Positions 1-64,000 of a DNA stretch of 64,000 bases are shown here, one piece after another. A program made the translations under genes and the position numbers. The DNA lies in sequence record NC_054928.1. The stretch is one strand, 5' to 3'. Within the stretch, counting starts at the first letter, position 1. The number at the start of each line of letters is the position of its first letter. The stretch is from Escherichia phage vB_vPM_PD112. The notes below the pieces were generated by a model, which saw only the letters and a list, made by a program, of their open reading frames with translations, was not told where the DNA came from and searched no databases.

Positions 1-44
1 TAAACGCTTTCTTCTTATCTTTATGGACAGAAGCTCTATTAAAA

Positions 45-263
45 TTATGTTTTGCGACTAAATTGTTCATAATGCTGAATTACCTCTCTTAAACATTTGC
101 ATGTGAATGAAAACTTTTTAGCTACACCACATTCAAATATATGTTCTCTTAAATCACGTGTATCAGTATATCCCATCTCAACAATAAAATGCCGTATTAG
201 ATTTTTATCTTTATCATTGAGAGAGTTAAAATAATCGGATTTTGAATTAATTTCCCTGGCCAA
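45..263 (-). CDS. hypothetical small protein (arn-motA interval)
   Basis: Track ORF 72 aa; first codon is TTG, true start may be an internal ATG; position upstream of motA. Confidence 0.35.
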   Translation of the reverse strand: MAREINSKSDYFNSLNDKDKNLIRHFIVEMGYTDTRDLREHIFECGVAKKFSFTCKCLREVIQHYEQFSRKT

Positions 264-543
264 ATTGAATCACCTTCAGTTGACGTTTTAACTCTTTTAT
301 CATTTCTTCGTTCATCGCAATATAAAGATCGCGTAAAGCAGGTTTTAGCATTCCATTTACTGGAGAACTAAATGGACATACATAATCTTTTCCTACGAGC
401 TTTTTAGTGAATTCCATATCGCAGAACTTAAATCCTGGTTCATTGGCATAAATTCCCCAATTAGTTGACATCATTTTATTAGCATATTCCAGTGCCTGGA
501 TTTGATTCATAATTCCATCAATTTGAAACTTTTTAATATTCAT
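247..543 (-). CDS. hypothetical protein, 98 aa
   Basis: Track ORF with ATG start; packed head-to-tail with neighbours. Confidence 0.5.
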   Translation of the reverse strand: MNIKKFQIDGIMNQIQALEYANKMMSTNWGIYANEPGFKFCDMEFTKKLVGKDYVCPFSSPVNGMLKPALRDLYIAMNEEMIKELKRQLKVIQFGQGN

Positions 544-1004
544 TAGTAAAGGTCCTCAGAGTAAAGTTCTTTTTCACTACCACCGCGTTCAATACGTACT
601 TGTCCAGCGTAAGTTGCAATAATCATTGCTTCTTCACGTGTCCAATAATTACTATATTGGTCAATAAACCCTTGATCATCATCACAAACTTGCTGAGTAA
701 CTAATTGAGGTTTAACTACATCTAAAACTTCGGCCATGTCTTTAGAATAATGACGAGCACCCGGAATAATAAGAGTTCGTCCATCTTTTAATTTAAAACG
801 ATTGGCTGCGCAAACAATCCGTCGTTGGTACTTTTGGTTTTCATCCCAGTATGCGGTCTGCCAACAGATTTCAGGAACTTCTTTCAGAATATCTTCTTCT
901 GTACATTTATAACCATGTGCTTTAAATTTTTGAACAAGACTTTCTGGAGTTTCACGAGATAAAGGAACATTCAGCATTTTTAAACGATTAATAAATGGAT
1001 TCAT
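543..1004 (-). CDS. hypothetical protein, 153 aa
   Basis: Track ORF with ATG start; stop overlaps next start. Confidence 0.55.
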
Positions 1005-1330
1005 TTAAACCATCCTTTAATACGTTGCCACAAAGTTTTCTGTTGCGCTTTGTTAACACCAATTGAGCGAATAACTGGTTGAGATTCCTGGAATTCTTTA
1101 TAATCAGCAAGGTAAATTTCGTAAGCTGAATCCGTAAAGGAACTTATAGCTGCCATAAAATTATTGCGAATACCTACTGGAGCATCTTTACTTTCACGAA
1201 TAATCATGTATTTACCAGTCTTAATCTTTACGATAGTTCCAAGATAAGCTCCATGGTACCAGATATCCCACCCCTCTTGAGTGGGTTCTGCACAACGACG
1301 AAGTTCATTGATAATTTCTAACTTGTTCAT
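1001..1330 (-). CDS. hypothetical protein, 109 aa
   Basis: Track ORF with ATG start; ATGA-type overlap with upstream ORF. Confidence 0.55.
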
Positions 1331-1340
1331 TATTTATTCC

Positions 1341-1976
1341 TCACAGTTCAGATGCTACGGTGATTACAGCTTCAATGTTTTCTGCCGAGCGTTTAATGTC
1401 AAGATACACATTACCGTTTTTAGCGATTTTACATGACATTCCGATGTCAGTAAATTTCTGAATATGATGTTCCATCATTTTGTATCCAAAAATTCGCATA
1501 TTTCCATTGTTGTTAATTTCAAAATTACGAATTCCGTGAGTGCGTTTTTCTAAAATAGCGAGATAGTTACTGCGATAAGTTTCAACCTTTTTAAGAACAA
1601 ATCCATTTTCATCTAAAAGTTTTAACATGAAGTCTTTATCTTCTTCCATATCAGAAGTAATCTCGCGAGCTTTACGAGTTGCTCGTTTTTTCAGCAGTTC
1701 CGGAGCATTTTCCTGTGCGTATAAAGTTGCTGCATTTGAAATAATATCCTGAGCTTCACCCGTAATGATTAATCCATCACCAGATTTCTCCACCAGGCCT
1801 TTTTTAATCAATACCCCAATATTACTATTAACTACTGCATTACCTAAATCTGGATGCACCTCACGAACTTCTGCAGCTGTAATGAAATCTTTCTTAGCAA
1901 TGGTAATTAAAATCGCAGCAGTTTTTTCATTCAGAATATCGTTAGAAGCTTTGATGATGTAAGTTACTTTAGACAT
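1341..1976 (-). CDS. motA: MotA, activator of middle transcription
   Basis: 211 aa, the T4 MotA length; N-terminus MSKVTYIIKASNDIL recalled as T4 MotA; own early promoter upstream. Confidence 0.9.
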   Translation of the reverse strand: MSKVTYIIKASNDILNEKTAAILITIAKKDFITAAEVREVHPDLGNAVVNSNIGVLIKKGLVEKSGDGLIITGEAQDIISNAATLYAQENAPELLKKRATRKAREITSDMEEDKDFMLKLLDENGFVLKKVETYRSNYLAILEKRTHGIRNFEINNNGNMRIFGYKMMEHHIQKFTDIGMSCKIAKNGNVYLDIKRSAENIEAVITVASEL

Positions 1977-2010
1977 TTTCTAATCTCCGTAATTCTGTAT
2001 CAGTAGTTGA

Positions 2011-2047
2011 TAGTTGTATAGTACCACAGTATGCTTTGGTTGTAAAC
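2011..2047 (-). promoter_or_regulatory. T4-early-type promoter upstream of motA
   Basis: Minus strand GTTTACA (plus 2041-2047), 17-nt spacer, TACTAT (plus 2018-2023), then SD GGAG and ATG at 1976. Confidence 0.7.
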
Positions 2048-2070
2048 CGTTTTGTGAAAAAATTTTAAAA

Positions 2071-2100
2071 TAAAAAAAGGGAGAGCTTCGGCTCTCCCTA
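2071..2100 (-). terminator. intrinsic terminator (hairpin plus U-run)
   Basis: Minus strand GGGAGAGCCGAAGCUCUCCC followed by UUUUUUUAUUUU, just before the motA promoter. Confidence 0.7.
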
Positions 2101-2103
2101 AAA

Positions 2104-2253
2104 TTACTGCATGACTGTGATAACTGTCATGATAACGCGTTGAATTCCGAACGCAAGAAGACCTCCTGCTACGGCTGGAACAACACCTAAACCCGCCAGT
2201 AAAATGCCGCCAGATACTAACGCCGCGCTTGTAATACCAATGAATGGACTCAT
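2104..2253 (-). CDS. small hydrophobic protein, 49 aa
   Basis: Hand-translated MSPFIGITSAALVSGGILLAGLGVVPAVAGGLLAFGIQRVIMTVITVMQ; ATG overlaps gene 52 stop (ATGA); not in ORF track. Confidence 0.5.
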   Translation of the reverse strand: MSPFIGITSAALVSGGILLAGLGVVPAVAGGLLAFGIQRVIMTVITVMQ

Positions 2254-3578
2254 TTGATTTCCTCTAAATCTTTGGTGTATTCGGTAACTACATCAGTAGT
2301 TTTCCAATATTCGTTTTCTTCTTTTTTAGCTTTAGCTTCTTCAGCAAGTTTCTTCGCTTCATCGGAAGTCATATGAAAAATATTCATTCCAACTAGTTTA
2401 TCAACATAAGAAGAATACATATCGATTTTCGAAAGTTCTTCGGTCAGTTCTTTACGAGTTTTACCTTGTACAACAATTTCACCTGAAATTACTTTCTTAA
2501 TGAAATGTGCCTTGGCAAAGGCTAAACGAAAAGCTGATTCAGTTTCTTTAATTTTGTTATCAATTCGTTTTTGAACATAAGTTTTACGAACTTCAACAAA
2601 GTCTTTAATTAAATCAACTACGTTATCGTAAACTTGCAGCTTTCCTTTCTCATTAATGACTGTAATATTCTGAGAACGACGCTCAATCAATCCAAAGTCT
2701 TTCATAATTTTTGCATGGCGTTCTTCTTCGTTATCGCTCAAAGAATATTCTTTACGGAATTTAACTTTAAAGCCAAAACCATGCTCACCGCAAGCATCAT
2801 CCCATGTAATGAAGCCTTTATCTTCAAGCGGGTCTAAGATTTTACTCACATAAGTTTCACGATCATACTTATACGGAATCTCAGTGATATTCATTTGAGT
2901 TCGTGAAGTAAACTTGTACGTTCCACGAATTTCATATTGACCGTCAATTTCAACGACTTCACCGCGAAATTCTGGGAATTCTACCTTCGGTTTAGTTACT
3001 TTCTTTCCTTGAAGAGCTTGTAGTACAGCTTTCTTGACAGAAGAAACACTATGAGGAAGAATGTAAGTTGCATAACCAGTTGCAATACCGGAAACACCGT
3101 TAAGAAGAACAGTAGGAATAATAGGCAAATAGAAAGCAGGCGGAATGTGTTCTTTATCTTGATGTACCGGAGCATATTCAGTATCTTTATATACGCTATA
3201 GAAATTTTTACTTACACGAGCAAAAATATAACGACTTGCTGCTGCTTTTTGAACGGTACGAGAACCAAAGTTTCCTTGACCATCTAACAAAGGAAAGTTA
3301 TTATTCCAAGTGTTAGCCATCAAAGCCCCCGCATCTTGTGCGGAGTTTTCACCATGATGATATCCAAGGTCAGCTACACCACCTGCAATAGAAGCGAGTT
3401 TGTGAAACTTATCTTTATTTCCTCGCGCCAAATCAAGAGCTCGAGCAATAACAAATCGTTGAACTGGCTTAAATCCATCAATCATATTTGGAATAGCACG
3501 ATTTTCAACCGTGTACATAGCATAAGCCAGTGCTTCATTATCAATGATACTTTTTAAATCGCGATTATTCAGTTGCAT
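2250..3578 (-). CDS. 52: DNA topoisomerase II medium subunit (GyrA-like)
   Basis: 442 aa, the T4 gp52 length; GyrA-like N-terminal region; ATG start. Confidence 0.95.
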   Translation of the reverse strand: MQLNNRDLKSIIDNEALAYAMYTVENRAIPNMIDGFKPVQRFVIARALDLARGNKDKFHKLASIAGGVADLGYHHGENSAQDAGALMANTWNNNFPLLDGQGNFGSRTVQKAAASRYIFARVSKNFYSVYKDTEYAPVHQDKEHIPPAFYLPIIPTVLLNGVSGIATGYATYILPHSVSSVKKAVLQALQGKKVTKPKVEFPEFRGEVVEIDGQYEIRGTYKFTSRTQMNITEIPYKYDRETYVSKILDPLEDKGFITWDDACGEHGFGFKVKFRKEYSLSDNEEERHAKIMKDFGLIERRSQNITVINEKGKLQVYDNVVDLIKDFVEVRKTYVQKRIDNKIKETESAFRLAFAKAHFIKKVISGEIVVQGKTRKELTEELSKIDMYSSYVDKLVGMNIFHMTSDEAKKLAEEAKAKKEENEYWKTTDVVTEYTKDLEEIK

Positions 3579-3582
3579 AAAT

Positions 3583-3723
3583 TTACCATACTAGTGAATG
3601 TAGTGCCATAATAACATCAGAAATGAAAAGCACGACTTGAATTAATCCGAACATTACTCCATAATATAGTGCTACCAGTAAAGCAGCAAGGGCTACTGAG
3701 TAGCCCAAGATTTTCTTAATCAT
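3583..3723 (-). CDS. small hydrophobic protein, 46 aa
   Basis: Hand-translated MIKKILGYSVALAALLVALYYGVMFGLIQVVLFISDVIMALHSLVW; ATG overlaps the ac stop; not in ORF track. Confidence 0.45.
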   Translation of the reverse strand: MIKKILGYSVALAALLVALYYGVMFGLIQVVLFISDVIMALHSLVW

Positions 3724-3871
3724 TAGATAACAACGCAAATGTTAAACATGCACACATACCCTGAGCTAAAGCTTGCGAAAACACGCTGCTGACATCAATA
3801 CAGATAGTTAAAACACATGCTACTATCCAACAAATAAATGAAATAACTCCTAATAATTTTGCAATATTCAT
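3716..3871 (-). CDS. ac: small membrane protein, probably Ac (acriflavine sensitivity)
   Basis: 51 aa hydrophobic ORF MNIAKLLGVISFICWIVACVL; size and position between 52 and stp fit T4 ac as I recall it. Confidence 0.5.
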   Translation of the reverse strand: MNIAKLLGVISFICWIVACVLTICIDVSSVFSQALAQGMCACLTFALLSND

Positions 3872-3878
3872 ATTTTCC

Positions 3879-3959
3879 TCACTGGCGTCCGAAGACGCCT
3901 TTAGTTTTAAGATTGTTACGATAGAACTGCATTACGTGTTCGTTATGGAAATTACTCAT
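3879..3959 (-). CDS. stp: Stp peptide (suppressor of three-prime phosphatase)
   Basis: 26-aa [29 protein letters not shown], recalled as T4 Stp; SD GAGGA; hairpin immediately downstream. Confidence 0.75.
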
Positions 3960-4414
3960 TAATATGCCTGCAAAACAAATTTAAAGTTATCAGCCAACAT
4001 ACGGTTCATTTCTTCAAGTGTTTGATACTCAGAATGATGATTACGAGTAAACGCCAAAGCTAACTGACCTTTTCCAAATCCTGTCGTCAAAGGTTTCATC
4101 TTAGAAGCAGGTAGATAAAATACCGTGTATGGAACATTGTTATTTGCAATAGTACGCGCAAGCTGAGACCGACGCTGACGAATATGACTTAGAACTGCAC
4201 TGAATCCTTGCTTAGAACGCTGATTACCTACATAAAATCGTGCAGATACACACGGACTATCAAATGGACCACCAAATTTGCTCACTAAAAAGTAAAATCC
4301 AGGGTTAGACAAAATGTCTTTATGCGGAGTTCCAAAAACCCATTCACCACCCTTGATTGTACCAATAACAGTAGCGCCTGCATTATTCAGATCAGTAACA
4401 GTCATGTATTTCAT
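3959..4414 (-). CDS. ndd: Ndd nucleoid disruption protein
   Basis: 151 aa, the T4 Ndd length; position downstream of denB and upstream of stp. Confidence 0.85.
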
Positions 4415-4473
4415 ATTAATTTCCTCTAATTATTTTCTACTCCAAGGCCGCATGAATACACACGGCCATTAAA

Positions 4474-4689
4474 TTAATCGTCGCAGTCGACGCTCAATTC
4501 CCAAAACTCTTCTACAGTATAAGTTTCAGTATCATTTTCAATACAGAAACGTTCATTACTGTTATTTGCTAAAGTAGCGTTAACTGTCGGTTTCTCGCTA
4601 GTGCTCTTAAGAGGTGAAATACGAATTAACTGATCACCACTATCTAAACAGAAAATTTCACCAACTTTTACATCTTTAAAAATTTTCAT
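4474..4689 (-). CDS. hypothetical protein, 71 aa
   Basis: Track ORF, ATG start. Confidence 0.5.
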   Translation of the reverse strand: MKIFKDVKVGEIFCLDSGDQLIRISPLKSTSEKPTVNATLANNSNERFCIENDTETYTVEEFWELSVDCDD

Positions 4690-4804
4690 AATTCACCTCA
4701 GGGAGTATAAAATCCGAATGCAGTTGTTGACCATCCCATCCAATATGGGAAATTTGCGCCAATGTAAAACATGAGAATATAAAACCAACCGCTCAGCAAA
4801 TTCA

Positions 4805-5002
4805 TCATTTTACGCCATTCCAAATTGTTTCAACCACGGATTTTAAACCATTTTGATGAATATCAATTCCGACTACTGTCATCAAATAGATTCCAACTAC
4901 AACTGAACCTAAGGCAAAAATCAGCATGAAAATGAATAAAGCCGGAAAAATATTATCGAAAAACCATTCAATAAATGTAAAAGCACTGCGTTTACGCTTC
5001 AT
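4805..5002 (-). CDS. small membrane protein, 65 aa
   Basis: Track ORF starts on TTG; first ATG with SD GAGGAAAAT gives MKRKRSAF..., one hydrophobic span. Confidence 0.5.
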   Translation of the reverse strand: MKRKRSAFTFIEWFFDNIFPALFIFMLIFALGSVVVGIYLMTVVGIDIHQNGLKSVVETIWNGVK

Positions 5003-5009
5003 ATTTTCC

Positions 5010-5123
5010 TCACATAAATCCAAAGTAAGCGTTTAATACATCAATCATTAAAACGATTGGGAATATACTCAAAACTATTAGTATTATAACTACATTCCAT
5101 ATAGCTTTAACAATCTTTTTCAT
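5010..5123 (-). CDS. small membrane peptide, 37 aa
   Basis: Hand-translated MKKIVKAIWNVVIILIVLSIFPIVLMIDVLNAYFGFM; SD GGAGGA; early promoter upstream; not in track. Confidence 0.35.
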   Translation of the reverse strand: MKKIVKAIWNVVIILIVLSIFPIVLMIDVLNAYFGFM

Positions 5124-5287
5124 TTTCTGTTCCTCCGTAGTTGATAGGGTAATAGTACCACGGAAGAACAGTCTTGTAAACAACTTTTTTTAAAAATATT
5201 CGTAATAAATGTGAATACCAACTACTACCGCTGAAACCTGTGCAACCCACCACGCACAAGCAATAAGTACAGAATTCAAAATTTTCA
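5117..5287 (-). CDS. small membrane protein, 56 aa, 3-prime end overlapping a promoter
   Basis: Hand-translated MKILNSVLIACAWWVAQVSAVVVGIHIYYEYFKK...; hydrophobic N-terminus; reading frame runs through promoter 5152-5180. Confidence 0.3.
5152..5180 (-). promoter_or_regulatory. T4-early-type promoter
   Basis: Minus strand TTTACA (plus 5175-5180), 17 nt, TACTAT (plus 5152-5157); followed by conserved leader and SD GGAGGA. Confidence 0.65.
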
Positions 5288-5370
5288 TAATAACCTCATC
5301 ACAAAAGTAAATGTTAAACAAATTACTGGAATACTAATTAACCAAACAAAACACCACCACCACAGTGAAC

Positions 5371-5634
5371 TCATAGTTCAATCTCAACGATTTCCAGGTG
5401 TTTTTGTTTTATTGCCTTTTTAACACAATCATGGACTAAATATGACCATGAATCATTATATTCTCCATTAACTAATCGTTGGAGATCTTCACGTGATGAT
5501 AAGTAAGGTTGATCTGATTCCCATTTTGATAAAAATACTGCAGTAAAAATATCTCCTTCACCTGTAGTTGAAGTCGTAAATGCAATAAATTCACCGGTAA
5601 TTTTATGTTTAGCGTAATAAAATTTAAATTTCAT
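5371..5634 (-). CDS. hypothetical protein, 87 aa
   Basis: Track ORF trimmed to the ATG that lies downstream of promoter 5662-5690 and has SD GGAGGA. Confidence 0.5.
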   Translation of the reverse strand: MKFKFYYAKHKITGEFIAFTTSTTGEGDIFTAVFLSKWESDQPYLSSREDLQRLVNGEYNDSWSYLVHDCVKKAIKQKHLEIVEIEL

Positions 5635-5661
5635 TTTTACTCCTCCGTAGCTGATAGTTGT

Positions 5662-5690
5662 ATAGTACCACAGTCCTTGTGGTATGTAAA
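5662..5690 (-). promoter_or_regulatory. T4-early-type promoter
   Basis: Minus strand TTTACA (plus 5685-5690), 17 nt, TACTAT (plus 5662-5667); spacer has dyad CCACA..TGTGG. Confidence 0.7.
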
Positions 5691-5708
5691 CTGTTTTGTG
5701 AAATTTTT

Positions 5709-6266
5709 TTAAATGGAAAGATACCATCCGTTGTAGTTGCTTTTTCTTACAACCTTACGAAGGTCTTCTCTGTCACCGATGAACTTCGGAGTGTACTGGA
5801 TGACACCTGGATGAATTTCTTTAGTGTTGAATATAATTATACAGTCAGCGACTTGGTGATTTAGAATGGGCCCTAGATTTATTCCAGAACCATATGGATA
5901 CTCTCCGCTGCATCCGGTTGTTACCGAAATCCAACGTGAGTCAGTTTGATGTGTCTTAACTTCTACACGAAGCCCACAGTATTTTGGATGCGCCAATACA
6001 TCCCATGCATATGTGTACGGATCATCGACATCTTCTTGACCTTTGTTAACATACCCGCTCAGCCAATCTGCTACAAAAAATTCTGCGTACACAGCGATAC
6101 GGCATCTTTCGATAACTTCTGCCTTATCTTGATTTGGGTTTTGTTTTAAAGAGTATCTTGCTGTATCAGCAATTTTGGCCTTCATTTCACTAGTCAAGTC
6201 ACTGTTCGATAGGGTAAATGTCGGAATCTGAAACAGTCTCTGTAACCCAGGATTCGTTTTCTGCAT
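5709..6266 (-). CDS. denB: DenB, endonuclease IV
   Basis: 185 aa, the T4 DenB length; position between ndd cluster and rIIB. Confidence 0.7.
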   Translation of the reverse strand: MQKTNPGLQRLFQIPTFTLSNSDLTSEMKAKIADTARYSLKQNPNQDKAEVIERCRIAVYAEFFVADWLSGYVNKGQEDVDDPYTYAWDVLAHPKYCGLRVEVKTHQTDSRWISVTTGCSGEYPYGSGINLGPILNHQVADCIIIFNTKEIHPGVIQYTPKFIGDREDLRKVVRKSNYNGWYLSI

Positions 6267-6528
6267 TTAGACTTTCCTTTTTACCACTGAGATAAGCGTT
6301 ATATACTTTAAGAGTGCCGTAATAAATTCGGTCATTTTCATCTAAAGACTCGCGGTCAAGTTCATCGAGCTCCTTTTTATCCATGACTATAACATCATTA
6401 CAGTAAAGAAACCCAAGTTTTTCGTGACCAAACTCAAATTTATTACAGTACACAATATTAGCGTGATGATTTCCGTGCAGTTTAATCTCTTTTATGTCGG
6501 AATCACCGATATTCATACAATAAATCAT
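6199..6528 (-). CDS. hypothetical protein, 109 aa
   Basis: Track ORF, ATG start, SD AAGGAAAA; 3-prime end overlaps denB start by 68 nt. Confidence 0.45.
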   Translation of the reverse strand: MIYCMNIGDSDIKEIKLHGNHHANIVYCNKFEFGHEKLGFLYCNDVIVMDKKELDELDRESLDENDRIYYGTLKVYNAYLSGKKESLNAENESWVTETVSDSDIYPIEQ

Positions 6529-6540
6529 AATTTTTCCTTA

Positions 6541-6560
6541 AAACAAAAGGGCCGAAGCCC
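6541..6560 (-). other. intercistronic hairpin with UUCG loop
   Basis: Minus strand GGGCUUCGGCCC followed by UUUUGUUUU, between ORF 6567-6761 and ORF 6199-6528. Confidence 0.6.
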
Positions 6561-6566
6561 TTTATT

Positions 6567-6761
6567 TTACTTGAATTGTGCAATTCTTTTCTCTAGACAT
6601 TCAGCATAAGATTTCATTGAGATAAACTGCGAAAGTAGCAGTTCTTGCTCAACTGCGCTAACTGTTAGAAACTTTGCGCTTTCTAAAAATTTGCTCAGTG
6701 CATTAATTTTGAGCATTAATTGATCGTATTCTTCTTTTACTCGTGCTTGATAACCTAACAT
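6567..6761 (-). CDS. hypothetical protein, 64 aa
   Basis: Track ORF, ATG start, directly downstream of rIIB. Confidence 0.5.
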   Translation of the reverse strand: MLGYQARVKEEYDQLMLKINALSKFLESAKFLTVSAVEQELLLSQFISMKSYAECLEKRIAQFK

Positions 6762-6793
6762 AATTTTCCTTAATGTAATAAGGGCCGAAGCCT

Positions 6794-7732
6794 TTATTTG
6801 AATTGTTCAGTAACGTCTTCAACTACTTCGTATTGGCAGGTACGCATTTTAGCATCGTTGTAATCAATCGGAATTGATACTACATCACGCGGATGTACTT
6901 TAACTTTTACAACTCGGCTGGTTGAACTGCCAAAGTGACGAATATAAGATTTAGAACACACATGCAGACCATGAGAACAAGTTTGTGTATCATCGTCATT
7001 CACACGAGTACGTGGCATTTTAACTACTTTACCCGGACTGTTATCAAAGGTGTTTGAGTGACAGTCAAAGTAATTGCTACGAACTACTTTCCAAGCATAG
7101 AAGTAACCATCTTCTGTAATTTCAATATCGTTTGCTACCAAGAAATCAAAGAGTCGAGATACCGCTTTTTGGCTTGGGTTTTCCAACAGATTTTCCAGGA
7201 ACGGAAAATAAAATTCAAAGTTTTCGCCTTTTTCCATCGAATCGAGAATACGATCAACTAAACCAGACCGCAATTCAATGTTTTGATAGAACAAGCTTCC
7301 ACCTTCAATTCGAACATCGCCGGAAATATATTTTTCAACAGCGCGACGAACATTAATTTTTTGTGCCGCTTCTTCCAACTTATCCGCTACAAGCAGATTA
7401 AGAATTTCCTGGAAGTTTGAATGAGTATTAGGAGTTGCGTTATAAGTTACACCGTCAACAGTAATTGAAATGAATTTTTTAGATGCATTCCAAATAATGT
7501 CAGATTTAGCAACTGGAGCAATAGCTACATCGCTCTTAACTTCAACTGTAATGTCACCGCTAATGGTAACTTTAGAGCGTTCAGCTTCTTCAGCATTTTT
7601 CAAAACACGACGGATTGTGTCAACCGATACACCTTGCCAATCAGCCAATTCCTGTTGGGTATAATTACCGCTTGAATACAGTTTGACAATTTCAGCTTGT
7701 TCGTTTTTGGTCAGGCATTTAATATTGTACAT
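6794..7732 (-). CDS. rIIB: rIIB protein
   Basis: 312 aa, the T4 rIIB length; immediately downstream of rIIA. Confidence 0.95.
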   Translation of the reverse strand: MYNIKCLTKNEQAEIVKLYSSGNYTQQELADWQGVSVDTIRRVLKNAEEAERSKVTISGDITVEVKSDVAIAPVAKSDIIWNASKKFISITVDGVTYNATPNTHSNFQEILNLLVADKLEEAAQKINVRRAVEKYISGDVRIEGGSLFYQNIELRSGLVDRILDSMEKGENFEFYFPFLENLLENPSQKAVSRLFDFLVANDIEITEDGYFYAWKVVRSNYFDCHSNTFDNSPGKVVKMPRTRVNDDDTQTCSHGLHVCSKSYIRHFGSSTSRVVKVKVHPRDVVSIPIDYNDAKMRTCQYEVVEDVTEQFK

Positions 7733-7743
7733 AATTTTCCTTA

Positions 7744-9921
7744 TTAGGCCGCAAGGGCCTTCATAGTTTTAGCGATTTGGGAAACTTCATCATCACTTAA
7801 AGAGTTGCGATATCCGATGAAGTCGGAAACAATACGGAATTTCTTGGTAAACTCAGCAACCATTTTATCACTGTTTTTTGAAGCATTATTTGATAATACA
7901 TCAAAAAGATTAGTTACTGTCCAGATGTCATGACCGATGGTATCTCTTCCACCGTTGAAATATACACCCTGTAATGAACTAACCATATTAGCAAGTCGTG
8001 TATATTCTTCAGAAACTTCATCTACACTGAAGTACTTCATCATAAAATCTAGTTCAGGATACTTAATAATTTTATCAATATATCGTTTAGCTGAACTTGA
8101 ATAACCTACATACTTATCATAATCTACAGCATCAAAAGCATCTACATATAAATCACGCAGAGTTTCAAAAATACATTGGCACTGACCAAGTTCTTTTACC
8201 TTTTTCTGCAAAAGCGGACGAATAACATAAAATTCATTAATGCCAATAAGATTCGCCATACGAGTCAAAATATTCGTAGATGGATGACAAAGCGATGTAG
8301 TACCATCCATAGAGAAAATATCAGAACGATGCATGTATGCTACATAACCAGTAATTTCATCTGCTTCTGATGTGAGCGTAAACAGTTCCTCTTTTTCCCA
8401 ACGCCCGTCTTTAATTTCAAACTTAAATGCAGTAGCAGTTTTAGGACGAGGAGCTGTACTTTTTACTGCCTTTGGAATATAACTTTTAACTAAAGCTTCA
8501 ATTTCTGACAAATAATGAATGTTAACTTCATCACTTTCAAACATTGCCATAATATCAGGGAGTAAATCAATCTGCGATTCTACTTCCGGATTAATAAACA
8601 GAAGACGCTCATTGTGATGAATATTCAAAGTGTTATTAAATTCACTATCATCTAATGCACGTGCTAATCCACGGACAATATTAACACGATTTTTAATATT
8701 ATCAATAACGATATTAATTTTTGTTGTGTTAATACCAAACAGACGATAACTTGATGCAACGGCTGAAGTTTCATGGCTTTGCTTAATGCGTTTCAGTCGA
8801 GGGTCAAGATTTACTTCATACACAACTCCTGCATTGCATAACTTACTGTCAGGTTCAAACATGCTCTGCATCTTTTTATATGACAGATTTTTAGTCGTGA
8901 ATTTGACTGAATTACTAATCATATAATCTCGAGCAGAATACCCCATCTTCATCAATTCACGGTATGTGTGACGAGGAGATGTAGATTCTTTAAATCGTTT
9001 TACATCTTCATTAAATGCCTGCTCACTGAGCTCTTTAACTCGTTCAATAATATTTTTACGAGTACGATCATCTAGTGAAAGAGCTTCACGTGATGGAGCA
9101 ATATCAAGTGAACCCATTGGAAACTTAATGTAATTCACTTCATTACGAATGCTTAACCAGTTACGATCTCTAATAACACCTTCGATAGGATAAACAATGC
9201 CGCCATAGATAGCATATAATCCACCACGATCTGGCCAGTATCTTTCTGGATTTACACCGTAATAGTCATCAAAATCCGGAAAATAATCAATTTCGCGATC
9301 AAGACCATTAATGATAGCCAAATCTTTAAATGGTCGCATGATATAAGAAACTTCATAAGCAAAGTTTCTAAAGTCTTTTTCTTCAACTGGAACTACGATT
9401 TCAATACCAGTTTTATCGTTTGGACCCATTTCTTTTACGAATGTAGGTTTAATCTGTGGACCATCACCATCCATGTAAGCTACATAACCACGAATTTCGC
9501 CTTTATGATATGAAGTGATACTAAACGTATCAGTATAACTAAACGGAGATTTAGAACCTAAACCAAATCCACCAATGAAATCATTAGATTCAGCCTTAGA
9601 TGAACTGAAGTATGAATTATACAACCCAGGAGAATTATCATCACCCTGAATATCAAAATCGCTCATACCCGGACCAAAATCTCGACAAACAAATCGCGGA
9701 TCTAATCGTCCTGGAACTTGAATGATAAATTTTTCAGGATTTCCATTAAGAGCATGGGCATCAATCATGTTGGTAATCAATTCACGGACTACTGCGCGAA
9801 TCTTGTTTGTATACAAATCAGATGATAGAATTTTAAATACTTTAGGAGATGCTGTGATGCTAAATGCTTTTGATTTAGAACCATTACCAAGAATTGTTTC
9901 TTTTTCAGTGGTGATAATCAT
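7744..9921 (-). CDS. rIIA: rIIA protein (GHKL-type ATPase domain)
   Basis: 725 aa, the T4 rIIA length; N-terminal histidine-kinase-like ATPase motifs. Confidence 0.95.
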
Positions 9922-9931
9922 AATTTCCTCA

Positions 9932-10135
9932 TTAATTCATATTGCGTTTAATAACTTCAACAACTTCTAGTAGTTCATCTTTAGTTGCGGTGTCGGATTG
10001 AATTTTATCTCTAATATCCTTAAAGCGGTTTTTAAACTCTTCAGCTTCTCCCATATCGAAAAAGCGTTGAATGATTCTATATTCTCGATGAACTGCTTTA
10101 TCAAAAAGTTCTAAATTTACTTTGTATGATTTCAT
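9932..10135 (-). CDS. rIIA.1: hypothetical protein, 67 aa
   Basis: Track ORF between gene 60 and rIIA; own early promoter at 10161-10190. Confidence 0.6.
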
Positions 10136-10160
10136 TTCAATATCCTCATTTGCTCAATTA

Positions 10161-10190
10161 ATTATACCACATCCTTGTGGTAAAGTAAAC
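10161..10190 (-). promoter_or_regulatory. T4-early-type promoter
   Basis: Minus strand GTTTACT (plus 10184-10190), 17 nt, TATAAT (plus 10161-10166); -35 abuts the gene 60 stop codon. Confidence 0.75.
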
Positions 10191-10722
10191 TACTGGCTCA
10201 TCCATTCTTTACGAAGGTCAGCATTATCTCCCATGAGCATTTCAAAAAGCTCTTTCCAATTCTCAGGAAGTTTAACAACATCATATACTGGGTTTTGAAT
10301 CATCTCACGATATTCAGATTTTTCCAAAGAGCCAAGTCCCTTAATATAACGGATGCTATGTTTAGGTAGAGCATCTTTGGCACTCTCATATTCAGCGACT
10401 GTATAAAACCATTCTTGTTTTTTGCCGACCTGAGCGATGATTACAGGAGTTTTGACAAAGCGAATTCTTCCTTGTTCAAACAGTTCTGGCCAATTACTAA
10501 AAAATCCGAGCAGAGAAGGATAAATAGAACCTAATCCAATAATCTCTTAATTATGAGGTATTTCTATAGATAGCCCGAAGGCTATCCATCGTGATCTGCG
10601 TCTGTCATAATAGCGACATTCGCATAGTTCATTGAAGAGGATTTAATAGAACGACGAACATTGTTCTGCAATTTATATTTTTTCATATCAACGCTAGAAG
10701 AATCAATTTTTACAAATTTCAT
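10190..10722 (-). CDS. 60: DNA topoisomerase II subunit gp60, made by 50-nt translational bypass
   Basis: Codons 1-46 at 10722-10585 (MKFVKIDSS...TDADHDG), then UAG; decoding resumes at UUA 10534 (LGSIYPSLLGFFSNWPELFEQGRIRF...MSQ) to stop 10190-10192; 160 aa total as in T4. Confidence 0.95.
10535..10584 (-). other. gene 60 coding gap (ribosome bypass element)
   Basis: Take-off GGA 10585-10587, stop UAG 10582-10584, take-off hairpin UAGCCUUCGGGCUA, landing GGA 10535-10537. Confidence 0.9.
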
Positions 10723-11521
10723 TATACACCTCATAGAACTTTTCATCAGGAATCCAACCGCGTTTAAATTCATTAAATGCTCGGCCGAATAATTTTGAAT
10801 TCACAGTTATATTATTAACTGATTTCCATTTAGCAACTCCTGTTCGTTTATAATGATCGGGGTCATATTTCGTGACGTACCATTCATATAAATTTGGTAT
10901 TAATTTTACAGCCTCTGGATTTGTCGCTGATTTATTATACCATGGTTTCGCTTTTTCAAGTTCAGCTGCTTTTGCAGTAGCAGCAACAGTATTTCCAATA
11001 CCAACTAATTTTTCAGCTTTAATGCGTGGATCATTAACATGAAGACGAAAAACTTCGCCCTTTTCATTTTTAAAGCATGTCATGCCTTTAATTCCAGGAA
11101 GCTTAACACCTTTATTAACACCACACCATTCCTTTGGGTTAAATGATCCTTTAATTAATAAGGCGCATTTACCCGATTTAATACTTCTCATTAAAACTTT
11201 ATCTTTCATAAAGTTTTTTGACCATTCAGATACTGCTCTTTGATGGTAAATTCTAGCAATTTCATATAATTTACTAGAACGTAAATATTTTTCAGTGTTT
11301 AACATTCTATTCATCGCATATGCCATTTCACGATTACGATGAATTTTATATAGTAGAAAATGTGCTAAAAAGTGTTCACGAAAAGTCAGTTTCACCAAAT
11401 TTTCTTTATCATCAGAACCTCCCATTGATCTTGGAAGGATATGATGAATTTCACCCTTAAATTTAGAAACGCGGGTTTTACCCCGCACTATTAAGTCATT
11501 ATAGATTTTTTCGTAATTCAC
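10703..11521 (-). CDS. mobA: MobA, HNH-family homing endonuclease
   Basis: 272 aa ORF with HNH motif EIHHILPRS...N...H near the N-terminus; no ATG before the motif (track start is GTG) and no clear SD. Confidence 0.8.
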   Translation of the reverse strand: MNYEKIYNDLIVRGKTRVSKFKGEIHHILPRSMGGSDDKENLVKLTFREHFLAHFLLYKIHRNREMAYAMNRMLNTEKYLRSSKLYEIARIYHQRAVSEWSKNFMKDKVLMRSIKSGKCALLIKGSFNPKEWCGVNKGVKLPGIKGMTCFKNEKGEVFRLHVNDPRIKAEKLVGIGNTVAATAKAAELEKAKPWYNKSATNPEAVKLIPNLYEWYVTKYDPDHYKRTGVAKWKSVNNITVNSKLFGRAFNEFKRGWIPDEKFYEVYNEICKN

Positions 11522-13049
11522 CTACTGTTATCCATTTACCATTAATCTGTACTTCATCATTTTCATTTACGATAATTGTATCGCCATTTAGTTCGAAAGT
11601 AAACCACTCGCCATCTTCTTTTTCTTCAAACGCCTTTTCACCAAGAACTAATCCAGTGATTGCGCAAATATCAAATAGTTCTTTGTTTTTAAGCATATCG
11701 GCATATGACATACCCCAGCTATTAAGAACTTTACCGCGCAATGGATAACCACCATGAAGTTCTTTATCACGAACATCAATAAGATATCCAATAGCAGAAT
11801 CACCCTCAGTCAAGAAAAGAGTAGTATCAGCATCTTTACCACAAAGATTCGCTTTGATATGTTTATGAACCTTAGCTTTAGAAGCCTTTTTAGCTGCTTT
11901 AGTTTCTGCTGCTTTTTCTGCCGCCAATTTACGAGCCAAAGCAGCTTCGATAATCGGCATTAGAATTGCTTCATTATTTAGAATAGCGCGTGAAATCTTT
12001 TTAGCATCAAGCTGAATATGACTACGAATTTCACCAAAAGGAGAAGTAAGTCGTTCTTTAGTTTGAGAATCAAATCGCATGTTTTTCATATCACGGACAA
12101 ACATAACGATAGTCAAACATTCTTTGACACGTGCTTTAGTTACATCAATTTTGAATTTACGTTTGATTTGTGGAATAAGGTCTTCACAAATATCATCCAT
12201 AACACAATCAATGTGATGGCCACCATTCTTAGTATGAATGTTATTCACATAAGTTAATTGACGAAAACCATCCGGTGAACGACCAACAGCAATAGAACAA
12301 TTTTCTTGTTCTTGAACGATAGCATGTTCATCATACTGTCGTGCATATTTCTTAAAATTACCCTGAACCTTTTTACCATTAAAGGTAAATTGAATATCAG
12401 GATAAACTACTGCAAGTGTCTGGAGACGATCCAGTGTAATGTCAAGATAAACTTGAGATAGCTCATTAGTTTCAAATGACATAAAATCAGGAATGAAAGT
12501 AACGCGAGTTCCTTTCCATTTTCCAGGAATAGTTTCCCAGGATTTATTTTCCATGCCATTTGAACAACGAACTACAATATTATTTTGACCATCGCCGGTT
12601 TCACCGACAAACATCACAGAAAAAATATTAGTTAAACTAGAACCAACACCATTCATACCACCAGTGACGCGTTCTTTATCATCACCGAAGTTACCACCTG
12701 CTTTTGGAATAGTCCATGCAGCAACTGGACCAGGAATTTCTTCACCGGTAGGTGTTTTAACCATCGCCTGTGGAATACCGCGACCGTTATCTTCAACTGT
12801 TACTTGATTGTTTTTAATAGTAACATTAATTTTATTTGCGAATTTAAACTTAGTACGAATACCTTCATCTACTGAGTTATCGATAATTTCATCAATAAGC
12901 TTAACAAGACCAGGTACATACTGAACACTTTCCCATTTACCAAACAGAAAGCGCTCATGCATTTCATTAGCTGAAGAGCCAATGTACATGCCGCTACGCT
13001 TTTTGATATGTTCAATATCGCTCAGAATTTTAATTTCATTCTTAATCAT
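11499..13049 (-). CDS. 39: DNA topoisomerase II large subunit (GyrB-like ATPase)
   Basis: 516 aa from the ATG after SD GAGGA (track adds an upstream GTG); GHKL and TOPRIM motifs. Confidence 0.95.
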   Translation of the reverse strand: MIKNEIKILSDIEHIKKRSGMYIGSSANEMHERFLFGKWESVQYVPGLVKLIDEIIDNSVDEGIRTKFKFANKINVTIKNNQVTVEDNGRGIPQAMVKTPTGEEIPGPVAAWTIPKAGGNFGDDKERVTGGMNGVGSSLTNIFSVMFVGETGDGQNNIVVRCSNGMENKSWETIPGKWKGTRVTFIPDFMSFETNELSQVYLDITLDRLQTLAVVYPDIQFTFNGKKVQGNFKKYARQYDEHAIVQEQENCSIAVGRSPDGFRQLTYVNNIHTKNGGHHIDCVMDDICEDLIPQIKRKFKIDVTKARVKECLTIVMFVRDMKNMRFDSQTKERLTSPFGEIRSHIQLDAKKISRAILNNEAILMPIIEAALARKLAAEKAAETKAAKKASKAKVHKHIKANLCGKDADTTLFLTEGDSAIGYLIDVRDKELHGGYPLRGKVLNSWGMSYADMLKNKELFDICAITGLVLGEKAFEEKEDGEWFTFELNGDTIIVNENDEVQINGKWITVGELRKNL

Positions 13050-13076
13050 CACTTATCCTCGTTTGGTTTCGGGAAT

Positions 13077-13100
13077 ATTATACTCCAATAATCATAAAGC
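13077..13100 (-). promoter_or_regulatory. MotA-dependent middle promoter upstream of gene 39
   Basis: Minus strand MotA box GCTTTA (plus 13095-13100), 12 nt, TATAAT (plus 13077-13082). Confidence 0.65.
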
Positions 13101-13101
13101 T

Positions 13102-13120
13102 AAAGGCCCGAAGGCCTTTT
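13102..13120 (-). other. hairpin with UUCG loop over the stop codon of ORF 13119-13379
   Basis: Minus strand AAAGGCCUUCGGGCCUUU; sits directly upstream of the gene 39 middle promoter. Confidence 0.6.
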
Positions 13121-13379
13121 ATTTAAAACGAATAGTCGAATCCTTGAAGAATAGTCCAGAACATACTGTTCCTTCTACTTTCTGCCCGGTAGGTCCAATA
13201 GCACGAAATCCAGTATGTTGGAAATCATTTTCAGAGCAACCGAACCAATTATATCCAGTGATTTCAATATTAGTAAAACCACTTGAAGACAAAACTTTGG
13301 TTGCATTATCAGCATCAGTACATCCTACTAAAGATACTGCTAATACTAATGCTGCAATAGAACGATTAATATATTTCAT
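13119..13379 (-). CDS. small lipoprotein, 86 aa
   Basis: Signal peptide with lipobox LVGC (MKYINRSIAALVLAVSLVGCTD); ATG start. Confidence 0.6.
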   Translation of the reverse strand: MKYINRSIAALVLAVSLVGCTDADNATKVLSSSGFTNIEITGYNWFGCSENDFQHTGFRAIGPTGQKVEGTVCSGLFFKDSTIRFK

Positions 13380-13382
13380 AAT

Positions 13383-13559
13383 TACCCTTTAAGCAAGTCG
13401 TAAAATCCACCATTCACATGCTTAGGGGCAGAGACTAACCGAATAGCAATCCGATGACAATCAGGACATACATCAGTATCCCTTTCAGAAATTTTCTTGA
13501 TTTTTTCGTATTCTTTTGCACAGTCTTTGGATTGACATTTATAATCATAAAGCGGCATA
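13383..13559 (-). CDS. small zinc-ribbon protein, about 58 aa
   Basis: Hand-translated MPLYDYKCQSKDCAKEYEKIKKISERDTDVCPDCHRIAIRL... with two CxxC pairs; coordinates approximate by 1 nt; not in track. Confidence 0.4.
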
Positions 13560-13560
13560 A

Positions 13561-13974
13561 TTATTCCTTAAAGTGAGCTTTCAACATCTGATACAAGGAC
13601 CATGCTTGTTCATTATTTTCAATAGTAACTTTCATTACCGGGAATTCAGATGGTTCAGTTACTGGTGCAGGGTCTTCCTGCTCTTCAGCTGCCTGGTATG
13701 GATTTTCAACTTCATCAAAGAATTCAGCTTCATTCGATGAAAGCCAAATAAAATCTTCATCCAAAATATCTTTACCGGAGGATAATGCCAATCTTCCAGT
13801 AGATGTCACAATTTTAGTAGGACGACCAAGATAGTCAATATCTATAACTTTAAAAGGTTCCATACCTAAACGTCGTGCATAAATTCCGTTTTCAGTATGA
13901 TATTTAATAAATTTTTCTTGAGCTTGTTTATTTTTAAATTGATACCATTTATTAACTTCAAATTTAATAGCCAT
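13561..13974 (-). CDS. hypothetical protein, about 137 aa (possibly goF by position)
   Basis: Track ORF starts on TTG; first ATG overlaps upstream stop (TAATG); name from T4 gene order only. Confidence 0.45.
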
Positions 13975-14189
13975 TAATAAATTTCCTTCCAATAAGTTGT
14001 GCCATTTTCAGTAATTTCACGAAATACACCATAAATTGGTTGTTTATCACCGACTTTCTCATACACATAAACAGAAGTCAAGTGAGTAAACTTGCTAGTA
14101 TGTTCCTTTTGAACTACTACCAAATTTGGATCAAATAATACATCTTCAAATTCATCATTAGTGCAATTCTGAACAATTTTACGTTTCAT
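13974..14189 (-). CDS. hypothetical protein, 71 aa (possibly cef by position and size)
   Basis: Track ORF, ATG start; name from T4 gene order only. Confidence 0.45.
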
Positions 14190-14360
14190 TACAATTTCCT
14201 CATTAATTGAACATTGGAGCGATGCGTTTCAGAAGAGTAGCAGCACCTTTGGCGAATTTTTCATTTTATTCTCCAAGTTGTTTTCTGTATCAGTAGTTGA
14301 TATTGATATAGTACCATAATCAACTACTGATGTATATAGTTTTATGAAAAATTTTAAACT

Positions 14361-14858
14361 TTATGCGCAGCGAGCGTTGCTGTAGTGTTTAATCCAACTT
14401 TCAGGAATGACTTTGTATGTTCCTAAAAATACCGCGTTGTATAGCTTAACGCCATCTTCTACCCACTGATCGGTAATGTATGCACACATAGCACGAGTAC
14501 GATGTTTTTGAACAACCCCTTCCTCATCTTCAGTAAATTCGAATTCATAAGGAGCAACGAACTTAATAGCCTGACCGAGTTTCCACTTAAAGTCTACACC
14601 TACATGCGAAGTATCAATCGTTTCAATTCCTTTAGCGGGAACAGCTTTCAAAAACGCAGACTCAAGAAATTTCGCACGAACATAGCCAAACTGAGGTTTA
14701 GACTTTCCATCTTTAGGAATGATACGCACTTTTACTTCAGAATCTTCATCTTTAACGCCATGTTTAAGCTGAATGCTTACAATTTCGACCAATTTTCCTG
14801 CTGCTTTAGAACGGGATTTATCAGATACACGAGCAATTTCACCAATATTAATAATCAT
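14361..14858 (-). CDS. motB: MotB-like protein
   Basis: 165 aa; position between cef-like ORF and dexA cluster; shares a C-terminal motif with the next ORF. Confidence 0.55.
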   Translation of the reverse strand: MIINIGEIARVSDKSRSKAAGKLVEIVSIQLKHGVKDEDSEVKVRIIPKDGKSKPQFGYVRAKFLESAFLKAVPAKGIETIDTSHVGVDFKWKLGQAIKFVAPYEFEFTEDEEGVVQKHRTRAMCAYITDQWVEDGVKLYNAVFLGTYKVIPESWIKHYSNARCA

Positions 14859-14902
14859 AGTTATCTCTCACTTGTTAAAAAGATTTTATACTCCACAGGA
14901 CC

Positions 14903-14931
14903 ATTATACTCTGGTCCCAAGAGTTTGTAAA
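14903..14931 (-). promoter_or_regulatory. T4-early-type promoter upstream of motB
   Basis: Minus strand TTTACA (plus 14926-14931), 17 nt, TATAAT (plus 14903-14908); spacer has dyad CTCTTGG..CCAGAG. Confidence 0.7.
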
Positions 14932-14934
14932 CTA

Positions 14935-15480
14935 TTAATTCAAAATAGCTACCACTGCACTACGAGGTACTACGCTAAAATCACCTGCATGAACAACATT
15001 CAGAAGTTCAACACCATCTTCAATCCACTGGTCTGTTACCCAACCACAGATAGGATTATCAAAAGGACGACGGATAGACACAGCAGCACACAACAGGTCT
15101 GTAGGGTCTTGCTCTTCAACTTCTTGGAACAGAATGAACTCTGCTTCATAAACCAGGATTTTCTCTATTTTGTTATTGTCTAAACGACGACCGTGGACAA
15201 TATAAGATTTAGTAAACCATTTACTTTTTTCAAAGTCTTCAACGGTAAATTCGCCTTCGCCAAAAACATCAGTCAAAGTTTTATGGCCGGAAATCAAGGC
15301 ATTAGTTTTAATTTCAGGTTCAACCAGTTTGTAGGTTTTGCCGATTTCAATAGCGATAGTCATAGTAGGTTCCTTAATTTCCAGTGGTTTAACAGGGCAT
15401 ACATAAGTGCTTACAACATCAAAATCAATCAGTTTAGCTACCGGATTTGGCGTGTATTCAGGATTATAATTAAATTTCAT
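14935..15480 (-). CDS. hypothetical protein, 181 aa, paralogue of the motB-like ORF
   Basis: C-terminus GWVTDQWIEDGVELLNVVHAGDFSVVP parallels AYITDQWVEDGVKLYNAVFLGTYKVIP in ORF 14361-14858. Confidence 0.55.
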   Translation of the reverse strand: MKFNYNPEYTPNPVAKLIDFDVVSTYVCPVKPLEIKEPTMTIAIEIGKTYKLVEPEIKTNALISGHKTLTDVFGEGEFTVEDFEKSKWFTKSYIVHGRRLDNNKIEKILVYEAEFILFQEVEEQDPTDLLCAAVSIRRPFDNPICGWVTDQWIEDGVELLNVVHAGDFSVVPRSAVVAILN

Positions 15481-15482
15481 AA

Positions 15483-15983
15483 TTATCTCATTTCAATAAA
15501 ATCTACGAGTTCAGCATGGGATTTACGGAACATTACTTGGTGCCCGCCAATGATAACTTCATCTTCAGGAACTTCATATACAGCGAGATAAAATCCTTTA
15601 GAAGATAATTCTTCGCGTTCTTCTCGTGTGAACCATCTCATCATATCATATTCGCTAGCGAAAGCAAAATGATAAAGAGCTATAAACCATCCTGGAATAT
15701 GATATTCGACTCCAACATAATCTTTCTTGAACTTAGTATTAATTACTATATTAGCGTTTTTAACTAATAGTTTATCTTCGTGTGGTAAAGGAATTCTTTT
15801 ATTATTATCGCTATGATGCATAAAATTAGGTCTATCATAACCTACGTGTAATAACCACTCTTCGCTCCATGAATCTATTATACTCCTGTACGGCGTTATT
15901 TGAACACAAAGATTTCGACGTATTGTTATAGCATCTTCACAATTAAGAATACTAAAAGATGATTCAACACGATAAATTTTCAT
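15483..15983 (-). CDS. hypothetical protein, 166 aa
   Basis: Track ORF trimmed to ATG MKIYRVESS with SD GAGGA, which lies downstream of promoter 16011-16039. Confidence 0.5.
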   Translation of the reverse strand: MKIYRVESSFSILNCEDAITIRRNLCVQITPYRSIIDSWSEEWLLHVGYDRPNFMHHSDNNKRIPLPHEDKLLVKNANIVINTKFKKDYVGVEYHIPGWFIALYHFAFASEYDMMRWFTREEREELSSKGFYLAVYEVPEDEVIIGGHQVMFRKSHAELVDFIEMR

Positions 15984-16010
15984 TTTATTATCCTCAGTAG
16001 CTATGGTGTT

Positions 16011-16039
16011 ATAATACCACAACTAACCGAGGAAGTAAA
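16011..16039 (-). promoter_or_regulatory. T4-early-type promoter
   Basis: Minus strand TTTACT (plus 16034-16039), 17 nt, TATTAT (plus 16011-16016). Confidence 0.6.
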
Positions 16040-16046
16040 CAACTTT

Positions 16047-16730
16047 TTATCGTTTTGTTGGAAGAGATAGAGGATCGCACTCTTCCTCTGACGGAGCATC
16101 TTCAAGACCCATAGCATATCGCAAAGCATACTTCATCATCAGGATGTCTTTCGCACAGTCATGAATAGAATTATGCGCAACAAATCCATCTAAAGTTCCC
16201 TTTGGAAGGGGACACGTTGTCATATCACGAACAAGTAGAAGTGCTTCAATTCTGGTACGAATATCACGCTGATTCCAGAATTTACATGGTTCTAACTTAA
16301 ATGTGTCAAGCTCATTCTCAGATACACCATTAAGGCGTTGAATATCACGAATGAGATCGACTAAAATTGGAAAATCAAACGACATTCCACGGCACCAGCC
16401 TTGAGATTTCCAAGGATCGATATTGTGTGCATTGATGTAATCATTAAATTTTGCAATACCATCGATAGTGCTTACATCTTCATCTGATGGTGCAATATTT
16501 TTTCTAGCTTCAGGAGATTGATTCTTCCACCATTCGATAGTGCTTTTAGTAAAAAGACGATGTCCTTTTTGGCTTTTTAAATCAAATTTGATTTTAATGC
16601 CACGTGAAACTAATTCATCGAATGTTTCAACGACTTCTGGATTAGGATCAAAAGCAATTACAGCCAAATCAATAACAGCTGCTTTTTCACCACTTCCCAT
16701 TGTTTCAAAATCTATAATAAAATCAAACAT
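16047..16730 (-). CDS. dexA: DexA, 3-prime to 5-prime exonuclease (DnaQ-like)
   Basis: 227 aa, the T4 DexA length; N-terminal DFETMG exonuclease motif. Confidence 0.85.
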   Translation of the reverse strand: MFDFIIDFETMGSGEKAAVIDLAVIAFDPNPEVVETFDELVSRGIKIKFDLKSQKGHRLFTKSTIEWWKNQSPEARKNIAPSDEDVSTIDGIAKFNDYINAHNIDPWKSQGWCRGMSFDFPILVDLIRDIQRLNGVSENELDTFKLEPCKFWNQRDIRTRIEALLLVRDMTTCPLPKGTLDGFVAHNSIHDCAKDILMMKYALRYAMGLEDAPSEEECDPLSLPTKR

Positions 16731-16987
16731 TAAATTTTCCTTGCTAAATCGCGAATTTGACCTACAGTATAGTCTTGAATATAAACTTTATTAATGGGCT
16801 CATCAATAAATTTTGCCACAGATTCAATGTCTTTTTGTATCTCTTCAAGACTGTATACTATCTTTGAAGCTTTTTCGCGAATAGTAATATTTTCAGGACC
16901 TGGATTTTCTTCAATGACATCTTTAACACTTGTCATAAGAGATTTAAACTGCCACCAACTTAATTCAATCATTAATAATCGCCTCAT
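16730..16987 (-). CDS. hypothetical protein, 85 aa
   Basis: Track ORF, ATG start; resembles the next ORF. Confidence 0.5.
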   Translation of the reverse strand: MRRLLMIELSWWQFKSLMTSVKDVIEENPGPENITIREKASKIVYSLEEIQKDIESVAKFIDEPINKVYIQDYTVGQIRDLARKI

Positions 16988-17225
16988 AAAGATAGCTAAT
17001 TTCGCCTAAAACGTAATCATTGATTGTAACAGTTTTCACTTCACCGCAAAAGAATTCTAACGCAATTAAATCTCGTTCAATTTCTTCTAATTGAAGCCTC
17101 AACTTACTAGATTCTATTTTTACAGTTTCACGATTTTTGCCATAAGCAATTTCATAAATTTCGCTTACTTTATCTTGAAGAAGATAAAACTGATCTTTAG
17201 TTATTTCCACGAATAGCTTCCTCAA
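16965..17225 (-). CDS. hypothetical protein, 86 aa, apparent TTG start
   Basis: No in-frame ATG; begins MRKLF like its neighbour MRRLL; both carry an EEI..D..I and INDY/IQDY pattern. Confidence 0.4.
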   Translation of the reverse strand: MRKLFVEITKDQFYLLQDKVSEIYEIAYGKNRETVKIESSKLRLQLEEIERDLIALEFFCGEVKTVTINDYVLGEISYLYEAIIND

Positions 17226-17231
17226 ATTTAA

Positions 17232-18551
17232 TCATACATAAAACACATCATAACGACCACGGGTAACACCAACATAAAGAAGTTGTTGAGCCAATTCAGC
17301 ATCTGCATAATGAATACAAGGCGTATAGATGAAAGCACGGTCTACAGACATGCCCTGAGCTTTGTGGAATGTTGATGCAGGAAGTGCTTTCACTTTACTG
17401 AACTGTGATTTAGCATCCCAAAAATCACTCCATGGAGCTTTTCCACCTTTATTCCAATTTTTATAAGTTTCTGCCGTTTTACCTAAAAATAGGTTAAACT
17501 TATATAGCTCTTCATCAGATGAAATTATTTTAATCTTTTCACGATAATATTCATCATCGCCATAAGTTTCTACTGTTAAATCCCAATGACGAATTAAGTA
17601 TTCTCCAGAAACACCACGAGCTTTAACAAACGTCGATGTATACTCTGCTTCTATAATACGAACTAATTGTCCGTTATTAAAAATAATTTCTGACACAGGC
17701 TTTCCATCAATTTTATATGTTTTAATTAACGGTTCCTGCATTACAATAATTTCACCGACAATAAAATCTTTATCAGTTTCAAAAATCTTTTTACGAATAA
17801 TGCTATTTAACTTGTCAACAGATTTATTCGTAAATGCCATTACACGATTTTCAAACAAATCATCTAGTGATTTGACGATTGAAAAATAATTTACCATAAA
17901 ATCGCGTAAAGCGGTATCACCTGTAAATCCACGTACTCCATGCCCGTCAACAATTTTATCATAAATCCACTTACCGTTACGAACGTCAGTAGCTACATCA
18001 ATAATAGGAGCATTACTGCGTTTAACTTCAGTGAGTTCACACTGATAAAAGTCTTTGTGTGTAAAGAATGGACTGATATAAGCAGTGTTTTCTCCTGGGT
18101 CAACAGGTCTAATTTGCTTATTATCCCCTATTCCAATTATAGTACACCAAGGTGGAATAGTTGAAAGCAGAATTTTAAATAGCTTTCTATCATACATTGA
18201 CACTTCGTCGCAGATTAATACCCTGCATTTAGCTAAATCCGGTACTTCTTTTTGTTCAAAAAGAACGTTTTCTTCGTATGTTACTGGGTTAATTTTAAGA
18301 ATACTGTGAATAGTACTCGCTTCTTTCCCTGACAGTTTTGAAAGAATCTTTTTGGCTGCATGTGTAGGAGCTGCTAAAATAATTCCAGTTTCGCCTGTAG
18401 ATATTAAAGCTTCAATGATGAACTTAGTAAGAGTAGTCTTACCAGTACCAGCAGGTCCATTAATAGTTACATGATGTTTCTTTTCTTTGATAGCCCTCAT
18501 AACGATGTTAAAGGCGTTTTTCTGGCCTTCGGTCAAATCATCAAATGTCAT
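17232..18551 (-). CDS. dda: Dda DNA helicase (SF1B)
   Basis: 439 aa, the T4 Dda length; Walker A GPAGTGKT. Confidence 0.95.
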   Translation of the reverse strand: MTFDDLTEGQKNAFNIVMRAIKEKKHHVTINGPAGTGKTTLTKFIIEALISTGETGIILAAPTHAAKKILSKLSGKEASTIHSILKINPVTYEENVLFEQKEVPDLAKCRVLICDEVSMYDRKLFKILLSTIPPWCTIIGIGDNKQIRPVDPGENTAYISPFFTHKDFYQCELTEVKRSNAPIIDVATDVRNGKWIYDKIVDGHGVRGFTGDTALRDFMVNYFSIVKSLDDLFENRVMAFTNKSVDKLNSIIRKKIFETDKDFIVGEIIVMQEPLIKTYKIDGKPVSEIIFNNGQLVRIIEAEYTSTFVKARGVSGEYLIRHWDLTVETYGDDEYYREKIKIISSDEELYKFNLFLGKTAETYKNWNKGGKAPWSDFWDAKSQFSKVKALPASTFHKAQGMSVDRAFIYTPCIHYADAELAQQLLYVGVTRGRYDVFYV

Positions 18552-18859
18552 CGTAAATTCCCTGCAATTGGTATACTAACAATACGCCCAGTATCTAAAA
18601 TTCGCCGATATAATCTTTGTGTGTCTACATCAGGCTTAACATGTTTAACTTCTATTTTATTAAACCAAAACTTGCGTGGAGTCTCAACTAATCTCGGAAT
18701 TCCCATACCTAAAGCTAGTCGATACTGCTCTTTAAGAGTTGTAAATACTTTATCAGCAATCTCCCTTTCAAAAAATACAGCAGGACGATGTTCATCAAGA
18801 GGAACAGGCACCGCAAATCCATCTTTATCTCTATACACTATCGCATATACATAAAACAT
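18548..18859 (-). CDS. hypothetical protein, 103 aa
   Basis: Track ORF, ATG start, overlaps dda stop by 4 nt. Confidence 0.5.
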   Translation of the reverse strand: MFYVYAIVYRDKDGFAVPVPLDEHRPAVFFEREIADKVFTTLKEQYRLALGMGIPRLVETPRKFWFNKIEVKHVKPDVDTQRLYRRILDTGRIVSIPIAGNLR

Positions 18860-18860
18860 A

Positions 18861-19607
18861 TTATCCTCGGATAAGTTTAAAAATTGAACAATTTAGCGGG
18901 TATCCTCTTTTCAGTTTAAGTTTATCAATAAAAGACAAGTTTTGATACCGCTCTACACCTTGAATAATTTTATCACACATATCATATTGCATTTCTGCTT
19001 CTGACAACTTTTTCACGGTTTTCCAATCCGAGCCTTTAAGAAGAACGTTCAATTTAACAACTTCAGCGCCTTCTGCTATACGAGAACCATCAATACGAGC
19101 TTTGAGTGCTACAATCGTTAGCTTAATATCAGAGGTTTGTTTTGATTTAGAAAGCTGAGAAATGTGTTCAATTCGGTTTTCGCGTTTTTTCTGTATAGCT
19201 TTAATTTGATTATAAGTCTTTTTGATTTTAGCCCATTTCTTTTCATCTAAATTTAGTTTATGAACTTTTTTCGCAGATGAACGACCAATTCGCAAAGCAA
19301 ATAAATCACGCTTTTCAATCAACTCTTCTAAAGTATAATCAGAACGAAATGTATTATACTTTTTCTTTACTGCAATAACATTCCCTTTAATGTATCCAAC
19401 GTTATTATCAAAACGTTCTAACGATAATTTCTCTCCTTCAATACGATTATCAAAAGGTTCTCCTGAGTAAGCGCAAACTTTCTGATCTAAAATGTTCTTA
19501 ATGTAATTGAAGTCTAAGTTAAAATCTTTAGAACGTCTTTTAGCTGATGCCTGAGTGTGCTCTAAACGACGTGTAATTTTACGAATTTGATTTTTAGACA
19601 GTTTCAT
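18861..19607 (-). CDS. srd: basic 248-aa protein, probably Srd
   Basis: Position between dda and modA as in T4; Lys/Arg-rich; identity is from gene order and size only. Confidence 0.5.
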   Translation of the reverse strand: MKLSKNQIRKITRRLEHTQASAKRRSKDFNLDFNYIKNILDQKVCAYSGEPFDNRIEGEKLSLERFDNNVGYIKGNVIAVKKKYNTFRSDYTLEELIEKRDLFALRIGRSSAKKVHKLNLDEKKWAKIKKTYNQIKAIQKKRENRIEHISQLSKSKQTSDIKLTIVALKARIDGSRIAEGAEVVKLNVLLKGSDWKTVKKLSEAEMQYDMCDKIIQGVERYQNLSFIDKLKLKRGYPLNCSIFKLIRG

Positions 19608-19637
19608 ATTTTTCTCACGGACGGGTTAACTACTTAT

Positions 19638-19666
19638 ACTATAACATTTTTACTTCAGCTTGTAAA
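19638..19666 (-). promoter_or_regulatory. T4-early-type promoter upstream of the srd-like gene
   Basis: Minus strand TTTACA (plus 19661-19666), 17 nt, TATAGT (plus 19638-19643). Confidence 0.6.
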
Positions 19667-19679
19667 CAACTTTATGAAA

Positions 19680-19706
19680 AATGCTTTAAAACTTTCATGG
19701 TATAAT
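19680..19706 (+). promoter_or_regulatory. plus-strand promoter-like element (MotA box plus extended -10)
   Basis: Plus strand aaTGCTTTA, 12 nt, TGgTATAAT; points into modA in antisense. Confidence 0.35.
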
Positions 19707-19723
19707 GAATCTAAGTCCTTCCA

Positions 19724-20326
19724 TTATAGATTAAATCCTTCAAAATCAAGAGTATAGATAGTGTATGTTGAATACTTTTTATACTCGTATCTATCCGCAA
19801 TTCTAAATACACTTCCAGCTGGTATCATTACTTCTTGTTCATCTGAAACTAATTCCATATTACGATAACGATGGCTATCTGGAAACTTAAAACTCGGACT
19901 ATATTCTTTACAACGTAAAGCTTTTATAGCATACTCCTGGAAATTAAATACCATAGGAGCTTTGAATTCAAAAATAACTTGTGTATTGTATTCTAATCCA
20001 GAAGCAAAATGTAGAGCTATATTTTTATCATATGAAGCTGATACTACTTTATCAAATGTAATAATATCAATTCCTTGATTTAATACTTGTTTAGTCTCAG
20101 CTGGAACACCTCTCCAAAGAGGTTTATCGTTTGGAACCAAACGAGATTTGATTATTTCATTTAACCAAGAGTGGTCGTCTGGCTTATTAGTAATACAATG
20201 AATTAAAAGTTCAATTTCGGATAAATTAAATCCTTCAGAAAGTAATTCTTCACGAATAGAAGCACGAACCGATGTATCCATTGATTTTATTTTAAAATCT
20301 TTTAGTTGCATTACTGAGTATTTCAT
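19724..20326 (-). CDS. modA: ModA ADP-ribosyltransferase
   Basis: 200 aa; R-S-E toxin-type motifs (WRGV, SAS, EQEVMIP). Confidence 0.85.
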   Translation of the reverse strand: MKYSVMQLKDFKIKSMDTSVRASIREELLSEGFNLSEIELLIHCITNKPDDHSWLNEIIKSRLVPNDKPLWRGVPAETKQVLNQGIDIITFDKVVSASYDKNIALHFASGLEYNTQVIFEFKAPMVFNFQEYAIKALRCKEYSPSFKFPDSHRYRNMELVSDEQEVMIPAGSVFRIADRYEYKKYSTYTIYTLDFEGFNL

Positions 20327-20958
20327 TCAACTACCTCAATATCATAAACTTTAAATGTTCCAAATGAATCGTGTAATTTTTCTTTTGAAATAGAAGTTAT
20401 TTTATACTTTCCAATTGGAATCATCCATTCTTGTTCACGCACAATCATCATTAAGTTATCAGTACGTTCTGAATCTAATCCATCAGTATCTTCATATGTA
20501 TACTTAAACTCAGTATTAGGAGAAGAAAGTATAATATCGCTGATATGGTCAGAATAATTAAAAGCTTTATCAGTTTTTAAGCGAAATATTATTTCAGTGA
20601 AATACTCAACATAAGAAAAACCACATGCTGTGTGCAAACTAGTAGTAAATGAATCTACTCTGTTCGTTGAAAACACTTCTCCAACTTGTAAATCTTTAAT
20701 GAGCTCTTTTGTCGATTTTGATATACCACGATATAGCTGATAAGGTGATTCAGTTAAATGCTTTTTAATGATTTTATTCAACTGCCGATGAAGAGCTTCA
20801 TTCTTTTTGGCTTCCATACATTGCCAAAGAACTGATTGTTCAAAGTCAGTAAATTTTTCACAGACCTTTTTATACATATCATATTGAAAATCAACGCTTT
20901 CAGCTTTTATAGATAACTGTTCAACATCTGCAAGATTAATAATCATGATAGCCTCCAT
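20323..20958 (-). CDS. modB: ModB ADP-ribosyltransferase
   Basis: 211 aa paralogue of ModA with LYRGIS, STN, EQEWMIP motifs. Confidence 0.85.
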   Translation of the reverse strand: MEAIMIINLADVEQLSIKAESVDFQYDMYKKVCEKFTDFEQSVLWQCMEAKKNEALHRQLNKIIKKHLTESPYQLYRGISKSTKELIKDLQVGEVFSTNRVDSFTTSLHTACGFSYVEYFTEIIFRLKTDKAFNYSDHISDIILSSPNTEFKYTYEDTDGLDSERTDNLMMIVREQEWMIPIGKYKITSISKEKLHDSFGTFKVYDIEVVE

Positions 20959-21013
20959 ATACTTCAGAAGCTATCATATCATCGTTAGGAAGGAAAGTAA
21001 ACAACTTTTTGAA

Positions 21014-21196
21014 TTATTTTACCCAGGGAGCCCAGGGCGGAGGGTCAAGATGGTATGAAGCTAGTTCTTCTAGAAGAGCATCTGGGGCTTCAATTCCATA
21101 ATTCTGTAATACTATACGGTATTCTTTCTTATAATCACTAGAATCATTCTGGATATTCGTAGAATGATTATCTTCTAACATCTCAAATAAATCCAT
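21014..21196 (-). CDS. hypothetical protein, 60 aa
   Basis: Track ORF, ATG start. Confidence 0.45.
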   Translation of the reverse strand: MDLFEMLEDNHSTNIQNDSSDYKKEYRIVLQNYGIEAPDALLEELASYHLDPPPWAPWVK

Positions 21197-21204
21197 ATTA
21201 ATTC

Positions 21205-21675
21205 CTAGCGATAAAAACCAAAATAACGATTAGCTTCAATAATCTTTCTTTCTTCTTCGGACATTCTCCAGCGTAGTCCAACGTCAAAATGAGCCCAGAC
21301 CATCTTAACAAATGCATGTATATCTTTAATATCTTCAATAATGAATGTTTTACTTTTAAAAGGTTGACTCGCTAATTTAACTTTATCATCTTCAAACAGG
21401 TCAAAAAGACCATATTCATGAGCTCTTTTATAGCCTTTAATAGTTAAAGCTTCAGAAGAAGAAAACGGTGAATCAGTATTCTGCAAAATATCTTCAGTAT
21501 GCTTTATAATTAGAATAACATTTTCTGGATATTTTCTTTCTTTTATATCTTTAATTAAAATATCCGGATTTTCTGCTAAAGGAATAATCAATGAGCACTT
21601 TTTATCAAGTGTATTTACTGATTTACCTTCTTTAGACATAAATTCTATTGAATAATGTTTTGCTACTTCAATCAT
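21205..21675 (-). CDS. hypothetical protein, 156 aa
   Basis: Track ORF, ATG start. Confidence 0.5.
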
Positions 21676-21832
21676 GTGATTTCCTCTTGCCTACTAACGG
21701 GCCGTCAGGAATTTTGTTTTCCTGGATATATTTCTCATTTTCTTCCATCATTTTACTACCGATTTTAAGAAGCAAATCCAATGCTTCATTTGCTTTAGCC
21801 TTGGCCTCTTCTAACGTCATATCTCTGTTCAT
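21668..21832 (-). CDS. small protein, 54 aa
   Basis: Hand-translated [31 protein letters not shown]...; fills gap between track ORFs. Confidence 0.35.
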
Positions 21833-22032
21833 GATTTATCCCCATAGATGTCTCTCATCAATTTAAGAGCTGAGCGTTCTAGTTTCTTTTCTTTCTCAGC
21901 ACTAATCATTGATTTCATCCATTCTTCTGATTCGTTCTGCATTTCTTTATTTGCTTGTTCAACCCAACCATCGTCAATGTACATTGAGTTTGGTCTATTG
22001 AACCATTCAAACATTTTCTTCAGAACTTTCAT
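21829..22032 (-). CDS. hypothetical protein, 67 aa
   Basis: Track ORF, ATG start. Confidence 0.45.
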
Positions 22033-22492
22033 TTGTTTTACCTAAAACAACAGTAGGAGCATCATCAAATTCATGAATTTTTAGCAAATTTGGATGTAAA
22101 CTATTCCATACAGAAGAAATAAAGTATGATAACGCATCTTCACTCGCAATTATAAATTTATTTCCTTTATCTATTTTCCAACTATATAATGAATCATACG
22201 AATAGAAAGATAAAGGTTTATCATTATATTGTTCTGCGCTAACATTAATGTATTCGGATTTAGTAAATGCTTCAATTGCTCTAAATGGAATATTTGGTAC
22301 AGTTTCAATAATTCCGATCTTTTTAAGTTTTATTTCAGCATCTTCTGGAACTGGCATTGAAACGAAATTTTCTACGAGATACATTGGGTCACAATAACCC
22401 TTATCAATCATTACTGCTACGGTAATTGGAACATCTTTAGCAAATGACATGCTATTACTGCTAATATACATTTCAAACAAAATCGCTTCCAT
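22007..22492 (-). CDS. hypothetical protein, 161 aa (possibly mrh by size and position)
   Basis: Track ORF starts on TTG; first ATG gives 161 aa. Confidence 0.45.
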
Positions 22493-22500
22493 AATTTTCC

Positions 22501-22839
22501 TCAATCACAAGATGTAGATGAACAACTAGAATCACAAGAACTTCCACATGAATCGCCCGTCCACACATGAACAGGAACATTAGTATCATATGAATCAGAA
22601 CTAGACTGTGTATTCTGCGTATTAGATGATGTAGGTGTTGACCAGCGCCAAGGATTTTTATAATATTCTTGGGCTTCTTCATAAGTCATAATAACTGCTT
22701 CTACTGTTCCATCTCCCATATAAACATACTCAACTACATTTAAAGGAAGGTAGTCATTTGAAATAGGAACTACACCTTCTCCAGGAGTCGTAGAGAAAAA
22801 ATCCGTAAAGAAACTTTTAAACCAATTAAAGATAAACAT
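22501..22839 (-). CDS. hypothetical protein with Cys/Ser-rich C-terminal tail
   Basis: Track ORF trimmed to first ATG; tail [17 protein letters not shown]. Confidence 0.45.
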
Positions 22840-23051
22840 TACAAAAAGCCTCTTTGAAATTCGACTCTTTGAAATCCACCCCAATCAGTGTATCGCATTT
22901 CAGCATTGAACTCGACTGAACCATCTGCATGCATCATGAATGAATGCGTGACGACATCACAATCCCAGCTTTTCATACCCCATTTATCAGAGATAGCTTT
23001 ATCAAGAACCTTCTGAAGGTCTTCATTTGGTTTAATCCAACGATTTAACAT
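22839..23051 (-). CDS. hypothetical protein, 70 aa
   Basis: Track ORF, ATG start, SD AGAGGAG, own early promoter. Confidence 0.5.
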   Translation of the reverse strand: MLNRWIKPNEDLQKVLDKAISDKWGMKSWDCDVVTHSFMMHADGSVEFNAEMRYTDWGGFQRVEFQRGFL

Positions 23052-23077
23052 AGTGCTCTCCTCTATAAGATAATTCT

Positions 23078-23106
23078 ATTATACCATACTCATTTTGGAA
23101 AGTAAA
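23078..23106 (-). promoter_or_regulatory. T4-early-type promoter
   Basis: Minus strand TTTACT (plus 23101-23106), 17 nt, TATAAT (plus 23078-23083). Confidence 0.7.
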
Positions 23107-23115
23107 CCGGTAAAA

Positions 23116-23141
23116 TGAAAAAAGGACTCCCGAAGGAGTCC
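23116..23141 (-). terminator. intrinsic terminator downstream of soc
   Basis: Minus strand GGACUCCUUCGGGAGUCC followed by UUUUUUCAUUUU. Confidence 0.7.
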
Positions 23142-23149
23142 TTAAATTA

Positions 23150-23386
23150 TTAACCACCTATTGTTGTAGGCGTAAACATTGCAGCATTCTTAGTTTTCCA
23201 AGTTGCTGCATCGGAAACTACATCAGAATAAGCTGCTTTTTCTGACGGAAAGATTTGATAATGAGAATCTGCAATACGGTGTTCATTTGAATATACATCA
23301 AATGCTACAGAAACTTCCATACCTTTAACTTCTTTGCCTTCACCCGCTGGATGAGTAAAGGTCTTGATGTTAACGAAACCACCCAT
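23150..23386 (-). CDS. soc: Soc small outer capsid protein
   Basis: 78 aa; motifs FVNIKTF, VSVAF, HYQIFPSEKAAYS resemble T4 Soc as I recall it. Confidence 0.75.
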   Translation of the reverse strand: MGGFVNIKTFTHPAGEGKEVKGMEVSVAFDVYSNEHRIADSHYQIFPSEKAAYSDVVSDAATWKTKNAAMFTPTTIGG

Positions 23387-23425
23387 AATAAACTCCTTTA
23401 TTGTTTAATTACAAGTGTATTTATA

Positions 23426-23599
23426 TCAATCTTCAATGAAAACTTGTGCCAGGAATTCATGCTCATCTTGAATTTGTTTATATAAAGCCATTACAGCATT
23501 TATGTTAGAGCTATCTACTTTAAGTTGATAAGCATACCACTCATGTAAATTAATTAAAGCTTTTTGACGTCTAATAAATTCTTCTTTGGATATTTTCAT
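23426..23599 (-). CDS. small protein, 57 aa
   Basis: Hand-translated MKISKEEFIRRQKALINLHEWYAYQLKV...; ATGA overlap with upstream ORF. Confidence 0.4.
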   Translation of the reverse strand: MKISKEEFIRRQKALINLHEWYAYQLKVDSSNINAVMALYKQIQDEHEFLAQVFIED

Positions 23600-23796
23600 T
23601 TTGAATGCTCTATAATTAATTTTAAGGCTTCTTCACTTACAAAAATTTCGTCAGGGCTTTCTTCTGCAACCCAATCAACCGCACGAAGCTGATTAGATAA
23701 GAGCTCGTATGTGAGCTCCTTGTCATAATTTTTAAATAGCTGGTCAATACGTTTCTTGTGGGCTTTCTTAAGTTGACGTTTATTTAAACGAGCCAT
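23596..23796 (-). CDS. hypothetical protein, 66 aa
   Basis: Track ORF, ATG start. Confidence 0.5.
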   Translation of the reverse strand: MARLNKRQLKKAHKKRIDQLFKNYDKELTYELLSNQLRAVDWVAEESPDEIFVSEEALKLIIEHSK

Positions 23797-24311
23797 TAAT
23801 AACCTCGGTCTTGACGTTCAAAATTATGTTTATTTTTCAAATAATAAAGTTTAAAGATTTCTTCCGCATTCATTCCAAGGCCAGCAAACATATTTAATAC
23901 GAAATGAAATATATCCACAAGCTCAAATTTAATTTCGAGCTGATCTTCTGGGGACATTTCATCAATGCGTTTTTCTTGCGCTTCAATATAACGTGCTTTC
24001 CATTTTTTCCAAACTGCCGATGCATCTTTTTCACCACGTGACATTTCACCAAGAGAAGTCAGAAGTTCGCGGAATTCATCGTCAATGCAGTCTTTTTGTT
24101 CACGCATCCAAGAAACAACATCACCGGCAGTTTCTAATTTATCTGGATGATAGCAGTATTCGCGGTCATTTGCTAAACGAACCTGTAAAGATTTCTGCAT
24201 ATCAAGCATAACTTGCAGAGGGTCTTTTTCATCACCGAGAATATCCCAGTATTCATTTTGAGCTTTATCAGCGCCTTCGATCAGATGACTACATTCGTTG
24301 AAATGTGGCAT
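23796..24311 (-). CDS. 56: dCTPase-dUTPase (MazG-like pyrophosphatase)
   Basis: 171 aa from first ATG (track adds a TTG extension); T4 gp56 length; position next to soc and dam. Confidence 0.8.
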   Translation of the reverse strand: MPHFNECSHLIEGADKAQNEYWDILGDEKDPLQVMLDMQKSLQVRLANDREYCYHPDKLETAGDVVSWMREQKDCIDDEFRELLTSLGEMSRGEKDASAVWKKWKARYIEAQEKRIDEMSPEDQLEIKFELVDIFHFVLNMFAGLGMNAEEIFKLYYLKNKHNFERQDRGY

Positions 24312-24374
24312 GTTATTTTTTCCTTTCAATTCATTAATAAGTTAAATAATTATATCATTTGAGTATGTAAGCAA

Positions 24375-25163
<789 letters not shown>

Positions 25164-25262
25164 TCATTTATTGCAGCAAAAAATGAATTATACAATTCAT
25201 CATATGTATTTGATAATAATACTAACACGTTTTGCGATAAATATTAATTTAAAGGAGGACAT

Positions 25263-25463
25263 ATGGTACAAAAATTAATGACACTTGTTAATGCCATCAA
25301 AGGTAATAAGAAACGTATAGCTTTTACTATTTCTGCTATGATAGGAATTTTACTTTGGAATTTTGTTTTATCGCCAGTTGCTATTGCTCATGGCGTTAGT
25401 ATTCCAGTAATTACTCTTGATACATTCGTAGATTTAGCGTTTGCTTTAGTTGGGTTAATTTAA
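25263..25463 (+). CDS. small hydrophobic protein on the plus strand, 66 aa
   Basis: Fills the only sizeable gap between dam and 61; strong SD AAAGGAGGA 5 nt before ATG; two hydrophobic spans. Confidence 0.45.
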   Translation: MVQKLMTLVNAIKGNKKRIAFTISAMIGILLWNFVLSPVAIAHGVSIPVITLDTFVDLAFALVGLI

Positions 25464-26488
25464 ATCTTAGCATATTTAGATAGCCGCATTTTAGCCATCA
25501 ACCCCTGGGCAATATTATTTTTCATATATTCCATAATTTGTTCAGGGGTTGCACCTTCCTTTCTAATCATATCATTGACATCTTTTGATTTCCAGGGAGA
25601 TTTATCCCAAAACATAACCCTTTCTCCTGCATCAACTAATTTAGTCATTCGTTTAATAGTGTCAGGGTGACGAGGTTCATTATCTAAAACCCATACACGC
25701 CTATCTTTAAATGGAACAATTTCTAGGTCTAATTGACCACCCGTAATAGCTATACCATTTTCAATAAAAAGTGAATCTATAGGTCCTTCTAGAACATATA
25801 CATCACCATCTTTAACCCGTTCAACACCATAGATTTTTGTTGCCTCAGGATAAGCTTTGATGGTGATATATTTTTGAGGAGCATCTTTCTTTAATGCGCG
25901 TCCTTGAAAAGACTCAGCTTTTCCATTAGCGTTATAAATTGGAATAACAAGACGAGGCTCAGGTATTTCCTTTTTATATGTTCCTGGCGCTATACTATTA
26001 ACTAATTTAGGCCATTCAGTTGTAAACCAAAGATATTTCCATTTATCCTTTGGAATACAACGAGCTTTTACGTATTTTATAATTGGATGGTCTTCCGCCA
26101 GTTTATCTAATCTAACACATGACGGAAGAGATTTAATTATTTTCTTCTCAGGTTGTTTAGGAAGTTCTTTAGGTTTTTCTACTGGACGACTTTTACCTTT
26201 TTCTTTTCTTATTTCAAAGATATACTCACGATATAAATCGGGTTCAAACTCCTTTAAATATATTCCGATTGGTGCATGATAGTTACAGTTATAACAATGA
26301 ATATTTCCTTCATTATTATCACCATAATACCATCCACGGGCTTTATTTTGGTCGGTTTTTGAATCTCCACAAACAGGGCATCTAAACCGTAATTTAAAAG
26401 TTGAACTATTATTTACTTGTGTGAATTTAGGTAAATGAGCCAATGCACGATATGCAAACTCATTATCAATCCAAGGTATTGATGACAT
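25460..26488 (-). CDS. 61: DNA primase
   Basis: 342 aa, the T4 gp61 length; zinc ribbon CPVCGDS...CYNC and TOPRIM region. Confidence 0.95.
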   Translation of the reverse strand: MSSIPWIDNEFAYRALAHLPKFTQVNNSSTFKLRFRCPVCGDSKTDQNKARGWYYGDNNEGNIHCYNCNYHAPIGIYLKEFEPDLYREYIFEIRKEKGKSRPVEKPKELPKQPEKKIIKSLPSCVRLDKLAEDHPIIKYVKARCIPKDKWKYLWFTTEWPKLVNSIAPGTYKKEIPEPRLVIPIYNANGKAESFQGRALKKDAPQKYITIKAYPEATKIYGVERVKDGDVYVLEGPIDSLFIENGIAITGGQLDLEIVPFKDRRVWVLDNEPRHPDTIKRMTKLVDAGERVMFWDKSPWKSKDVNDMIRKEGATPEQIMEYMKNNIAQGLMAKMRLSKYAKI

Positions 26489-26490
26489 TT

Positions 26491-26655
26491 TTACTCTTCT
26501 TTTTCTTTAGATTCCTCTTTTTTCTTTTTAGGAATCTGTTCAGGACCTTTATTTACTACAGCGCCTGACGTTGTTCCAGTGGAGATATTTTCAGGATTAC
26601 CACCTGAATCTCCAGCTACCATATCTTCTTTAATAAATTCTTTATATGTTTTCAT
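26491..26655 (-). CDS. small acidic protein, 54 aa
   Basis: Hand-translated MKTYKEFIKEDMVAGDSGGNPENISTG...; not in track. Confidence 0.4.
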   Translation of the reverse strand: MKTYKEFIKEDMVAGDSGGNPENISTGTTSGAVVNKGPEQIPKKKKEESKEKEE

Positions 26656-26656
26656 A

Positions 26657-27013
26657 TTAACCTCTATTCATAAAAGCATTAAAAATTTGGTCATCAATCG
26701 ACGGAATAGCAACCTTTTCTGCATCATTTAACAAATCATTAATTTCATCAGATAGCATAACACATGTACCTTTATTTCCTGTAATTGTTACTGCACAATT
26801 ACGAACGTTTTCTTTATCAAATTTTAGGTTAATATTTTCGTAGTGAAAATCCTTTAATGCCGAATATATTTTTAAAATGAAATTGTCTTTTACTACAATA
26901 AACCCAACCTCGCTATTAAAACGTGGTTCATGGAAACTGTAATAAACCTTTTCATCTATAAAATCGTATGAAATTTTTTCCATTTTTAAATATGAAAATT
27001 CAGAACTATACAT
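26657..27013 (-). CDS. hypothetical protein, 118 aa
   Basis: Track ORF, ATG start. Confidence 0.5.
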   Translation of the reverse strand: MYSSEFSYLKMEKISYDFIDEKVYYSFHEPRFNSEVGFIVVKDNFILKIYSALKDFHYENINLKFDKENVRNCAVTITGNKGTCVMLSDEINDLLNDAEKVAIPSIDDQIFNAFMNRG

Positions 27014-27025
27014 ATTAACCTCTAA

Positions 27026-27319
27026 TTACTCACCTACCACTTCAGCGATGATATTTTTATTATTGAAGTTTTTATCGCAATACAGAATATAATTATACTG
27101 CATTACACCACCAGACTTAAGCTGTTTTTGCACTTCAGCTTTCATTTCAGGACGATCACGCTTAACGATATTCATAATATCTGCTTCAATTTGAGTTTCA
27201 ACCTCAGTCTGATCTGCAGTCATAGACCATTCGCACAAATCTTTATCATAACCTGCCATAGCAGGCTGAGCAGCACAAGAAGCTAAAGCAAAAATTGCAG
27301 CAAAAACAAATTTTTTCAT
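27026..27319 (-). CDS. sp: periplasmic protein, probably Sp (spackle, superinfection exclusion)
   Basis: 97 aa with cleavable signal peptide MKKFVFAAIFALASCAAQPAMA; size and place in the 61-41 interval fit T4 Sp. Confidence 0.55.
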   Translation of the reverse strand: MKKFVFAAIFALASCAAQPAMAGYDKDLCEWSMTADQTEVETQIEADIMNIVKRDRPEMKAEVQKQLKSGGVMQYNYILYCDKNFNNKNIIAEVVGE

Positions 27320-27347
27320 GATAATCTCCTCAGTAGTTTATGTTTAT

Positions 27348-27376
27348 ATAGTATCTCAATTTCCAACAAAAGTAAA
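27348..27376 (-). promoter_or_regulatory. T4-early-type promoter upstream of the sp-like gene
   Basis: Minus strand TTTACT (plus 27371-27376), 17 nt, TACTAT (plus 27348-27353). Confidence 0.65.
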
Positions 27377-27631
27377 CTATTTTATTTCCTCAAGTTCGTT
27401 AATCAATAAAAGTTCTCTGACGCTAAAAACAAAGAAAAATGTGTTCCCATCAACCAGAGCATGACCGCTAATAGAACACCCTCTGCGGAATTTAGAAACT
27501 TCACAATCTAGAACTGTAAAGGGTTTTAATCCTATGACTTTAGCTGTGCGTCTATTCAGTTCACAACCACTTGCGAATTTTTCCAAATCTTCTTCTGATT
27601 TAAACTGATATTCTCTATTAACTAGCATCAT
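27377..27631 (-). CDS. hypothetical protein, 84 aa
   Basis: Track ORF, ATG start; early promoter upstream. Confidence 0.5.
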   Translation of the reverse strand: MMLVNREYQFKSEEDLEKFASGCELNRRTAKVIGLKPFTVLDCEVSKFRRGCSISGHALVDGNTFFFVFSVRELLLINELEEIK

Positions 27632-27662
27632 TTTCTTTTCTCCGCGATTAGCTGATAGAATT

Positions 27663-27691
27663 ACTATAACACAACTCTATCAGCTTGTAAA
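27663..27691 (-). promoter_or_regulatory. T4-early-type promoter
   Basis: Minus strand TTTACA (plus 27686-27691), 17 nt, TATAGT (plus 27663-27668). Confidence 0.65.
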
Positions 27692-27715
27692 CTACTATTT
27701 TACTAGCATCAATAA

Positions 27716-27976
27716 CTATTTCTCTAACTTGACGATTTTACGAAAGTATCTTTTGCATTGACGAATCTGTCGCTTCGTAGGGCGCACAGCAAACTTAATA
27801 AATTCCACTCGACCAAATGGAGGACTTTCTTCTGCTGGAATATCTAACACCAATTCCCACGTATCGGCAATAAGTGCTTTGAATTGCGTATTTTTCCTGA
27901 CGTTATACGGAGTAGGTTTAAATAAAACGATATGCATATTATCCTCGGCAATCCACTTCGCATACTTTCTTATCAT
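27716..27976 (-). CDS. hypothetical protein, 86 aa
   Basis: Track ORF trimmed from TTG to the adjacent ATG. Confidence 0.5.
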   Translation of the reverse strand: MIRKYAKWIAEDNMHIVLFKPTPYNVRKNTQFKALIADTWELVLDIPAEESPPFGRVEFIKFAVRPTKRQIRQCKRYFRKIVKLEK

Positions 27977-28121
27977 CAATGAAAGCTTTAACTAAAGCTT
28001 TATTAACTTCAGCATATTGAGTAGTAGCCCATTGAACGTCATCTTTCATCATTGCGGTTTCTTTAGTAAACATGCTTTCATTCTTAAACCACCCCATAAA
28101 AACTACCTTTACCAATTCCAT
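27939..28121 (-). CDS. dmd: Dmd-like antitoxin (inhibitor of RnlA/LsoA RNases)
   Basis: 60 aa, the T4 Dmd length; sits immediately downstream of helicase 41 with its own early promoter. Confidence 0.55.
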   Translation of the reverse strand: MELVKVVFMGWFKNESMFTKETAMMKDDVQWATTQYAEVNKALVKAFIDDKKVCEVDCRG

Positions 28122-28150
28122 AACAATCTCCTCATTTAACCAACAAGACT

Positions 28151-28179
28151 ACTATACCATAGTCTTGTCAGCTTGTAAA
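28151..28179 (-). promoter_or_regulatory. T4-early-type promoter upstream of dmd
   Basis: Minus strand TTTACA (plus 28174-28179), 17 nt, TATAGT (plus 28151-28156); palindrome CAAGACT..AGTCTTG spans the -10. Confidence 0.65.
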
Positions 28180-29607
28180 CTAAAATTTTAATTCATTTGC
28201 CAAAGCATCTAACTGAGCTCGAGTCGATTCGTTTCTTTGATAGCGATTCTGTTCAGCCTGAATCTGTTGTGAACCTGCTACTTCACTCACTTCAGTTGGA
28301 GTAGAATCTTGTTCAATTTCTACCCATTTCTGATTTCCTTTTTGAACACCCATCAAAAACTTATTCCATTTATTCTTATCACCATATCGTGATTTGATTT
28401 GCTTAATGAGTTGTTGTTCAGCAGCTGCTAGCTCCTCGGTTTCAATGACCGCAAGCATAAAATCAGCTGTCGCTGGAAGACCAGCAGATTCTGCAATATC
28501 GCTCATGTTAACATCAGAAGAATCCCAAGCTTGTTTACCAACCTGTGCTGCAGTCCAAAGAACAGTTTCGGTTTCAACAGCCAGAGCACGCAATTCTTCT
28601 GCAATAGCTTTAACAGTTGTGTAACTATTTTCTGAATAAACTCTAATGCGGCAAGATTTACAAATACCTAGATAGTCGACAATAATGATTGTTGGAACAA
28701 AATTCTTCTTGAGCTTCAATTCATTCAAGAGAGACCTGAATGTGTTAGCATCTGCTCCACCAGTAGGATACTGTTTAACGATTAAACGACCAAGAGTAGA
28801 TTTCTCACGCCATTTTTCCATTTTTCCTTTATACTCAGCGTAAGAAATATGCCCATCATCAATGTCATCAAGAGAAACATCGAGCATATTAGCGTCAATA
28901 CGTTTAGCACAGACTTCTTCTGCCATTTCCATGGAAATGTAAAGAACATTATGACCGAGCTGTAAATAATCTGCTGCCAATGAACACAATCCTAATGACT
29001 TACCAACGTTAACACCAGCCATTAAAACGTTCAGTGTTCCAGTCTCAGCTCCGCCTTTAGTAATTTTGTTTAGAATTCTGAGTTTAAATGGAACCTTACG
29101 AGCTTTATTCATATAAGATAGCCAACGTGCTTCGTAGTCATCCATCCAATCATGACCAACGTAACTATCAAATGAAATTGATAATGCTTGACGCATAATG
29201 TCAGGAATAGCACCAACATCCGGCATTTTCTTATTTCGTTTTTCCGGAGGAAGCTCAGCATTAGTTTGAATTTCGATTATTTTAGACGTAGCATTAAACA
29301 TCGCCCTTTGCTGAACATATTTTTCTGTTTCTTTTACTAACCAGCTGTGGTCTTCCGGAGAATCAGCTAGTTTTGAAATAAGTGTTTTTACACCAGAATA
29401 TTCTGTTTCAGTAAATGAACTATTTTCTAATGCAACATTTAACGCATTAATAGATGGAACGCTATGGTACTCATTAACATGAGATTTAATTAATTTGAAT
29501 GTATTTTTAGCTGGACCACTTTCAAAATATTCTGAATCCATATATGGCCAAACTTTTGAAAAATAAGCTTGATCAAATATGAGATGAGAAAGAATAATTT
29601 CTACCAC
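28180..29607 (-). CDS. 41: replicative DNA helicase (DnaB-like)
   Basis: 475 aa, the T4 gp41 length; start codon is GTG with SD AAGGAG 6 nt upstream. Confidence 0.95.
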   Translation of the reverse strand: MVEIILSHLIFDQAYFSKVWPYMDSEYFESGPAKNTFKLIKSHVNEYHSVPSINALNVALENSSFTETEYSGVKTLISKLADSPEDHSWLVKETEKYVQQRAMFNATSKIIEIQTNAELPPEKRNKKMPDVGAIPDIMRQALSISFDSYVGHDWMDDYEARWLSYMNKARKVPFKLRILNKITKGGAETGTLNVLMAGVNVGKSLGLCSLAADYLQLGHNVLYISMEMAEEVCAKRIDANMLDVSLDDIDDGHISYAEYKGKMEKWREKSTLGRLIVKQYPTGGADANTFRSLLNELKLKKNFVPTIIIVDYLGICKSCRIRVYSENSYTTVKAIAEELRALAVETETVLWTAAQVGKQAWDSSDVNMSDIAESAGLPATADFMLAVIETEELAAAEQQLIKQIKSRYGDKNKWNKFLMGVQKGNQKWVEIEQDSTPTEVSEVAGSQQIQAEQNRYQRNESTRAQLDALANELKF

Positions 29608-29616
29608 ACTTACTCC

Positions 29617-29961
29617 TTAAAAGAATTTAAATTTTTTCTTTGACCTTTTATTAAATGCATCTTGTAGTTGCATTGTAATACATTTTTCTACATGAGGAGC
29701 TAACTCAGCTTTTCTTTCTTGGTCAAGAACAGCAAAGTCCATTACGACTTTTCCATCAACCCAATCTAATTTTGTCACATACACAATGTGTGTAGAACCA
29801 TCTTCTAGTTTAATGACAATCTCCTGGATAACATTTTCCATGGCAGATTTAATTATCTTAAGAGATTCATTAAAAAGACGTTCTTTTCTTTCTTCTTCCC
29901 CCTCCGAAGAGGGGGATTCATCGATAATTTCTAGATCTAAATCTAAATCATCTTTATTCAT
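29617..29961 (-). CDS. 40: acidic protein, about 114 aa, probably gp40
   Basis: Position between uvsX and 41 as on the T4 map; track start is GTG, first ATG used. Confidence 0.45.
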   Translation of the reverse strand: MNKDDLDLDLEIIDESPSSEGEEERKERLFNESLKIIKSAMENVIQEIVIKLEDGSTHIVYVTKLDWVDGKVVMDFAVLDQERKAELAPHVEKCITMQLQDAFNKRSKKKFKFF

Positions 29962-31129
29962 TAAATTCTTCCATATCACTTAACTGTTCGAGGTCAGTTT
30001 CTAAATCAGCAGCTGATTTACTTTTACTTTCTGGAGATTTAAATTTTTCAACCTTTGAGTTAATCAATTCATCAACTTCAGCTTCAACAATTTCATTACT
30101 ATCAATAGCACCTAACTGATAAGCACGTTTAATAGCATCTCGGAATGGTTGATGCTTAAATAAAGGACCCCAGAATGTAGTGCAGTTGGTATCTTTTGCA
30201 CGCCAAGATTTTTCTTCGCGAATCATCTCACCGGTTTCTTCATCAAGAAATTCACGAGCATACCAGCCATTTTTAGGTTTTACCACGAATCCTAATTCTA
30301 GAGCCATATCTAACAATCCAGAATAAGGATCGATACCACCATCAAATTTAACATCAATAAAGAATTTACTTTTTTCTTTAACGGTACGAGATTTTTCTAC
30401 ATTTAGAACAAATTGATACCCCTGAAGATCAGAACCATCTTTAATCTGACGCTTACCGATAATGAATACAGTATCAGCCGAATACATCGGTCCAGTCCCG
30501 CCTCCCATAACGGTTTTACTAAACATTTCTTGTGTTTCGTATGTATGGTTAATAGCAATACATGGAATATTTTTAGTACTAAAATAGGGAGTTACGATAC
30601 GAAATAAGCTTTTCATTGTTTTAGCTCTAGTCATATCACTAACAACTTTTTCATTTAAAGCATCTTCAGTTTCTTTCTTAGAAGCTAAGTTACCAAGCGA
30701 ATCAATAAAAACGACTACCTTTTCACCACGTTCAATTGCATCCAATTGATTAACCATATCAATACGTAATTGCTCAAGTGATTGAACCGGAGTATGAATT
30801 ACTCGTTCTGGATCAACCCCCATGGATCGCAAATAAGCTGGAGTGATACCAAATTCGCTGTCATAAAACAAACATACTGCGTCAGGATATTGCCGCATGT
30901 AAGATGACACCATTGTTAATCCAAAGTTTGATTTAAATGATTTTGATGGACCTGCCAAAATTAACAGACCAGATTGCATACCACCAGTAATTTCACCAGA
31001 AAGCGCAATATTCATCATAGGAATTTTTGTTCGAACTACATCTTTTTCATTAAAGAATTTAGATGTAGTCAGTTCAGCGGTCAATTTAGAAGTAGAAGCT
31101 TTAATCAAACGAGATTTTAAATCAGACAT
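29954..31129 (-). CDS. uvsX: UvsX recombinase (RecA-like)
   Basis: 391 aa, the T4 UvsX length; Walker A GPSKSFKS. Confidence 0.95.
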   Translation of the reverse strand: MSDLKSRLIKASTSKLTAELTTSKFFNEKDVVRTKIPMMNIALSGEITGGMQSGLLILAGPSKSFKSNFGLTMVSSYMRQYPDAVCLFYDSEFGITPAYLRSMGVDPERVIHTPVQSLEQLRIDMVNQLDAIERGEKVVVFIDSLGNLASKKETEDALNEKVVSDMTRAKTMKSLFRIVTPYFSTKNIPCIAINHTYETQEMFSKTVMGGGTGPMYSADTVFIIGKRQIKDGSDLQGYQFVLNVEKSRTVKEKSKFFIDVKFDGGIDPYSGLLDMALELGFVVKPKNGWYAREFLDEETGEMIREEKSWRAKDTNCTTFWGPLFKHQPFRDAIKRAYQLGAIDSNEIVEAEVDELINSKVEKFKSPESKSKSAADLETDLEQLSDMEEFNE

Positions 31130-31137
31130 ATAATACC

Positions 31138-31803
31138 TTATAATAGTGTTCTTGTTCCACGAAATACTTCGAGCATTCTTGCATAAGATTTATTTGGAAA
31201 TCCAGCCTCAATTGCTAATTTTTTAAGCTTAATAGCACCGGGTTTTCCAGAGTTTTCCCATATTTCTTTAATCTTTTCAATGTTACCCCACATTATTGGG
31301 TCACGTTTATGTGATGGTTTATTTCTATTATAACCATATGGATTATTAAGCAAAGCTTCTTTTCGTCTTGCTTTAGTTTCTTCTGACTGCTTTTTGCCTA
31401 GCTGGACTTTCCGGCAAACATCACTAAATCCAAGATGTTTTGGTTTTCCTTTTTGAGCTTTCGAAATTTTTTCTTTAGTTTCTGATGAAACTCTATAACC
31501 AATTCTTCTACCACCCTCTCCGCCAATTTTTAAATTATAGGTCATAGGATCATTTACAACATCTATTGTTACTAATTCTCTTTCAGCATCCCGGGCTGAT
31601 TTAAAATCTTTATAAAACCCAAGAATGCTTAAATTAAAATTTTTCTTACCATACTTTTTCTTGGCTTGTGCTAATAAAGTTCCTGACCCCAGATAACCAT
31701 CATTTAAGTCATCGGTTGAATGAGTTCCGTAGTAAATTTTATTATTAACTAAATTAGTTATAACATAAGTATAATTATATTTCTTTTCTTTGTGTCTTTT
31801 CAT
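31138..31803 (-). CDS. segA: SegA, GIY-YIG homing endonuclease
   Basis: 221 aa from first ATG; GIY-YIG motif YVITN...KIYYGTHS and NUMOD-like repeats; position after uvsX as in T4. Confidence 0.9.
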   Translation of the reverse strand: MKRHKEKKYNYTYVITNLVNNKIYYGTHSTDDLNDGYLGSGTLLAQAKKKYGKKNFNLSILGFYKDFKSARDAERELVTIDVVNDPMTYNLKIGGEGGRRIGYRVSSETKEKISKAQKGKPKHLGFSDVCRKVQLGKKQSEETKARRKEALLNNPYGYNRNKPSHKRDPIMWGNIEKIKEIWENSGKPGAIKLKKLAIEAGFPNKSYARMLEVFRGTRTLL

Positions 31804-31807
31804 GTCA

Positions 31808-32650
31808 TTAATCAACTGCTATTGGATGAATAGCATTAAACTTATGAAACGCTTCTGATTTTTCTTTGCGCGAAACACACATGCGAAGAACCTTTAATGG
31901 CTCGTCTTCTTCACCCAACGATTTTCGTTTTTCAATATTAGAAGTTTTCCAACGAGCTTGCTCTGGAAATTCTCTATTGATTTGCTCGAGAGCTCTATTA
32001 TGTTTTGAATTACTACGAATTGAACTACATCCGCCAGGAGCTTGTGCTTTTCCGGATACAACCAGATATTTGAACAAGGCCAAATGCGGATAACCTTGAT
32101 TAATTAAATTGAGAAATGCATACATATCTTCGCATAAATCAATTTTTCCATACCCAATTTGTTCTGTTGTAAGTTTTCCAAGGTCATACCATGTATTCGT
32201 GAATCCATATGAATTTTCACGATAATTACCCCAAGATGAAGTAATTTTAAAAATAGGTAGACGAGCATGGCCATGATAATACCCGCAATCCATGGCATCT
32301 TCAACGTATTGAATCAATTCATAGAACTGTTCACGAGTTAATTGATTAATTTTATCTACGCAGCGACGATCATCTTTCTTTCGCATTGAACTCATACGAA
32401 TAGTAGTATCATCATCGATCATCCAAATTCGTTGACCTGCATACATATCAGTAATTGCTTTACGAGTTCCAGCAATTCCATTAACATCATCAGGAATAGT
32501 TACAATTTTAGCTCTAGACCCGTAAGCGTCATAATAAGCTTTTTCTTCATGTTCACGTACTACAATATGAGGTTCATAATCAGTCGGAAACATATCAAGG
32601 GCAGAAACTGCCCCTACACGTTGATAGCTTGGAATTACGAATTGAATCAT
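31808..32650 (-). CDS. GT-A fold (family 2-like) glycosyltransferase in the T4 beta-gt slot
   Basis: 280 aa; FVIPSYQR N-terminus and DxD-like WMIDDDTT; too short for T4 beta-gt (351 aa). Confidence 0.7.
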   Translation of the reverse strand: MIQFVIPSYQRVGAVSALDMFPTDYEPHIVVREHEEKAYYDAYGSRAKIVTIPDDVNGIAGTRKAITDMYAGQRIWMIDDDTTIRMSSMRKKDDRRCVDKINQLTREQFYELIQYVEDAMDCGYYHGHARLPIFKITSSWGNYRENSYGFTNTWYDLGKLTTEQIGYGKIDLCEDMYAFLNLINQGYPHLALFKYLVVSGKAQAPGGCSSIRSNSKHNRALEQINREFPEQARWKTSNIEKRKSLGEEDEPLKVLRMCVSRKEKSEAFHKFNAIHPIAVD

Positions 32651-33387
32651 TTCCACTCACCGTTATAATCTTTTTTCGCAATATGAGTTTCACCAGTTTT
32701 CCACCAATGGTCAACTAAATAAAACTGATTTTCGTAAACATGAAGACTTCCAACGTTCCATATAATAGAACCTGCTTTATATTGCCGCGATGGGTCGCCT
32801 GCATTCAAATCAGATACTAATTTATCTAGTACGTATTTTTGCCATGCATAATCATTACGATAGCCTGCCCAGCAATCATTGCTTCTCATGTTAACAACCG
32901 CATTGATTTTCTTGTCACGAATCAGGTACTGTACTGTATTCGTACACATGAAATCTGACATGCCATCTTTATTGTAGTCAAACTGCATGGATGGACGAGT
33001 ATAAATCATGATACCACGTCGAGAATCAGGATTTTGACCAAGTTCAGCTAAACACATGTCATACTGAGCATAGTTATCTTCTGACCAGATAGCCCAACCA
33101 TAATTCGAGTTAATTTCACCTTTAGAAGATGCTACCTGCTGCCAAATCTTTGGTGTTTCACCTGGAATATCTTTAACAAACAGACTTTGAGACTTATACC
33201 ATTCAAGTTCACGCTGAATGTATTCATCATTAAGAGCGCCAAAAATAAACGGTTCATCTGCTACAAATGATGCGCCAATAATTTCAATAGTTTTAACGCC
33301 AGTTTTATCAACTACGAAATCTTTTTCCTTTAATGCAAGCCCCAAATGAAGACGGATTTCTTCAACTGTCATAGAGTCACTAATCAT
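32647..33387 (-). CDS. 42: dCMP hydroxymethylase
   Basis: 246 aa, the T4 gp42 length; thymidylate-synthase-like fold; N-terminus MISDSMTVEEIRLHL. Confidence 0.95.
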   Translation of the reverse strand: MISDSMTVEEIRLHLGLALKEKDFVVDKTGVKTIEIIGASFVADEPFIFGALNDEYIQRELEWYKSQSLFVKDIPGETPKIWQQVASSKGEINSNYGWAIWSEDNYAQYDMCLAELGQNPDSRRGIMIYTRPSMQFDYNKDGMSDFMCTNTVQYLIRDKKINAVVNMRSNDCWAGYRNDYAWQKYVLDKLVSDLNAGDPSRQYKAGSIIWNVGSLHVYENQFYLVDHWWKTGETHIAKKDYNGEWK

Positions 33388-33394
33388 TTAAACC

Positions 33395-33544
33395 TCAATT
33401 GATACATTCATATTTAACTTGTAACAGTAATAAACTCCAACCTAAAACAATAGTTGGAATCATAAGAGGAACCGTTACACTATAGTATATACTTATTATA
33501 ACCATCAAGATTAAAAGCAACACTGCTATAATTTTGCTTTTCAT
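33395..33544 (-). CDS. small membrane protein, 49 aa
   Basis: Hand-translated MKSKIIAVLLLILMVIISIYYSVTVPLMIPTIVLGWSLLLLQVKYECIN; ATGA overlap with imm stop. Confidence 0.4.
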   Translation of the reverse strand: MKSKIIAVLLLILMVIISIYYSVTVPLMIPTIVLGWSLLLLQVKYECIN

Positions 33545-33792
33545 TCCTTCTCTCTGATGATAATTACCTGATTTGGCTGCGCAGACTTTTTAGTTTCACC
33601 TGCAATTGACCAAATAAATGTAATAAACCAACCAATAATTGACCAGTTAAACAGTAAAGATGTGAAAAAGATTCCTACTGTCGATTTTGACCCACGCATC
33701 AAGGCGATAAACCATGGAAGCATGTATATAATAATAGCCAACACGCCTGAAACTAAAACCATAAAAATTGAACCTGCTACTAAAGTTTCCAT
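33541..33792 (-). CDS. imm: Imm, membrane immunity protein
   Basis: 83 aa, the T4 Imm length; two hydrophobic spans; position between 42 and 43. Confidence 0.6.
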   Translation of the reverse strand: METLVAGSIFMVLVSGVLAIIIYMLPWFIALMRGSKSTVGIFFTSLLFNWSIIGWFITFIWSIAGETKKSAQPNQVIIIREKE

Positions 33793-33799
33793 GTTTTCC

Positions 33800-34180
33800 T
33801 CACTTAGTCAAATTTTTTACACATGAATTATAAGAATTTACTACATACTCCATCGGAGCATTTTTACCAGTACGCCATTGGTAATTATTAGCCCAATTAG
33901 CCCAAAGCTCGGCGCAGTAGTTTTCAATTTTTTCTTCGCGTGTAATTACATCCGAATTACGATATGCTTGAGCAGATTCATCTGGACGAATAGCTTCGTC
34001 AAAATTCGCCTGCATTTGTTCTACTGTCTGTTTTGGAGCTTCTTTATAACACTTGACGTTAGGATTATAAAATTTGCTTGAACAGTTTACAATTTTTCCT
34101 ACATCAGACTGATTTACTACCGGTCCTTGAGCTACACAACCAGTAAGACCCAATGCAATAACCAAAATAGCGATTTTCAT
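33800..34180 (-). CDS. lipoprotein, about 126 aa
   Basis: Track start is TTG; first ATG gives MKIAILVIALGLTGC with lipobox; early promoter upstream. Confidence 0.55.
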   Translation of the reverse strand: MKIAILVIALGLTGCVAQGPVVNQSDVGKIVNCSSKFYNPNVKCYKEAPKQTVEQMQANFDEAIRPDESAQAYRNSDVITREEKIENYCAELWANWANNYQWRTGKNAPMEYVVNSYNSCVKNLTK

Positions 34181-34217
34181 TTCATTCTCCAAATCCGTAT
34201 CAGTAGTTGATAGTTGT

Positions 34218-34246
34218 ATAGTACCATGGAATAACAGGGATGTAAA
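34218..34246 (-). promoter_or_regulatory. T4-early-type promoter
   Basis: Minus strand TTTACA (plus 34241-34246), 17 nt, TACTAT (plus 34218-34223). Confidence 0.7.
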
Positions 34247-34330
34247 CAGTTTTGTGAAAAAATTTTTAGGGAATCCAAAGGGTCCAGAATCATCTCTTTT
34301 TCATAAGTATAGATTTATATTACTTGTATG

Positions 34331-34351
34331 AAAAAGGGACCTGGAGGTCCC
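34331..34351 (-). terminator. intrinsic terminator after gene 43
   Basis: Minus strand GGGACCUCCAGGUCCC followed by UUUUU, 14 nt past the polymerase stop. Confidence 0.7.
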
Positions 34352-34364
34352 TAGATTTATTCTA

Positions 34365-37061
34365 TCAGCCAAACAGGAAGTCTAACGAAGCTTTTTCTTC
34401 ATAGTCCATGCCAGCCGATTCACACATACCCGCAAGCGGTTTAACAAACGATTTTTGGAACAAAGTTGAGTGGTCAATCCAAGATAGCACATCAGAACGA
34501 ATTTCTTTTGGAAGTTCTGTACCCGATGGCCAAGCAATGCACTTGTCACCAAATGGATTTCCCTCACGTAATGGAAGAACCATTACCTTATTTCCATCCA
34601 AAATTGGAGCTACACCTAGACCACTAACAGCTCGACGATAAGTTAGCACCCCACGAATATGGAACGGGCATTTAAATCCTGGCCAACCTTTATCATCATA
34701 TTTCGCTATATCATTCGCAGTTTTTACTTCAGCAATAACTTTATAGTCAAGTTGACGATATTCTTTCTCGAAGTTCTTGTAATATTCTTGGACAGACTCT
34801 TCACCTTCCTGAAGAATACGACGAATACTTTCTTCGAGAGCTTCTTGCACTGCTTTTGGTGTTGAACTCTGCTGAGTTTCCATACCCATGATTTTTAGAT
34901 GTGGTTCAGCAAATCGCTTATCTTCCATATCATAAACGTTCAGAGCATAACGTTTTTTCGCTTTCCAAAATCCACCGACACCCTTTGAACCAAGCGGAGG
35001 ACAAGAAATAGCTTCACGGTCCATATGCATCAGATGCTCGCGATTATTCATATAATCACATAACTCACGATATGCAACATCAATCATAGGTTCCATCTTT
35101 TTCTTACCGAACTGATTCATGAATTCAACTAAATCATTTTGTTCTTTAAAGCGGTCAAGACCTACTTTTTCAATAACTTTATCTACACAAACATATACCG
35201 AATCAGTATCACCCGCGGCGATGAAATCTTCATCATTAGTTCCGCATACTTTATTCAGATATTCGTTAATTTTACGAGCAATCCACTGAATACCAACTTG
35301 ACCAAAAATTGTGATAGCAGTAGCATTTCGCAAATCATAGTAACGGAAATGAATGTTACCAAGAGCACCATAAAGACTGTTAATAAGAATTTTACGGTTC
35401 AGCTGATTTGTGTTAGCAAGTGTAGCTGCTTTTTCACATTCTTCAATCAGACTATTGAGAACGGATTCGGTGTAATTCGATAGTTCATTTAAGAAATCAT
35501 CATTGAACTTAACATATCGTTCAACTTCTGGTTTAGTTGAACAAGACCCTGCGCCTTTCATAATAATCTTTTTAATAGCTTCGGCATTCATTTCTTCAGC
35601 GAACATTTTCTTTTTCCAATCTTTACGCTGGAAAAATACTTTAGCGATTTCCTTTGGAATGATACCTTCTTGATGCTTATCATACATCCATCCATTCGGA
35701 GAACAAGAATATTCATCACTCGGTTTAGGAGCTGTTCCTGCAATATATTCATGAATTGGATGAACTTTAAACTGCCCACGAATAGTCTCAGGACTAATGT
35801 TAACCTGACGAATAATGCTAGGATACAGAGACGTCAAGTCAAAACTCATAATATATCGACGAGCAATTGGTTTAGGTTCAAACACAAATGCACCCGGAAA
35901 ACTTTGTTTAACGTGCGAACCCTGTTGAGGAATAACCTTATGTTCACCTTTCAGTGAGTTAAAAATAATAGCGTCCCAAGTTTTAATAGGACTCATTACG
36001 CCAGAAAAAGGCATTTTAGCGTAATAAGACATACTTAAAACTAGATCGATAAACCCACGAATTTTATCAATTGCTTGAACTGATTCTACGTCAATGATGT
36101 TATAACTAATGTATCGTTGATGATTAGTCTCACGAAGTTTATTAATAGGACCATCATACGGTAATTTACCTTTTTTGGTTTCATGCTGAGCAACTGATTC
36201 CAAAGAGAATGACGGCAAATTAGTAAATGCGAATTTCTTATACAAATCTAAATAATCAAGAATAGATACGCCATCAATAGAATAAATTTCTTTGCTACCG
36301 TACACATTTTGAATTAGTTTAGATTTTACCCGACCGATTGGAGAGAAGCGTTTCATACTACGTTCGCCAAGAACCATTTTAACACGATTCATGATATACG
36401 GAACGTCAAATCCCTCAATATTCCAACCAGTAAAAATAGCAGGTCGTTTCTGTTCCCAGAGATTAATATATTCCATGAGCATATCACGCTCATTATCAAA
36501 TGGCATATAAATTACTCGGTCAAGAATTTCTTGAGGAACTTCATCACCACCTTCACAGTCAAGCTTAGCAGCTAACTTTGCATCCCATTTTGATACTGAA
36601 CCGTACATTGAATTCAAAAGGTCGAAAACATAAAAACGGTCATCAATTGAATCGTAATGAGTGATAGCATCAATTTCATATTCTGCTTTCATTGGGTCAG
36701 GAAATTTATCACCAGTAACCTCAATGTCACAGTTAGCTACACGAACAAATTTTCGGTCATAAACAATTTCTGAACCATATGTATCACTGATATAAGCGAG
36801 TTTAAAATCGTTCATACCGAGAGCTTCGAGACCGATGTCTTCCATTCGTTTCATCCAATCTCGTGCATCTTTCATTGATGGAAATTTTTGAGGAGCGCAA
36901 TTTTTACCATAAATGTCTTTGTATTTTGATTCTTCCTTACAGTGTCTAAACATAGTCGGAATATATTCTACTTCACGAGTACGTTCCTTTCCGTTTTCAT
37001 CAATATAACGTTCAACAATGTTATTTCCGACTGTTTCAATAGAGATATAAAATTCTTTCAT
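34365..37061 (-). CDS. 43: DNA polymerase (family B) with 3-prime exonuclease
   Basis: 898 aa, the T4 gp43 length; N-terminus MKEFYISIETVGNNIVERYIDENGKERTREVEY; exo and pol motifs. Confidence 0.98.
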   Translation of the reverse strand: MKEFYISIETVGNNIVERYIDENGKERTREVEYIPTMFRHCKEESKYKDIYGKNCAPQKFPSMKDARDWMKRMEDIGLEALGMNDFKLAYISDTYGSEIVYDRKFVRVANCDIEVTGDKFPDPMKAEYEIDAITHYDSIDDRFYVFDLLNSMYGSVSKWDAKLAAKLDCEGGDEVPQEILDRVIYMPFDNERDMLMEYINLWEQKRPAIFTGWNIEGFDVPYIMNRVKMVLGERSMKRFSPIGRVKSKLIQNVYGSKEIYSIDGVSILDYLDLYKKFAFTNLPSFSLESVAQHETKKGKLPYDGPINKLRETNHQRYISYNIIDVESVQAIDKIRGFIDLVLSMSYYAKMPFSGVMSPIKTWDAIIFNSLKGEHKVIPQQGSHVKQSFPGAFVFEPKPIARRYIMSFDLTSLYPSIIRQVNISPETIRGQFKVHPIHEYIAGTAPKPSDEYSCSPNGWMYDKHQEGIIPKEIAKVFFQRKDWKKKMFAEEMNAEAIKKIIMKGAGSCSTKPEVERYVKFNDDFLNELSNYTESVLNSLIEECEKAATLANTNQLNRKILINSLYGALGNIHFRYYDLRNATAITIFGQVGIQWIARKINEYLNKVCGTNDEDFIAAGDTDSVYVCVDKVIEKVGLDRFKEQNDLVEFMNQFGKKKMEPMIDVAYRELCDYMNNREHLMHMDREAISCPPLGSKGVGGFWKAKKRYALNVYDMEDKRFAEPHLKIMGMETQQSSTPKAVQEALEESIRRILQEGEESVQEYYKNFEKEYRQLDYKVIAEVKTANDIAKYDDKGWPGFKCPFHIRGVLTYRRAVSGLGVAPILDGNKVMVLPLREGNPFGDKCIAWPSGTELPKEIRSDVLSWIDHSTLFQKSFVKPLAGMCESAGMDYEEKASLDFLFG

Positions 37062-37100
37062 AGATATTCCTTAGTTTATAGCCCGAGTTATTAGGCTCTT
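37062..37100 (-). promoter_or_regulatory. gp43 translational operator
   Basis: mRNA GAGCCUAAUAACUCGGGCU hairpin then SD AAGGA and AUG; the loop matches the classic T4 gp43 binding site. Confidence 0.75.
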
Positions 37101-37105
37101 GATAT

Positions 37106-37137
37106 ATTATACTCCAATTAAGGGGCCGAAGCCCCTT
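37106..37137 (-). promoter_or_regulatory. -10 element and UUCG hairpin between regA and 43
   Basis: Minus strand GGGGCUUCGGCCCC (plus 37120-37137) then TATAAT (plus 37106-37111). Confidence 0.5.
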
Positions 37138-37139
37138 GC

Positions 37140-37508
37140 TTAATTACCAATCGTATATTTAGGAACGAGTTTCCATTCATGTTTTTGTTTAAAAGAAATA
37201 ACTCGGAAGTTATTAGTTAAATCTTTCATAAAAGTTCTTTGACCAGGAACGATTTCAATTAGTCCCCAATCTTCTAATAGCCATGCAATCGAATCACGAC
37301 GAACTTCATCTTCTTCTGTCATTTCAACCTGGCGACCATCCATACGAAGCATTTCTTTAAAATGAACGATATAGTATAGTCCTTTTTTCTGGAGAATATG
37401 ACAGGATTGATACAGAACTTTATCTTTATTATTAGCAATTCCCATACGAGTCAGAGTTTCTTTAACTTTCAGAAAATCTTCAGGTTTTTTAAGAGTAATT
37501 TCAATCAT
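37140..37508 (-). CDS. regA: RegA translational repressor
   Basis: 122 aa, the T4 RegA length; N-terminus MIEITLKKPEDFLKVKETL. Confidence 0.9.
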   Translation of the reverse strand: MIEITLKKPEDFLKVKETLTRMGIANNKDKVLYQSCHILQKKGLYYIVHFKEMLRMDGRQVEMTEEDEVRRDSIAWLLEDWGLIEIVPGQRTFMKDLTNNFRVISFKQKHEWKLVPKYTIGN

Positions 37509-37509
37509 T

Positions 37510-38073
37510 TTACCATTCCAATGCTAGTTTTTTGAGTTGTTTCTGTTCTTTTACATTCTTAGTCACTTCTTTCAAAAAATCATCCGTGACTAAACCTTTT
37601 AGTTCTTTTAATACTAAAGGAAGTTTTCCATTTTTAGTAAGAATTGATTTATAGTTAATTGCATCGTTTGTATTAACTTGATACCGCTTAGCAAGTAACT
37701 TAATAATCAATACTTCAGTAGAATCTTCGACCAGTTTTGCCCATTTACCATATCTTTTACCCCGAGGAACAGCAGCCATCAGATAATTAAAATGGGCTTC
37801 ATCGCTTAAACCTGATCCAATTAAATTCATAGCATATACAGCTGGCATGCACTCAGGAAATTGTGATAATGCATTCTCAACCATGTATTTTGAATAATCT
37901 TTTTGAGCAATAGAGCATTTAGTTTTATTATTAATAGCTCCAATTATTTCAAAAAACTCATTTTCAGCTTTTTCCTTAAAAGAATCAGCAGCAGATTGGA
38001 CAGCTGTCCAATCTTTTGAATACCAAGCAACTTGATGCTCGTTTAATTGAATATCATCTTCAAATAAGCTCAT
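37510..38073 (-). CDS. 62: clamp loader small subunit
   Basis: 187 aa, the T4 gp62 length; between regA and 44. Confidence 0.9.
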
Positions 38074-38074
38074 A

Positions 38075-39034
38075 TCACTTCCACTGCATTTCGCATGCCA
38101 ATTGAATGAAAAGATATGCTAAATGTAATTCCGTATTAGCCGCAATTCCATGATACTGGTTATTTTCACCAACAATTTCATACATACGAATAATACTTTG
38201 CGGAGTTACGCGTGTATAAATTTCTTCGGCAAGTTTACCAACGAACCACGAATAATCAGCCGCATATTTTGGTGCTAAAGCTCTGAGTTGTTTAACATCT
38301 TTATTTTTGAGAGACTCAAGAACATCATCAATAGCACCACGATCGTTAGTAACCAGTGATAAAATACCAGCATCCAAAACACCTTTAGATGAATAACTAT
38401 CGAGCTCACCAATAGTTTTACGAAAATCAGGAAAATTCTTTTTAACCAAAGCTGCTACAACTTTCATATCAGCTATAGCAATTCCTTCACGCTTGCAGAT
38501 TTCAGTCAATCGACGAATCATCTGCTTCATCATTTCAATTTTATCTTCATCGGTCGGTTGACCGAATGTGATAACTCGACAGCGTGACTGAAGCGGTTTA
38601 ATAATACCATCAATATTGTTAGCAGTAATAATAATACTACAGTTTGAACTATAAGCTTCCATAAAGGAACGAAGATGTCGCTGAGATTCTGCTAACCCTG
38701 AACGGTCAAATTCATCAATAACGATTACTTTTTGACGACCATCAAATGAAGCGGCGCTGGCAAAATTAGTCAAAGGACCACGAACGAAATCAATTTTACA
38801 ATCTGATCCATTCACAAACATCATATCAGCATTTACATCATGACACAATGCTTTTGCTACAGTTGTTTTACCTGTTCCTGGAGAAGGAGAATGAAGAATA
38901 ATATGTGGAATCTTACCTTTACTTGTAATAGATTTAAAGGTTTCTTTATCAAAGGCGGGAAGAATACATTCATCGATAGTAGATGGACGATATTTCTGTT
39001 CAAGAATGTGTTCTTTTTCATTTACGGTAATCAT
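38075..39034 (-). CDS. 44: clamp loader large subunit (AAA+ ATPase)
   Basis: 319 aa from ATG MITVNEK (track adds a TTG extension); Walker [10 protein letters not shown]. Confidence 0.95.
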
Positions 39035-39069
39035 AATTTCCTCATTCAAGTTTTAGTGTAAATTATAAA

Positions 39070-39081
39070 GGGCCGAAGCCC
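39070..39081 (-). other. intercistronic UUCG hairpin between 45 and 44
   Basis: Minus strand GGGCUUCGGCCC; 4 nt past the gene 45 stop. Confidence 0.6.
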
Positions 39082-39085
39082 TTTA

Positions 39086-39772
39086 TTAAAAATCGTGGGT
39101 AGAATCAGCTTCAAGAGCTACCACATAATTCGCGTGTTCACCTTCAAATTTAGCAGCACCTTGTTTACCTTTTGCCCAGAGCAGAAGTTTATAATTTCCT
39201 GGTTGCATTTTCATATTTGCCATATTGATAATGAAATTAAATGTATTTTCACCATCATAATCGCCAAGAGTCAAAGAATATTTAACACGAGTCAAAGCAG
39301 AATCTTCTACTTTATTAAAACCGTTAATTACGATTTTACCTTCTTTTACCGTGATAGCAATTGTATCAATTTGCAGACCACGAGATACACGCAACAGTTG
39401 TTGAAGGTCTTCAGCTTTAATTTCAGTAACAACAGATGCTACCGGGAATGGAATTGGTTTATTAGGAGCAACTACTGTACTCGGATCGGCTGCTGGCCAA
39501 AAAATTGTTGAGCGAGCATCAGCAATTTTAATATTACCATCTTCTGACTGGGAAATTTCTGCATCATCATTAACTAGAGACAGAATACCGAGAAAACCGT
39601 TCAAATCGTAAATTGCTACATCAAAATCAATAACGTCAGAAATATTTGCTTCAGCATAAGTTGTACCATTAACTGCACGAGTCATAATAAATTGACCAGA
39701 TTTAAGCATAATACCGGAGTTAATAGTAGCGAAATTTTTCAAAATATTCAGTGTATCTTTAGACAGTTTCAT
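39086..39772 (-). CDS. 45: sliding clamp
   Basis: 228 aa, the T4 gp45 length; N-terminus MKLSKDTLNILKNFATINSGIML. Confidence 0.95.
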   Translation of the reverse strand: MKLSKDTLNILKNFATINSGIMLKSGQFIMTRAVNGTTYAEANISDVIDFDVAIYDLNGFLGILSLVNDDAEISQSEDGNIKIADARSTIFWPAADPSTVVAPNKPIPFPVASVVTEIKAEDLQQLLRVSRGLQIDTIAITVKEGKIVINGFNKVEDSALTRVKYSLTLGDYDGENTFNFIINMANMKMQPGNYKLLLWAKGKQGAAKFEGEHANYVVALEADSTHDF

Positions 39773-39801
39773 GTAATTTCCTTCAATTCAAATGAGATTT
39801 A

Positions 39802-39825
39802 ATTTTATAACTAATTTAATAAAGC
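39802..39825 (-). promoter_or_regulatory. MotA-box middle promoter upstream of gene 45
   Basis: Minus strand TTGCTTTA (plus 39820-39827), 12 nt, TAAAAT (plus 39802-39807). Confidence 0.5.
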
Positions 39826-39827
39826 AA

Positions 39828-40217
39828 TTAACGATTAAAATCAGCAGCAATTGTTTCCGCAACAATTTGAGCAGCAACAATTAGACGTTCATCTGCATTA
39901 CCGCAATAACCATCTTCAAGGCGTTCACCACATGAAGTCATAATAAATTTGGCACCAGCGTTTAGGGATTCTGTAGTATGTTTGCGCATTAGTTCAATCC
40001 ATTTATCACTCACTTCACGATCGATAGCTTCATAATACGCATGACGAGCAGGTGCAGATTTAATTTTGTTCTGAATAACTTCCATTGCGTTATCAGAAAG
40101 AGACAAAACCCATGCTCGACGAATTTTATTTTGGTTTTGTGGATTTGAATCAGAACGCACGTGTTTTGGCTGAATATCTTTTACATCAACAGTATAATTC
40201 ACAGTAATTTTAGTCAT
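39828..40217 (-). CDS. rpbA: RpbA, RNA polymerase binding protein
   Basis: 129 aa; position between 45 and 46 as in T4. Confidence 0.75.
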
Positions 40218-40226
40218 AATACACCT

Positions 40227-40415
40227 TTAGTCATAATAATCAGTAACAGTCCAAGCTTCATTTCTATTGGACATTATTTTTGTATATTCTGATTTAAATG
40301 CATTCCTAAGCATAGATTCAGTAACTATATGCTCTTCATTAGAAAAATTATTTCTCAGAATATATCGTTTTATTTCAGGAATAGTTAATAGATGCTGTCC
40401 AGTTGAATATTCCAT
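40227..40415 (-). CDS. hypothetical protein, 62 aa
   Basis: Track ORF, ATG start; middle promoter upstream. Confidence 0.5.
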   Translation of the reverse strand: MEYSTGQHLLTIPEIKRYILRNNFSNEEHIVTESMLRNAFKSEYTKIMSNRNEAWTVTDYYD

Positions 40416-40432
40416 GTTTTTCCTCCATAGAG

Positions 40433-40456
40433 ATTATACTCTAATAAATTAAAGCA
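40433..40456 (-). promoter_or_regulatory. MotA-box middle promoter
   Basis: Minus strand TGCTTTA (plus 40450-40456), 11 nt, TATAAT (plus 40433-40438). Confidence 0.6.
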
Positions 40457-40470
40457 TAATCTCTTATAAA

Positions 40471-42153
40471 TTAAACCATTACAGTAAATCGACCAACTTT
40501 CTTCATTTGAAGATGCTGACCATATTCTTGCGGGTCATGGTCTTTATGCGAAATTATAAAGACATTAGTGTTTTTCATTGAATTTATAATATTAGCTACA
40601 CCTTTAATACCTTCGGCATCAAATGACCCATCAAACACTTCATCAAGAATTAATGTACTAATACTAACACCAGATACGATAGAAGCAATATCACGCCAAG
40701 TAAATAAAAGAGCAATATCAATTCGTGCCTTTTCGCCTTCACTAAATGAAGCATAACTAAAATCTTCACGACCACGGGATTTAATTGTCTCATTAAATTC
40801 TTCATCTAATGTAAACACATAATCCGCTTCCATTATTTTAAGATAATGGTTAATCTGCTTATTAAATAATGGAATGTACTTTTTAATAATAGCACCTTTA
40901 ATACCAGAATCTTTGAGCATATCAGTCAAAATTCCTCGGTGGTATTTTTCCATTACTAAATTAGTTTTTGTCTTAACAATTTTATCAAGTTCTTCTTGAA
41001 GCAGTGCTATTTCATCAGCATGGTCAATAAACTCAGAAGATGCTTTTTCTATAGCCGCTTTAACCTTTTTGGCTTTATCTACCGTCGTGATTAGAGATTG
41101 CTTTTTATTGCGAATATCATTTGCCAACGTCTGCTGGGTTTTAATATTATCTCGGTATTCATCAACAAGAACTTTTAAATTATCACGATGCGTTGAAAGC
41201 TGTTCAAATGAATGCGTACATTCAGAAACTTTATCTTTAATTTTAGAAACAACTTTATCACCGGAACTTAATTGTGACAAACAGGTTGGACATAATCCAC
41301 CTTCGTGATACATATTAATGACTTTATTATACGAATCAATTTTTGATTTAATTAAAAATGCTTCTTGACCAATTTTATTAAATGCATCAGTCGGGTCTTC
41401 ATCTAAAACAATATTAACTAATCTTTCGTTAGCTTCTTCTATTTCCGATTTTAGTGTTCTAGCTTCTTTTGCCAAATCATCATACATATTTTGCAGACGA
41501 GTAAGGTTTTCACCAGACAATTTTTTCTGGCGTTCAACATTATCGTTATATATTTTAATTTGTTGGATAATACTATCTTTTTTAACATCAAGCACTTGGT
41601 TTTGTGAATTTAATTCACGTATTAGTGCTTTATTAAGCTTATCCATTTCAGCTAATGTTCCTACTTCGAGCAGGTCTTCGACGAGTTTTCTTCTTGCAGG
41701 AGTGGATAGGCCCATAAAAGGGGTATATCCAGCCGTGCCGAGTACGACGATCTGTTTGAAACTGGCGTATGACATTCCGATAAGCTGTTCAAATTCTGCT
41801 TGGAAATCTTTACTGCTGGCAGATTCATTAAGACGTGTACCGTTAACGGTGATTTCGAAAACATTTGGTTTTTGTCCTCTTTTGATATAGTACTTTTTCT
41901 CATCATATTCCATCCACAGTTCAACTAAAAGTTCTTTCTTATTTGTGCTGTTTATTAATTGGCCTTTCTTTACATCACGAAATGGCTTGCCAAAAAGCCC
42001 AAATGTGATGGCTTCTAACATAGTAGACTTACCACCGCCATTTCGTCCAGTAATAAGAGTTTTTTGAACCTTATCTAGTTGAATGTCAATCCCATTTTGA
42101 CCAACTGACATTATATTTTTATATTTTACTCTATTAAGTTTAAAATTCTTCAC
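40471..42153 (-). CDS. 46: recombination nuclease ATPase subunit (Rad50/SbcC-like)
   Basis: 560 aa, the T4 gp46 length; Walker A GRNGGGKST and C-terminal signature; GTG start with SD AAAGGAA. Confidence 0.95.
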   Translation of the reverse strand: MKNFKLNRVKYKNIMSVGQNGIDIQLDKVQKTLITGRNGGGKSTMLEAITFGLFGKPFRDVKKGQLINSTNKKELLVELWMEYDEKKYYIKRGQKPNVFEITVNGTRLNESASSKDFQAEFEQLIGMSYASFKQIVVLGTAGYTPFMGLSTPARRKLVEDLLEVGTLAEMDKLNKALIRELNSQNQVLDVKKDSIIQQIKIYNDNVERQKKLSGENLTRLQNMYDDLAKEARTLKSEIEEANERLVNIVLDEDPTDAFNKIGQEAFLIKSKIDSYNKVINMYHEGGLCPTCLSQLSSGDKVVSKIKDKVSECTHSFEQLSTHRDNLKVLVDEYRDNIKTQQTLANDIRNKKQSLITTVDKAKKVKAAIEKASSEFIDHADEIALLQEELDKIVKTKTNLVMEKYHRGILTDMLKDSGIKGAIIKKYIPLFNKQINHYLKIMEADYVFTLDEEFNETIKSRGREDFSYASFSEGEKARIDIALLFTWRDIASIVSGVSISTLILDEVFDGSFDAEGIKGVANIINSMKNTNVFIISHKDHDPQEYGQHLQMKKVGRFTVMV

Positions 42154-42413
42154 AAAAGATTCCTTTTAATGTATCTTTTAGACCATTCTATCATATCATC
42201 ATAATCTAAAAAGTATTCATCAAATTCAGCCATGCAAACAACACCTTGTGCTGCTTTTGATGTGATATAAATTATTCCAACATATCTAGAATCTTCTTCG
42301 GTGTAATCAATATTTGCTATGAATTCATCGTTAATGTCAAATGTCGAAAACTTCACAGTATGCATCCTTAATACAAGATACAGCCATATCTCGTAATGAT
42401 TTAGGTGTGTCAT
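42150..42413 (-). CDS. hypothetical protein, 87 aa
   Basis: Track ORF, ATG start; overlaps next ORF by 77 nt, so one of the two starts is uncertain. Confidence 0.4.
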   Translation of the reverse strand: MTHLNHYEIWLYLVLRMHTVKFSTFDINDEFIANIDYTEEDSRYVGIIYITSKAAQGVVCMAEFDEYFLDYDDMIEWSKRYIKRNLL

Positions 42414-42600
42414 TATCTAAAATGTTGAAGTTAAAAGATACAGCCCAGTCAGTGCATACCGTAACCTTTTTAATACAATTATCTTCAACCTCTAGCGGTT
42501 CAAACCAATATTCAATAATTTCTTTATGCCCAATATCATCTTTTACTTCGCATTCAAAATGCTGACTCATCATAACATTTTTAAATTCATCAAAAGTCAT
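42337..42600 (-). CDS. hypothetical protein, 87 aa
   Basis: Track ORF, ATG start, overlaps gene 47 stop by 4 nt. Confidence 0.45.
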   Translation of the reverse strand: MTFDEFKNVMMSQHFECEVKDDIGHKEIIEYWFEPLEVEDNCIKKVTVCTDWAVSFNFNILDNDTPKSLRDMAVSCIKDAYCEVFDI

Positions 42601-43616
42601 TGTGTTGCCTCTACATATAACTGATTTGCATATTGAATAAGTGCTTCGCGGTCAGAATCAGTGATGTCTGGAATTGCATTAATGTATTCTTCCATCAACG
42701 TCTGAAGAGATTGAACTTCTACTTCTTCGCTATCATCTGACTCGACAGAGTTATCAATCTTTGACACAACTCGTAATGAATGCACAACTTTTTCTAGTTC
42801 AGATTCGAACTTCGTTAGATTTTTGTCTACTTCAGTTACTATAACACGTACTGATAGATTTGTAAAATCTTTATAGTCAATTTTTCCTTTAAATGGATAA
42901 TGAATTCTACGATGCCAGGTAGTATTGTTTGGAATAAATTCCATTCGTTCTGTTTCTGTATCAAACATCCAGAACCCACGAGGGTCATTCTCGTCACCTG
43001 CAGTTAGTGTCCATGGTGTCCCAATATATCTGACGTTAGCAGCCTCAGAGATAGTATGGAAGTGACCAGACCACACTTCTTTATAAGTCTTAAGGAAATC
43101 AGGTTCAAGACCGTGAGATTTCATTCCTTTATAAAAATAAAATCCATTCAGTTCCCAGTGACCAACACAAAAGGAAGCAGATGAAGTTTTAATATGTTCA
43201 AGAATTTCACCGGTATTTTCTTCACACATCCAAGGAATTAAATCAATCAAACACCCGTCAAAATCTACTGTAGTAGGCTTATCATATACTTTAACATTAG
43301 GATATTTAGCCAAAAGCTCAGTAGAAGCATTTGGATGCATTACATTTTTATAGTGGAGATCGTGATTTCCTACAATAGTATGTAATGTGATTCCAGCGTC
43401 ATCAAGCATTTGAACTATTTCACGGGCAAACTCCATAGTTTTATGCGTGATCGCTTTTCGTACATCAAAAATATCACCGTATTGAATCCAGGTAGTAATT
43501 CCATTTTTCTTAGAATATTCTATTGCTTGTTTAATTCCATCAATTTGAATACCGCGAATCCATTCATCATCAGCTTTAACGCCTAAATGCCAATCACCTA
43601 AATTTAAAATTTTCAT
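42597..43616 (-). CDS. 47: recombination nuclease subunit (Mre11/SbcD-like)
   Basis: 339 aa, the T4 gp47 length; phosphoesterase motifs GDWH, GNHD. Confidence 0.95.
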   Translation of the reverse strand: MKILNLGDWHLGVKADDEWIRGIQIDGIKQAIEYSKKNGITTWIQYGDIFDVRKAITHKTMEFAREIVQMLDDAGITLHTIVGNHDLHYKNVMHPNASTELLAKYPNVKVYDKPTTVDFDGCLIDLIPWMCEENTGEILEHIKTSSASFCVGHWELNGFYFYKGMKSHGLEPDFLKTYKEVWSGHFHTISEAANVRYIGTPWTLTAGDENDPRGFWMFDTETERMEFIPNNTTWHRRIHYPFKGKIDYKDFTNLSVRVIVTEVDKNLTKFESELEKVVHSLRVVSKIDNSVESDDSEEVEVQSLQTLMEEYINAIPDITDSDREALIQYANQLYVEATQ

Positions 43617-43751
43617 ATATCAAGAACCGTCATTGAAATGCAAAATAAAATTATTGAAATAAACCCATCTGGTGTGCTAAAGAACCCAATCCAACACGCT
43701 CTGGTGAACAAATAAAACGCGAGAAAAAGTATCACATATCCAAGAAATATC

Positions 43752-43775
43752 ATTATATCAAACTCCGTATAAAGC
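43752..43775 (-). promoter_or_regulatory. MotA-box middle promoter upstream of gene 47
   Basis: Minus strand GCTTTA (plus 43770-43775), 12 nt, TATAAT (plus 43752-43757). Confidence 0.6.
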
Positions 43776-43779
43776 TAAA

Positions 43780-43791
43780 GGGCCGAAGCCC
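43780..43791 (-). other. UUCG hairpin abutting the alpha-gt stop codon
   Basis: Minus strand GGGCUUCGGCCC directly after the stop at 43793-43795. Confidence 0.6.
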
Positions 43792-43792
43792 T

Positions 43793-44995
43793 TTATTTTG
43801 TAATAATGTCAAACTGCTCTTTAAAGCAGAAGCTTGAATCTTGGTGCTGATACAAAAATTCATAAGCTTTTTCGCGTTCACGGTCATAAAGAGCTCGGTC
43901 AGATGACAGTTCTTTAATACGTTCAAATGTTGATTCCATGTCATTTTCATCAAACCAAACGATACCGCTATCGTGCGAAATTAATGGAGTATTATCAACA
44001 CGGAATTTTAAATTTTCGCCAGTAGATTTCCAAAATACTGGAATTGTTCCACATGCACCAAGCTCGAGATGAGTATATTCTAAAGAACGCTGTAGATATT
44101 TTTTATCTAATTTACTCAGCTGATAACCAAATCCGGATTTACTCATGCGTTCAAGCATTTCGCTATTTACATAACGGTCGAGAATTTGCGTCGGCAAATT
44201 AGGAGCAATTTTAATTTGGTCTACTTGATGAAGACGATAATACTCGTATGGAATTCCTTTTTCTTTAATAGGAATGAAAGCTGGAGAACGTTCCAGACCT
44301 TCCATAATAGTACTTAGTCCTGCAGGTTTAAGATGTTTTTCGTGAAAATCAAACATCTGATAAAAGCCTTTCCATGTAGTAGTACGACCAATCCAACGGT
44401 TGATATTCATGTTAATTTCAGAAACATCTTTCCAGTAGGTTGATCGAACCTTCGCAATATCCATAGGAGGCTGAAAGTTATATACGGTCGGTGCTTCTTC
44501 AATATCATCAAACAGAGAAACAGTTTCCGGATACCATTCTTTCATCAAAACTTTATTAAAGTCACCATTATCAGAATGGCTAAAAATAACATCAGCTCGA
44601 CGAACAGTTTCTTCTAATCCCAAATTTCGGCGTAAAGAAAGAGAAGAATGGTCATGCTGATAAACTACAACACGAACCGAAGGTTTAATGTTATCAATAA
44701 TTTTTTTATAGTTATTAATAGTGTCTTCTTCTACTGAAGTAGCAGGAACTGAATTGATAATTAGAATATCACAATCATTTACCAACTTAAGTGTTTTATC
44801 GTATTCTTTTGCCAATAAAACCGGAATTGAAAATGACTTATAATCATGCGCGCAATTACGAGTAAATGATTTATCTTTAGCATAAACCAAAGTTACTTCA
44901 TGACCATTTTTAATAAACCAATCACGCTGCTCAAGAGAAAATTTAGTTACACCGCAACCTTCAAGACCTCGAGCCATAAAAATACATGCTTTCAT
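43793..44995 (-). CDS. agt: alpha-glucosyltransferase
   Basis: 400 aa, the T4 alpha-gt length; N-terminus ...CIFMARGLEGCGVTKF. Confidence 0.9.
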   Translation of the reverse strand: MKACIFMARGLEGCGVTKFSLEQRDWFIKNGHEVTLVYAKDKSFTRNCAHDYKSFSIPVLLAKEYDKTLKLVNDCDILIINSVPATSVEEDTINNYKKIIDNIKPSVRVVVYQHDHSSLSLRRNLGLEETVRRADVIFSHSDNGDFNKVLMKEWYPETVSLFDDIEEAPTVYNFQPPMDIAKVRSTYWKDVSEINMNINRWIGRTTTWKGFYQMFDFHEKHLKPAGLSTIMEGLERSPAFIPIKEKGIPYEYYRLHQVDQIKIAPNLPTQILDRYVNSEMLERMSKSGFGYQLSKLDKKYLQRSLEYTHLELGACGTIPVFWKSTGENLKFRVDNTPLISHDSGIVWFDENDMESTFERIKELSSDRALYDREREKAYEFLYQHQDSSFCFKEQFDIITK

Positions 44996-45019
44996 TTAAT
45001 ATCCTCATTGTTTTGGTTT

Positions 45020-45043
45020 ATTTTACCAAAAATTTATAAAGCA
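45020..45043 (-). promoter_or_regulatory. MotA-box middle promoter-like element upstream of alpha-gt
   Basis: Minus strand TGCTTTA (plus 45037-45043), 11 nt, TAAAAT (plus 45020-45025). Confidence 0.45.
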
Positions 45044-45061
45044 ATATAGGAGCCGAAGCTC

Positions 45062-45235
45062 CTATCCACATAATACACCATACAGAGGCTCATTAGAGCT
45101 TCTAAATTTTATACGTTTATATGTTATAGTTCCTTCTGCTTTAGCTTTATCATGAGACTCTTTAAAGCGCCTCATCATTTCTACTTTAGAGGAACGAATT
45201 TTATTATAATCTATTTCAGAAGTCTGGGTGTTCAT
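45062..45235 (-). CDS. small basic protein, 57 aa
   Basis: Hand-translated MNTQTSEIDYNKIRSSKVEMMRRFKESHDKAKAEG...; stop lies in a UUCG hairpin; not in track. Confidence 0.3.
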   Translation of the reverse strand: MNTQTSEIDYNKIRSSKVEMMRRFKESHDKAKAEGTITYKRIKFRSSNEPLYGVLCG

Positions 45236-45238
45236 CTT

Positions 45239-45442
45239 TCACAGTTGCCACCATTTTTTGACTTGATAAGAATCAACCCACACTTTCATATTAGGGTCTG
45301 CTCTTACAATAGGAGGATTAACTTCTTTAATTGAACTATCATGGTATTCTTTTTCAGAAATTTTCACGCAAAGATGACCATTCAAAGATTCAGTAAATCC
45401 TGCATTAATTTTAAGACGCTTGAATTTTACGTGTGTAAGCAT
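45239..45442 (-). CDS. hypothetical protein, 67 aa
   Basis: Track ORF trimmed from TTG to the adjacent ATG. Confidence 0.45.
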   Translation of the reverse strand: MLTHVKFKRLKINAGFTESLNGHLCVKISEKEYHDSSIKEVNPPIVRADPNMKVWVDSYQVKKWWQL

Positions 45443-45728
45443 CAATCATATCCTCAATCTGCGATCTAGTAGTCTTCCAAAGAATACTGATGAGTTCATC
45501 GTTATATGGCTGTTTTAGAATATCCCGACTTTTCTTGATAGCATATTCGTATTGAGCAAAATTATTATTTTCAGCTGCAATCTGAGCGTGCTTATAAAGA
45601 CGATTCAGTTCGCGTTTGTTTTTAGACAATAACTTATTTGCTTTTCTTTCTGCTTCAAGACGGTTCTTTTCTTCAATAGAAGAAATAAGCTTTTCCACTT
45701 CATCATTAATTTCGGGTTTATCAGTCAT
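45411..45728 (-). CDS. hypothetical protein, 105 aa
   Basis: Track ORF, ATG start. Confidence 0.5.
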   Translation of the reverse strand: MTDKPEINDEVEKLISSIEEKNRLEAERKANKLLSKNKRELNRLYKHAQIAAENNNFAQYEYAIKKSRDILKQPYNDELISILWKTTRSQIEDMIDAYTRKIQAS

Positions 45729-45729
45729 A

Positions 45730-45948
45730 TTATTTCTCTAATATAAAATAAAAATCATCATCTGTTAAATGATACCGATAGTTTAATTCTACACCATTAG
45801 ATTTAAAAGCGGTATCATACGGATTTTCTGGATCAATATCAATGTCAAGAGCTAAAACTTCCCTGAGATACATTTTAAGTAAATAGGGAATAGCTTCAAC
45901 TTCAGGTATTTCTTCCAAGAATCCGGAGAGGTTAATCGTTAGCCTCAT
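45730..45948 (-). CDS. hypothetical protein, 72 aa
   Basis: Track ORF, ATG start. Confidence 0.5.
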
Positions 45949-46489
45949 ATAAAAAATCCAAACTAGGAGAATCGTCTACAACACTTTTCTTTTCAGCCCC
46001 CGGTGTTCTATAGGTTGATTCTTCGTAATGCGTCATTTTATCGTAGATGTCTTGAATAAAAGTTTCATCTACTAACGCAACCATATCGTCGTCACGACTG
46101 TCATAGACATTGTGAACGAAGTAACTATATTTCTTTGCAACTTCCTTACGTTCTTTTTTAATACGCTGGACGAATGCATTAAAACAAGCTTGAGTTATAT
46201 ATGCATGTGGGTTTTTATATTTCGTTTCATCAAAATTATGAAGCCCCTTAATAGAAGCTTCTATACCATCTGCAATCATTTCTTGTTTCCAAGATTGGGT
46301 GTATCCTGAAAAGTTGAAACGTTTAGATAAGCCTTCTGCAATAAGCATAATGGCTAATCCGATAGTATCATTCTGACGAACTACTTTATTTGGGTCTTTA
46401 TTATTTGCTAATTCTGTTTTCCAATCAATAATAGCTTGTAAAAGCTCTTTATTGTTTACGTAATTATATTTAGGCTTAGTTTCTGACAT
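45932..46489 (-). CDS. 55: gp55, sigma factor for late transcription
   Basis: 185 aa from [20 protein letters not shown] (track adds a GTG extension); T4 gp55 length. Confidence 0.9.
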
Positions 46490-46567
46490 TTTCACCTCTT
46501 AGCTCAATTCATAGATCTATTATATCATAATATTTTAAGATCTATCTTAAAGCATAGAGGATATCAG

Positions 46568-46837
46568 TTATCTAAGTAAACAGTATGCTTGGAACACTTT
46601 CTCCATCATCTTTTTAAATTCATGAATATCTATGTAATGATCATTAATATCAGCACGATATAAAAAGTCTAAAAACTTTTCATGTGTGCTAACATATTCA
46701 CTTTCATTTAATTCAGAAACATGGCTTTCCCAATATCCAACACCAGTCTTATTTGGGAAAAATGAAATTTTCATATATTGGTCAACATAGAAAATTCCAT
46801 AATTTTCAATAGTAATAGAAATATTAATAAATTTCAT
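46568..46837 (-). CDS. hypothetical protein, 89 aa
   Basis: Track ORF, ATG start. Confidence 0.5.
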   Translation of the reverse strand: MKFINISITIENYGIFYVDQYMKISFFPNKTGVGYWESHVSELNESEYVSTHEKFLDFLYRADINDHYIDIHEFKKMMEKVFQAYCLLR

Positions 46838-47055
46838 GTATTCATCAACTTAGCCGCTTCAAGAGCTGCATCTAGTGAATCAAATTGATCGACATATTCA
46901 ATCAATTCGCCGTAATTAGCGTATAACCACCATTGGCTAAATTCATACTCAAGGATGAATCCATTTCCTTCAATTTGAGTTAAACCAATGCCGTTTGTAT
47001 TTACTTCATATCCGGCAAGACGCAAATCGTTAATAAGAGCTTCGTTCATATTCAT
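46834..47055 (-). CDS. hypothetical protein, 73 aa
   Basis: Track ORF, ATG start. Confidence 0.5.
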   Translation of the reverse strand: MNMNEALINDLRLAGYEVNTNGIGLTQIEGNGFILEYEFSQWWLYANYGELIEYVDQFDSLDAALEAAKLMNT

Positions 47056-47378
47056 ACCTTAGCAATTTTCAGGTCAGCAAATTTTTTCTTGCGTTGATTT
47101 TTCATACGACGAATAGTTTTATCAGAAATTTCATGCTTTTGATAAGCTTTAGATTCTACGCCAAAAGCTTTAACATCAAATTCTGACAAGATATATTGAA
47201 CCAACAATTCACGAATAGTATTTCGTCCAATTTTCTGATCATTCTGTTTCATCATCTGATGAAGCTCTTTTTCCCATTTATCCAAAATTTGAGGAGTTAC
47301 AATATCGCCTTTTTCTAGCAGAGAAACTACTTTATCATATGCATAAGAATTGATGGCGTTTTTAATTTGAATAGTCAT
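47052..47378 (-). CDS. hypothetical protein, 108 aa
   Basis: Track ORF, ATG start. Confidence 0.5.
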   Translation of the reverse strand: MTIQIKNAINSYAYDKVVSLLEKGDIVTPQILDKWEKELHQMMKQNDQKIGRNTIRELLVQYILSEFDVKAFGVESKAYQKHEISDKTIRRMKNQRKKKFADLKIAKV

Positions 47379-47410
47379 ACATTATCCTCAATTGCGTTAA
47401 AATTTTATTA

Positions 47411-47430
47411 TCCAAAAAGGGCCGAAGCCC
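47411..47430 (-). terminator. UUCG hairpin with U-run (terminator-like)
   Basis: Minus strand GGGCUUCGGCCC followed by UUUUUGG, directly after the stop of ORF 47431-47631. Confidence 0.55.
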
Positions 47431-47631
47431 TTAGCTAAACTGTTTGGCGCCCTTCCAGCCTTCGTACATCATTGCGGCTGATATTAATATTGCCCCTGAA
47501 CAGCTTGAATATTTGTGATTCCAAAACCAGTTCAGAAAAACTTCGTCATCAATACCTTGGGCTATCATATTTTCAAAGAACTGACGACGAGCTTCGGCAA
47601 TTCGTTGCGATAATTTAGATTCAGGATTCAT
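47431..47631 (-). CDS. hypothetical protein, 66 aa
   Basis: Track ORF, ATG start. Confidence 0.5.
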   Translation of the reverse strand: MNPESKLSQRIAEARRQFFENMIAQGIDDEVFLNWFWNHKYSSCSGAILISAAMMYEGWKGAKQFS

Positions 47632-47844
47632 TTAAATTTTCCAATTGCCGTTTTCATCAATGAATTTAATCCAGTCATTTACTGACCACTTGGTCGTATC
47701 ACCTTTTGGAGCAACATTTAAAGTGTATAATCCTTGTTTAAAAAGCATACGTTTGATATTCATATTTTCCTCAGCTGTAACGATAGCACTCGTTTGATTT
47801 ACGTTTAGCAACTCGTTGAGAAGTATTATAATCAAAATCGTCAT
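47632..47844 (-). CDS. small membrane protein, start uncertain
   Basis: Track first codon is TTG; ATG at 47844 or internal ATG at 47763; hydrophobic N-terminus. Confidence 0.4.
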   Translation of the reverse strand: MTILIIILLNELLNVNQTSAIVTAEENMNIKRMLFKQGLYTLNVAPKGDTTKWSVNDWIKFIDENGNWKI

Positions 47845-48064
47845 CAATGTAAACTGATTTTTTCAACTTTCTTACTTCACTACGTAATTGACGATTTAAC
47901 TCATCTTTAACTTCTGAATCAATGCCTTTCATTCTACGCCATTTATCTGAGCGAAAAATGTTTTCAACCATATCTTTATGACTTACGCCATCAGGAGCTT
48001 TGCGCTTTCCAAAATAGTCATAATCACGTACTTTTAAATCTTTACGACGATATGTTTTACCCAT
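47771..48064 (-). CDS. basic protein, about 97 aa
   Basis: Track start is GTG; first ATG gives MGKTYRRKDLK... Confidence 0.45.
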   Translation of the reverse strand: MGKTYRRKDLKVRDYDYFGKRKAPDGVSHKDMVENIFRSDKWRRMKGIDSEVKDELNRQLRSEVRKLKKSVYIDDDFDYNTSQRVAKRKSNECYRYS

Positions 48065-48239
48065 GGAGTTTAATTTCCTTAGCAACTGAACTAAATACAG
48101 CACGATCACAAATCATCTGTTTATGTAACTTAAGTATAAGATAATAAACTTCAAAACCGTTTACATAAGTAACACGAACAACATTACCATTAATAAAATA
48201 ATATTGTCCCTTTTTAATTTCTTTATCAACCACAACCAT
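48057..48239 (-). CDS. hypothetical protein, 60 aa
   Basis: Track ORF, ATG start; early promoter upstream. Confidence 0.5.
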   Translation of the reverse strand: MVVVDKEIKKGQYYFINGNVVRVTYVNGFEVYYLILKLHKQMICDRAVFSSVAKEIKLHG

Positions 48240-48269
48240 ATCAATTCCTCAAAGGTAATTCATATGTTA

Positions 48270-48298
48270 ATAATACCACAGTTTGAACTTGTTGTAAA
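48270..48298 (-). promoter_or_regulatory. T4-early-type promoter
   Basis: Minus strand TTTACA (plus 48293-48298), 17 nt, TATTAT (plus 48270-48275). Confidence 0.65.
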
Positions 48299-48370
48299 CA
48301 ACTTTGTGAAAAATATTTTAGGGAATGATAAGAAAGGAACGATAGCTTAGAATGGTAATATACAGAATGT

Positions 48371-48393
48371 GAAAAAGAAAGGCCCAGAGGGCC
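48371..48393 (-). terminator. intrinsic terminator after the nrdH-like gene
   Basis: Minus strand GGCCCUCUGGGCC followed by UUUCUUUUUC. Confidence 0.6.
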
Positions 48394-48397
48394 CGTC

Positions 48398-48721
48398 TTA
48401 ATCTTCTATGATATCTCTATCATATCCAAGTGAAATGAGAGTTTCTTTGAAGTGTTTAATGTTCTTTTGTCTAGAATCATTAATGAAAATGACTGGATAA
48501 CGAATGTTAAGAGATGTGAATCCAGCGCGTTTAGCAAGAGATACAATCAGTGGACGATCATACTCAATCTTACCATTATTTGTAAGAACTTTATAGAAAG
48601 TAAAAGGAGCATTGAGCTCCTTTAGAAGTTTTGTAACTGATTGACATCCAGGACAACGACCTACTTCATCTGGAATTCCATAGACTTCAATCTTATTCTT
48701 TGAGTTCGAGTTTTGTTCCAC
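48398..48721 (-). CDS. nrdH: glutaredoxin-like redoxin, NrdH-type
   Basis: Thioredoxin fold starting KIEVYG with CPGC active site; no ATG near the fold start; best candidate start is GTG at 48719-48721 with SD AAGGA. Confidence 0.55.
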   Translation of the reverse strand: MEQNSNSKNKIEVYGIPDEVGRCPGCQSVTKLLKELNAPFTFYKVLTNNGKIEYDRPLIVSLAKRAGFTSLNIRYPVIFINDSRQKNIKHFKETLISLGYDRDIIED

Positions 48722-49004
48722 GAGAAATAATTCCTTGATAAGCCCAGTATGGCGGGTTAACAGAATCATCGCCAGAATTTTCTTCAGGAAAATAAACCTG
48801 GATAACAAATCCAGATGCATCAAAGGTAAAATAAACCGTAGGCAGTTCACCTAACAATTCAGCACGAGCATTAATTTCTTCGAGATCTCGTTCACGTCCA
48901 GCCCAAAAACTAGGATTTAGACTACATTCATAGAAATAATAGTCATTACCGAACATATCAAAACCCTTCCAACTCTCTACCACATATCGCTCAAAACTAA
49001 TCAT
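48693..49004 (-). CDS. hypothetical protein, 103 aa
   Basis: Track ORF, ATG start; its 3-prime end overlaps the redoxin ORF. Confidence 0.5.
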   Translation of the reverse strand: MISFERYVVESWKGFDMFGNDYYFYECSLNPSFWAGRERDLEEINARAELLGELPTVYFTFDASGFVIQVYFPEENSGDDSVNPPYWAYQGIISRGTKLELKE

Positions 49005-49006
49005 AA

Positions 49007-49222
49007 TTAGGCCTTTTTATCAAGAACAGCATTTAGTTTGTTAGTAATTTTATCCAGACGCTCATTGAACTCGCTAGAAGATAGTCCTTTTTCTGGAGAA
49101 ATTAAGCTAATCACGAAAAATATAGCAATAAAAGGAATAAGAAAAATAGCACCAACTGCCATAAACAAAAAGAACGTTACAGTTGTAAGAAAATCAGCTA
49201 AACCTTTACGAAATTTATACAT
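49007..49222 (-). CDS. small membrane protein, 71 aa
   Basis: Track ORF, ATG start; one long hydrophobic span. Confidence 0.5.
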   Translation of the reverse strand: MYKFRKGLADFLTTVTFFLFMAVGAIFLIPFIAIFFVISLISPEKGLSSSEFNERLDKITNKLNAVLDKKA

Positions 49223-49337
49223 ATTTTACCCTTAATTGATTAACCAAGCATTGATAAGCACTAAACTATACTGTGAATAAAATTCTGGACCAAAATGAAA
49301 AATCATATCATTTATAGTATCCATAATGTAATTCAAT

Positions 49338-49808
49338 TTAATCATGTTTCCACACCCCATCGGTATTTGACCAAAGTCGCTGATTATCTGATCCTCGCCA
49401 CAGCTTTTTGGTCGGAAGATTTTTCTCATACTTCCCATCAATAATAACATCAACATATTTAAGCATTTCTAGTTGTTTAATATCTTCAAACTTATATCCT
49501 GTCCACAACCAAATGCTTTTATTGGGATAAAGATTTTTTACTGTTTGAACAATGCAATGAACATCATCTCGGTTATCAGGATAAAGAGGGTCTCCTCCAG
49601 TTATAGTTAATCCTTCTATATAATCATTATTCAAACATTCAATTAATTGTTCTAGTGTTTCACCAGTGAATGGAACGCCATTTCTAGCATTCCATGTTGA
49701 TTTATTATAACACCCTTCACATTTATGCAAACACCCCGTAACGAAAAGAACGACCCTGCATCCAGGGCCATTTACAAAGCAGCACGGGTATATTCTGTCA
49801 TAATTCAT
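49338..49808 (-). CDS. nrdG: anaerobic ribonucleotide reductase activase (radical SAM)
   Basis: 156 aa from ATG (track adds a TTG extension); CxxxCxxC in GCLHKCEGCYN. Confidence 0.9.
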   Translation of the reverse strand: MNYDRIYPCCFVNGPGCRVVLFVTGCLHKCEGCYNKSTWNARNGVPFTGETLEQLIECLNNDYIEGLTITGGDPLYPDNRDDVHCIVQTVKNLYPNKSIWLWTGYKFEDIKQLEMLKYVDVIIDGKYEKNLPTKKLWRGSDNQRLWSNTDGVWKHD

Positions 49809-50047
49809 AATAATATCCAATTTTTCCAAGCTTCATCAGTAGAATTACAGCGTTTTAGTATAAGATGTCTAGAAACTTTTATGGCATTTGAGCACTTTTT
49901 AATTGAATCATATTTTAATAAAGCGGCACGAATCAATGTTCCTGACCCCATATAACCGTCATTTATGTTATCGGTGCTATGCGCACCGATATATTCCTTT
50001 GAATTAATTATATTTGTTATTTTATAAATTATATAATACCTATGCAT
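49805..50047 (-). pseudogene. truncated GIY-YIG homing endonuclease remnant, 80 aa
   Basis: YYIIYKITN...KEYIGAHSTDNINDGYMGSGTLI parallels the SegA N-terminus, then ends with no DNA-binding domain. Confidence 0.6.
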
Positions 50048-51857
50048 GTTTTACTCGTTTTACCATTTCTTTCATTTTACCTAAATTCCATGGAACAACG
50101 CTAGGAGTTCCAAGATATCCGCATGTTCTTCTTATGGTGTTCATCTTTTTAGGATCAGTTTCTCCACAAATAGAACAAACAAATCCGTTCTCGGTTGGAG
50201 TCATTTCATGGGTACTTCCACACGTAAAACATTTATCTACTGGCATATTAACGCCAAAATAATCTAAATGTTGTGCAGCATAATCCCATACAGCCTCAAG
50301 GCCTTTTAGGTTATTTTTCATATCAGGAAGTTCAACATAAGAAATGTGACCGCCTGTCGCGATGAAATGATATGGGGCTTCGCGAGAAATCTTTTCAAAT
50401 GGAGTAATATTTTCTTCTACTGAAACGTGGAAACTGTTAGTGTACCAGCCTTTATCAGTAACATCTTTTACACTTCCATATTTTTCGGTATCAAGTTTAC
50501 AGAAGCGATAGCACAGGTTTTCAGCAGGAGTAGAATACAAGCTAAAAGCAAATCCGGTTCTTTCAGTCCACTGCTTAAGATGAGTATTCATTTTAGTTAA
50601 AATTTCTTGTCCAATATCACGACCGACAAGAATATTCAATTCGTGAATACCAATGTATCCTAGGGACACTGAACTTCTACCATTTTTAAATAACTCAATT
50701 ATATCGTCATCAGGTTTAAGACGAACCCCGAATGCACCTTCCTGGTAAAGAATAGGAGCAACAGTAGCTTTAACTCCTTTTAAGGAACTAATTCTACACA
50801 TCAATGCTTCAAAACATAAATCCATTCGTTCATTGAACAATTCGGCAAATTTCTGTTCATTGAACTGTGTTCCAATATAAGAATCTAATGCAATACGAGG
50901 AAGATTCAGTGTTACAACACCAAGATTATTACGTCCATCAAGAATTTCATTACCAGTCGAATCTTTCCATACGCCCAAGAAACTACGGCAACCCATTGGA
51001 GAAACAGGAATAGATGAACCGGTGATAGCTTTATTGTTCTTAGCCGAAATGATGTCAGGATACATTCTTTTGCTTGCGCACTCTAAAGCAAGCTGCTTAA
51101 TATCATAGTTCGGATCGTCTTTATAAAGATTAACACCTTCTTCAACGAACATAACAAGTTTAGGGAAAATAGGAGTTATCCCATCACGACCGAGACCTTT
51201 AATACGATTTTTCAGAATTGCTTTCTGAATCATTCGTTCAGTCCAGTCAGTTCCCGTACCAAATGTAATTGTTACAAAAGGAGTTTGTCCGTTTGAACTA
51301 AAGAGAGTATTTACTTCATATTCATAAGCTTGGAACGCATCGTATACGTCTTTTTCTGTTTTAGATTGGGCATAATTCAACGCATCAGTGATTTGCCATT
51401 TTTCCGCGTCCTCAATATGTTTCGCATAGGTGCGTTTAACATAAGGAGAAAGTACTTTATCTACATTCGCAAAAGTCGTTCCGCCATATTGATGAGAAGC
51501 AACCTGTGCAGTAATTTGTGCCATAATTGCAGTAGCAACGCCAATTGATTTAGGAGTTTCAATCTGTGCATTACCGAGCTTAAATCCGTTCTCAAGCATT
51601 CCTTTTAAATCTACTAAACAGCAATTAGTAAAAGGCAATGATATACTGTAATCTAAATCATGAAAATGAATTAACCCGGCATTATGAGCATTTACAATAT
51701 GGCTTGGAAGAATACTGCAAGCGATATGTTTAGAAACAATACCGGCCATTAAATCTCTTTTTGTTGGAAAGACACGAGAATCTTTGTTGGCGTTTTCGGT
51801 ATTTAATTCTTTATCTTTATTTGAAATAAAATTTAAAACATCTTTCTCTAAAGACAT
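50040..51857 (-). CDS. nrdD: anaerobic ribonucleotide reductase, glycyl-radical enzyme
   Basis: 605 aa uninterrupted ORF; C-terminal glycyl-radical motif RRTCGYLG and zinc ribbon. Confidence 0.95.
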   Translation of the reverse strand: MSLEKDVLNFISNKDKELNTENANKDSRVFPTKRDLMAGIVSKHIACSILPSHIVNAHNAGLIHFHDLDYSISLPFTNCCLVDLKGMLENGFKLGNAQIETPKSIGVATAIMAQITAQVASHQYGGTTFANVDKVLSPYVKRTYAKHIEDAEKWQITDALNYAQSKTEKDVYDAFQAYEYEVNTLFSSNGQTPFVTITFGTGTDWTERMIQKAILKNRIKGLGRDGITPIFPKLVMFVEEGVNLYKDDPNYDIKQLALECASKRMYPDIISAKNNKAITGSSIPVSPMGCRSFLGVWKDSTGNEILDGRNNLGVVTLNLPRIALDSYIGTQFNEQKFAELFNERMDLCFEALMCRISSLKGVKATVAPILYQEGAFGVRLKPDDDIIELFKNGRSSVSLGYIGIHELNILVGRDIGQEILTKMNTHLKQWTERTGFAFSLYSTPAENLCYRFCKLDTEKYGSVKDVTDKGWYTNSFHVSVEENITPFEKISREAPYHFIATGGHISYVELPDMKNNLKGLEAVWDYAAQHLDYFGVNMPVDKCFTCGSTHEMTPTENGFVCSICGETDPKKMNTIRRTCGYLGTPSVVPWNLGKMKEMVKRVKHA

Positions 51858-52669
51858 AATTCTAATTTATCCTTTTGAAATTCTTCGTCTAAATATGGGT
51901 TCCAACCCATTTTAAACCTTTTGATGAAATTATCAATTCTAAATTTCGGTAAGTTTAAATCCGCAAAAATAGATGATTTACTTTTAAAATCTGGACCTAA
52001 ATAATCATATAAAATTTCTGCGTATTTTAACCATAATATATAAGTACCAGATTTAATTGCTCTCGGAGTTTTCCAAGGTTTTACACCATACATCGGATTT
52101 CCACTTCCTTTATGCCTGATAGAAGATGAAATTCCAATTTTAATTTTAGCTTCCTCTGTATGCGAAAATCCATGATGTGGATTTTCTTTCCAGTATTTTT
52201 TAGAAGCTTCTGATATTTTCTTTCTGGCTAAATTAGTATGATGCTTTCCATAAAATCCATGATTTTTACCTTTATTACGATTTCTTTTAATCATGGTTAT
52301 TGATTGCTTTTTTCTAGTTTCTTTAGAAGGAGAAACACCGTATGTTGTAAATTGACCATTAGCATATGCTAAATTAAAATACTCTTTATTCCATATATCT
52401 TTTTCTATATTCTTTTGAAATTCAGCTTCAATGCTAGTTATTTGCTCATCTCCGACTAATTGAAAATATAATATTTCAACTTTCGGCGTTTCTTTCAACA
52501 GGGCTTTTTGAAATTCGGAAGATGACGAAGACGAATAATAAAATTTACCATTTTTATCAATAATATTCGTTCCGTCAAAAGTGCAATTGGTTTTACTTCC
52601 AATATAATAATACGGCGGGGTTTTAGCATTAATTCTACTAATAAATGATAGTTTATATACTACATTCAT
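51848..52669 (-). CDS. Seg-like GIY-YIG homing endonuclease
   Basis: 273 aa; divergent GIY-YIG (VYKLSFI...PYYYIGSK) and two NUMOD-like repeats (GKNHGFYGKHHT, GSGNPMYG); free-standing between nrdD and 49. Confidence 0.65.
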   Translation of the reverse strand: MNVVYKLSFISRINAKTPPYYYIGSKTNCTFDGTNIIDKNGKFYYSSSSSSEFQKALLKETPKVEILYFQLVGDEQITSIEAEFQKNIEKDIWNKEYFNLAYANGQFTTYGVSPSKETRKKQSITMIKRNRNKGKNHGFYGKHHTNLARKKISEASKKYWKENPHHGFSHTEEAKIKIGISSSIRHKGSGNPMYGVKPWKTPRAIKSGTYILWLKYAEILYDYLGPDFKSKSSIFADLNLPKFRIDNFIKRFKMGWNPYLDEEFQKDKLELCL

Positions 52670-53139
52670 TTTAAACTCTTTCTAAGCTGCTTCTTAAATG
52701 AAGCTATTAATTGTGTTTTGGTGTCAGATTCATTATATTCAAATCCTCTTTGAAGCATCTCAGCCATCATTTCCTCTTTTCCTAAACGAGAAAATTCCTT
52801 TGATTTATCTCCAACGAAGTTAGGGTGAATATTATTTTGGGTGTAATCGGATTTTAAATAAGTAAGTAAATTTTCTAACCATTCAAGATAATCAACGCCT
52901 TGTCCCTTTAAGCCAGAACGATTAAATTTGTGTTTCATTTGACCTTCTGCAGCATTACACAGATTACAAAGCAATCCACGTACCTTTCCAGCTTTCGGTC
53001 CATTTAATTCATGGTCATGGTCAAGGTGATTAGCTTGAACATCAGGATTTAGTTCTCGTTGGCAAATTAAGCATTTACCGTTTTGTGCATTATAAAATTT
53101 TTGTTTTTCTTCTTTGTATAATTTGCCAGTCAATAACAT
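52666..53139 (-). CDS. 49: endonuclease VII (Holliday junction resolvase)
   Basis: 157 aa, the T4 gp49 length; zinc-binding CLIC...C...C and His motif. Confidence 0.9.
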   Translation of the reverse strand: MLLTGKLYKEEKQKFYNAQNGKCLICQRELNPDVQANHLDHDHELNGPKAGKVRGLLCNLCNAAEGQMKHKFNRSGLKGQGVDYLEWLENLLTYLKSDYTQNNIHPNFVGDKSKEFSRLGKEEMMAEMLQRGFEYNESDTKTQLIASFKKQLRKSLK

Positions 53140-53181
53140 AATAAAACCCTTACCTTGAATAGATAAGGGTATTTATTATTT

Positions 53182-53358
53182 TCAAGTATTGTAAAACATT
53201 CGATGCAATCGCTTATATTGTCGAATCATCTTTTTAGTAGGACGAGAATAAGTTCCTACACAAGTGGTCATATTAGGGTCAGTAGGACTTCCTTTAATAA
53301 AAAGTTTCCAGACTTTACCACCATTTAACTTTTCAGTATAAATCAATTCAGTTTTCAT
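53182..53358 (-). CDS. small protein, 58 aa
   Basis: Hand-translated MKTELIYTEKLNGGKVWKLFIKGSPTDPNM...; not in track. Confidence 0.3.
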   Translation of the reverse strand: MKTELIYTEKLNGGKVWKLFIKGSPTDPNMTTCVGTYSRPTKKMIRQYKRLHRMFYNT

Positions 53359-53804
53359 TAAAATGCTCGGTCAGAAAAAGAAATTTGAGTTTCAAGCCAT
53401 TCAATATATTCTGCCGCAGCTTGCATCAAATTTCCTTCATAACCATCGTTATTTTCTTGTGCAGCTAATTTAGCTAATGCATATGAAATACGTTCACCCT
53501 GAAAAGCGGCTTTAGGTTTATGAATAGCTTGATCAACTCGTTCTACGACTTCTTCAATTTCGCCATTTTCTACTGATTCAGTGTTCCACAAGCACCAATA
53601 GGCAGTTGGCTTATCGTAGATGTTAATAATCTTTCCATCAGAAAGTTCAATTTCAATAATTCCAATATCAGGTTCTATATCATCTTCACATTCTTTTACA
53701 AGTTCACGAACTTTAAAGACAGTACCTGCACTAAGTTCCGGCCAGTAATTACACAGCTCTTTATCAGCACGATTAATTCTAAACCACTTATCTACTGCAA
53801 TCAT
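53358..53804 (-). CDS. acidic protein, about 148 aa (possibly pin by position)
   Basis: Track start is TTG, first ATG used; name is from T4 gene order only. Confidence 0.4.
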   Translation of the reverse strand: MIAVDKWFRINRADKELCNYWPELSAGTVFKVRELVKECEDDIEPDIGIIEIELSDGKIINIYDKPTAYWCLWNTESVENGEIEEVVERVDQAIHKPKAAFQGERISYALAKLAAQENNDGYEGNLMQAAAEYIEWLETQISFSDRAF

Positions 53805-53926
53805 GTCCCATCTCCATATCAATTATGTCATTTATTGTAGGTTCATTATATACTGTTTCTTCATCAGTGTAAACCGGTTCTTCCGGCTCTGGCTCTACAG
53901 TTTCCCATCTAACCGCCCACCAAGGT

Positions 53927-54097
53927 TTAACCCCGAAGCTTATTAAGTTCTTCATAATCAATCCAGGATTCTAGTCCTGATGGCAAATCATATTCAATTT
54001 CCCAAAGAAGTTCTTCAATTTTCTGAAGACGATCTAATTCTTCAGCTGGAATAGTAACCATTGACGGAGCTCTTGCTACATTAATATCGTAAATCAT
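53927..54097 (-). CDS. hypothetical protein, about 56 aa
   Basis: Track ORF trimmed from GTG to first ATG, which removes the overlap with the upstream ORF. Confidence 0.4.
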   Translation of the reverse strand: MIYDINVARAPSMVTIPAEELDRLQKIEELLWEIEYDLPSGLESWIDYEELNKLRG

Positions 54098-54099
54098 AT

Positions 54100-54315
54100 T
54101 TACCCCAGTTTGACCATACAATCGCCGTATTTCCACTTAGAAATAGACTTTTCACCGTTAGAATAATAAACTTCGAGTTTAGCACGGTTATTTTTAATTT
54201 GAATAATCTTTGCTGTCATCAAAGTTCCATACCCATAATAAACTGCAACTTCATCACCTACATATACCGCGCTTCCGCGGTAGTCATGGATATAATCAGT
54301 TCCTTCGAGCATCAT
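54100..54315 (-). CDS. hypothetical protein, 71 aa
   Basis: Track ORF, ATG start. Confidence 0.5.
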   Translation of the reverse strand: MMLEGTDYIHDYRGSAVYVGDEVAVYYGYGTLMTAKIIQIKNNRAKLEVYYSNGEKSISKWKYGDCMVKLG

Positions 54316-54575
54316 TTAAAGTATTCCCGCAATTGGTCAAATCCACCAATATGACTTCCATCAGGAGCAAATACTTGTGGCATTGTCAAACCAATTTGAG
54401 TATCACGACCTAGTTTCGTCAGAAGCTCAGCGATTTTCTCATCATCAAAAACACCTTTTTCCGGCATAATATTGATAAATTCAAACGGCTGTTTCTTCAC
54501 AGTCAAAAGACGTTTTGCATTATCGCAATACACACATTTGTGTATGTTGCTATCATAACCATATACTTTAAACAT
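54312..54575 (-). CDS. nrdC: thioredoxin (NrdC)
   Basis: 87 aa with CVYC active site; T4 NrdC length. Confidence 0.85.
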   Translation of the reverse strand: MFKVYGYDSNIHKCVYCDNAKRLLTVKKQPFEFINIMPEKGVFDDEKIAELLTKLGRDTQIGLTMPQVFAPDGSHIGGFDQLREYFK

Positions 54576-54643
54576 ATTATTCCTTAATTCCTAATACTTG
54601 TTTAAAAGTCTCGTCGTAATCAAGACTTTGGCCCGTTTGTTCT

Positions 54644-54817
54644 TTATGTTTGTATAATATCACTTACTTCTGATAGCATATTTTTATATGAACGAGTTAA
54701 AGCTGATTTAAGCACGCTGTATCTATCAGGAAATTTACCATGTTCATTATAATAAGCTATTGCTAATTCACGGACTGCCTTTTCAGCAGTCTCCATATAT
54801 TCTTTACGCTTGGTCAT
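54644..54817 (-). CDS. hypothetical protein, about 57 aa
   Basis: Track ORF trimmed from TTG to first ATG. Confidence 0.4.
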
Positions 54818-55121
54818 TTTCTTCTCGGTTAAATCGGTGTTTGCAATGACGACATTTATATTCAAGCTCTGGTTTACGCCAGTTAATCAATTGGACCTGT
54901 TCAGTACCACATTTTGGGCAGTTCGGAACATTCTTAGAAGCCCTTTCGCGGCGTTCAACCATAACCATAATGGCATCCCAAGCAGGAGGTTTAAAGTCTA
55001 GATCGTCACAGCCATGAATCTTTCCACGCATTTCCAGATCGTCTTCTTCACCAGCCATAATGATTTTAATTAGACTGGAATTACTTGAAGCTGCAATATC
55101 TTCTAATAGACGCTTTTTCAT
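54804..55121 (-). CDS. zinc-finger protein, 105 aa
   Basis: Two CxxC pairs (CPKCGTE, CRHCKH); ATG start. Confidence 0.5.
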
Positions 55122-56044
55122 TTCAATACCTCAATAGCATTACGTAAACCATTTGCTTTTGCATTAAGAGCTTTTAACAATTTGGTATGTTCGGCAATCT
55201 GGACTTCAACTTCAATCAAACGAGCATTGAGATATTCGCGTTCTTCGCTCAAGTTATCAATCTTTTCTACTTTAGGTTCTTTTACAACTGGCTTATATGT
55301 ATTAGGGTTCTTCAGTTTAATTAGAATGCGTGAACTGTATAACATTGAACCATTATCTTCGGTTTCATCATACATTTCCACTACGTCCATCATCTCCACC
55401 ATCGTGCAGAGTTTATAAGACAGCGAACGAATAGTTTTGTTATGCTTATTAATTTCTCTAGCTGTCATGGTGCCGAGATTACGTGAGTAATAATAAGGAA
55501 CCTGGATATTAATTAATACTGATGAACCACCTGGCTTGTGTGTTACTTCATCAGCAATAACCCAGTCCTTAACATGAACTGTATTTGTACGGTCATCGCC
55601 CGCGGTAAATAGTTTACGAGCATGCTTAAAAAGCATATTCACTTGGTCATTGAATTGACAAGCGAATTTATCAGCAAATTTAGTTTCAGGAATGGTAGAT
55701 AACCAATCAGCTAAATGGGTCTTTTTAACATCGTTAACAATAGTAAATTCAACCAAATCGGTTATAGATGTCGCAGTTTTAATGAATCTCGGCTTCATAA
55801 AGTTTTTAATGTTATCGCGAGCTACAGTAGAAGATAACAGACGAGAACGTTTAAACCATTGAAGCAAATTGCCTAACGAATGAGAATAAGCGTTTTGAGT
55901 ATCTTTACAGATATGATTTTCCTGGCCAACATATTGAAGGAAATCACGAAGAATATTATTGATTACTGCTCTGTGCCCAATCTGATAATTACGGTGTTTA
56001 GTAATAAGACTGTCAAAATAATCAATATAATGTTTACGAGTCAT
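55118..56044 (-). CDS. hypothetical protein, about 308 aa, C-terminal coiled coil
   Basis: Track ORF trimmed to ATG MTRKHYID with SD GGAG, downstream of promoter 56073-56101. Confidence 0.5.
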   Translation of the reverse strand: MTRKHYIDYFDSLITKHRNYQIGHRAVINNILRDFLQYVGQENHICKDTQNAYSHSLGNLLQWFKRSRLLSSTVARDNIKNFMKPRFIKTATSITDLVEFTIVNDVKKTHLADWLSTIPETKFADKFACQFNDQVNMLFKHARKLFTAGDDRTNTVHVKDWVIADEVTHKPGGSSVLINIQVPYYYSRNLGTMTAREINKHNKTIRSLSYKLCTMVEMMDVVEMYDETEDNGSMLYSSRILIKLKNPNTYKPVVKEPKVEKIDNLSEEREYLNARLIEVEVQIAEHTKLLKALNAKANGLRNAIEVLK

Positions 56045-56072
56045 ATTAATCTCCTCAGTAGAAAGTAAGAAC

Positions 56073-56101
56073 ATTATACCACATCCTTGCGGCAAAGTAA
56101 A
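56073..56101 (-). promoter_or_regulatory. T4-early-type promoter, near-copy of the one at 10161-10190
   Basis: Minus strand TTTACT (plus 56096-56101), 17 nt, TATAAT (plus 56073-56078); 28 of 30 nt identical to 10161-10190. Confidence 0.7.
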
Positions 56102-57115
56102 CTAGTTCAGTGCATTTAGTGCATTGTTCAGTTTAGAACGTTGCTTCGTGAGATTTTTGACTTTTTCTTGAGCTTTTTCTAACATCTTTTCAGCTTCTAA
56201 CACTTCATTAGTTGCTTTAACGAGTTCATCATCTACTGCCTTAAGAGACTTCTCAATCGCGTCAGCGTGCCATTTTTCTACAGGTTTAAAATTTGAATTT
56301 TCAGTAGGAAGAAAATTCACTTTATTGAATTTCCATGCATTTTTATTACCTGAACTATACATCCAAAATTTAGGATCGTTTGATAAGTAATTGGATAAAT
56401 TTAAATTTAAGTTATCTTGCACTTCCTGCTTTTTCTCTTGCGTGACTTCGTCCTTTCTCAAAAAATCGTATTTAAATGAAACGATCATATCAAGTTCATA
56501 TGTTGTGTCTAAGAAATGCTGTGAAATCTTAGACTGAACAGCGGCAACAACATCCATATACTTAAATGCTTCTGTCAACTGCGATTTAAGGCATTCACAA
56601 ATTGAAAGAGAATTTTTTGTATTAGGTTTAAAGCTAATTCGTGCAGTTCTATTATTTTCTTTTAATGGTCTTACTTCCATCTGAAGAGTATAACCATCAA
56701 ATTTCAGATTCTTTAAGTTAATATCAGAACCTTTCAATCGACTCGCAGTTGATAAAATTTGTTTTAATTGTTTACGGAATAGAGCAATAAATCTCCATTC
56801 AAGACGATAATGATTTGGATTAAAAAATCCTGTTGATAAATCGACCTTACTTTGACCAACGCCTTGAACAAATAGAGGATTTTTATAATCAATAGTTTTA
56901 CAGAAATCGGTGAGCTGCTCACGAGCCGTCATTTGCGTAATATACCCTGCTTCGCTAAAATTACGCACCCATTCACTGCTATTCGTATACTTAAAGTGAT
57001 GAATAACACGATTAACTTTATCAGGGTCTAAATTATTTTCACACAAAAATGTCATAACATCACGAGTATAACTGGCATTACGAACCATATCTTCAATTTG
57101 AGAACGAGTTTTCAT
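56102..57115 (-). CDS. hypothetical protein, 337 aa, C-terminal coiled coil
   Basis: Track ORF, ATG start. Confidence 0.55.
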   Translation of the reverse strand: MKTRSQIEDMVRNASYTRDVMTFLCENNLDPDKVNRVIHHFKYTNSSEWVRNFSEAGYITQMTAREQLTDFCKTIDYKNPLFVQGVGQSKVDLSTGFFNPNHYRLEWRFIALFRKQLKQILSTASRLKGSDINLKNLKFDGYTLQMEVRPLKENNRTARISFKPNTKNSLSICECLKSQLTEAFKYMDVVAAVQSKISQHFLDTTYELDMIVSFKYDFLRKDEVTQEKKQEVQDNLNLNLSNYLSNDPKFWMYSSGNKNAWKFNKVNFLPTENSNFKPVEKWHADAIEKSLKAVDDELVKATNEVLEAEKMLEKAQEKVKNLTKQRSKLNNALNALN

Positions 57116-57123
57116 GGTGTTCC

Positions 57124-58014
57124 TTAAGATTTAAGTAAATCAACAATTTTAATTAACTTTTCACGCTCAGATTTAGCTTTACTACTCAATCCAGATAGTC
57201 TGAAAATTTCATCGTCATATTGTTGAATAGAAATATTCAGCTCTTCAATTTGCTTATTAAAATAATCAATTTGTTCAGAATGTTTTTCGTTACTACGAAC
57301 TGGTACAGGTTTTGTAGGCAATTTAGTTGAACTGGATTCATCCGGGCGATAAATTAAAATACAACTTGAACCAATCGGACATTTAGCACCAGACACATAT
57401 TCTAATGTTCCGGCTTCTTTTAAAACTTCAAAAGCTAAACAGAGATGATGACCCATATTGGCATAATCTGTAGAGTGAGCTCTGATGTAATAATCATCTC
57501 CACGAGTACTAAATTTAAAGCATTTAAGGTCTTCTGTATTATTGGTCTTAAAAATCATTTGTTTATCTAGACCTTTAGCTAATCGAGCGCCTAATGCTAA
57601 TAATCGTCGTTGATTTTCCCACAAATCCGCAATCATTTGGTCAAATGATAATTTCGGCATTAGTCGACCATAAAGGTCATATCCTTTATTATAATTACGA
57701 AGGATTTCACTCGCATTAATACGAGACAACGCTCCAATTTTATTAAGGGCTTTCATAATGCGATTAGATAAACTCATTCCAGACCCGTTTGGTCGCTGTA
57801 AATGTTTTTCTAATCCAAATCCAATATCAACTTTAAACTTATCTAAAATTTCGGCATGAACATCTTTATCAATAACATTCAAATCCAAAGTTGGGTTAAA
57901 TCTATGAAAAAATTTATCTGGCTCTCCACGACGAAATACAGTCCATTCATTCATCATTTTTTTATTAACTAAAGATTTAATTACTGTATTGACATTATTA
58001 ATTACTACTGACAT
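57124..58014 (-). CDS. hypothetical protein, about 296 aa
   Basis: Track start is GTG; first ATG gives MSVVINNV... Confidence 0.5.
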   Translation of the reverse strand: MSVVINNVNTVIKSLVNKKMMNEWTVFRRGEPDKFFHRFNPTLDLNVIDKDVHAEILDKFKVDIGFGLEKHLQRPNGSGMSLSNRIMKALNKIGALSRINASEILRNYNKGYDLYGRLMPKLSFDQMIADLWENQRRLLALGARLAKGLDKQMIFKTNNTEDLKCFKFSTRGDDYYIRAHSTDYANMGHHLCLAFEVLKEAGTLEYVSGAKCPIGSSCILIYRPDESSSTKLPTKPVPVRSNEKHSEQIDYFNKQIEELNISIQQYDDEIFRLSGLSSKAKSEREKLIKIVDLLKS

Positions 58015-58021
58015 ATTTTCC

Positions 58022-58429
58022 TCACTCAATTTCAATTTTACTAAATACACAGAATATGATTGAACAGACTACATAAGCACCACACACAGATTGAACTAAT
58101 ACCATCCCAAAGAACCAAACAATATTATCAAACAGTGTCTGTTTTACGTCGAAAGGACGTAAACTTACAGTAATATTATCACCTTTTTCTATTGAAGAAT
58201 ACATCTCTGGGGAAATATATTCACTAAATCTATAACCGTCTTTGAGTTCATATACAGCAATAAACGATAAACTAGACCCCTTTCCTTGTGTTCCTGTAAT
58301 GGTATTAACTACAGTAACATCATAATCTTTATAATGCATATAATCATTAATTGCGTAATAACCGTATGCAACTACTACACATAAACAACATATCAATAAA
58401 TTCAATCTTTTAATTATCAACTGTTTCAT
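58022..58429 (-). CDS. membrane protein, 135 aa
   Basis: N- and C-terminal hydrophobic spans; ATG start; middle promoter upstream. Confidence 0.5.
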   Translation of the reverse strand: MKQLIIKRLNLLICCLCVVVAYGYYAINDYMHYKDYDVTVVNTITGTQGKGSSLSFIAVYELKDGYRFSEYISPEMYSSIEKGDNITVSLRPFDVKQTLFDNIVWFFGMVLVQSVCGAYVVCSIIFCVFSKIEIE

Positions 58430-58458
58430 AATAATCTCAATTAAAAGGGCTTAGAACC

Positions 58459-58482
58459 ATTATACCATCCTTGGTATAAAGC
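58459..58482 (-). promoter_or_regulatory. MotA-box middle promoter
   Basis: Minus strand GCTTTA (plus 58477-58482), 12 nt, TATAAT (plus 58459-58464). Confidence 0.55.
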
Positions 58483-58484
58483 GG

Positions 58485-59012
58485 TTATGCGAGTACCGTC
58501 TTTAACCGTTCTTCAAACTTCCGAAGAGTATTTTGGCGTTCAGCTCTTTGCTTTTTGTAAGTTTCAATACGCTCTGAAATGAGAGTGTATCGTTCATTTA
58601 CTGATTCTTTCATAAAATCAGGAATTTCACGAGAAGCTTTAATCTCATCAAATTTATCAATAACAGCTTGCTCTTCAGCAATTAAGTTATCATACATTAA
58701 AATATCTTTCTTGATGAACTCAATATCTTCTTGAGTTACACGAGATAATTTAGATGCTTTATCCTTTTTGTACTGTTCGTTAGTATCACGAGACCAGTGT
58801 AATGTACGATTTTTATTCGTATTCTTATAAATTTCTACAATACCAATCTCATCGATAATAACGATCCAATTCCAATGGGATTTGTAAATTTGTCCTCCAT
58901 CAACCGTGATTTCACCTCCAATTGAGATGTCATTAAAGAACTTGCTTTGTGCTTCAGATTTAAATTTACCATCGTTATAATTTACCAAGTTGAAAATATC
59001 TTTAGCGTTCAT
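58485..59012 (-). CDS. hypothetical protein, 175 aa
   Basis: Track ORF, ATG start, SD GGAGGA. Confidence 0.55.
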   Translation of the reverse strand: MNAKDIFNLVNYNDGKFKSEAQSKFFNDISIGGEITVDGGQIYKSHWNWIVIIDEIGIVEIYKNTNKNRTLHWSRDTNEQYKKDKASKLSRVTQEDIEFIKKDILMYDNLIAEEQAVIDKFDEIKASREIPDFMKESVNERYTLISERIETYKKQRAERQNTLRKFEERLKTVLA

Positions 59013-59040
59013 TTTCTGTTCCTCCGTAGTTGATAGTTGT

Positions 59041-59070
59041 ATAGTACCACAGAGGAACAGTCTTGTAAAC
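59041..59070 (-). promoter_or_regulatory. T4-early-type promoter
   Basis: Minus strand TTTACA (plus 59065-59070), 18 nt, TACTAT (plus 59041-59046); leader nearly identical to the motA promoter. Confidence 0.65.
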
Positions 59071-59072
59071 CA

Positions 59073-59387
59073 CTAAAAGAAACTTCTTTCACAATTTTTT
59101 CCACTAAACCATGCGCTCACTGCTTTCTTAGTCTCAGGAGCAGTGTTATCCATAAACCATTCAAAGGCAGCCTTTTTATGATTCTGGAGGGCTTCTCGGG
59201 CTTTAATCTGCTCACGGTCTATTAACACTAACATATGAGCCTTTCTTGTCACCATGGGCTTCTTATGATTTTTTGAATACTCCCAGTCATTTGTCCATCG
59301 CATTGTCGTTGCGAACTGAAATACAGCTTCTTTAATCTTAGTTTCGTAAATTTCACGAGCCTTTGAGTATAACATCACTACCTCCAT
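59073..59387 (-). CDS. hypothetical protein, 104 aa
   Basis: Track ORF, ATG start. Confidence 0.5.
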   Translation of the reverse strand: MEVVMLYSKAREIYETKIKEAVFQFATTMRWTNDWEYSKNHKKPMVTRKAHMLVLIDREQIKAREALQNHKKAAFEWFMDNTAPETKKAVSAWFSGKNCERSFF

Positions 59388-59477
59388 TCACCAGTTTAAT
59401 TCTAGTCATCTTTTTAATGGCAGTCCATATAATCTATTTCTGAACTGCCTTTTTGTCTTAGAAGGCCTCTTATGAAT

Positions 59478-60446
59478 TTATTTCAGAAGAGTAACCTCAG
59501 CAATTTCTTGCCAACCGTTTTTGTCGGTCATAATAAAGTCAGCAAGATAAAGTGCAGTACGCAGTGAAACATTGCGTAAACGGTTAACATTGACTTTCAT
59601 CCATGATAATGCTTTATAAGTTTCTTCATCAGAAAGACCGCGCTTTTGCATCATGTCGGTTGAAAGAATAACATCTTCAACCCTGACCATAATTTCTTCA
59701 TTAGTGTGAACACCCAAATCCAAATAAACTGAGCGGGATACTAATGCTTGTAAATGTGGAGCAAGTTTAGTACCACGGTCTAATTCGCGGTCAATGTCAA
59801 CGTTTGTGATAAAAACAATCGTTCCTTTAAATTCAAACTCACGCTCAATGCCTTTTTCTTCTAAGTAAGAAGATGCAGTGCTCCAGCAGACTTTACGGGT
59901 CTCTCCAGTGTCCAGAGCGGCTTTTAGAAGATTAAGAATGTCCATATCAGAGAAAACATCCACATCATCAATCAAAAGGACAGAATTCTCTTCACGATTA
60001 TTCCAAAGTTGTTCATAAAGACCGATACCGGAGATTTTACCGTTAATGCTTTTATATTCAATGTATCCATTATCATTTGCTTTATTCAAAGCTTTATCTA
60101 AAGAATACGTTTTACCAATACCTGCTGCACCAGAGATAATTAATGAACGAATGTTTCCGTTAATAATACCATTCGTCATCATTCCCATAACATTAAATCT
60201 TTTATTAATGCGGGTTTTCATATCTTCATACGATTCTTTAACTTCTTCAACTTTTACACCATCATATGAAATGTCTGATTTGTAAACCCAAACACCGCGA
60301 CGTTTACCGTCAATTTCAACAAAAACTTTACCATCTCCTTGTGCATCTACCGGAGCATTATCTGGGAACCATTCACCTAAGAGCTCAAAAGTTCCAGAGA
60401 TTTCTTTACCGAAGTAGATACCCTTATTGATAGTTACAGTTTTCAT
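59478..60446 (-). CDS. P-loop ATPase (AAA-like), function unknown
   Basis: Walker A GAAGIGKTY and Walker B VLLIDDVD; track start is TTG, first ATG used. Confidence 0.6.
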   Translation of the reverse strand: MKTVTINKGIYFGKEISGTFELLGEWFPDNAPVDAQGDGKVFVEIDGKRRGVWVYKSDISYDGVKVEEVKESYEDMKTRINKRFNVMGMMTNGIINGNIRSLIISGAAGIGKTYSLDKALNKANDNGYIEYKSINGKISGIGLYEQLWNNREENSVLLIDDVDVFSDMDILNLLKAALDTGETRKVCWSTASSYLEEKGIEREFEFKGTIVFITNVDIDRELDRGTKLAPHLQALVSRSVYLDLGVHTNEEIMVRVEDVILSTDMMQKRGLSDEETYKALSWMKVNVNRLRNVSLRTALYLADFIMTDKNGWQEIAEVTLLK

Positions 60447-60482
60447 TTTATTCTCCAATTTTACATTTGTTTTGATAGGGTA

Positions 60483-60511
60483 ATAGTATCACACTACTAC
60501 CCTGCTGTAAA
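60483..60511 (-). promoter_or_regulatory. T4-early-type promoter
   Basis: Minus strand TTTACA (plus 60506-60511), 17 nt, TACTAT (plus 60483-60488). Confidence 0.65.
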
Positions 60512-60515
60512 CAAT

Positions 60516-60779
60516 TTATTTTAATGTTCGCCAAATTTTTACTGCTTCGCGACGAGATACTTCTACAGCTCCAAGTTCTACAGCTTTTTGGCGTCGCCGA
60601 GCGTGTAAGTCATAATGTTTAATGCGTTTATCTTGAAACCAAGAACGTTTCATTCCTATTGCTTCTGCCATTTCGTGAAGCTCTTCAATATCTCCATCAG
60701 TGAACATATGACAATTTTTAGTTGGATGACCGCGAAGTTTCCATCCATGATTCATTAAAACATCTACGTAAACTGTCAT
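60516..60779 (-). CDS. hypothetical protein, 87 aa
   Basis: Track ORF, ATG start. Confidence 0.5.
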   Translation of the reverse strand: MTVYVDVLMNHGWKLRGHPTKNCHMFTDGDIEELHEMAEAIGMKRSWFQDKRIKHYDLHARRRQKAVELGAVEVSRREAVKIWRTLK

Positions 60780-60925
60780 TGATTCTTCTCCAAATAAGTT
60801 TCGATAATTTTCTGAGCGAGATAAACTGCATTATCTTCAGTTGCATCTTCTAAGAAACTTTCAAAACACTCTGAAATTTCTTCTGTGTCAATCAACTTTT
60901 TTACTTCAATTGGTGTAATTTTCAT
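60776..60925 (-). CDS. small acidic protein, 49 aa
   Basis: Hand-translated MKITPIEVKKLIDTEEISECFESFLEDATEDNAVYLAQK...; ATGA overlap; not in track. Confidence 0.35.
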   Translation of the reverse strand: MKITPIEVKKLIDTEEISECFESFLEDATEDNAVYLAQKIIETYLEKNQ

Positions 60926-60963
60926 TTTGTTTTTCCGTTTAAGTGTTTGTTTTGATAGTTGTA

Positions 60964-60991
60964 TAGTACCATAAAGCTTTATGCTTGTAAA
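60964..60991 (-). promoter_or_regulatory. T4-early-type promoter
   Basis: Minus strand TTTACA (plus 60986-60991), 16 nt, TACTAT (plus 60964-60969). Confidence 0.65.
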
Positions 60992-60999
60992 CCGTTTTG

Positions 61000-61040
61000 T
61001 GAAAAATTTTTGAAATAAAAAAGGGAGCCCGAAGGCTCCC
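61000..61040 (-). terminator. intrinsic terminator
   Basis: Minus strand GGGAGCCUUCGGGCUCCC followed by UUUUUUAUUUC, just past the stop of ORF 61043-62056. Confidence 0.7.
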
Positions 61041-61042
61041 TA

Positions 61043-62056
61043 TCATTTATAATAACTTCGGTGGTTTTCAAGATAGACCTTCTCAAGGAAGTCATCCCAG
61101 AAACTCATGTCTACTGTTTTAGGCATACCGTTCTTAGAAGCTTCAGTAGATGCTGCTTCTACTTGATCGACCACATCTTCCAAAAACTCTTGAACCGTTT
61201 TAAATGGATGTTTACCCAACTTCACGTCAAGAATAAATGGAGCGTCTTGAAGTGGATAAACCAAGTCACCAGTTTTGTAAATTTCCAATAGTTGAAGTCC
61301 ACCACGACAAGCATGGCTCAGAGCTTTCCAGTCAATACCTTCGTTGGCTTTGGCCTTACGGGCACGTTCACCATATTCAGCATCTAATTTGTTCAGTGAC
61401 TGCTTAAGCTCAATAAGAGAAAGCGTTGTCTGATATTTACGACCCAACACAGTGTAGAACATTTGCGGGCCTGTTTTCTCATAATTATGGAACACCCATT
61501 CACAGAACTCGTTTTCTGGAAGACGATGCTTAATATCTTCAACTTTAGTGCGACGAAGTCTATCAGGGATTCCTTCTTGATAGTCGACCCACTGGTCAGG
61601 GATTTGATTAACTACTTTCAATACATCACGTAATGCGGCCAAACGAGAACCCTTGACACCGTATTTAGAAGCTTGCTTACGGACATATCCTAAATAGGAT
61701 TTCATGTTAGTCGTATAAAAACGAGAACGGTTGTCTTGAATAAACTTCCACACATCAGGCAAATCAGATTTAACCACTAGCTCAGGTGGAGTGTGAAGCA
61801 TATCTAATGCTACAGTTTCACCATCTGCTGCTAATTTAAAGAAATACTTAAGACTGTATAGTTCATGGTCAATATCATCTTTAGTGTTTTTAGATGATGT
61901 GTTGTTAGTGTTTTTACTCATGTGCTCTTTAACGTTTCCAATAAGAATATCACGAGCAGGAGGAACAAAGATTTCTTTAAAATCTACATCAGATTCTGGA
62001 GTAGAAGTTCCATAAAGATGACTACCAAAATAACTTTTCATTACTGTTTTCATCAT
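61043..62056 (-). CDS. nucleotidyltransferase-like protein (Pol-beta superfamily motif)
   Basis: 337 aa; N-terminal GSHLYGTSTPESDVDF fits the GS...DxD nucleotidyltransferase signature. Confidence 0.55.
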   Translation of the reverse strand: MMKTVMKSYFGSHLYGTSTPESDVDFKEIFVPPARDILIGNVKEHMSKNTNNTSSKNTKDDIDHELYSLKYFFKLAADGETVALDMLHTPPELVVKSDLPDVWKFIQDNRSRFYTTNMKSYLGYVRKQASKYGVKGSRLAALRDVLKVVNQIPDQWVDYQEGIPDRLRRTKVEDIKHRLPENEFCEWVFHNYEKTGPQMFYTVLGRKYQTTLSLIELKQSLNKLDAEYGERARKAKANEGIDWKALSHACRGGLQLLEIYKTGDLVYPLQDAPFILDVKLGKHPFKTVQEFLEDVVDQVEAASTEASKNGMPKTVDMSFWDDFLEKVYLENHRSYYK

Positions 62057-62062
62057 TCAGCC

Positions 62063-62515
62063 TTATATTCCAATAACAGGACACACTTTAGCTTTACGAG
62101 CTTTTAAAAATTCAACGATAATCGATTTCTTGGGTTGAATAGGAGGTAAACCTTTATACGCCCTATCAATGTTTTCTACGTGTAAAGCATAATCCTTTTT
62201 CCATTTATAATCTTTATATTTTTCACGCAAATGTGCAGGAATAACAAATGAACCGATAATAAGTAAAACAACAAAAAGCGCAAGTATAAATGCCGATGGA
62301 AGAAGAATCCATAAACTACCGAAAATAAGCCAACGTTGTAGGCTTTCTGCACAAATAATTGTTAGCCCTACGAGTATAGCACATCCAAAAATAGAAACGA
62401 AAAATGTAGGAATGGCAATAGACCAAAAATATGCGCATAGTGTCTTAGGTCGTTGCCATTCATCGTTAAACAATTTGAATAATTTATAGTGCCAAGAGTT
62501 TTCATTAATAATCAT
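62063..62515 (-). CDS. membrane protein, 150 aa
   Basis: Two to three hydrophobic spans; ATG start. Confidence 0.55.
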   Translation of the reverse strand: MIINENSWHYKLFKLFNDEWQRPKTLCAYFWSIAIPTFFVSIFGCAILVGLTIICAESLQRWLIFGSLWILLPSAFILALFVVLLIIGSFVIPAHLREKYKDYKWKKDYALHVENIDRAYKGLPPIQPKKSIIVEFLKARKAKVCPVIGI

Positions 62516-62517
62516 AA

Positions 62518-63039
62518 TTATCCTTTCATTGAAGGTGTAACAGTTGTTAAATACTTAATCATAGCCTCAGCTTCTGATTTTGATAATGAAATTTCTCCAT
62601 TGTTTTGACGAATAGAAATAAAATCCGGATGACGGTCACCACCAGCTTTTAAAACACACATATAAGTATCAGTTTCATCTTCAATATTTGAAATGATTGA
62701 AGCAGTTCCACATGAATGCGGTTTTTGATAAATCAATACAGCTTTTCTTCCGCCATTTGACTGTTCATAAACTTTTAATACATCAAACAAATCACTTCTT
62801 TTATCAATAGCTAAAATGTTATTTTCATCTTCAATGTTAAATCCTTCGGATACTTCATAAAGTGTCACCCATAAATCGCCAATATCAATAACAGCGTTCA
62901 CTTTTCCATGACTTTCAAGAGCATGACAAATTTTCTTGATTTCGTCATAACTCATTTTAATAATATCATCTCCTTGACTAAGAAAGATGTCATTTTTAAA
63001 TTCAACACGAATTAAACCGCTTCCACTTGAAATAAACAT
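62518..63039 (-). CDS. hypothetical protein, 173 aa
   Basis: Track ORF, ATG start; paralogue of the next ORF. Confidence 0.55.
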   Translation of the reverse strand: MFISSGSGLIRVEFKNDIFLSQGDDIIKMSYDEIKKICHALESHGKVNAVIDIGDLWVTLYEVSEGFNIEDENNILAIDKRSDLFDVLKVYEQSNGGRKAVLIYQKPHSCGTASIISNIEDETDTYMCVLKAGGDRHPDFISIRQNNGEISLSKSEAEAMIKYLTTVTPSMKG

Positions 63040-63045
63040 ATTTCC

Positions 63046-63588
63046 TCACTTTGAAATCATAGTTGGAATAACAGAATCAAGATAAGTCTTTAGCGCAATA
63101 GCTTCGTCTTTGGTAAATGTGACAATATGTGCTCGAGAATCATCAATTTGACGAATAGTTAAGACATCTCCTTCTTCATAGCATTTTGATACATTTAAAA
63201 CAGTTTCATCATTCTGATCGCACTGATCGCAAGCGTTAGTAATAATAGCATTGCAATTTTTAAGCCATTTTAAACTATGTTTTCTTTCATTAGAATAATA
63301 AAAATATTTAATGTAAGTTATAAAATTATCCCAATTATTAATTGATAAGCATATTGACTCGCTTTCAATGTTAAATCCTGGGCATAAAGAATAGAAATGA
63401 ATTTTATGCTCATCATTAATGCTTACAATTTTATCAGTATAAGGATATTCAATTTGGGTTAAATGAATGATTTCACTAGGCGTAAAATATAGCATATCGT
63501 CTTCTTGCGTCAAACGATACATGTTATTTACTTTTTCTATAGCCAATTCACCAAAAAGCGGACTAACTTCTAGTACTAATCGTTTCAT
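63046..63588 (-). CDS. hypothetical protein, about 180 aa
   Basis: Track start is GTG, first ATG used; shares GFNIE and C-terminal YL..V.P.M motifs with ORF 62518-63039. Confidence 0.5.
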   Translation of the reverse strand: MKRLVLEVSPLFGELAIEKVNNMYRLTQEDDMLYFTPSEIIHLTQIEYPYTDKIVSINDEHKIHFYSLCPGFNIESESICLSINNWDNFITYIKYFYYSNERKHSLKWLKNCNAIITNACDQCDQNDETVLNVSKCYEEGDVLTIRQIDDSRAHIVTFTKDEAIALKTYLDSVIPTMISK

Positions 63589-63589
63589 A

Positions 63590-63856
63590 TTAATCCTTTT
63601 TATTGGCACGAATTTGTTCTAAAATTTTAGAATATTCCTTTGTATCAGATTTACGTACAATTGATACACTATAAGGCATACTATCGGTGTCTTTTATAAA
63701 GCGTTCCAAATGACACTCTAACAAAATTTCTGGATTATAAATCGTGTACATCAAATTACCTGTTGCTCCACGATATTGGCAGATTTCTACTGATTGAACA
63801 CCATTCCATAATTTTGTTAAAACTAAATCACCTACTTCTAATTTAGGAAAGCCCAT
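63590..63856 (-). CDS. hypothetical protein, about 88 aa
   Basis: Track start is TTG; first ATG gives MGFPKLEVGDLV... Confidence 0.45.
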   Translation of the reverse strand: MGFPKLEVGDLVLTKLWNGVQSVEICQYRGATGNLMYTIYNPEILLECHLERFIKDTDSMPYSVSIVRKSDTKEYSKILEQIRANKKD

Positions 63857-63857
63857 G

Positions 63858-64000
63858 TTATTCACCAATTAAAGTTTCAATATAAGAATCAAGATTTACT
63901 TTAGCTTCTTCCATAAGAGTTTTGTATTTAATCTTGTTAGCATGTCCGGAGAAAGCTGATTCATCAATAATTGTTGATGTATGAACAGCTTTACTATACG
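63858..64000 (-). CDS. partial ORF (C-terminal end only)
   Basis: Open frame ending ...YIETLIGE then TAA at 63858-63860; 5-prime end lies beyond the window. Confidence 0.35.
   Translation of the reverse strand, partial: YSKAVHTSTIIDESAFSGHANKIKYKTLMEEAKVNLDSYIETLIGE

Follow-up and report, generated by a model that had tools for sequence, protein, structure and literature searches.

dam.1, a conserved small gene convergent with primase gene 61 of T-even phages, has a putative late promoter and a predicted inner-membrane product

The plus-strand open reading frame (ORF) at positions 25263 to 25463 of the 64-kb stretch of Tequatrovirus DNA analyzed here (the window) is a homologue of dam.1, an already known and annotated but uncharacterised gene of T-even phages. 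The substitution patterns show that purifying selection acts on its protein product, and the gene is syntenic across eight genera. It is thus a real gene, and we consider it likely that it is transcribed late from a variant promoter and that its product is a membrane protein, with, as our best guess, an accessory role at the cell envelope. The late timing, the membrane topology and the role are what we infer, the topology and the function from amino acid composition and a structural model. A real plus-strand gene with late transcription was also the interpretation of a sequence-only reading of the window, and it is supported by the comparisons described here, with late expression deduced from the promoter-like sequence. 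The ORF itself is not a discovery, since it is already annotated, as dam.1 in T4T, as RB69ORF029w, and as "hypothetical protein" in hundreds of genomes.

The features of the locus, in window positions, are the following.

25236 to 25243, plus strand: putative variant T4 late-promoter box GATAAATA (consensus TATAAATA at -13 to -6)
25251 to 25259, plus strand: Shine-Dalgarno sequence AAAGGAGGA, with a 3-nt spacer to the ATG
25263 to 25463, plus strand: coding sequence (CDS) of the dam.1 homologue (PHROG 2024), 66 amino acids plus stop, with the ATG at 25263 and the TAA at 25461 to 25463
25460 to 25463, both strands: 4-nt convergent overlap of CDS ends, formed by the dam.1 TAA (25461 to 25463) and the minus-strand stop of gene 61 (25460 to 25462)

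The predicted product, read from the window sequence, is MVQKLMTLVNAIKGNKKRIAFTISAMIGILLWNFVLSPVAIAHGVSIPVITLDTFVDLAFALVGLI (66 amino acids). The start and stop codons given for this ORF by the sequence-only reading were verified, as was the strong Shine-Dalgarno sequence that it had placed in front of them. The ORF is housed, as claimed, on the opposite strand in the gap of 305 nt that separates the start of dam (25154) from the end of the minus-strand primase gene 61 (25460). The reported overlap of the two stops is also real: the stop codons interlock, with 2 nt in common, and the two CDSs share 4 nt. Among the 75 CDSs annotated across 43 kb in the matching record ON229909, dam.1 is the only one on the opposite strand, in agreement with its description as a lone plus-strand ORF in a minus-strand region. 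The ATAAATA motif noticed about 25 nt upstream, and likened there to a T4 late promoter core, lies at 25237 to 25243 on the plus strand; counted from the A of the ATG, its first and last bases are 26 and 20 nt upstream (19 nt in between), and the core is kept in relatives. The same gap contains, on the minus strand, a sigma-70-like promoter facing dam (25187 to 25216; TTATCA, 18-nt spacer, TATAAT; 10 of 12 matches). An early promoter of dam, P(E)17.40, is annotated as putative in this intergenic region in X01416, a record of 1984, and its -35 element is back to back with the late box.

Chance ORFs of 40 to 72 codons are frequent in the AT-rich region around dam.1 according to the window ORF list, so the length of this ORF alone is not beyond chance, and it is conservation that gives it significance. 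An open frame that arose by chance, or as the shadow of a minus-strand gene, and that is not expressed would also fit the fact that the -2 (in-register antisense) frame is open in T4 and that the T4 reference records NC_000866 and AF158101 leave the ORF unannotated. However, the ORF list contains no minus-strand ORF of at least 30 amino acids in the gap between dam and gene 61, and the -2 frame has stops in 13 of 27 sequences, including the window. Moreover, it is the plus strand that carries the conserved protein sequence, as well as the ATG, the Shine-Dalgarno sequence and the promoter box. We give hardly any credence to an unexpressed chance frame, and its shadow-ORF version is ruled out by the stop-codon counts.

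A comparison of 501 bases around the ORF gave 100% identity with Escherichia phage vB_EcoM_CE1 (ON229909), where the ORF is annotated as a hypothetical protein, and ca. 95% identity with T4. In T4T (HM137666) it is dam.1 (protein ADJ39749.1), and other names are RB69ORF029w, RB32 ORF030w and VR7ORF033w. The protein matches the profile of PHROG 2024, a family of unknown function, with an E value of 3.1e-30, residues 2 to 66 being aligned to profile positions 1 to 65 of 65. All names retrieved were "hypothetical protein," apart from isolated cases of "Holin," "putative head morphogenesis protein" and "putative membrane protein" and some carry-overs from neighboring genes. Sequence searches of Pfam, NCBIfam and PDB gave nothing beyond a chance-level match to NqrE (E value of 0.87). 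A Foldseek search of BFVD with the model returned only family members (that of OE5505 and, weakly, a 63-amino-acid protein of Enterobacter phage CIP9 and another 63-amino-acid protein), helical 66-mers carrying little fold information. In an HMM search of 1.84 billion cluster representatives, only 6 clusters matched, while a profile search of 5.8 billion proteins gave 124 matches, of which all the named ones came from T4-like phages and were "hypothetical" except for stray automated labels. These exhaustive and profile searches confine the dam.1 family to T4-like phages of enterobacteria, and scans of IMG/VR added few further loci. No homologue with a tested function was found in Pfam, NCBIfam, PDB, BFVD, or the HMM and profile searches. 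Neither "dam.1" nor "RB69ORF029w" occurs in the papers searched, and the text of the CRISPRi-ART and HIDEN-SEQ papers does not contain the locus.

By tblastn, the protein was detected in 691 phage records, with identities of 83 to 100% within Tequatrovirus and 46 to 55% in Mosigvirus and Gaprivervirus. In every one of these loci, including those without dam, it abuts gene 61 on the opposite strand. Weaker tblastn matches led to syntenic plus-strand ORFs of 63 to 74 amino acids in Dhakavirus, Gelderlandvirus, Marfavirus, Mosugukvirus and Jiaodavirus, which are likewise convergent with gene 61 and all match PHROG 2024 (E values of 1e-24 to 1e-28). In relatives, then, dam.1 is found on the opposite strand next to the 3' end of gene 61, with either gene 56 or dam on its other side. 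The 4-nt overlap with gene 61 is also found in T4, Mosigvirus, Dhakavirus and Marfavirus; elsewhere, the ends overlap by 21 nt (PM2) or are separated by small or large gaps (SEA1, PSE-D1 and VR7). In the locus of Salmonella phage PSE-D1 (L038), the converging dam.1 homologue and gene 61 have between them, just after position 1305, a GC-rich hairpin, aaggggctttggcccct, that resembles a terminator acting in both directions. The window has no such hairpin.

The upstream segment is variable. Some Tequatroviruses have no dam, so that gene 56 adjoins, and others carry a 186-amino-acid ORF between dam and dam.1, with dam.1 and its promoter box intact despite this variation (loci L003, positions 1053 to 1613, L024, L026, L027 and L030). 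Escherichia phage vB_EcoM_ESCO47 (OM386662; locus L040) has two diverged members of the family in tandem between gene 56 and gene 61 (2501 to 2704 and 2697 to 2894, plus strand). The first, of 67 amino acids, is of the Dhakavirus type and the second, of 65 amino acids, of the Mosigvirus type. Their reading frames have 8 nt in common. With one shared CATAAATA box ahead of the first copy, they would form a two-gene late operon. From its sequence, this pair suggests the existence of two functionally distinct dam.1 subfamilies.

The pattern of substitutions is that of a protein-coding gene. Within genera, the dN/dS ratio was mostly 0.1 to 0.25 (Nei-Gojobori, informative pairs among 22 distinct coding sequences). 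For instance, the window and T4 copies differ by 9 synonymous and 6 nonsynonymous changes (ratio of 0.18), and those of two Mosigviruses by 13 and 6 (ratio of 0.13). Between genera, pS was near saturation (0.55 to 0.8) versus a pN of ca. 0.33. The variable sites at first, second and third codon positions numbered 10, 2 and 15 in one genus, 6, 0 and 14 in another and 8, 3 and 11 in a third, that is, with an excess at the third position in all three. The dam.1 frame was open in all 27 sequences from the eight genera, while the five other frames accumulated from 19 to 204 stops in total. Residue identity across genera was 18 to 50%, with M1, W32, N33, P38, G44 and P48 invariant in all eight, and either GGAGG or AGGAG precedes the ATG in all lineages. 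Conservation of the frame across T-even phages was the point on which the sequence-only reading could have failed. These relatives keep the frame and the protein as well as the Shine-Dalgarno sequence and the ATAAATA core, and the reading therefore stands.

Late promoters of T4 have the consensus TATAAATA, placed at -13 to -6 (PMC1524935). Its least conserved position is the T at -13, single deviations (especially there) are present among the listed T4 late promoters, and late transcripts can be of either polarity (PMC2988020; PMC1524935). The box upstream of dam.1, GATAAATA, matches this consensus at 7 of 8 positions, the mismatch being at -13. Miller and colleagues are said to have listed 50 T4 late promoters in 2003. 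With the published -13 to -6 placement, transcription of dam.1 would start at ca. 25249, giving a leader of ca. 14 nt (PMC1524935). All intact loci of Tequatrovirus, Mosigvirus and Gaprivervirus have the ATAAATA core at a distance of 16 to 22 nt from the ATG, within upstream sequences of five unrelated kinds; the base in front of the core is G, A or C. In the dam.1 boxes of these three genera, the T expected at -13 from the consensus was never seen. Given this absence and the fact that the box of SEA1 is ATTAAATA, the dam.1 promoter may be weak. The core was also present in four of the five more distant genera, and the boxes there were AATAAATA, TATAAATA, GATAAATA and CATAAATA.

In the window as a whole, ATAAATA is 8-fold depleted, with 5 copies on both strands versus 40 ± 5.6 expected, and the full TATAAATA occurs once versus 10 expected. 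Three of the five copies of the core are upstream of genes, namely, soc, gene 49 and dam.1, and soc and gene 49 are known late-expressed genes. The motif scan placed the other two boxes as follows.

23418 to 23425, minus strand: TATAAATA box before soc
53170 to 53177, minus strand: AATAAATA box before gene 49 (endonuclease VII, beginning MLLTGKLYKEEKQKF), followed by the hairpin cccttatctattcaaggtaaggg, with A at -13

As the late-promoter core has been purged from the early-gene region, nearly every remaining copy may be functional. Its depletion elsewhere, together with its being the only conserved island upstream of dam.1, is strong indirect evidence, from sequence, for a putative gp55-dependent promoter. 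The gene 49 box has A at -13, like the boxes of some dam.1 relatives. The two remaining copies are of another kind. One (GGATAAATAG; 10520 to 10526, plus strand) is intergenic in the gene 39 region and is followed by only a 6-codon ORF and the hairpin gatagcccgaaggctatc (ca. 10570 to 10587); judging by its sequence context, it may mark a further antisense late start or have arisen by chance. The other (AATAAATA; 1331 to 1337, minus strand) directly abuts an ATG (gaggAATAAATAATG) and, by coordinate mapping to ON229909, is inside the motA coding region, so it is probably an unavoidable coding occurrence. A T4 dRNA-seq study reports 22 antisense start sites (bioRxiv 10.1101/2024.04.04.588121).

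No plus-strand terminator motif was found after dam.1 between 25400 and 27100, and a dam.1 transcript would therefore run antisense into the 3' end of the primase gene 61. This leads to a different explanation, in which the function resides in the RNA: the late promoter would drive transcription antisense to gene 61 and against the region of the dam early promoter, silencing these early genes late in infection, with the ORF being incidental. The widely conserved convergent 4-nt overlap with gene 61, the lack of a terminator motif downstream and the location of P(E)17.40 on the other strand of the same intergenic region (X01416) are all compatible with it. However, antisense RNA alone would not keep the frame open in 27 of 27 sequences, the dN/dS ratio mostly at 0.1 to 0.25 or the residue identity at 18 to 50%. 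Neither is the overlap obligatory, as ca. 200 nt (VR7-type phages) or a GC-rich hairpin (Jiaodavirus) can precede gene 61. Since there is constraint at the protein level and the overlap is absent from the VR7-type and Jiaodavirus loci, the antisense effect cannot be the main selected function, and we regard an RNA-only explanation as very unlikely. Antisense transcription may have a side effect alongside the protein.

Returning to the protein-coding gene, we analyzed its predicted product, which can be divided into three segments.

25263 to 25316, plus strand: residues 1 to 18, N-terminal helix (2 to 13 in the model) and basic patch KGNKKR, predicted to be cytoplasmic
25317 to 25388, plus strand: residues 19 to 42, predicted transmembrane helix (16 to 42 in the model) with the invariant W32, N33 and P38
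25389 to 25460, plus strand: residues 43 to 66, C-terminal tail with the invariant G44 and P48, acidic, without K or R and with a short hydrophobic helix, predicted to be periplasmic

The AlphaFold2 model (pLDDT of 74.6) has helices at residues 2 to 13, 16 to 42 and 52 to 62, and the Kyte-Doolittle maximum over 15 residues (2.05) falls at residues 27 to 41. The window protein has five K or R residues before the membrane helix and none after it. Its one convenient tryptic peptide is LMTLVNAIK (LMALVNAIK in T4), and the absence of K and R from the other 48 residues would account for the protein escaping shotgun proteomics. Along similar lines, the first 18 residues contain four or five in all nine family members examined, and the tail after G44 has one to three acidic residues and no K or R in eight of the nine (PSE-D1 has one). 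By the positive-inside rule, this asymmetry predicts a single membrane span with the N terminus inside and the C terminus outside. Composition and the medium-confidence model thus predict that dam.1 is a bitopic inner-membrane protein in this orientation. Membrane helices are driven to associate by polar Asn residues, and the invariant Trp-Asn pair, which lies midway along the predicted membrane helix, would be expected to make contacts with another copy of the protein or with a different membrane protein.

The same composition could be read as a Sec signal peptide, with residues 1 to 42 cleaved after A-x-A (40 to 42) and a 24-residue hydrophobic peptide (HGVSIPVITLDTFVDLAFALVGLI) freed, either into the periplasm or into the outer leaflet of the inner membrane. 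Read by eye, the segment does combine a basic stretch with a hydrophobic core of 18 residues, and it has Pro at -5 and small side chains at both -3 and -1 (A-I-A); in the nine aligned members the residue at -1 is always A, S or T and that at -3 is A in eight. The exception is Mosigvirus, with L at -3. Moreover, with its 18 residues, its helix and its good conservation within lineages, the region before the hydrophobic core would be an unusual n-region, and the invariant W32-N33 within the supposed leader argues that the segment is functional in itself. We consider cleavage unlikely and an uncleaved membrane span more probable.

Taken together, we propose the following sequence of events. Late in infection, RNA polymerase carrying gp55 would start at GATAAATA (25236 to 25243), producing an mRNA with about 14 nt of leader and a strong Shine-Dalgarno sequence. 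The 66-residue product would insert into the inner membrane, with its basic N-terminal helix in the cytoplasm, one span (about residues 19 to 42) and the short acidic and hydrophobic tail in the periplasm, and the Trp-Asn pair would mediate helix-helix association with itself or another membrane protein. There, it would act as an accessory, dispensable modulator of late envelope events. As to which events, lysis timing or lysis inhibition is the most plausible guess, albeit a tentative one with perhaps a modest chance of being right; late superinfection exclusion seems rather doubtful, and membrane-linked prohead assembly quite improbable. A wider version is speculative and also rather doubtful. 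In it, dam.1 would be an overlooked late inner-membrane factor of enterobacterial T-even phages whose Trp-Asn helix acts on the holin/antiholin pair or on another envelope process, while the convergent transcript also lowers gene 61 expression late in infection.

Two disrupted copies are relevant to dispensability. The T4 mutant clone T4_7t1 (OL964745; locus L031, ca. 600 to 700) has, relative to T4, a 2-nt deletion in dam.1 and a 4-nt deletion in the spacer between the Shine-Dalgarno sequence and the ATG. In this record dam is also split, and the changes are either a real loss in a viable laboratory mutant or sequencing errors. The dam.1 copy of ECCR664 is disrupted as well. Both hint that dam.1 is dispensable, sequencing error being possible.

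T4 is a reference organism, and a conserved gene missing from NC_000866 goes uncounted in studies based only on annotation. For instance, a T4 transcriptome and proteome study tallied only the features of NC_000866, so dam.1 was left out (PMC9697503). Adding it to the reference would allow existing strand-specific RNA-seq, dRNA-seq and transposon data to be reread at no cost. In itself, dam.1 is one more uncharacterised small (predicted) membrane protein, of modest value unless it has a lysis, exclusion or assembly phenotype; the useful points are the omission from the T4 reference, the conservation in at least eight genera and the conserved late-promoter box. Another annotation problem was seen in the CE1 record, where three small CDSs (ON229909 147246 to 148064; ca. 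21020 to 21838 in the window) are labeled "molybdenum ABC transporter ModA." They are just upstream of the ADP-ribosyltransferase genes, which the same record labels modA, and the labels look like a misannotation by name collision.

Among known systems, the closest are the named members of the family. dam.1 of T4T, RB69ORF029w, RB32 ORF030w and VR7ORF033w are the same gene, with 46 to 100% identity and the same position, orientation and length, and only point substitutions differentiate the window copy from its named PHROG 2024 relatives.

Class II holins and pinholins (e.g., S21 of phage 21) have ca. 65 to 75 residues and two hydrophobic helical segments, as does dam.1, and T4 already has the holin T. 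That dam.1 is itself a holin of this type could be argued from the size of the family members (63 to 74 amino acids), the two hydrophobic helical segments and the names "Holin" (one UniRef entry, the OE5505 homologue) and "putative membrane protein" in a few records. Unlike these holins, dam.1 lacks a charged cytoplasmic C-terminal tail (of nine members, eight have no K or R there and one has a single such residue) and linkage to a lysis cassette, as its neighbors in all loci are dam or gene 56 and gene 61, with no endolysin or spanin gene. It also has no holin match in Pfam or NCBIfam, and the holin label was assigned automatically to one entry, as against hundreds named "hypothetical protein." We therefore rejected the holin reading on the grounds of tail charge and gene context, and consider it highly improbable.

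A different group of similar size is formed by Imm, Sp (spackle), the RI antiholin and Ac of T4, which are membrane or periplasmic proteins with accessory functions at the cell envelope. The family profile, run against all ORFs of the window, including imm, sp and ac, found no paralogue of dam.1 below an E value of 0.1, which rules out paralogy with the other small T4 membrane proteins encoded there. The timing also differs, as imm and sp are early genes while dam.1 has a late-type promoter. In this respect, dam.1 resembles soc and gene 49, the T4 late genes within the early region: all three are short and have a TATAAATA-type box near the start codon. However, soc and gene 49 share the strand of their early neighbors, whereas dam.1 lies on the other strand, in convergent orientation with gene 61.

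Follow-up and report, generated by a model that had tools for sequence, protein, structure and literature searches.

The window analysed here, a stretch of 64,000 nucleotides from Escherichia phage vB_vPM_PD112 (NC_054928.1), contains four minus-strand ORFs within positions 27026-28179, and the minus strand carries every gene of this interval. The region is 99.8% identical to that of phage CE1 (vB_EcoM_CE1), and 478 further T4-like records match it at 95-99% identity. Judged by its sequence, the stretch comes from a Tequatrovirus. The gene order 41, dmd, 61.4, sp, 61.2, 61.1, 61 is shared with T4, and the interval represents an early accessory-gene cluster of the T-even phages, situated between gene 41 (replicative helicase) and gene 61 (primase). 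The corresponding interval of T4 has been proposed to be an 'anti-TA island' (Srikant et al., 2022, PMC9391042). The 97-, 84-, and 60-aa ORFs are present as described in a first-pass annotation made from the sequence alone. An Rfam scan of 26300-28600 gave no match. The gene identities, promoter motifs, conserved stem-loops, and cassette boundaries described below were observed directly.

Table 1. Features of the region between genes 41 and 61, and the corresponding interval of T4.
Feature	Position	Strand	Description
dmd-tifA operon promoter	28151..28179	-	TTTACA-N17-TATAGT
dmd promoter stem-loop	28139..28172	-	12-bp stem enclosing the -10 box; PeSL-type promoter and stem-loop module
dmd	27939..28121	-	60 aa
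Over-extended tifA frame	27716-27979	-	87 aa with a TTG start, 86 aa with an ATG start
tifA (gene 61.4)	27716..27937	-	73 aa
ORF84 promoter	27663..27691	-	TTTACA-N17-TATAGT
ORF84 promoter stem-loop	27651..27684	-	12-bp stem enclosing the -10 box
ORF84	27377..27631	-	84 aa; accessory, not in T4
sp promoter	27348..27376	-	TTTACT-N17-TACTAT
sp (Spackle)	27026..27319	-	97 aa
T4 41-61 interval	NC_000866 18966-20553		61.1, 61.2/adfA, sp, 61.4/tifA, dmd

When searched with the published T4/PST early-promoter consensus TTTACW-N17-TAYWRT (elsewhere written TTTACW-N17-TAYWAT), the whole window gives 21 matches compared to 0.71 expected from shuffled sequences, and all 21 are found on the minus (coding) strand. 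Three of them fall in 27026-28179, directly upstream of dmd, ORF84, and sp. The dmd promoter has an A/T-rich upstream element within the 3' end of gene 41, the stop codon of which (TAG) abuts the -35 box. The sp promoter begins directly after the ORF84 stop codon, and its sequence is identical to that of T4 in the alignment. For T4, a promoter downstream of tifA has been mentioned (Srikant et al., 2022, PMC9391042). It was claimed earlier that each of the small ORFs has a promoter of its own. This is correct for dmd, ORF84, and sp, but not for tifA, which has no consensus match ahead of it; since tifA is coupled to dmd, there are three early promoters for the four genes. These T4-type promoters would be transcribed by the host sigma-70 RNA polymerase right after infection, the first unit being dmd-tifA, the second ORF84, and the third sp followed by 61.2 and 61.1.

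Two of the promoters are combined with a stem-loop (Table 1), and the 89-nt intergenic stretch around that of dmd (28112-28200) folds at -21.3 kcal/mol. The sp promoter is without a stable stem-loop, the 91-nt region around it giving only -6.6 kcal/mol. The stem-loop is conserved with covariation in an alignment of five related modules, where 98% of the cells are paired and six of the 12 pairs have changed on both sides. These modules are comparable to the cassettes known from T4-type phages as PeSL, for promoter-early stem-loop (Arbiol et al., 2010, PMC2839356; Comeau et al., 2014, PMC4122927). As in those, the promoters fit the T4/PST PeSL consensus and have an A/T-rich upstream region, a conserved stem-loop is found at two of the three (dmd and ORF84, not sp), and the ORFs next to the modules are small, accessory, and variable between close relatives. 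However, the stem encloses the -10 box, while the G/C-rich terminator hairpin of PeSL sits beside the promoter. There is also no T-run 3' of the stems, and an intrinsic-terminator scan returned no sites.

As proposed in the first-pass annotation, the 97-aa ORF with a signal peptide is Sp. It is 97% identical to T4 Sp (94 of 97 residues) and matches the Pfam family T4_Spackle (PF25676) over its full length (E 2e-44, 150.5 bits, cut-off 27). The N-terminal signal peptide is predicted to be cleavable, with the cut between MKKFVFAAIFALASCAAQPAMA (ending in AQPAMA) and the following G. The protein further matches the PDB entries 6x6o and 7cn6, and the crystallised mature protein of the latter aligns from residue 23. 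T4 Sp is periplasmic, where it binds and inhibits the lysozyme domain of gp5 (PMC7677548). From the high identity we infer that the Sp encoded here also inhibits the gp5 lysozyme, and the exported protein would then block that of superinfecting phages in the periplasm.

The identification of the 60-aa ORF as Dmd was likewise borne out. It shares 58 of 60 residues (97%) with T4 Dmd, the two substitutions being at residues 22-23, and it matches Pfam PF17587 (E 1e-44, 151.1 bits, cut-off 27) and the PDB entry 5hy3_B, 'Antitoxin Dmd' (E 5e-36). A scan of IMG/VR with Dmd returned five loci, too few for statistics. T4 Dmd is described in the literature as an antitoxin-like protein that neutralises RnlA and LsoA, two RNase toxins of the host, and by analogy the protein encoded here would bind and neutralise both of them.

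The gene following dmd was originally taken to be an uncharacterised ORF of 86 amino acids, possibly involved in anti-defence. That guess was right in spirit, but the start had been placed too far upstream and the product is the published TifA. The ATG at 27937 sits 1 nt past the dmd stop codon (GAGGATAAtATG) and is preceded by a GAGGA Shine-Dalgarno sequence. The equivalent start is used in the annotations of both T4 and CE1, and the identity to T4 gp61.4 begins exactly at this methionine. The product is therefore 73 amino acids long, and all 73 are identical to residues 1-73 of gp61.4; the seven nucleotide differences from T4 tifA are all synonymous. TifA also matches Pfam DUF7279 (PF23945; E 2e-20, 73.2 bits, cut-off 24.5), while NCBIfam and PADLOC gave no match. 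The 86-aa reading, with a start at ATG 27976, an overlap with the end of dmd, and an internal promoter of its own, can hardly be correct: the reading frame does extend to 27979 without a stop, but no Shine-Dalgarno sequence precedes ATG 27976, an overlap of about 40 nt with dmd would be needed, dmd contains no consensus match, the annotated starts in T4 and CE1 are at the downstream ATG, and the published work on TifA uses a protein starting with MHIVLF.

By their sequence context, dmd and tifA belong to a single operon of two genes, coupled by TAAtATG and driven from upstream of dmd, with no promoter match between the two genes, and translation of tifA would proceed by coupling to dmd. A dmd-tifA operon has also been described for T4, where the tifA promoter was placed upstream of dmd (Srikant et al., 2022, PMC9391042). 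TifA inhibits the toxin ToxN and binds RNA (PMC9391042; PMC10853763). The residues F41, P53, T54, K55, R56, and R59 have been shown to matter for the protein, and the last five of them belong to a Pro-Thr helix cap and basic helix that RNA binding and the inhibition of ToxN require (PMC10853763). All six residues, and thus the complete cap and basic helix (5/5), are kept in the TifA encoded here. It would accordingly be expected to bind both RNA and ToxN, a type III toxin, which is thereby caught in an inactive ribonucleoprotein.

TifA from T2, T4, and T6 share a C-terminal extension, residues 74-85, which is missing here. In a four-phage alignment codon 74 is TAG, while T4 has CAG, and the 12-aa tail of T4 TifA is therefore not made; the form in PP01 has 80 aa. 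RB69 TifA is also without the tail, yet it is a stronger inhibitor (PMC9391042), so the extension is not family-defining, and from RB69 we infer that the TifA encoded here works without it.

The interval is thus close to that of T4 when it comes to gene order, strand, the dmd and sp promoters, and the coupling of dmd and tifA, and the Sp, Dmd, and TifA proteins are 97-100% identical. It differs in having an extra promoter and the ORF84 cassette between tifA and sp, in the length of TifA (73 aa compared to 85 aa in T4), and in 61.2, which here encodes a 118-aa variant with about 35% identity to T4 AdfA (208 aa) in the C-terminal part of the latter. What Dmd, TifA, and Sp do biochemically is carried over from the literature on the nearly identical T4 proteins; for T4 these functions are in textbooks or were published recently, and the copies found here add little new. 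Taken as a whole, the locus is very probably best explained as an early cluster of Dmd, TifA, and Spackle units to which ORF84 has been added, possibly as an early RNA-acting modulator. The cluster is ordinary, already-known biology, and ORF84 is the sole gene left uncharacterised. As an accessory gene it is well defined, and three inhibitors of host toxins are already known from its locus.

The promoter, the stem-loop, and ORF84 make up a self-contained cassette between tifA and sp, which is lacking in T4. Its boundaries were read from the four-phage alignment. The right edge is at a GTTTAC box, while the left edge is found within tifA, at codon 74-75, where there is no promoter. Recombination from promoter to promoter accounts for the right edge only. 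For comparison, PP01 has an extra 65-aa ORF with GTTTACTTTT repeats on either side and both boundaries at GTTTAC boxes. Where T4 has the final 36 nt of its tifA-sp junction, the present phage has the ORF84 cassette, a replacement that also takes away the 12-aa tail of TifA, which would be non-essential. The left boundary inside tifA is a further difference from the PeSL cassettes, as is the lack of an 'empty site' relative: among the matches listed, all of at least 99% identity, an ORF84-type tifA tail joined to the sp promoter was not found, and every best match listed is a two-piece match spanning ORF84. A 22-nt repeat linking the start of ORF84 to the tifA-tail region was judged to be within chance.

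The 84-aa ORF was earlier regarded as uncharacterised. Experimentally this is so, but it does belong to a family. BLASTP aligns it to T4 GoF (E 2e-8), it matches phrog_2980 (E 3e-20), and a full-length alignment to GoF residues 1-90 gives about 30% identity (29-32%). Rather than being an orphan, ORF84 is by sequence a stand-alone homolog of the N-terminal domain of GoF. The predicted fold is a compact and confident bent five-stranded antiparallel barrel of the SH3/LSm-like type, with FeoA, IdeR, and T4 MotB.1 as structural neighbours. [quoted passage not shown] (2025, PMC12152347) as early proteins of Tevenvirinae with an LSm-like fold. ORF84 resembles this family in being an early gene with a predicted barrel and the same structural neighbours, but it is accessory and not conserved across T4-like phages. 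It further differs from GoF in that it ends where the N-terminal domain ends, without the acidic flexible linker and the C-terminal domain, and in lying in the 41-61 interval, while goF adjoins gene 39. A full goF is also present in the window (13564-13974).

ORF84 is carried by about 83 of about 500 T4-like records (82 of the 574 that match the region), and most T4-like phages do without it. The gene is under purifying selection, with dN/dS values of 0.05-0.17 between homologs at which synonymous sites are near saturation, and the frame is intact in homologs of 55-81% identity from three lineages. When 1.84 billion representatives were searched exhaustively with a profile, only 14 matches came back. 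In two metagenomic T4-like loci without dmd in the 41-61 interval (L013 and L015), the ORF84 homolog is promoter-proximal and found just upstream of tifA, in the slot that dmd occupies in T4, and the promoter, the 5' leader, and the Shine-Dalgarno sequence are kept with the gene. A relationship between ORF84 and Dmd, suggested by this position and by similar-looking motifs, was rejected, as BLASTP gave no alignment and the hhalign probability was 0.07%.

ORF84 is a modest candidate for an RNA-associated or anti-defence gene. Its target early in infection would be RNA itself or a protein that handles RNA, and it would be an optional modulator of transcript stability that possibly shields phage mRNA from a host RNase. 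In a reporter assay by Kim et al. (2025, PMC12152347), wild-type GoF had no clear effect on RNA and only the D25Y mutant did, the one case of an effect on RNA shown within the family; ORF84 has G22 where GoF has D25.

ORF84 might instead be a dedicated anti-defence protein that binds a host TA or abortive-infection RNase or some other immune effector, and so join Dmd, TifA, and AdfA as the fourth such factor of the anti-TA island. The remaining genes of the island have indeed been called 'attractive candidates' (Srikant et al., 2022, PMC9391042). An accessory occurrence (82 of 574 region-matching records), an early promoter of its own, purifying selection, and the placement of the homolog ahead of tifA in L013 and L015 all fit such a role. 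It is nevertheless rather unlikely: ORF84 has no similarity to Dmd, its relatives GoF and MotB.1 are without a known defence-related phenotype, and the location says little by itself, since Sp, which is encoded in this cluster too, does not act against TA systems. The lack of a PADLOC match also counts against it but weighs little, as PADLOC models defence and not anti-defence proteins. Also unlikely is the more elaborate proposal that ORF84 is a new small anti-defence factor, in which a stand-alone GoF-type SH3/LSm-like domain, carried on a promoter-bounded cassette, guards the early transcripts of the phage against an RNase-type toxin or abortive-infection effector of the host and replaces dmd as the operon partner of tifA where the 41-61 interval has no dmd. 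If this proposal held, the GoF/MotB.1/Frd.2 fold family would also gain its first physiological role.

It is highly improbable that ORF84 is a passenger without a function, left from a partial duplication of goF, decaying, and carried on a mobile promoter cassette. The correspondence to the N-terminal domain only, the full goF elsewhere in the window, and the dispensability of the gene to most T4-like phages are what such a remnant would look like, but the low dN/dS, the frame kept intact in three lineages, the confident compact fold, and the conservation of the Shine-Dalgarno sequence and promoter alongside the gene all argue against it.

The ORF84 subfamily has four invariant residues that are not found in GoF, C23, C43, C52, and H57. 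They might form a Zn site; in a simple hairpin geometry there is no obvious way for the four to meet. NCBIfam and PADLOC gave no match to ORF84, and among PDB sequences there was only a chance zinc-finger match (E 0.93). The multi-stretch profile matches (e.g., P0010) were discarded as C2H2 zinc-finger false positives matching 'KPF.C..CE.SF'.

Under pressure from ToxIN, T4 amplifies dmd-tifA by recombination between short flanking homologies. In the present phage the operon is bracketed by the 64-nt promoter modules of ORF84 (27639-27702) and dmd (28127-28190), which are 70% identical, and these repeats could ease such an amplification.

The small-gene interval between helicase gene 41 and primase gene 61 (27026-28179) is real but ordinary, a known T4 locus met again. 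The 2-kb region around it shares 99.8% identity with Escherichia phage vB_EcoM_CE1 and 95-99% with 478 further Tequatrovirus (T4-like) records. All genes in and around the interval lie on the minus strand, in the same order as in T4: uvsX, 40, 41, dmd, 61.4, sp, 61.2, 61.1, 61, dam. The overall content is already known; the functions of dmd, tifA, and sp have been published for T4, where the 41-61 locus has been proposed as an anti-TA island (PMC9391042). The present analysis demonstrates which genes these are and how their control elements are arranged.

The first-pass annotation had fitted a 60-aa ORF to Dmd and a 97-aa signal-peptide ORF to Sp, and both assignments are borne out by near-identity to the T4 proteins. 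The former matches Pfam Dmd (E 1e-44) and PDB entry 5hy3 'Antitoxin Dmd'; according to the literature on T4 Dmd, it counteracts RnlA and LsoA as a phage-encoded antitoxin. The latter matches Pfam T4_Spackle (E 2e-44) and has solved structures (6x6o, 7cn6); in 7cn6, the mature protein begins at Sp residue 23, directly after the AQPAMA end of the signal peptide. T4 Spackle inhibits the gp5 tail lysozyme in the periplasm and adds to superinfection exclusion (PMC7677548).

The fourth ORF, open over 27716-27979 (87 aa from a TTG), had been read as an uncharacterised candidate of 86 aa. This extended start is rejected: it overlaps dmd by about 40 nt and lacks a Shine-Dalgarno sequence, and the T4 and CE1 annotations both begin the gene at the downstream ATG matching 27937. 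A GAGGA ribosome-binding site precedes that ATG, which lies one base past the dmd stop (…GAGGATAAtATG…), and the identity to T4 gp61.4 starts exactly at its methionine. The real gene thus encodes 73 aa, and since its product equals residues 1-73 of gp61.4, the supposedly uncharacterised ORF is TifA, a published anti-defence protein. All seven nucleotide differences from T4 tifA are synonymous. TifA is the newer name of gp61.4, which inhibits ToxN, a type III toxin; when toxIN is carried on a plasmid, T4 gets past it through amplification of the dmd-tifA operon, whose early promoter lies upstream of dmd (PMC9391042). TifA binds RNA via a basic C-terminal helix with a Pro-Thr cap and sequesters ToxN within a ribonucleoprotein complex (PMC10853763), and F41, P53, T54, K55, R56, and R59 are all kept in the translated TifA of the window.

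Features in and around the 41-61 interval, and the goF ortholog
Feature	Position	Strand	Remarks
dmd promoter	28179-28151	-	consensus match directly upstream of dmd
dmd	27939-28121	-	60 aa; 58/60 residues as in T4 Dmd
tifA (gene 61.4)	27716-27937	-	73 aa; 100% identity to T4 gp61.4 residues 1-73; Pfam DUF7279
ORF84 promoter	27691-27663	-	consensus match directly upstream of ORF84
ORF84	27377-27631	-	84 aa
sp promoter	27376-27348	-	consensus match directly upstream of sp
sp	27026-27319	-	97 aa; 94/97 residues as in T4 Spackle
gene 61.2	26657-27013	-	118-aa variant
66-aa hydrophobic ORF	25263-25463	+	dam-61 gap; 4-nt overlap with gene 61 3' end
goF ortholog	13564-13974	-	full-length; 77% identity to T4 GoF

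The T4/PST early-promoter consensus is TTTACW-N17-TAYWAT (PMC4122927). When the window was searched with TTTACW-N17-TAYWRT, 21 matches were found against 0.71 expected from shuffles, every one on the coding strand. Each small ORF had been credited with a promoter of its own, which is right for dmd, ORF84, and sp; ahead of the 73-aa tifA the pattern search of the window gave no consensus match, and three promoters therefore serve the four genes.

The promoter regions of dmd (28127-28190) and ORF84 (27639-27702) are direct repeats of each other over 64 nt, at 70% identity. Both modules contain a 12-bp stem with the -10 box inside the loop, and the intergenic stretches holding them (89 and 114 nt, respectively) fold at -21 and -23 kcal/mol. 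When five modules were compared (dmd of the window and of T4, ORF84 of the window, and the ORF84 homologs of the metagenomic loci L013 and L015), 98% of the cells were paired, vs 27-60% with the partners slid, and six of the 12 stem pairs had changes on both sides. Because G-U pairs are frequent in the sense strand, these five sequences are suggestive, but only that, of a stem-loop acting in sense RNA, i.e., in transcripts reading through from upstream. No T-run follows either stem, a terminator scan gave zero sites, and folding revealed no comparable stem at the sp promoter. The two repeat modules bracket the dmd-tifA operon. Amplification of the T4 operon under ToxIN pressure uses 6-10-bp microhomologies. 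With the longer repeat found here, amplification of dmd-tifA, or its deletion, might be more frequent. The Shine-Dalgarno regions of ORF84, sp, and dmd (27632-27650, 27320-27340, and 28122-28140, minus strand) contain GGAG, the motif cut by the T4 RegB endoribonuclease, which shuts off early mRNAs.

An alignment of the window with T4, PP01, and P8 (A1) shows identity up to tifA codon 73. In T4, CAG TTT GTA… follows, adding 12 residues, and the sp promoter comes directly after. In the window codon 74 is TAG, and the next 330 nt or so, which have no T4 counterpart, comprise an A/T-rich segment, the promoter and its stem-loop, the Shine-Dalgarno sequence GGAG, and ORF84; T4 homology starts again with the sp promoter, precisely at its GTTTAC -35 box. 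TifA is consequently 85 aa in T4, 80 aa in PP01 (CAG kept at codon 74, then LLMLVK and a stop), and 73 aa in the window, CE1, and P8 (CAG to TAG), and the T4-type tail is absent from all ORF84-carrying phages examined. The form of the tail depends on the adjoining cassette (window 27716-27721; A1 columns 240-250). ORF84 is carried by 82 phage records, and its type of junction is found in about 83 of 501. The cassette behaves like the promoter-early stem-loop (PeSL) cassettes of T4-type hyperplastic regions (PMC2839356, PMC4122927), but unlike the PeSL expectation its left edge lies inside tifA, with no promoter there. No clean empty site was seen among the relatives' matches listed. In PP01, the ORF84-sp gap also contains an ORF of 65 aa (L002 2524-2721) with GTTTACTTTT promoter boxes on both sides, the cleanest promoter-bounded insertion in the 41-61 locus.

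ORF84 was indeed uncharacterised, as first claimed, yet it is an annotated GoF-domain paralog. It matches phrog_2980, labelled 'goF mRNA metabolism modulator' (E 3e-20), and the N-terminal 41 residues of T4 GoF (ComC-alpha, 141 aa; BLASTP E 2e-8), and MAFFT aligns it along GoF residues ~1-90 with 29-32% identity. It is not goF itself, although several RefSeq records give it that label; the window holds its own full-length goF, and ORF84 is thus a second, shorter paralog. Compared with GoF it consists of the N-terminal domain alone, lacking the linker and the C-terminal domain, and C23, C43, C52, and H57, invariant in the ORF84-type homologs (window, P0002-P0004, SP18), are missing from GoF. 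These residues might bind a metal or serve in redox chemistry or dimerisation. The AlphaFold2 model (pLDDT 85.7) shows a small beta-barrel into which two helices are inserted; FeoA and IdeR are the structural neighbours given by Kim et al., who also describe stabilisation of an RNA with the gene 41 leader by GoF(D25Y) but not by wild-type GoF (PMC12152347). When 1.84 billion representatives were searched exhaustively with a profile of the family, only 14 matches came up, the genuine ones all being T4-like phage proteins with the ORF84 domain, sometimes in tandem. ORF84 is a real gene: dN/dS is 0.05-0.17 among homologs with nearly saturated synonymous sites.

Host RNA polymerase would fire the three early promoters immediately on infection. 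The first unit would give Dmd, plus TifA through translational coupling, and the two would counteract RnlA/LsoA and ToxN, RNase toxins that would degrade the phage mRNA if left active. From the sp unit Spackle would be made and exported, blocking the lysozyme of superinfecting T-even phages. For Dmd, TifA, and Sp this biochemistry is taken over from studies of the near-identical T4 proteins. ORF84, expressed from the remaining unit, is tentatively given an RNA-associated role, with the GoF family as the model. The main rival, that it is a specific anti-defence factor, appears unlikely. ORF84 has no sequence relationship to Dmd, and the sole, circumstantial evidence tying it to the anti-toxin theme is the context of its homologs. 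The metagenomic T4-like contigs L013 and L015 have, in this order, 41, a 253-aa ORF, promoter with stem-loop, ORF84 homolog, an optional 50-aa ORF, tifA homolog, and sp; dmd is not detectable anywhere in their 41-61 interval, and the homolog occupies the T4 dmd position as promoter-proximal partner of tifA. In Gaprivervirus SP18 a homolog with 55% identity and a promoter to itself is directly next to gene 41; a further two small genes, then dmd and sp, lie downstream. The RNA-associated and anti-defence roles are not mutually exclusive, since TifA combines both. ORF84 is a small candidate and cheap to test. The 253-aa ORF (2179-2940 in both L013 and L015) has no Pfam match, and L013 has several further small ORFs between sp and 61.

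The product of gene 61.2 aligns only to the C-terminal ~100 residues of the 208-aa T4 AdfA (anti-DarT factor A), with ~35% identity and a Pfam AdfA score of 34 bits, and because of this the phage may be without AdfA-type protection against DarTG. The forms of 61.2 are mixed among relatives: P8 combines ORF84 with full-length AdfA, and the IMG/VR locus L011 has both variants in tandem. The hydrophobic 66-aa ORF is conserved in T4 (91% aa identity), unannotated in NC_000866, and probably a real small membrane-protein gene, given a pN/pS of 0.17-0.27 for its reading frame against 0.7-1.6 for the other two.

Follow-up and report, generated by a model that had tools for sequence, protein, structure and literature searches.

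Escherichia phage vB_vPM_PD112 most probably carries a T2/T6-type beta-glucosyl-HMC-alpha-glucosyltransferase in the slot used by T4 beta-glucosyltransferase

The open reading frame between segA and gene 42 in Escherichia phage vB_vPM_PD112 almost certainly encodes a beta-glucosyl-HMC-alpha-glucosyltransferase of the T2/T6 type, an enzyme whose gene is variously called ba-gt, g-gt or ggt and whose Pfam family is named TAGT. Our analysis covers a 64,000-nt stretch of record NC_054928.1, called the window here, and all positions refer to it unless another sequence is named. A sequence-only reading of this DNA had already proposed that the frame fits the T2/T6 enzyme. That interpretation is correct but not new: hundreds of records already annotate the gene by this name, and publications cover the enzyme as well as its genomic position, fold class and phenotype. 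The copy in the window is an intact, ordinary member of its family.

The reading frame occupies window 31808..32650 on the minus strand and consists of 280 codons and a stop codon, with the ATG at 32650 and TAA at 31808-31810 (Table 1). The coordinates of the 280-aa frame given earlier, between segA and gene 42, are exact, and the strand, which had not been given, is the minus strand. The program-made list of reading frames opens this one at a GTG at 32656, two codons before the ATG. We rejected the GTG and set the start at 32650 because all homologues open with MIQF and because the ATG at this position and the TGA that ends gene 42 overlap as ATGA. This overlap also suggests coupled expression, the two genes probably sharing a transcript and being translationally coupled. 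At the other end, segA begins 4 nt after the stop codon of the transferase gene.

Table 1. Features of the transferase locus and of functionally related genes in the window
Feature	Position	Strand	Basis or remark
CDS, almost certainly beta-glucosyl-HMC-alpha-glucosyltransferase (ba-gt / g-gt / ggt / TAGT)	31808..32650	-	ORF; PF20691; PHROG 842; 98-99% identity to T6, T2 and PP01
FVIPSYQR, N-terminal strand and loop, residues 4-11	32618..32641	-	putative nucleotide-sugar binding element of the GT-A fold
DDD, D79-D81, DxD motif after the fourth strand	32408..32416	-	putative ligand of metal and UDP diphosphate
E174-D175, N-terminus of helix 174-184	32126..32131	-	candidate catalytic base
gene 42, dCMP hydroxymethylase, makes the hmC precursor	32647..33387	-	94% identity to T4 and T6 gp42
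segA, GIY-YIG homing endonuclease	31138..31803	-	216/221 identical to T4 SegA
uvsX recombinase, T4 allele	29954..31129	-	390/391 identical to T4 UvsX, against 90.5% to PP01 UvsX
a-gt, DNA alpha-glucosyltransferase, 400 aa	43793..44995	-	398/400 identical to PP01 a-gt
gene 56, dCTPase / dCDPase	23796..24311	-	tblastn with PP01 gp56: 67% identity over all 172 aa, E 1e-74

Between 31000 and 34400, a consensus scan returned 16 promoter-like sites against 13.5 expected from shuffled sequence, and 3 terminator-like sites were counted against 1.5 expected; neither count is above chance. A GC-rich 9-bp hairpin and the T-rich tract that follows it (TAGGGGCAGTTTCTGCCCTTG ATATGTTTCC) lie on the minus strand at window 32596-32616, in TAGT codons 12-18. 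This terminator-like element, just inside the 5' end of the transferase gene, is conserved in T2 and T6, and the regional count of such sites is, as stated, not above chance.

Identity of the protein was established at the nucleotide, protein and profile levels. An 849-nt stretch covering the gene matches Escherichia phage vB_EcoM_CE1 (ON229909) at 100% identity, and 477 phage records match at 90% identity or more, most of them annotated as beta-glucosyl-HMC-alpha-glucosyltransferase. The encoded protein is 99% identical to that of PP01 and 98% identical to those of three T2 records and of T6 AP018814, in each case over 280 aa, in agreement with the earlier expectation of a T2/T6 enzyme; the ggt product annotated in the second T6 sequence, MH550421, is identical at 255 of 261 residues (98%). 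The representative of protein cluster P0001, which has 485 member sequences, is 99% identical. Profile searches matched PHROG 842, ‘beta-glucosyl-HMC-alpha-glucosyltransferase’ (E 3e-89), and Pfam PF20691, TET-associated glycosyltransferase (38.0 bits against a cut-off of 27.5, E 2e-9, model positions 2-205 of 205). Eleven homologues with identities down to 28% were retrieved from a large protein database, and the precomputed Pfam annotation is PF20691 for nine of them. This is not a chance reading frame, because it is kept in the 477 phage records and matches both PHROG 842 and PF20691.

The likeness to T6 and T2 extends beyond the protein. Their ba-gt genes share with the window gene the length of 280 aa, full-length identity of 98% and the ATGA overlap downstream of gene 42; in T6, T2 and PP01 the transferase sits in the same slot between gene 42 and uvsX, and T6 and T2 have the same partner genes (a-gt, 42 and 56) as the window. 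Differences are few: V50, K92 and I101 of the window protein are found in neither T2 nor T6, Y40, D55 and R106 are common to the window and T2 and differ from T6, and R11 and P251 differ from T2, the window being like T6 and PP01 at both.

The T2/T6 enzyme has been placed in PF20691 under the name TAGT (PMC13216743). This family takes its name from members tied to TET/JBP dioxygenases, whose substrate is 5hmC derived from 5mC within DNA. The window protein is unlike those members: there is no TET, and gene 42 makes hmC at the level of the nucleotide. Because the Pfam match is modest (E 2e-9), the T-even clade is a divergent branch of PF20691.

In T4 the slot holds the beta-glucosyltransferase gene (b-gt, PF09198). 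T4 b-gt resembles TAGT in its position, its UDP-glucose donor, its beta linkage and its hmC-DNA target (PMC13216743), but it has a GT-B fold and an unrelated sequence and acts on bare hmC, whereas TAGT has a GT-A fold and acts on alpha-glucosyl-hmC. It had been argued that T4 beta-gt, at 351 aa, is a different enzyme from the one in the window. Both the length and the distinction are borne out: the T4 gene in this slot is 1056 nt long, the best BLASTP segment between the two proteins spans 8 residues (E 3.4), and a Pfam search found no match to PF09198 in the window protein. For TAGT, two 2026 papers describe synteny with T4 beta-gt as well as a GT-A fold (PMC13390438, PMC13216743). The two genes also differ in their record counts, 29 for T4-type b-gt and 477 for TAGT. 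At megablast sensitivity, the 29 records with b-gt comprise T4 stocks and a few relatives, and ON229909 is absent from them; no b-gt was found at the gene 42-segA locus. Among published genomes most phages pair an alpha-GT or a beta-GT with TAGT, and the T4 pair of alpha and beta enzymes occurs in 6 of 753 (PMC13216743). The T6-type arrangement is thus the common one and T4 the exception.

Structure prediction, proposed earlier as a check, returned a GT-A glycosyltransferase fold. The AlphaFold2 model, built from a 9-sequence alignment, is moderately confident (mean pLDDT 72.9, pTM 0.75), with pLDDT of 82-94 across residues 1-80. It places a strand at residues 3-7 over FVIPSYQR, another at 74-77 with DDD directly after it, and a helix at 174-184. 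Strands and helices follow one another as in a GT-A domain, and DDD comes after the fourth strand. The single Rossmann-like alpha/beta/alpha domain matches solved GT-A enzymes, and nucleotidyltransferases of the same fold rank lower. An AlphaFold3 model of T6 TAGT has likewise been described as GT-A and as a sister group to GT2 (PMC13216743, NAR 2026).

The family-2-like N-terminus and DxD-like motif noted from the letters are present as FVIPSYQR (residues 4-11) and WMIDDDTT (residues 76-83). In the family alignment I6, P7, S8, Y9 and R11 of the former are invariant, and DDD, R11, D175 and a GG.S..R segment show no variation even in the most distant homologues, at 28% identity. Sequence and family-profile searches of PDB sequences found no solved structure of a family member. 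The best PDB profile match is weak (E 0.25) and is to 9jma, AvpGT, a GT2 beta-1,3-glucosyltransferase; here IPSYQR aligns with IPTYNR and WMLDDD with AFLDDD. Together with the invariance of these residues and their position in the model, this alignment supports the motif assignments. The GT2 Pfam family (Glycos_transf_2) gave no match at E <= 1, and the GT2-type GT-A enzymes BcsA, TarP (6h1j), AvpGT (9jma) and GlfT2 are 8-17% identical to the window protein with no significant sequence match. The window protein is GT2-like in fold and not a sequence member of GT2. It also differs from GT2-type enzymes in its basic C-terminal extension and in its acceptor, which for TAGT is a sugar on double-stranded DNA and for GT2 enzymes a glycan or lipid.

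By analogy with other GT-A enzymes, the IPSYQR segment and DDD (residues 79-81) would hold the UDP-sugar and a divalent metal. An inverting reaction, leading from an alpha-linked donor to a beta-linked product, would be in keeping with GT2-like enzymes. The strongest candidate for the catalytic base is D175, an invariant residue at the start of helix 174-184; it could serve as the base in a single-displacement inverting reaction. In its position E174-D175 may resemble the ED / TED motif found in GT2 enzymes. A basic stretch forms the C-terminal 70 residues, with a pI of 9.6 against 5.5-6.1 for the rest of the protein, and pLDDT falls below 50 in segments 132-150 and 191-211. Judging from composition and model, the basic C-terminus and these two loops plausibly contact DNA and the acceptor sugar.

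The two worst-modelled segments (132-150 and 191-211, at about window 32201-32257 and 32018-32080) are also among the most conserved in the family, the conserved residues being PIFKI..W..RENSYGFTNT and the GG.S..R loop. They are likely to be mobile loops that bind substrate.

A whole pathway to gentiobiosyl-hmC is encoded in the window by gene 56, gene 42, a-gt and the TAGT gene. Gene 56 and gene 42 together would yield phage DNA containing 5-hydroxymethylcytosine instead of cytosine, and the alpha-glucosyltransferase would then add the alpha-linked glucose that serves as acceptor for the second one. From its 98% identity to the T6 and T2 enzymes, TAGT is expected to move glucose from UDP-glucose in beta-1,6 linkage onto this first glucose. 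That the product is beta-1,6-glucosyl-alpha-glucosyl-hmC has been shown genetically for T6, whose deletion mutants lose gentiobiosyl-hmC (PMC11078745, PMC13160076). In Tequatrovirus phages that have a-gt and TAGT and no b-gt, alpha-5-gentiobiosyl-mdC was detected by HPLC/MS, and in ten natural isolates with a-gt and TAGT gentiobiosyl-hmC accounts for about 40% to about two thirds of cytosines (PMC13390438). Flodman et al. 2020, consulted for the composition of T6 DNA, do not mention T6.

The type of sugar on hmC decides which host defences a T-even phage escapes or triggers, among them McrBC, GmrSD/BrxU, Brig1, BapA and CRISPR-Cas. T6 without ba-gt has only alpha-glucosyl-hmC and its DNA becomes a substrate of the Brig1 glycosylase in vitro (PMC11078745), and T6 without g-gt becomes a BapA substrate (PMC13160076). 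The earlier suggestion that the enzyme changes glucosylation pattern and restriction sensitivity is therefore documented by these deletion mutants. DNA of a phage with TAGT and without beta-gt would be a mixture of hmC, alpha-glucosyl-hmC and gentiobiosyl-hmC, and such DNA would differ in its sensitivity to Brig1, BapA and other defences that recognise alpha-glucosyl-hmC. The assignment of this phage to the T6 type (alpha-glucosyl and gentiobiosyl), as opposed to the T4 type (alpha and beta), helps in predicting its host range and in handling its DNA. The extent of diglucosylation is not predictable from sequence: the T2 and T6 proteins are 98% identical, and the reported levels of gentiobiosyl-hmC are about 5% in T2 and 72% in T6 (PMC13390438, PMC11078745).

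Both public T6 sequences carry a potentially damaging lesion in ggt, and the lesions are different. In MH550421, codon 10 (about 4950-4952 of that record, corresponding to window 32621-32623) is the amber codon TAG in place of CAG, which is kept in AP018814. The MH550421 gene is annotated from Met20 as a protein of 261 aa; a product starting there would be missing both the first strand and the IPSYQR motif. AP018814 has an in-frame loss of 3 nt in a GAT repeat (corresponding to window 32408-32419) that removes one Asp of DDD and leaves 279 aa. The three T2 records share the substitutions R11H (codon at window 32618-32620) and P251S, and R11 is invariant in the family down to 28% identity. It may be speculated that R11H underlies the low gentiobiosylation of T2 (~5%, against 72% in T6). 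The window copy has none of the amber codon, the Asp loss and R11H.

The assignment has to be weighed against other readings of the same gene. One is that the protein is a divergent equivalent of T4 beta-gt, placing the first glucose in beta linkage directly onto hmC. It shares its slot with T4 b-gt, some records label TAGT genes ‘b-gt’, and solitary TAGT homologues in phages without a-gt and b-gt imply that some family members must use another acceptor (PMC13216743). We nevertheless consider this reading very improbable. The window protein has no sequence similarity to T4 b-gt and belongs to another fold class; it is 98-99% identical to the T6 and T2 enzymes, and deletion in T6 leaves alpha-glucosyl-hmC and removes gentiobiosyl-hmC (PMC11078745, PMC13160076). 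In addition, no beta-glucosyl-hmC was found in related phages with TAGT (PMC13390438). There is equally little chance that the reading frame is a decaying or inactive copy, an idea raised by the damage to ggt in both sequenced T6 stocks, which shows that such damage is not lethal to the phage in the laboratory. The window frame is full length, retains every invariant residue of the family and the ATGA overlap with gene 42, and is 99% identical to the representative of the 485-member cluster, and we rejected a pseudogene for this intact copy.

A further reading accepts the T2/T6-type transferase and concerns how much it does: the protein could be a ba-gt orthologue that contributes little, as in T2, leaving the DNA essentially alpha-monoglucosylated with about 5% gentiobiosyl-hmC. 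T2 and T6 proteins differ at few positions and reach very different levels (PMC13390438, PMC11078745), and Y40, D55 and R106 are shared by the window protein with T2 and not with T6. A T2-like state is unlikely, however: at positions 11 and 251 the window has the R and P of T6 and PP01, R11H being present in all three T2 records, and all 10 of the 10 analysed isolates with a-gt and TAGT had substantial gentiobiosyl-hmC (PMC13390438). A T2/T6-type enzyme that forms gentiobiosyl-hmC remains our preferred reading, and no feature of the sequence speaks against it.

The neighbourhood of the transferase gene is a mosaic. Over window 29954-31830, which takes in the last 22 nt of the TAGT gene, a T4-type uvsX and a T4-type segA (identities in Table 1) are joined to a TAGT gene of the T6/PP01 type, so that TAGT is followed by segA and T4-type uvsX in the window, whereas in T6 it directly adjoins a T6-type uvsX. 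The segA-TAGT junction was found in only 7 of about 480-490 matching phage records. T4 itself (NC_000866) has retained, at about 6237-6263, 23 of 24 nt from the 3' end of TAGT, stop codon included (TTCATCGAATAGCAGTTGATTAA); this remnant sits between the b-gt cassette and segA, immediately upstream of the latter, and aligns to window 31804-31830. In beta-gt phages without segA (Pu-Krd-SF1 and 236Ecol005PP), 12 of 13 nt of this 3' end survive. On the other side of the cassette, T4 diverges from the window within the last five codons of gene 42.

To judge from the alignments, the T4 remnant looks like the scar of a beta-gt cassette that displaced a TAGT gene; one breakpoint of the cassette would then fall within the final five codons of gene 42 and the other about 27 nt before segA. 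A broader scenario, which we offer only tentatively and hold to be somewhat doubtful, is that TAGT is ancestral in this slot and was displaced by the T4 beta-gt cassette, with SegA-driven co-conversion helping to shuffle glycosyltransferase cassettes between co-infecting T-even phages. Neither PMC13390438 nor PMC13216743 mentions segA or the TAGT footprint.

Two partner genes differ from their counterparts in related phages. Gene 42 reads NDCWAGYRNDY at residues ~170-180, where T4 and T6 have NDVVFGFRNDY, and VYENQFY at residues ~217-223, where they have VYSRHFY; elsewhere the proteins are ~94% identical. Gene 56 is strongly divergent, with 67% identity of its dCTPase to that of PP01, against 99-100% for most neighbouring genes. 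Annotations of the transferases are also mixed up in several records. True T4-type b-gt genes are mislabelled ‘beta-glucosyl-HMC-alpha-glucosyl-transferase’ in RB55, RB59 and 236Ecol005PP, and the TAGT gene is named ‘b-gt’ in PP01 and in T2 LC348380. The b-gt gene of 236Ecol005PP is divided over two CDSs, suggesting a frameshift.

What the first reader, a model, noticed from the sequence alone, without database searches (positions are those of the whole stretch)
37062..37137. Autoregulatory RNA operator ahead of the DNA polymerase gene
The leader contains the hairpin GAGCC-UAAUAACU-CGGGCU followed by the SD and AUG, matching the site where T4 gp43 binds its own mRNA. Upstream are a TATAAT element and a GGGGCUUCGGCCCC hairpin that ends the regA cistron.
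Basis: established knowledge. Interest (0 to 1): 0.4.

Follow-up and report, generated by a model that had tools for sequence, protein, structure and literature searches.

The report
Known T4 DNA polymerase mRNA operator
This is the well-studied RNA hairpin and ribosome-binding site through which phage T4 DNA polymerase shuts off translation of its own mRNA, present base-for-base in a T4-type phage, so the finding is correct but ordinary.

Summary
The window is a Tequatrovirus (T4-type phage), and the genes here run on the minus strand: 44-62-regA-43.

**Leader layout (regA stop to gene 43 AUG):**
- C(UUCG)G hairpin, 37137-37120
- GGAG, then TATAAT, 37111-37106
- 5-bp stem with 8-nt loop, AGCCU-AAUAACUC-GGGCU, 37097-37080
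- SD AAGGA, 37072-37068
- AUG, 37061

**Evidence that this is the gp43 operator:**
- From the transcription start to the AUG it is identical to T4. The whole intergenic region differs at one base.
- gp43 is 894/898 identical to T4 gp43.
- The 43-nt operator-to-AUG stretch is identical in 498 of 501 deposited T4-type phages.
- In other genera the stem changes by compensatory substitutions while the loop stays AAUNACUC.
- A covariance model built without any Tequatrovirus sequence finds only this site in the 64 kb (35 bits, E 2e-5).

**Flanking elements:** The TATAAT is the -10 element of the mapped T4 middle promoter P43. The UUCG hairpin follows regA but has no U-run here.

**Corrections and verdict:** The feature is already known and of low interest.

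**Side observation:** Serratia phages PS2 and Muldoon carry a -CAAC- loop at the same position, like the SELEX "major variant".

The parts
37140..37508 (-). regA (translational repressor RegA), 122 aa; stop codon TAA at 37142-37140
   Evidence: ORF list. Pfam PF01818 at E 1.2e-74. 100% identical to T4 RegA by tblastn.
37120..37137 (-). C(UUCG)G tetraloop hairpin AAGGGGC-UUCG-GCCCCUU, 7 bp, 2 nt after the regA stop. On DNA it also carries the best MotA-box-like core (GCTT, 37132-37129).
   Evidence: Folds at -12.1 kcal/mol, with 0 of 200 shuffles as stable. Predicted in the context of the leader. Followed by UUAAUUGG, so it is not called a terminator. The same hairpin is annotated as an ARNOLD terminator in phage OE5505. 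Hairpins in the equivalent position occur in other genera.
37112..37115 (-). GGAG immediately 5' of the -10 hexamer. Candidate RegB cleavage motif on read-through transcripts (inference only).
   Evidence: Sequence. The RegB consensus GG*AGRAYARAA is quoted in PMC3014915, and 5 of the 7 following positions match. GGAG+TATAAT is conserved in most genera.
37106..37111 (-). TATAAT, the -10 element of middle promoter P43
   Evidence: X00769.1 annotates the homologous TATAA as '-10 region (g43)'. P43 is listed as a T4 middle promoter (PMC2988021 Table 1). A 'predicted middle promoter' is annotated over the same bases in phage fPS-65.
37099..37101 (-). Approximate 5' end of the P43 transcript (T4 map position 29933 = 40 nt upstream of the A of AUG = window 37101; canonical spacing from the -10 would give 37099)
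   Evidence: PMC2988021 Table 1, mapped through the gap-free alignment to NC_000866. Not measured for this phage.
37080..37097 (-). Operator hairpin: stem AGCCU 37097-37093, loop AAUAACUC 37092-37085, stem GGGCU 37084-37080 (positions -36 to -19 from the AUG)
   Evidence: Fold. Identical to T4. Covariation across genera. Covariance-model hit at 35.1 bits.
37062..37079 (-). Single-stranded 3' half of the operator, AUAAACUAAGGAAUAUCU, containing the Shine-Dalgarno AAGGA (37072-37068)
   Evidence: Identical to T4. SD annotated in X00769.1. PMC3014915 states that the operator overlaps the ribosome-binding site.
34365..37061 (-). Gene 43, family-B DNA polymerase gp43 (898 aa). It is both the regulated gene and the repressor.
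   Evidence: ORF. Pfam DNA_pol_B and DNA_pol_B_exo1. 894/898 identical to T4 gp43.

Best explanation
The element is the autogenous translational operator of T4-type DNA polymerase. Gene 43 mRNA is made from the MotA-dependent middle promoter P43 (-10 TATAAT at 37111-37106, start near 37101) and by read-through from the upstream 45-44-62-regA transcripts.

The first ~40 nt of the P43 transcript form a 5-bp/8-nt-loop hairpin (AGCCU-AAUAACUC-GGGCU). This is followed by an unstructured A/U-rich stretch that contains the Shine-Dalgarno sequence. When gp43 is in excess over its DNA substrates it binds the hairpin loop plus this 3' stretch. That occludes the ribosome-binding site and blocks translation initiation, so polymerase synthesis is held to the level that replication needs.

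Shown here: the anatomy, identity to the T4 operator, near-identity of the protein, strong purifying selection, and compensatory evolution of the helix with an invariant loop core.

Inferred from published T4 and RB69 work and not testable here: gp43 binding and repression.
For: 1. Position and context. The element lies in the 78-nt regA-43 spacer on the coding strand, directly before the SD and AUG of a family-B polymerase, in T4 gene order.
2. Identity. It matches T4 NC_000866 from -40 to the AUG, with one substitution in the whole spacer that falls outside the operator.
3. Protein. gp43 is 894/898 identical to T4 gp43.
4. Literature. T4 gp43 represses its own translation by binding a hairpin about 40 nt upstream of the AUG plus sequence overlapping the RBS. 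The hairpin is 18 nt in T4 and 16 nt in RB69, with a -UAAC- loop (PMC3014915). These sizes match what I read in the window/T4 and in RB69 (AGAC-AAUAACUC-GUCU).
5. Selection within T4-type phages. The 43-nt operator-to-AUG stretch is 100% identical in 498 of 501 records. Only 1 of 501 is >=99% identical over the surrounding 401 nt.
6. Covariation. In 18 distinct operators from other lineages, 91% of cells pair against 60% in shuffles. Four of 5 pairs change on both sides. Pairing collapses to 23-46% when the register is slid. Loop positions A1 A2 U3 A5 C6 U7 are invariant.
7. No selection bias. Of 35 gp43 leaders containing AAUNACNN, 34 have a flanking stem of at least 4 bp, and the 35th pairs with a 9-nt loop.
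8. Covariance model. A model built only from non-Tequatrovirus operators hits the window once, at 37100-37068(-), with 35.1 bits and E 2.2e-5. The next best hit is 16.2 bits, E 0.57.
9. Promoter. The P43 start site from the literature falls 4 nt 5' of the hairpin.
Against: - No binding or repression assay exists for this phage, so function is transferred from T4 by identity.
- The hairpin is only moderately stable (-5.2 kcal/mol, z -2.1), and the leader as a whole is not more structured than shuffles.
- Rfam 15 has no family that matches, so there is no curated model to test against.
- Invariance within Tequatrovirus could partly reflect promoter or RBS constraints and shared ancestry.
- The shuffle control ignores phylogeny. 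The slid-register control partly compensates for this.
Confidence: 0.94

Rival explanations
1. The hairpin is only a 5'-terminal stabiliser of the P43 transcript. A stem-loop within a few nucleotides of the 5' end would hinder 5'-end-dependent RNase E attack, and the hairpin would not be a protein operator.
For: The hairpin starts about 4 nt from the literature P43 start site. Stem covariation by itself would also be expected for a purely structural element.
Against: A purely structural hairpin would not keep six of eight loop bases invariant across genera. It would not need the conserved 3' single-stranded AUAAACUAAGGA either. Published work shows gp43 binding and repression, and reports a short (~3 min) half-life for gene 43 transcripts (PMC3014915). 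This role is not exclusive of the operator role.
Confidence: 0.03
2. The element is a target of one of the general T4 post-transcriptional regulators encoded nearby, rather than of gp43. That would mean RegA repression at the gene 43 initiation region, or RegB cleavage.
For: regA lies immediately upstream. The leader is A/U-rich around the SD, like RegA sites. A GGAG lies at 37115-37112, and RegB processing is reported to stimulate gp43 synthesis (PMC3014915).
Against: RegA sites are described as unstructured and as overlapping the AUG, whereas this is a conserved hairpin 19-36 nt upstream. The GGAG lies outside the operator and upstream of the P43 start, so it exists only on read-through transcripts. 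The review treats gp43 as a specific autoregulator distinct from RegA and RegB.
Confidence: 0.02
3. The hairpin is a transcriptional attenuator or terminator in the gene 43 leader.
For: It is a stem-loop between a promoter and a coding region.
Against: It has a weak 5-bp stem and no U-run (it is followed by AUAAACUAAGG). The terminator scan finds nothing in 36800-37600.
Confidence: 0.005
4. It is a chance hairpin in an intergenic spacer, conserved only because the phages are close relatives.
For: The stability z-scores are unremarkable. Motif-plus-stem combinations occur at the chance rate elsewhere in the window.
Against: Compensatory changes occur in lineages whose gp43 N-terminus is only 58-82% identical. 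The leave-clade-out covariance model gives a unique hit.
Confidence: 0.005

Closest known systems
Bacteriophage T4 gene 43 autogenous translational operator (Andrake et al. 1988; Tuerk, Eddy, Parma & Gold 1990; Pavlov & Karam 1994; reviewed in PMC3014915)
   Same: Identical sequence from about -40 to the AUG. Same hairpin (5 bp, loop AAUAACUC), same SD, same position after regA and P43. The protein partner is 99.6% identical.
   Different: Nothing within the operator. The one spacer difference (A37118 versus U in T4) lies in the tail of the upstream UUCG hairpin.
RB69 (Mosigvirus) gene 43 operator (Wang, Pavlov & Karam 1997; Petrov & Karam 2002)
   Same: Same loop AAUAACUC, same placement between a UUCG hairpin/GGAGUAUAAU and the SD.
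   Different: RB69 has a 4-bp stem AGAC/GUCU (16-nt hairpin). It has a longer gap between the -10 and the hairpin and a shorter gap between the hairpin and the SD.
SELEX 'major variant' ligand of T4 gp43 (Tuerk & Gold 1990)
   Same: Same stem context and same binding protein. It is a quadruple loop mutant with affinity equal to wild type (PMC6566374) and has a -CAAC- loop core (PMC3014915).
   Different: The window carries the wild-type loop, not the variant. Natural hairpins with AGCAACCU occur in Serratia phages PS2 and Muldoon. I recall the exact SELEX variant sequence (AGCAACCU) from memory and could not check it against the primary paper.
T4 gene 32 autogenous translational operator
   Same: The same regulatory logic: a replication protein that normally binds DNA represses its own mRNA at the initiation region when it is in excess (PMC3014915; PMC12311795).
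   Different: The gene 32 operator is a 5' pseudoknot plus an unstructured tract that gp32 covers cooperatively. The gene 43 operator is a simple hairpin with sequence-specific loop recognition, and no pseudoknot is known.
T4 MotA-dependent middle promoter P43
   Same: The TATAAT is at the homologous position. The literature start site, T4 29933, corresponds to window ~37101.
   Different: The best GCTT MotA-box core sits 15 bp upstream of the -10, not the 12+/-1 bp given as the rule. Relatives such as Karamvirus, Moonvirus and Gelderlandvirus have TGCTAT at 12-13 bp.
C(UUCG)G hairpins of T4 intercistronic regions (Tuerk et al. 1988)
   Same: A G+C-rich stem closed by C(UUCG)G, directly after a stop codon. 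It is one of 13 such hairpins in the window.
   Different: It has no U-run in this phage (UUAAUUGG), so classical intrinsic termination is doubtful.

Membership tests
T4-type gp43 translational operator | Lies on the sense strand in the 5' leader of gene 43 (family-B replicative polymerase), between its promoter and the AUG | tested here: met
   The element is at 37097-37062(-), the AUG is at 37061, and Pfam finds DNA_pol_B and the exonuclease domain.
T4-type gp43 translational operator | Hairpin with a 4-5 bp stem and an 8-nt loop AAUAACUC (-UAAC- core, 3' AC important), giving an 18-nt hairpin in T4 | tested here: met
   AGCCU-AAUAACUC-GGGCU, 18 nt, identical to T4. The feature description is from PMC3014915.
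T4-type gp43 translational operator | Operator extends 3' of the hairpin over the Shine-Dalgarno sequence, so that the bound protein competes with the ribosome | tested here: met
   AUAAACUAAGGAAUAUCU runs from 37079 to 37062 with the SD at 37072-37068. It is identical to T4.
T4-type gp43 translational operator | Helix maintained by compensatory substitutions in related phages, with a conserved loop | tested here: met
   91% of cells paired, 4 of 5 pairs with changes on both sides, and slid registers fall to 23-46%. One search shows no selection bias.
T4-type gp43 translational operator | Recognised by a sequence-and-structure profile of the family built from other members | tested here: met
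   Model R1 was built without Tequatrovirus sequences. It gives a single window hit at 37100-37068(-), 35.1 bits, E 2.2e-5.
T4-type gp43 translational operator | Cognate polymerase that binds the RNA | tested here: inconclusive
   gp43 is 894/898 identical to T4 gp43, so binding is expected. Binding itself cannot be computed.
T4-type gp43 translational operator | gp43-dependent repression of gene 43 translation in vivo or in vitro | not testable with these tools
   Needs EMSA or filter binding, toeprinting, or measurement of gp43 over-production in gene 43 mutants.
T4 MotA-dependent middle promoter (P43) | Excellent sigma70 -10 element TAtaaT | tested here: met
   TATAAT is at 37111-37106. It is annotated as the g43 -10 in X00769.1.
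T4 MotA-dependent middle promoter (P43) | MotA box (a/t)(a/t)(a/t)TGCTTtA centred at -30, 12+/-1 bp upstream of the -10 | tested here: inconclusive
   Only gGCTTCg (37133-37127) resembles the box, and its spacer is 15 bp. The review notes that MotA tolerates deviant boxes. The generic sigma70 scan found no -35/-10 promoter here.
T4 MotA-dependent middle promoter (P43) | Mapped MotA-dependent 5' end | not testable with these tools
   The start is taken from T4 (29933, PMC2988021 Table 1). It has not been measured for this phage.
Rho-independent terminator (for the UUCG hairpin after regA) | G+C-rich hairpin followed by a run of U | tested here: not met
   The hairpin is present (-12.1 kcal/mol), but its tail is UUAAUUGG and the scan returns 0 terminators. 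T4 has UUAUUUGG.
Rfam families | Match to any curated covariance model | tested here: not met
   No match at 37000-37200 even at E<=10. The operator is described in the literature but is not an Rfam family.

The most novel reading that the evidence does not exclude
Nothing novel remains for the window's own element. The most novel reading that the evidence leaves open concerns its family: the natural gp43 operators appear to have explored the same two loop solutions that the first SELEX experiment recovered in vitro.

Serratia phage PS2 carries GUCC-AGCAACCU-GGAC. Muldoonviruses (Muldoon, VP8, SP1) carry GUCCG-AGCAACC-UGGAC. Both sit at the homologous -38/-40 position, with the same UAAACUA...GAGGA 3' flank. 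The loop differs from AAUAACUC at exactly four positions and has the -CAAC- core.

Uzan & Miller (2010) asked explicitly whether such natural operators exist. If these are functional gp43 operators and have not been reported, they answer that question and give a natural test case for RNA-protein co-evolution.
Probability: 0.35. Interest if true: 0.4.

Novelty: already known. Interest (0 to 1): 0.1.

Why it matters
It matters mainly as a positive control. A reader with no tools correctly recognised one of the classic examples of translational autoregulation, the RNA that was the target of the first SELEX experiment. For annotation, the element, the P43 -10 and the UUCG hairpin could be added as regulatory features to T4-type genomes, where the records I examined annotate only a CDS or an RBS over this stretch. 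Rfam lacks a family for it, and the alignment and model made here show that one could be built. The comparative set also shows where the operator stops. It is present in Tequatrovirus, Mosigvirus, Marfavirus, Karamvirus, Gelderlandvirus, Gualtarvirus and allies. It is replaced or absent in Krischvirus, Chrysonvirus, Pseudotevenvirus, Otagovirus and Lazarusvirus.

Tried and rejected
- **Rfam scan** of 36000-38500 at E<=10: only chance snoRNA-like hits, nothing at the leader.
- **Generic promoter/terminator scan:** it called neither the TATAAT (no -35, as expected for a MotA-type promoter) nor the UUCG hairpin (no U-run).
- **Thermodynamic significance of the leader:** not significant (z -1.3 and -0.6), so I dropped stability as an argument.
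- **Primary papers not held:** Petrov & Karam 2002 (PMC137073), Miller et al. 2003 (PMC150520), Gold et al. 2012 (PMC3282410) and Andrake et al. 1988 (PMC282329). Statements about the 36-nt operator and the exact SELEX variant sequence therefore rest on memory plus the reviews.
- **Full-text searches** for AAUAACUC and AGCAACCU returned only unrelated siRNA and primer sequences.
- **Scan of viral contigs** for the T4 stem and flank with any loop: 6 contigs, all with the wild-type loop, so no loop variation among close relatives.
- **Second operator-like site at the start of regA** (UUGA-AAUUACUC-UUAA, 37504-37489): weak A-U/G-U stem, and 5 such sites occur in the window where about 5 are expected. 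The model scores the overlapping region at only 12.6 bits, E 4. Rejected as chance.
- **RB49 region fetch** missed gene 43. I used the Krischvirus Aragogtheria instead.
- **Antisense ORF** 36942-37094(+), 50 aa: a mechanical ORF inside gene 43's 5' end with nothing to support it.

Full report
**What is in the sequence.** All genes around the finding lie on the minus strand.
- ORF 37061..34365 encodes an 898-aa family-B DNA polymerase.
- ORF 37508..37140 is a RegA-family translational repressor (PF01818, E 1e-74).
- Upstream lie the clamp-loader genes 62 and 44.

This is the T4 gene order 44-62-regA-43. A 401-nt query centred on the spacer matches 501 phage records, nearly all from Escherichia, Shigella and Yersinia phages of the T4 type. 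It is 100% identical to phage vB_EcoM_CE1 and 95-99% identical to the rest.

**The leader, read 5'->3' on the minus strand.**

| Element | Coordinates |
|---|---|
| regA stop TAA | 37142-37140 |
| Hairpin AAGGGGC-UUCG-GCCCCUU | 37137-37120 |
| GGAG | 37115-37112 |
| TATAAT | 37111-37106 |
| Hairpin AGCCU-AAUAACUC-GGGCU | 37097-37080 |
| AUAAACU, then SD AAGGA | SD at 37072-37068 |
| AUG | 37061-37059 |

Both hairpins appear in the MFE and centroid folds. The real helix has 5 bp, including a closing U.G, and the loop is the 8-mer AAUAACUC.

**Is it more than chance?** Stability alone does not show it.
- The operator hairpin is -5.2 kcal/mol (z -2.1).
- The leader folds no better than shuffles (z -1.3 and -0.6).
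- Across the window, the loop motif with a stem of at least 4 bp occurs 5 times, about what chance predicts.

The comparative evidence is what counts.

**Comparison with T4 and close relatives.**
- The regA-43 spacer aligns to T4 NC_000866 without gaps and with one substitution, A37118 versus U in T4, in the tail of the UUCG hairpin. Everything from the -10 element to the AUG is identical.
- gp43 is 894/898 identical to T4 gp43, and RegA is 100% identical.
- The 43 nt from the presumed transcript start to the AUG are identical in 498 of 501 phage records. Only one record is >=99% identical over the surrounding 401 nt. The operator is thus more constrained than its flanks, although these records are not independent.
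- A scan of IMG/VR for the T4 stem and 3' flank with any loop returned six contigs, all with AAUAACUC.

**Comparison with other genera.** I collected gene 43 leaders in two ways. One was through RegA tblastn hits in annotated phages. The other used 70 viral contigs found with an alignment of gp43 N-termini. A hairpin with loop AAUNACUC sits 26-41 nt before the AUG in many lineages, but with different stems:

| Lineage | Hairpin |
|---|---|
| RB69/Mosigvirus | AGAC-AAUAACUC-GUCU |
| Contig L048 (170,523 bp, probably JS98-like) | AGAC-AAUCACUC-GUCU |
| Marfavirus | AGAC-AAUUACUC-GUCU |
| Yersinia phage YenM_P8 | AGUC-AAUCACUC-GACU |
| Karamvirus | AGACC-AAUCACUC-GGUCU |
| Gelderlandvirus | GGUCU-AAUCACUC-GGACC |
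| Gualtarvirus MP1 | AUUCU-AAUAACUC-GGAAU |
| Contig L052 | AGUCC-AAUCACUC-GGACU |

On 18 distinct operators anchored on the loop, the pair counts were as follows:
- 91% of cells form standard pairs, against 60 +/- 3% in shuffles (0 of 500 reach the observed value).
- Four of the five pairs show changes on both sides.
- The covariation score is 0.92 against 0.28.
- Sliding the 3' arm by 1-3 columns drops pairing to 23-46%.

Loop positions 1, 2, 3, 5, 6 and 7 are invariant.

My first filter had required a stem, so I repeated the count without it. Of 35 leaders that contain AAUNACNN, 34 have at least 4 flanking pairs, and the 35th pairs with a 9-nt loop.

A covariance model built only from non-Tequatrovirus operators finds one significant site in the 64-kb window. 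That site is 37100-37068(-), 35.1 bits, E 2.2e-5. The runner-up scores 16.2 bits, E 0.57.

More distant T4-like phages have no such hairpin: Krischvirus (RB49-like), Chrysonvirus, Pseudotevenvirus, Otagovirus and Lazarusvirus. This fits the published statement that some T4-related polymerases do not autoregulate (PMC3014915).

**What it is and how it works.** The review by Uzan & Miller (PMC3014915) summarises the experimental work.
- T4 gp43 is an autogenous translational repressor.
- It binds an RNA operator that comprises a hairpin about 40 nt upstream of the AUG and sequence overlapping the ribosome-binding site.
- The hairpin is 18 nt in T4 and 16 nt in RB69, and the loop holds -UAAC-.
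- That loop was the predominant sequence selected in the first SELEX experiment.

The hairpin sizes and loop that I read in the window/T4 and in RB69 match this description exactly.

From my own knowledge (Tuerk et al. 1990, not checked here), the operator was defined as 36 nt, which is precisely 37097-37062. Because both operator and protein are identical or nearly so, the mechanism transfers. Free gp43 binds the loop and the 3' single strand, covers the SD, and blocks initiation, while DNA substrates compete for the protein. Binding and repression are inferred, not shown here.

**The flanking elements.**
- *The TATAAT.* The 1984 T4 record X00769.1 annotates the homologous TATAA as the '-10 region (g43)' and AAGGA as the gene 43 SD. 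Hinton's review lists P43 among the mapped MotA-dependent middle promoters with start site 29933 (PMC2988021 Table 1). That is 40 nt upstream of the A of the gene 43 AUG (29893), which is window 37101 and 4 nt before the hairpin. Canonical spacing from the -10 would give 37099.
- *The MotA box.* The rule (TGCTTtA, 12+/-1 bp from the -10) is not clearly met. The only GCTT core (37132-37129) lies inside the DNA of the UUCG hairpin, with a 15-bp spacer. Several other genera have TGCTAT at 12-13 bp.
- *The UUCG hairpin.* It is very stable (-12.1 kcal/mol, 0 of 200 shuffles) and follows the regA stop by 2 nt. Its tail is UUAAUUGG, so the scan does not call a terminator. The same hairpin is annotated as an ARNOLD terminator in phage OE5505. 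'Ends the regA cistron' is therefore positional. Whether it terminates or only protects 3' ends is open.
- *The GGAG.* The GGAG just 5' of the -10 is conserved in most genera and resembles the RegB site GG*AGRAYARAA at 5 of 7 following positions. RegB processing is reported to stimulate gp43 synthesis. That RegB cuts here is only my inference.

**Rivals.**
- A purely structural 5' stabiliser does not explain the invariant loop or the conserved 3' tail.
- RegA sites are unstructured and overlap the AUG.
- There is no U-run for attenuation.
- Chance is excluded.

**Novelty.** The feature is already known and is a textbook case. Rfam has no family for it, which is a gap in curation rather than in knowledge.

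**Noticed on the way.**
- Serratia phage PS2 (L062; identified) has GUCC-AGCAACCU-GGAC at the operator position. This folds as a 6-bp stem with a CAAC tetraloop, -7.2 kcal/mol.
- Muldoon, VP8 and SP1 have GUCCG-AGCAACC-UGGAC.
- The PS2 loop differs from AAUAACUC at four positions and contains -CAAC-. Those are the documented properties of the SELEX 'major variant': a quadruple mutant with equal affinity (PMC6566374) and a -CAAC- core (PMC3014915). As I remember it, the variant sequence is AGCAACCU itself.
- The 2010 review asked whether such natural operators exist. I found no paper reporting them, but the library is incomplete.
- Erwinia phage Cronus has AGCC-ACAC-GGCU at the same place.

Noticed in passing
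L062:663-678 (Serratia phage PS2, NC_024121); L059, L095 and L096 (Serratia phage Muldoon, Cronobacter phage VP8, Serratia phage SP1), about 38-40 nt upstream of the gene 43 AUG: At the homologous operator position these phages carry GUCC-AGCAACCU-GGAC (PS2) or GUCCG-AGCAACC-UGGAC (the Muldoonviruses). The loop has the -CAAC- core and differs from the T4 loop at four positions, like the SELEX 'major variant' ligand of T4 gp43. The 2010 review PMC3014915 asked whether any natural phage has this loop. I could not check the exact SELEX sequence against the primary paper.
   Followed up: partly
L043 (Erwinia phage Cronus, NC_055743), about 36 nt upstream of the gene 43 AUG: The operator position holds AGCC-ACAC-GGCU. 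This is the T4 stem with a 4-nt loop in place of the 8-nt loop, as if the loop had been deleted. Whether Cronus gp43 still autoregulates is unknown.
   Followed up: no
L002:763-984 and L003:763-984 (phages OE5505, fPS-65); also phages YenM_P8, PG7 and AM101: Many T4-type phages have a small ORF (73 aa, phrog_3826, unknown function) inserted exactly between the regA stop and the UUCG hairpin. The window and T4 lack it. The insertion leaves the hairpin, promoter and operator intact.
   Followed up: partly
window 37118 (minus strand): This is the only difference from T4 in the regA-43 spacer: A here, U in T4. It shortens the U-tract after the UUCG hairpin (UUAAUUGG versus UUAUUUGG). Both alleles occur among relatives. 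It could change read-through from regA into gene 43.
   Followed up: no
window, minus strand: 61041-61022, 47432-47417, 45065-45046, 43795-43776, 39086-39065, 37137-37120, 29916-29897, 23143-23122, 13119-13102, 10589-10566, 6563-6546, 3899-3884; plus strand: 2078-2099: There are thirteen C(UUCG)G-closed hairpins in 64 kb, mostly at gene ends. Several are followed at once by a MotA-box-like GCTTTA (43795-43776, 13119-13102, 45065-45046), which is the T4 pattern of a hairpin followed by a middle promoter.
   Followed up: partly
window 37115-37106 (minus strand) and homologous sites in L011-L084: GGAG directly abuts the -10 hexamer (GGAGUAUAAU) in most genera that have the operator. It is a possible RegB cleavage site on read-through transcripts, or an unrecognised promoter feature.
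   Followed up: no
window 37504-37489 (minus strand), start of regA: There is a weak hairpin UUGA-AAUUACUC-UUAA whose loop resembles the operator loop. The model scores the overlapping region (37508-37455) at only 12.6 bits (E 4), and the number of such sites in the window equals the chance expectation, so it is probably chance.
   Followed up: yes
L010:2700-2715 (X00769.1, T4 record of 1984): The old T4 record reads GCAAGGCTTCGGCCCC where modern T4 and the window read GCAAGGGGCTTCGGCCCC. This looks like a gel-compression error in the 5' arm of the UUCG hairpin.
   Followed up: no
L017:1563-1648 (Escherichia phage Aragogtheria, Krischvirus, RB49-like): The gene 43 leader lacks the AAUNACUC hairpin. 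Instead CUUU-CGUAAGUG-AAGG overlaps the SD. The review says RB49 has a -UAAA- loop operator, which I did not find in this relative.
   Followed up: no
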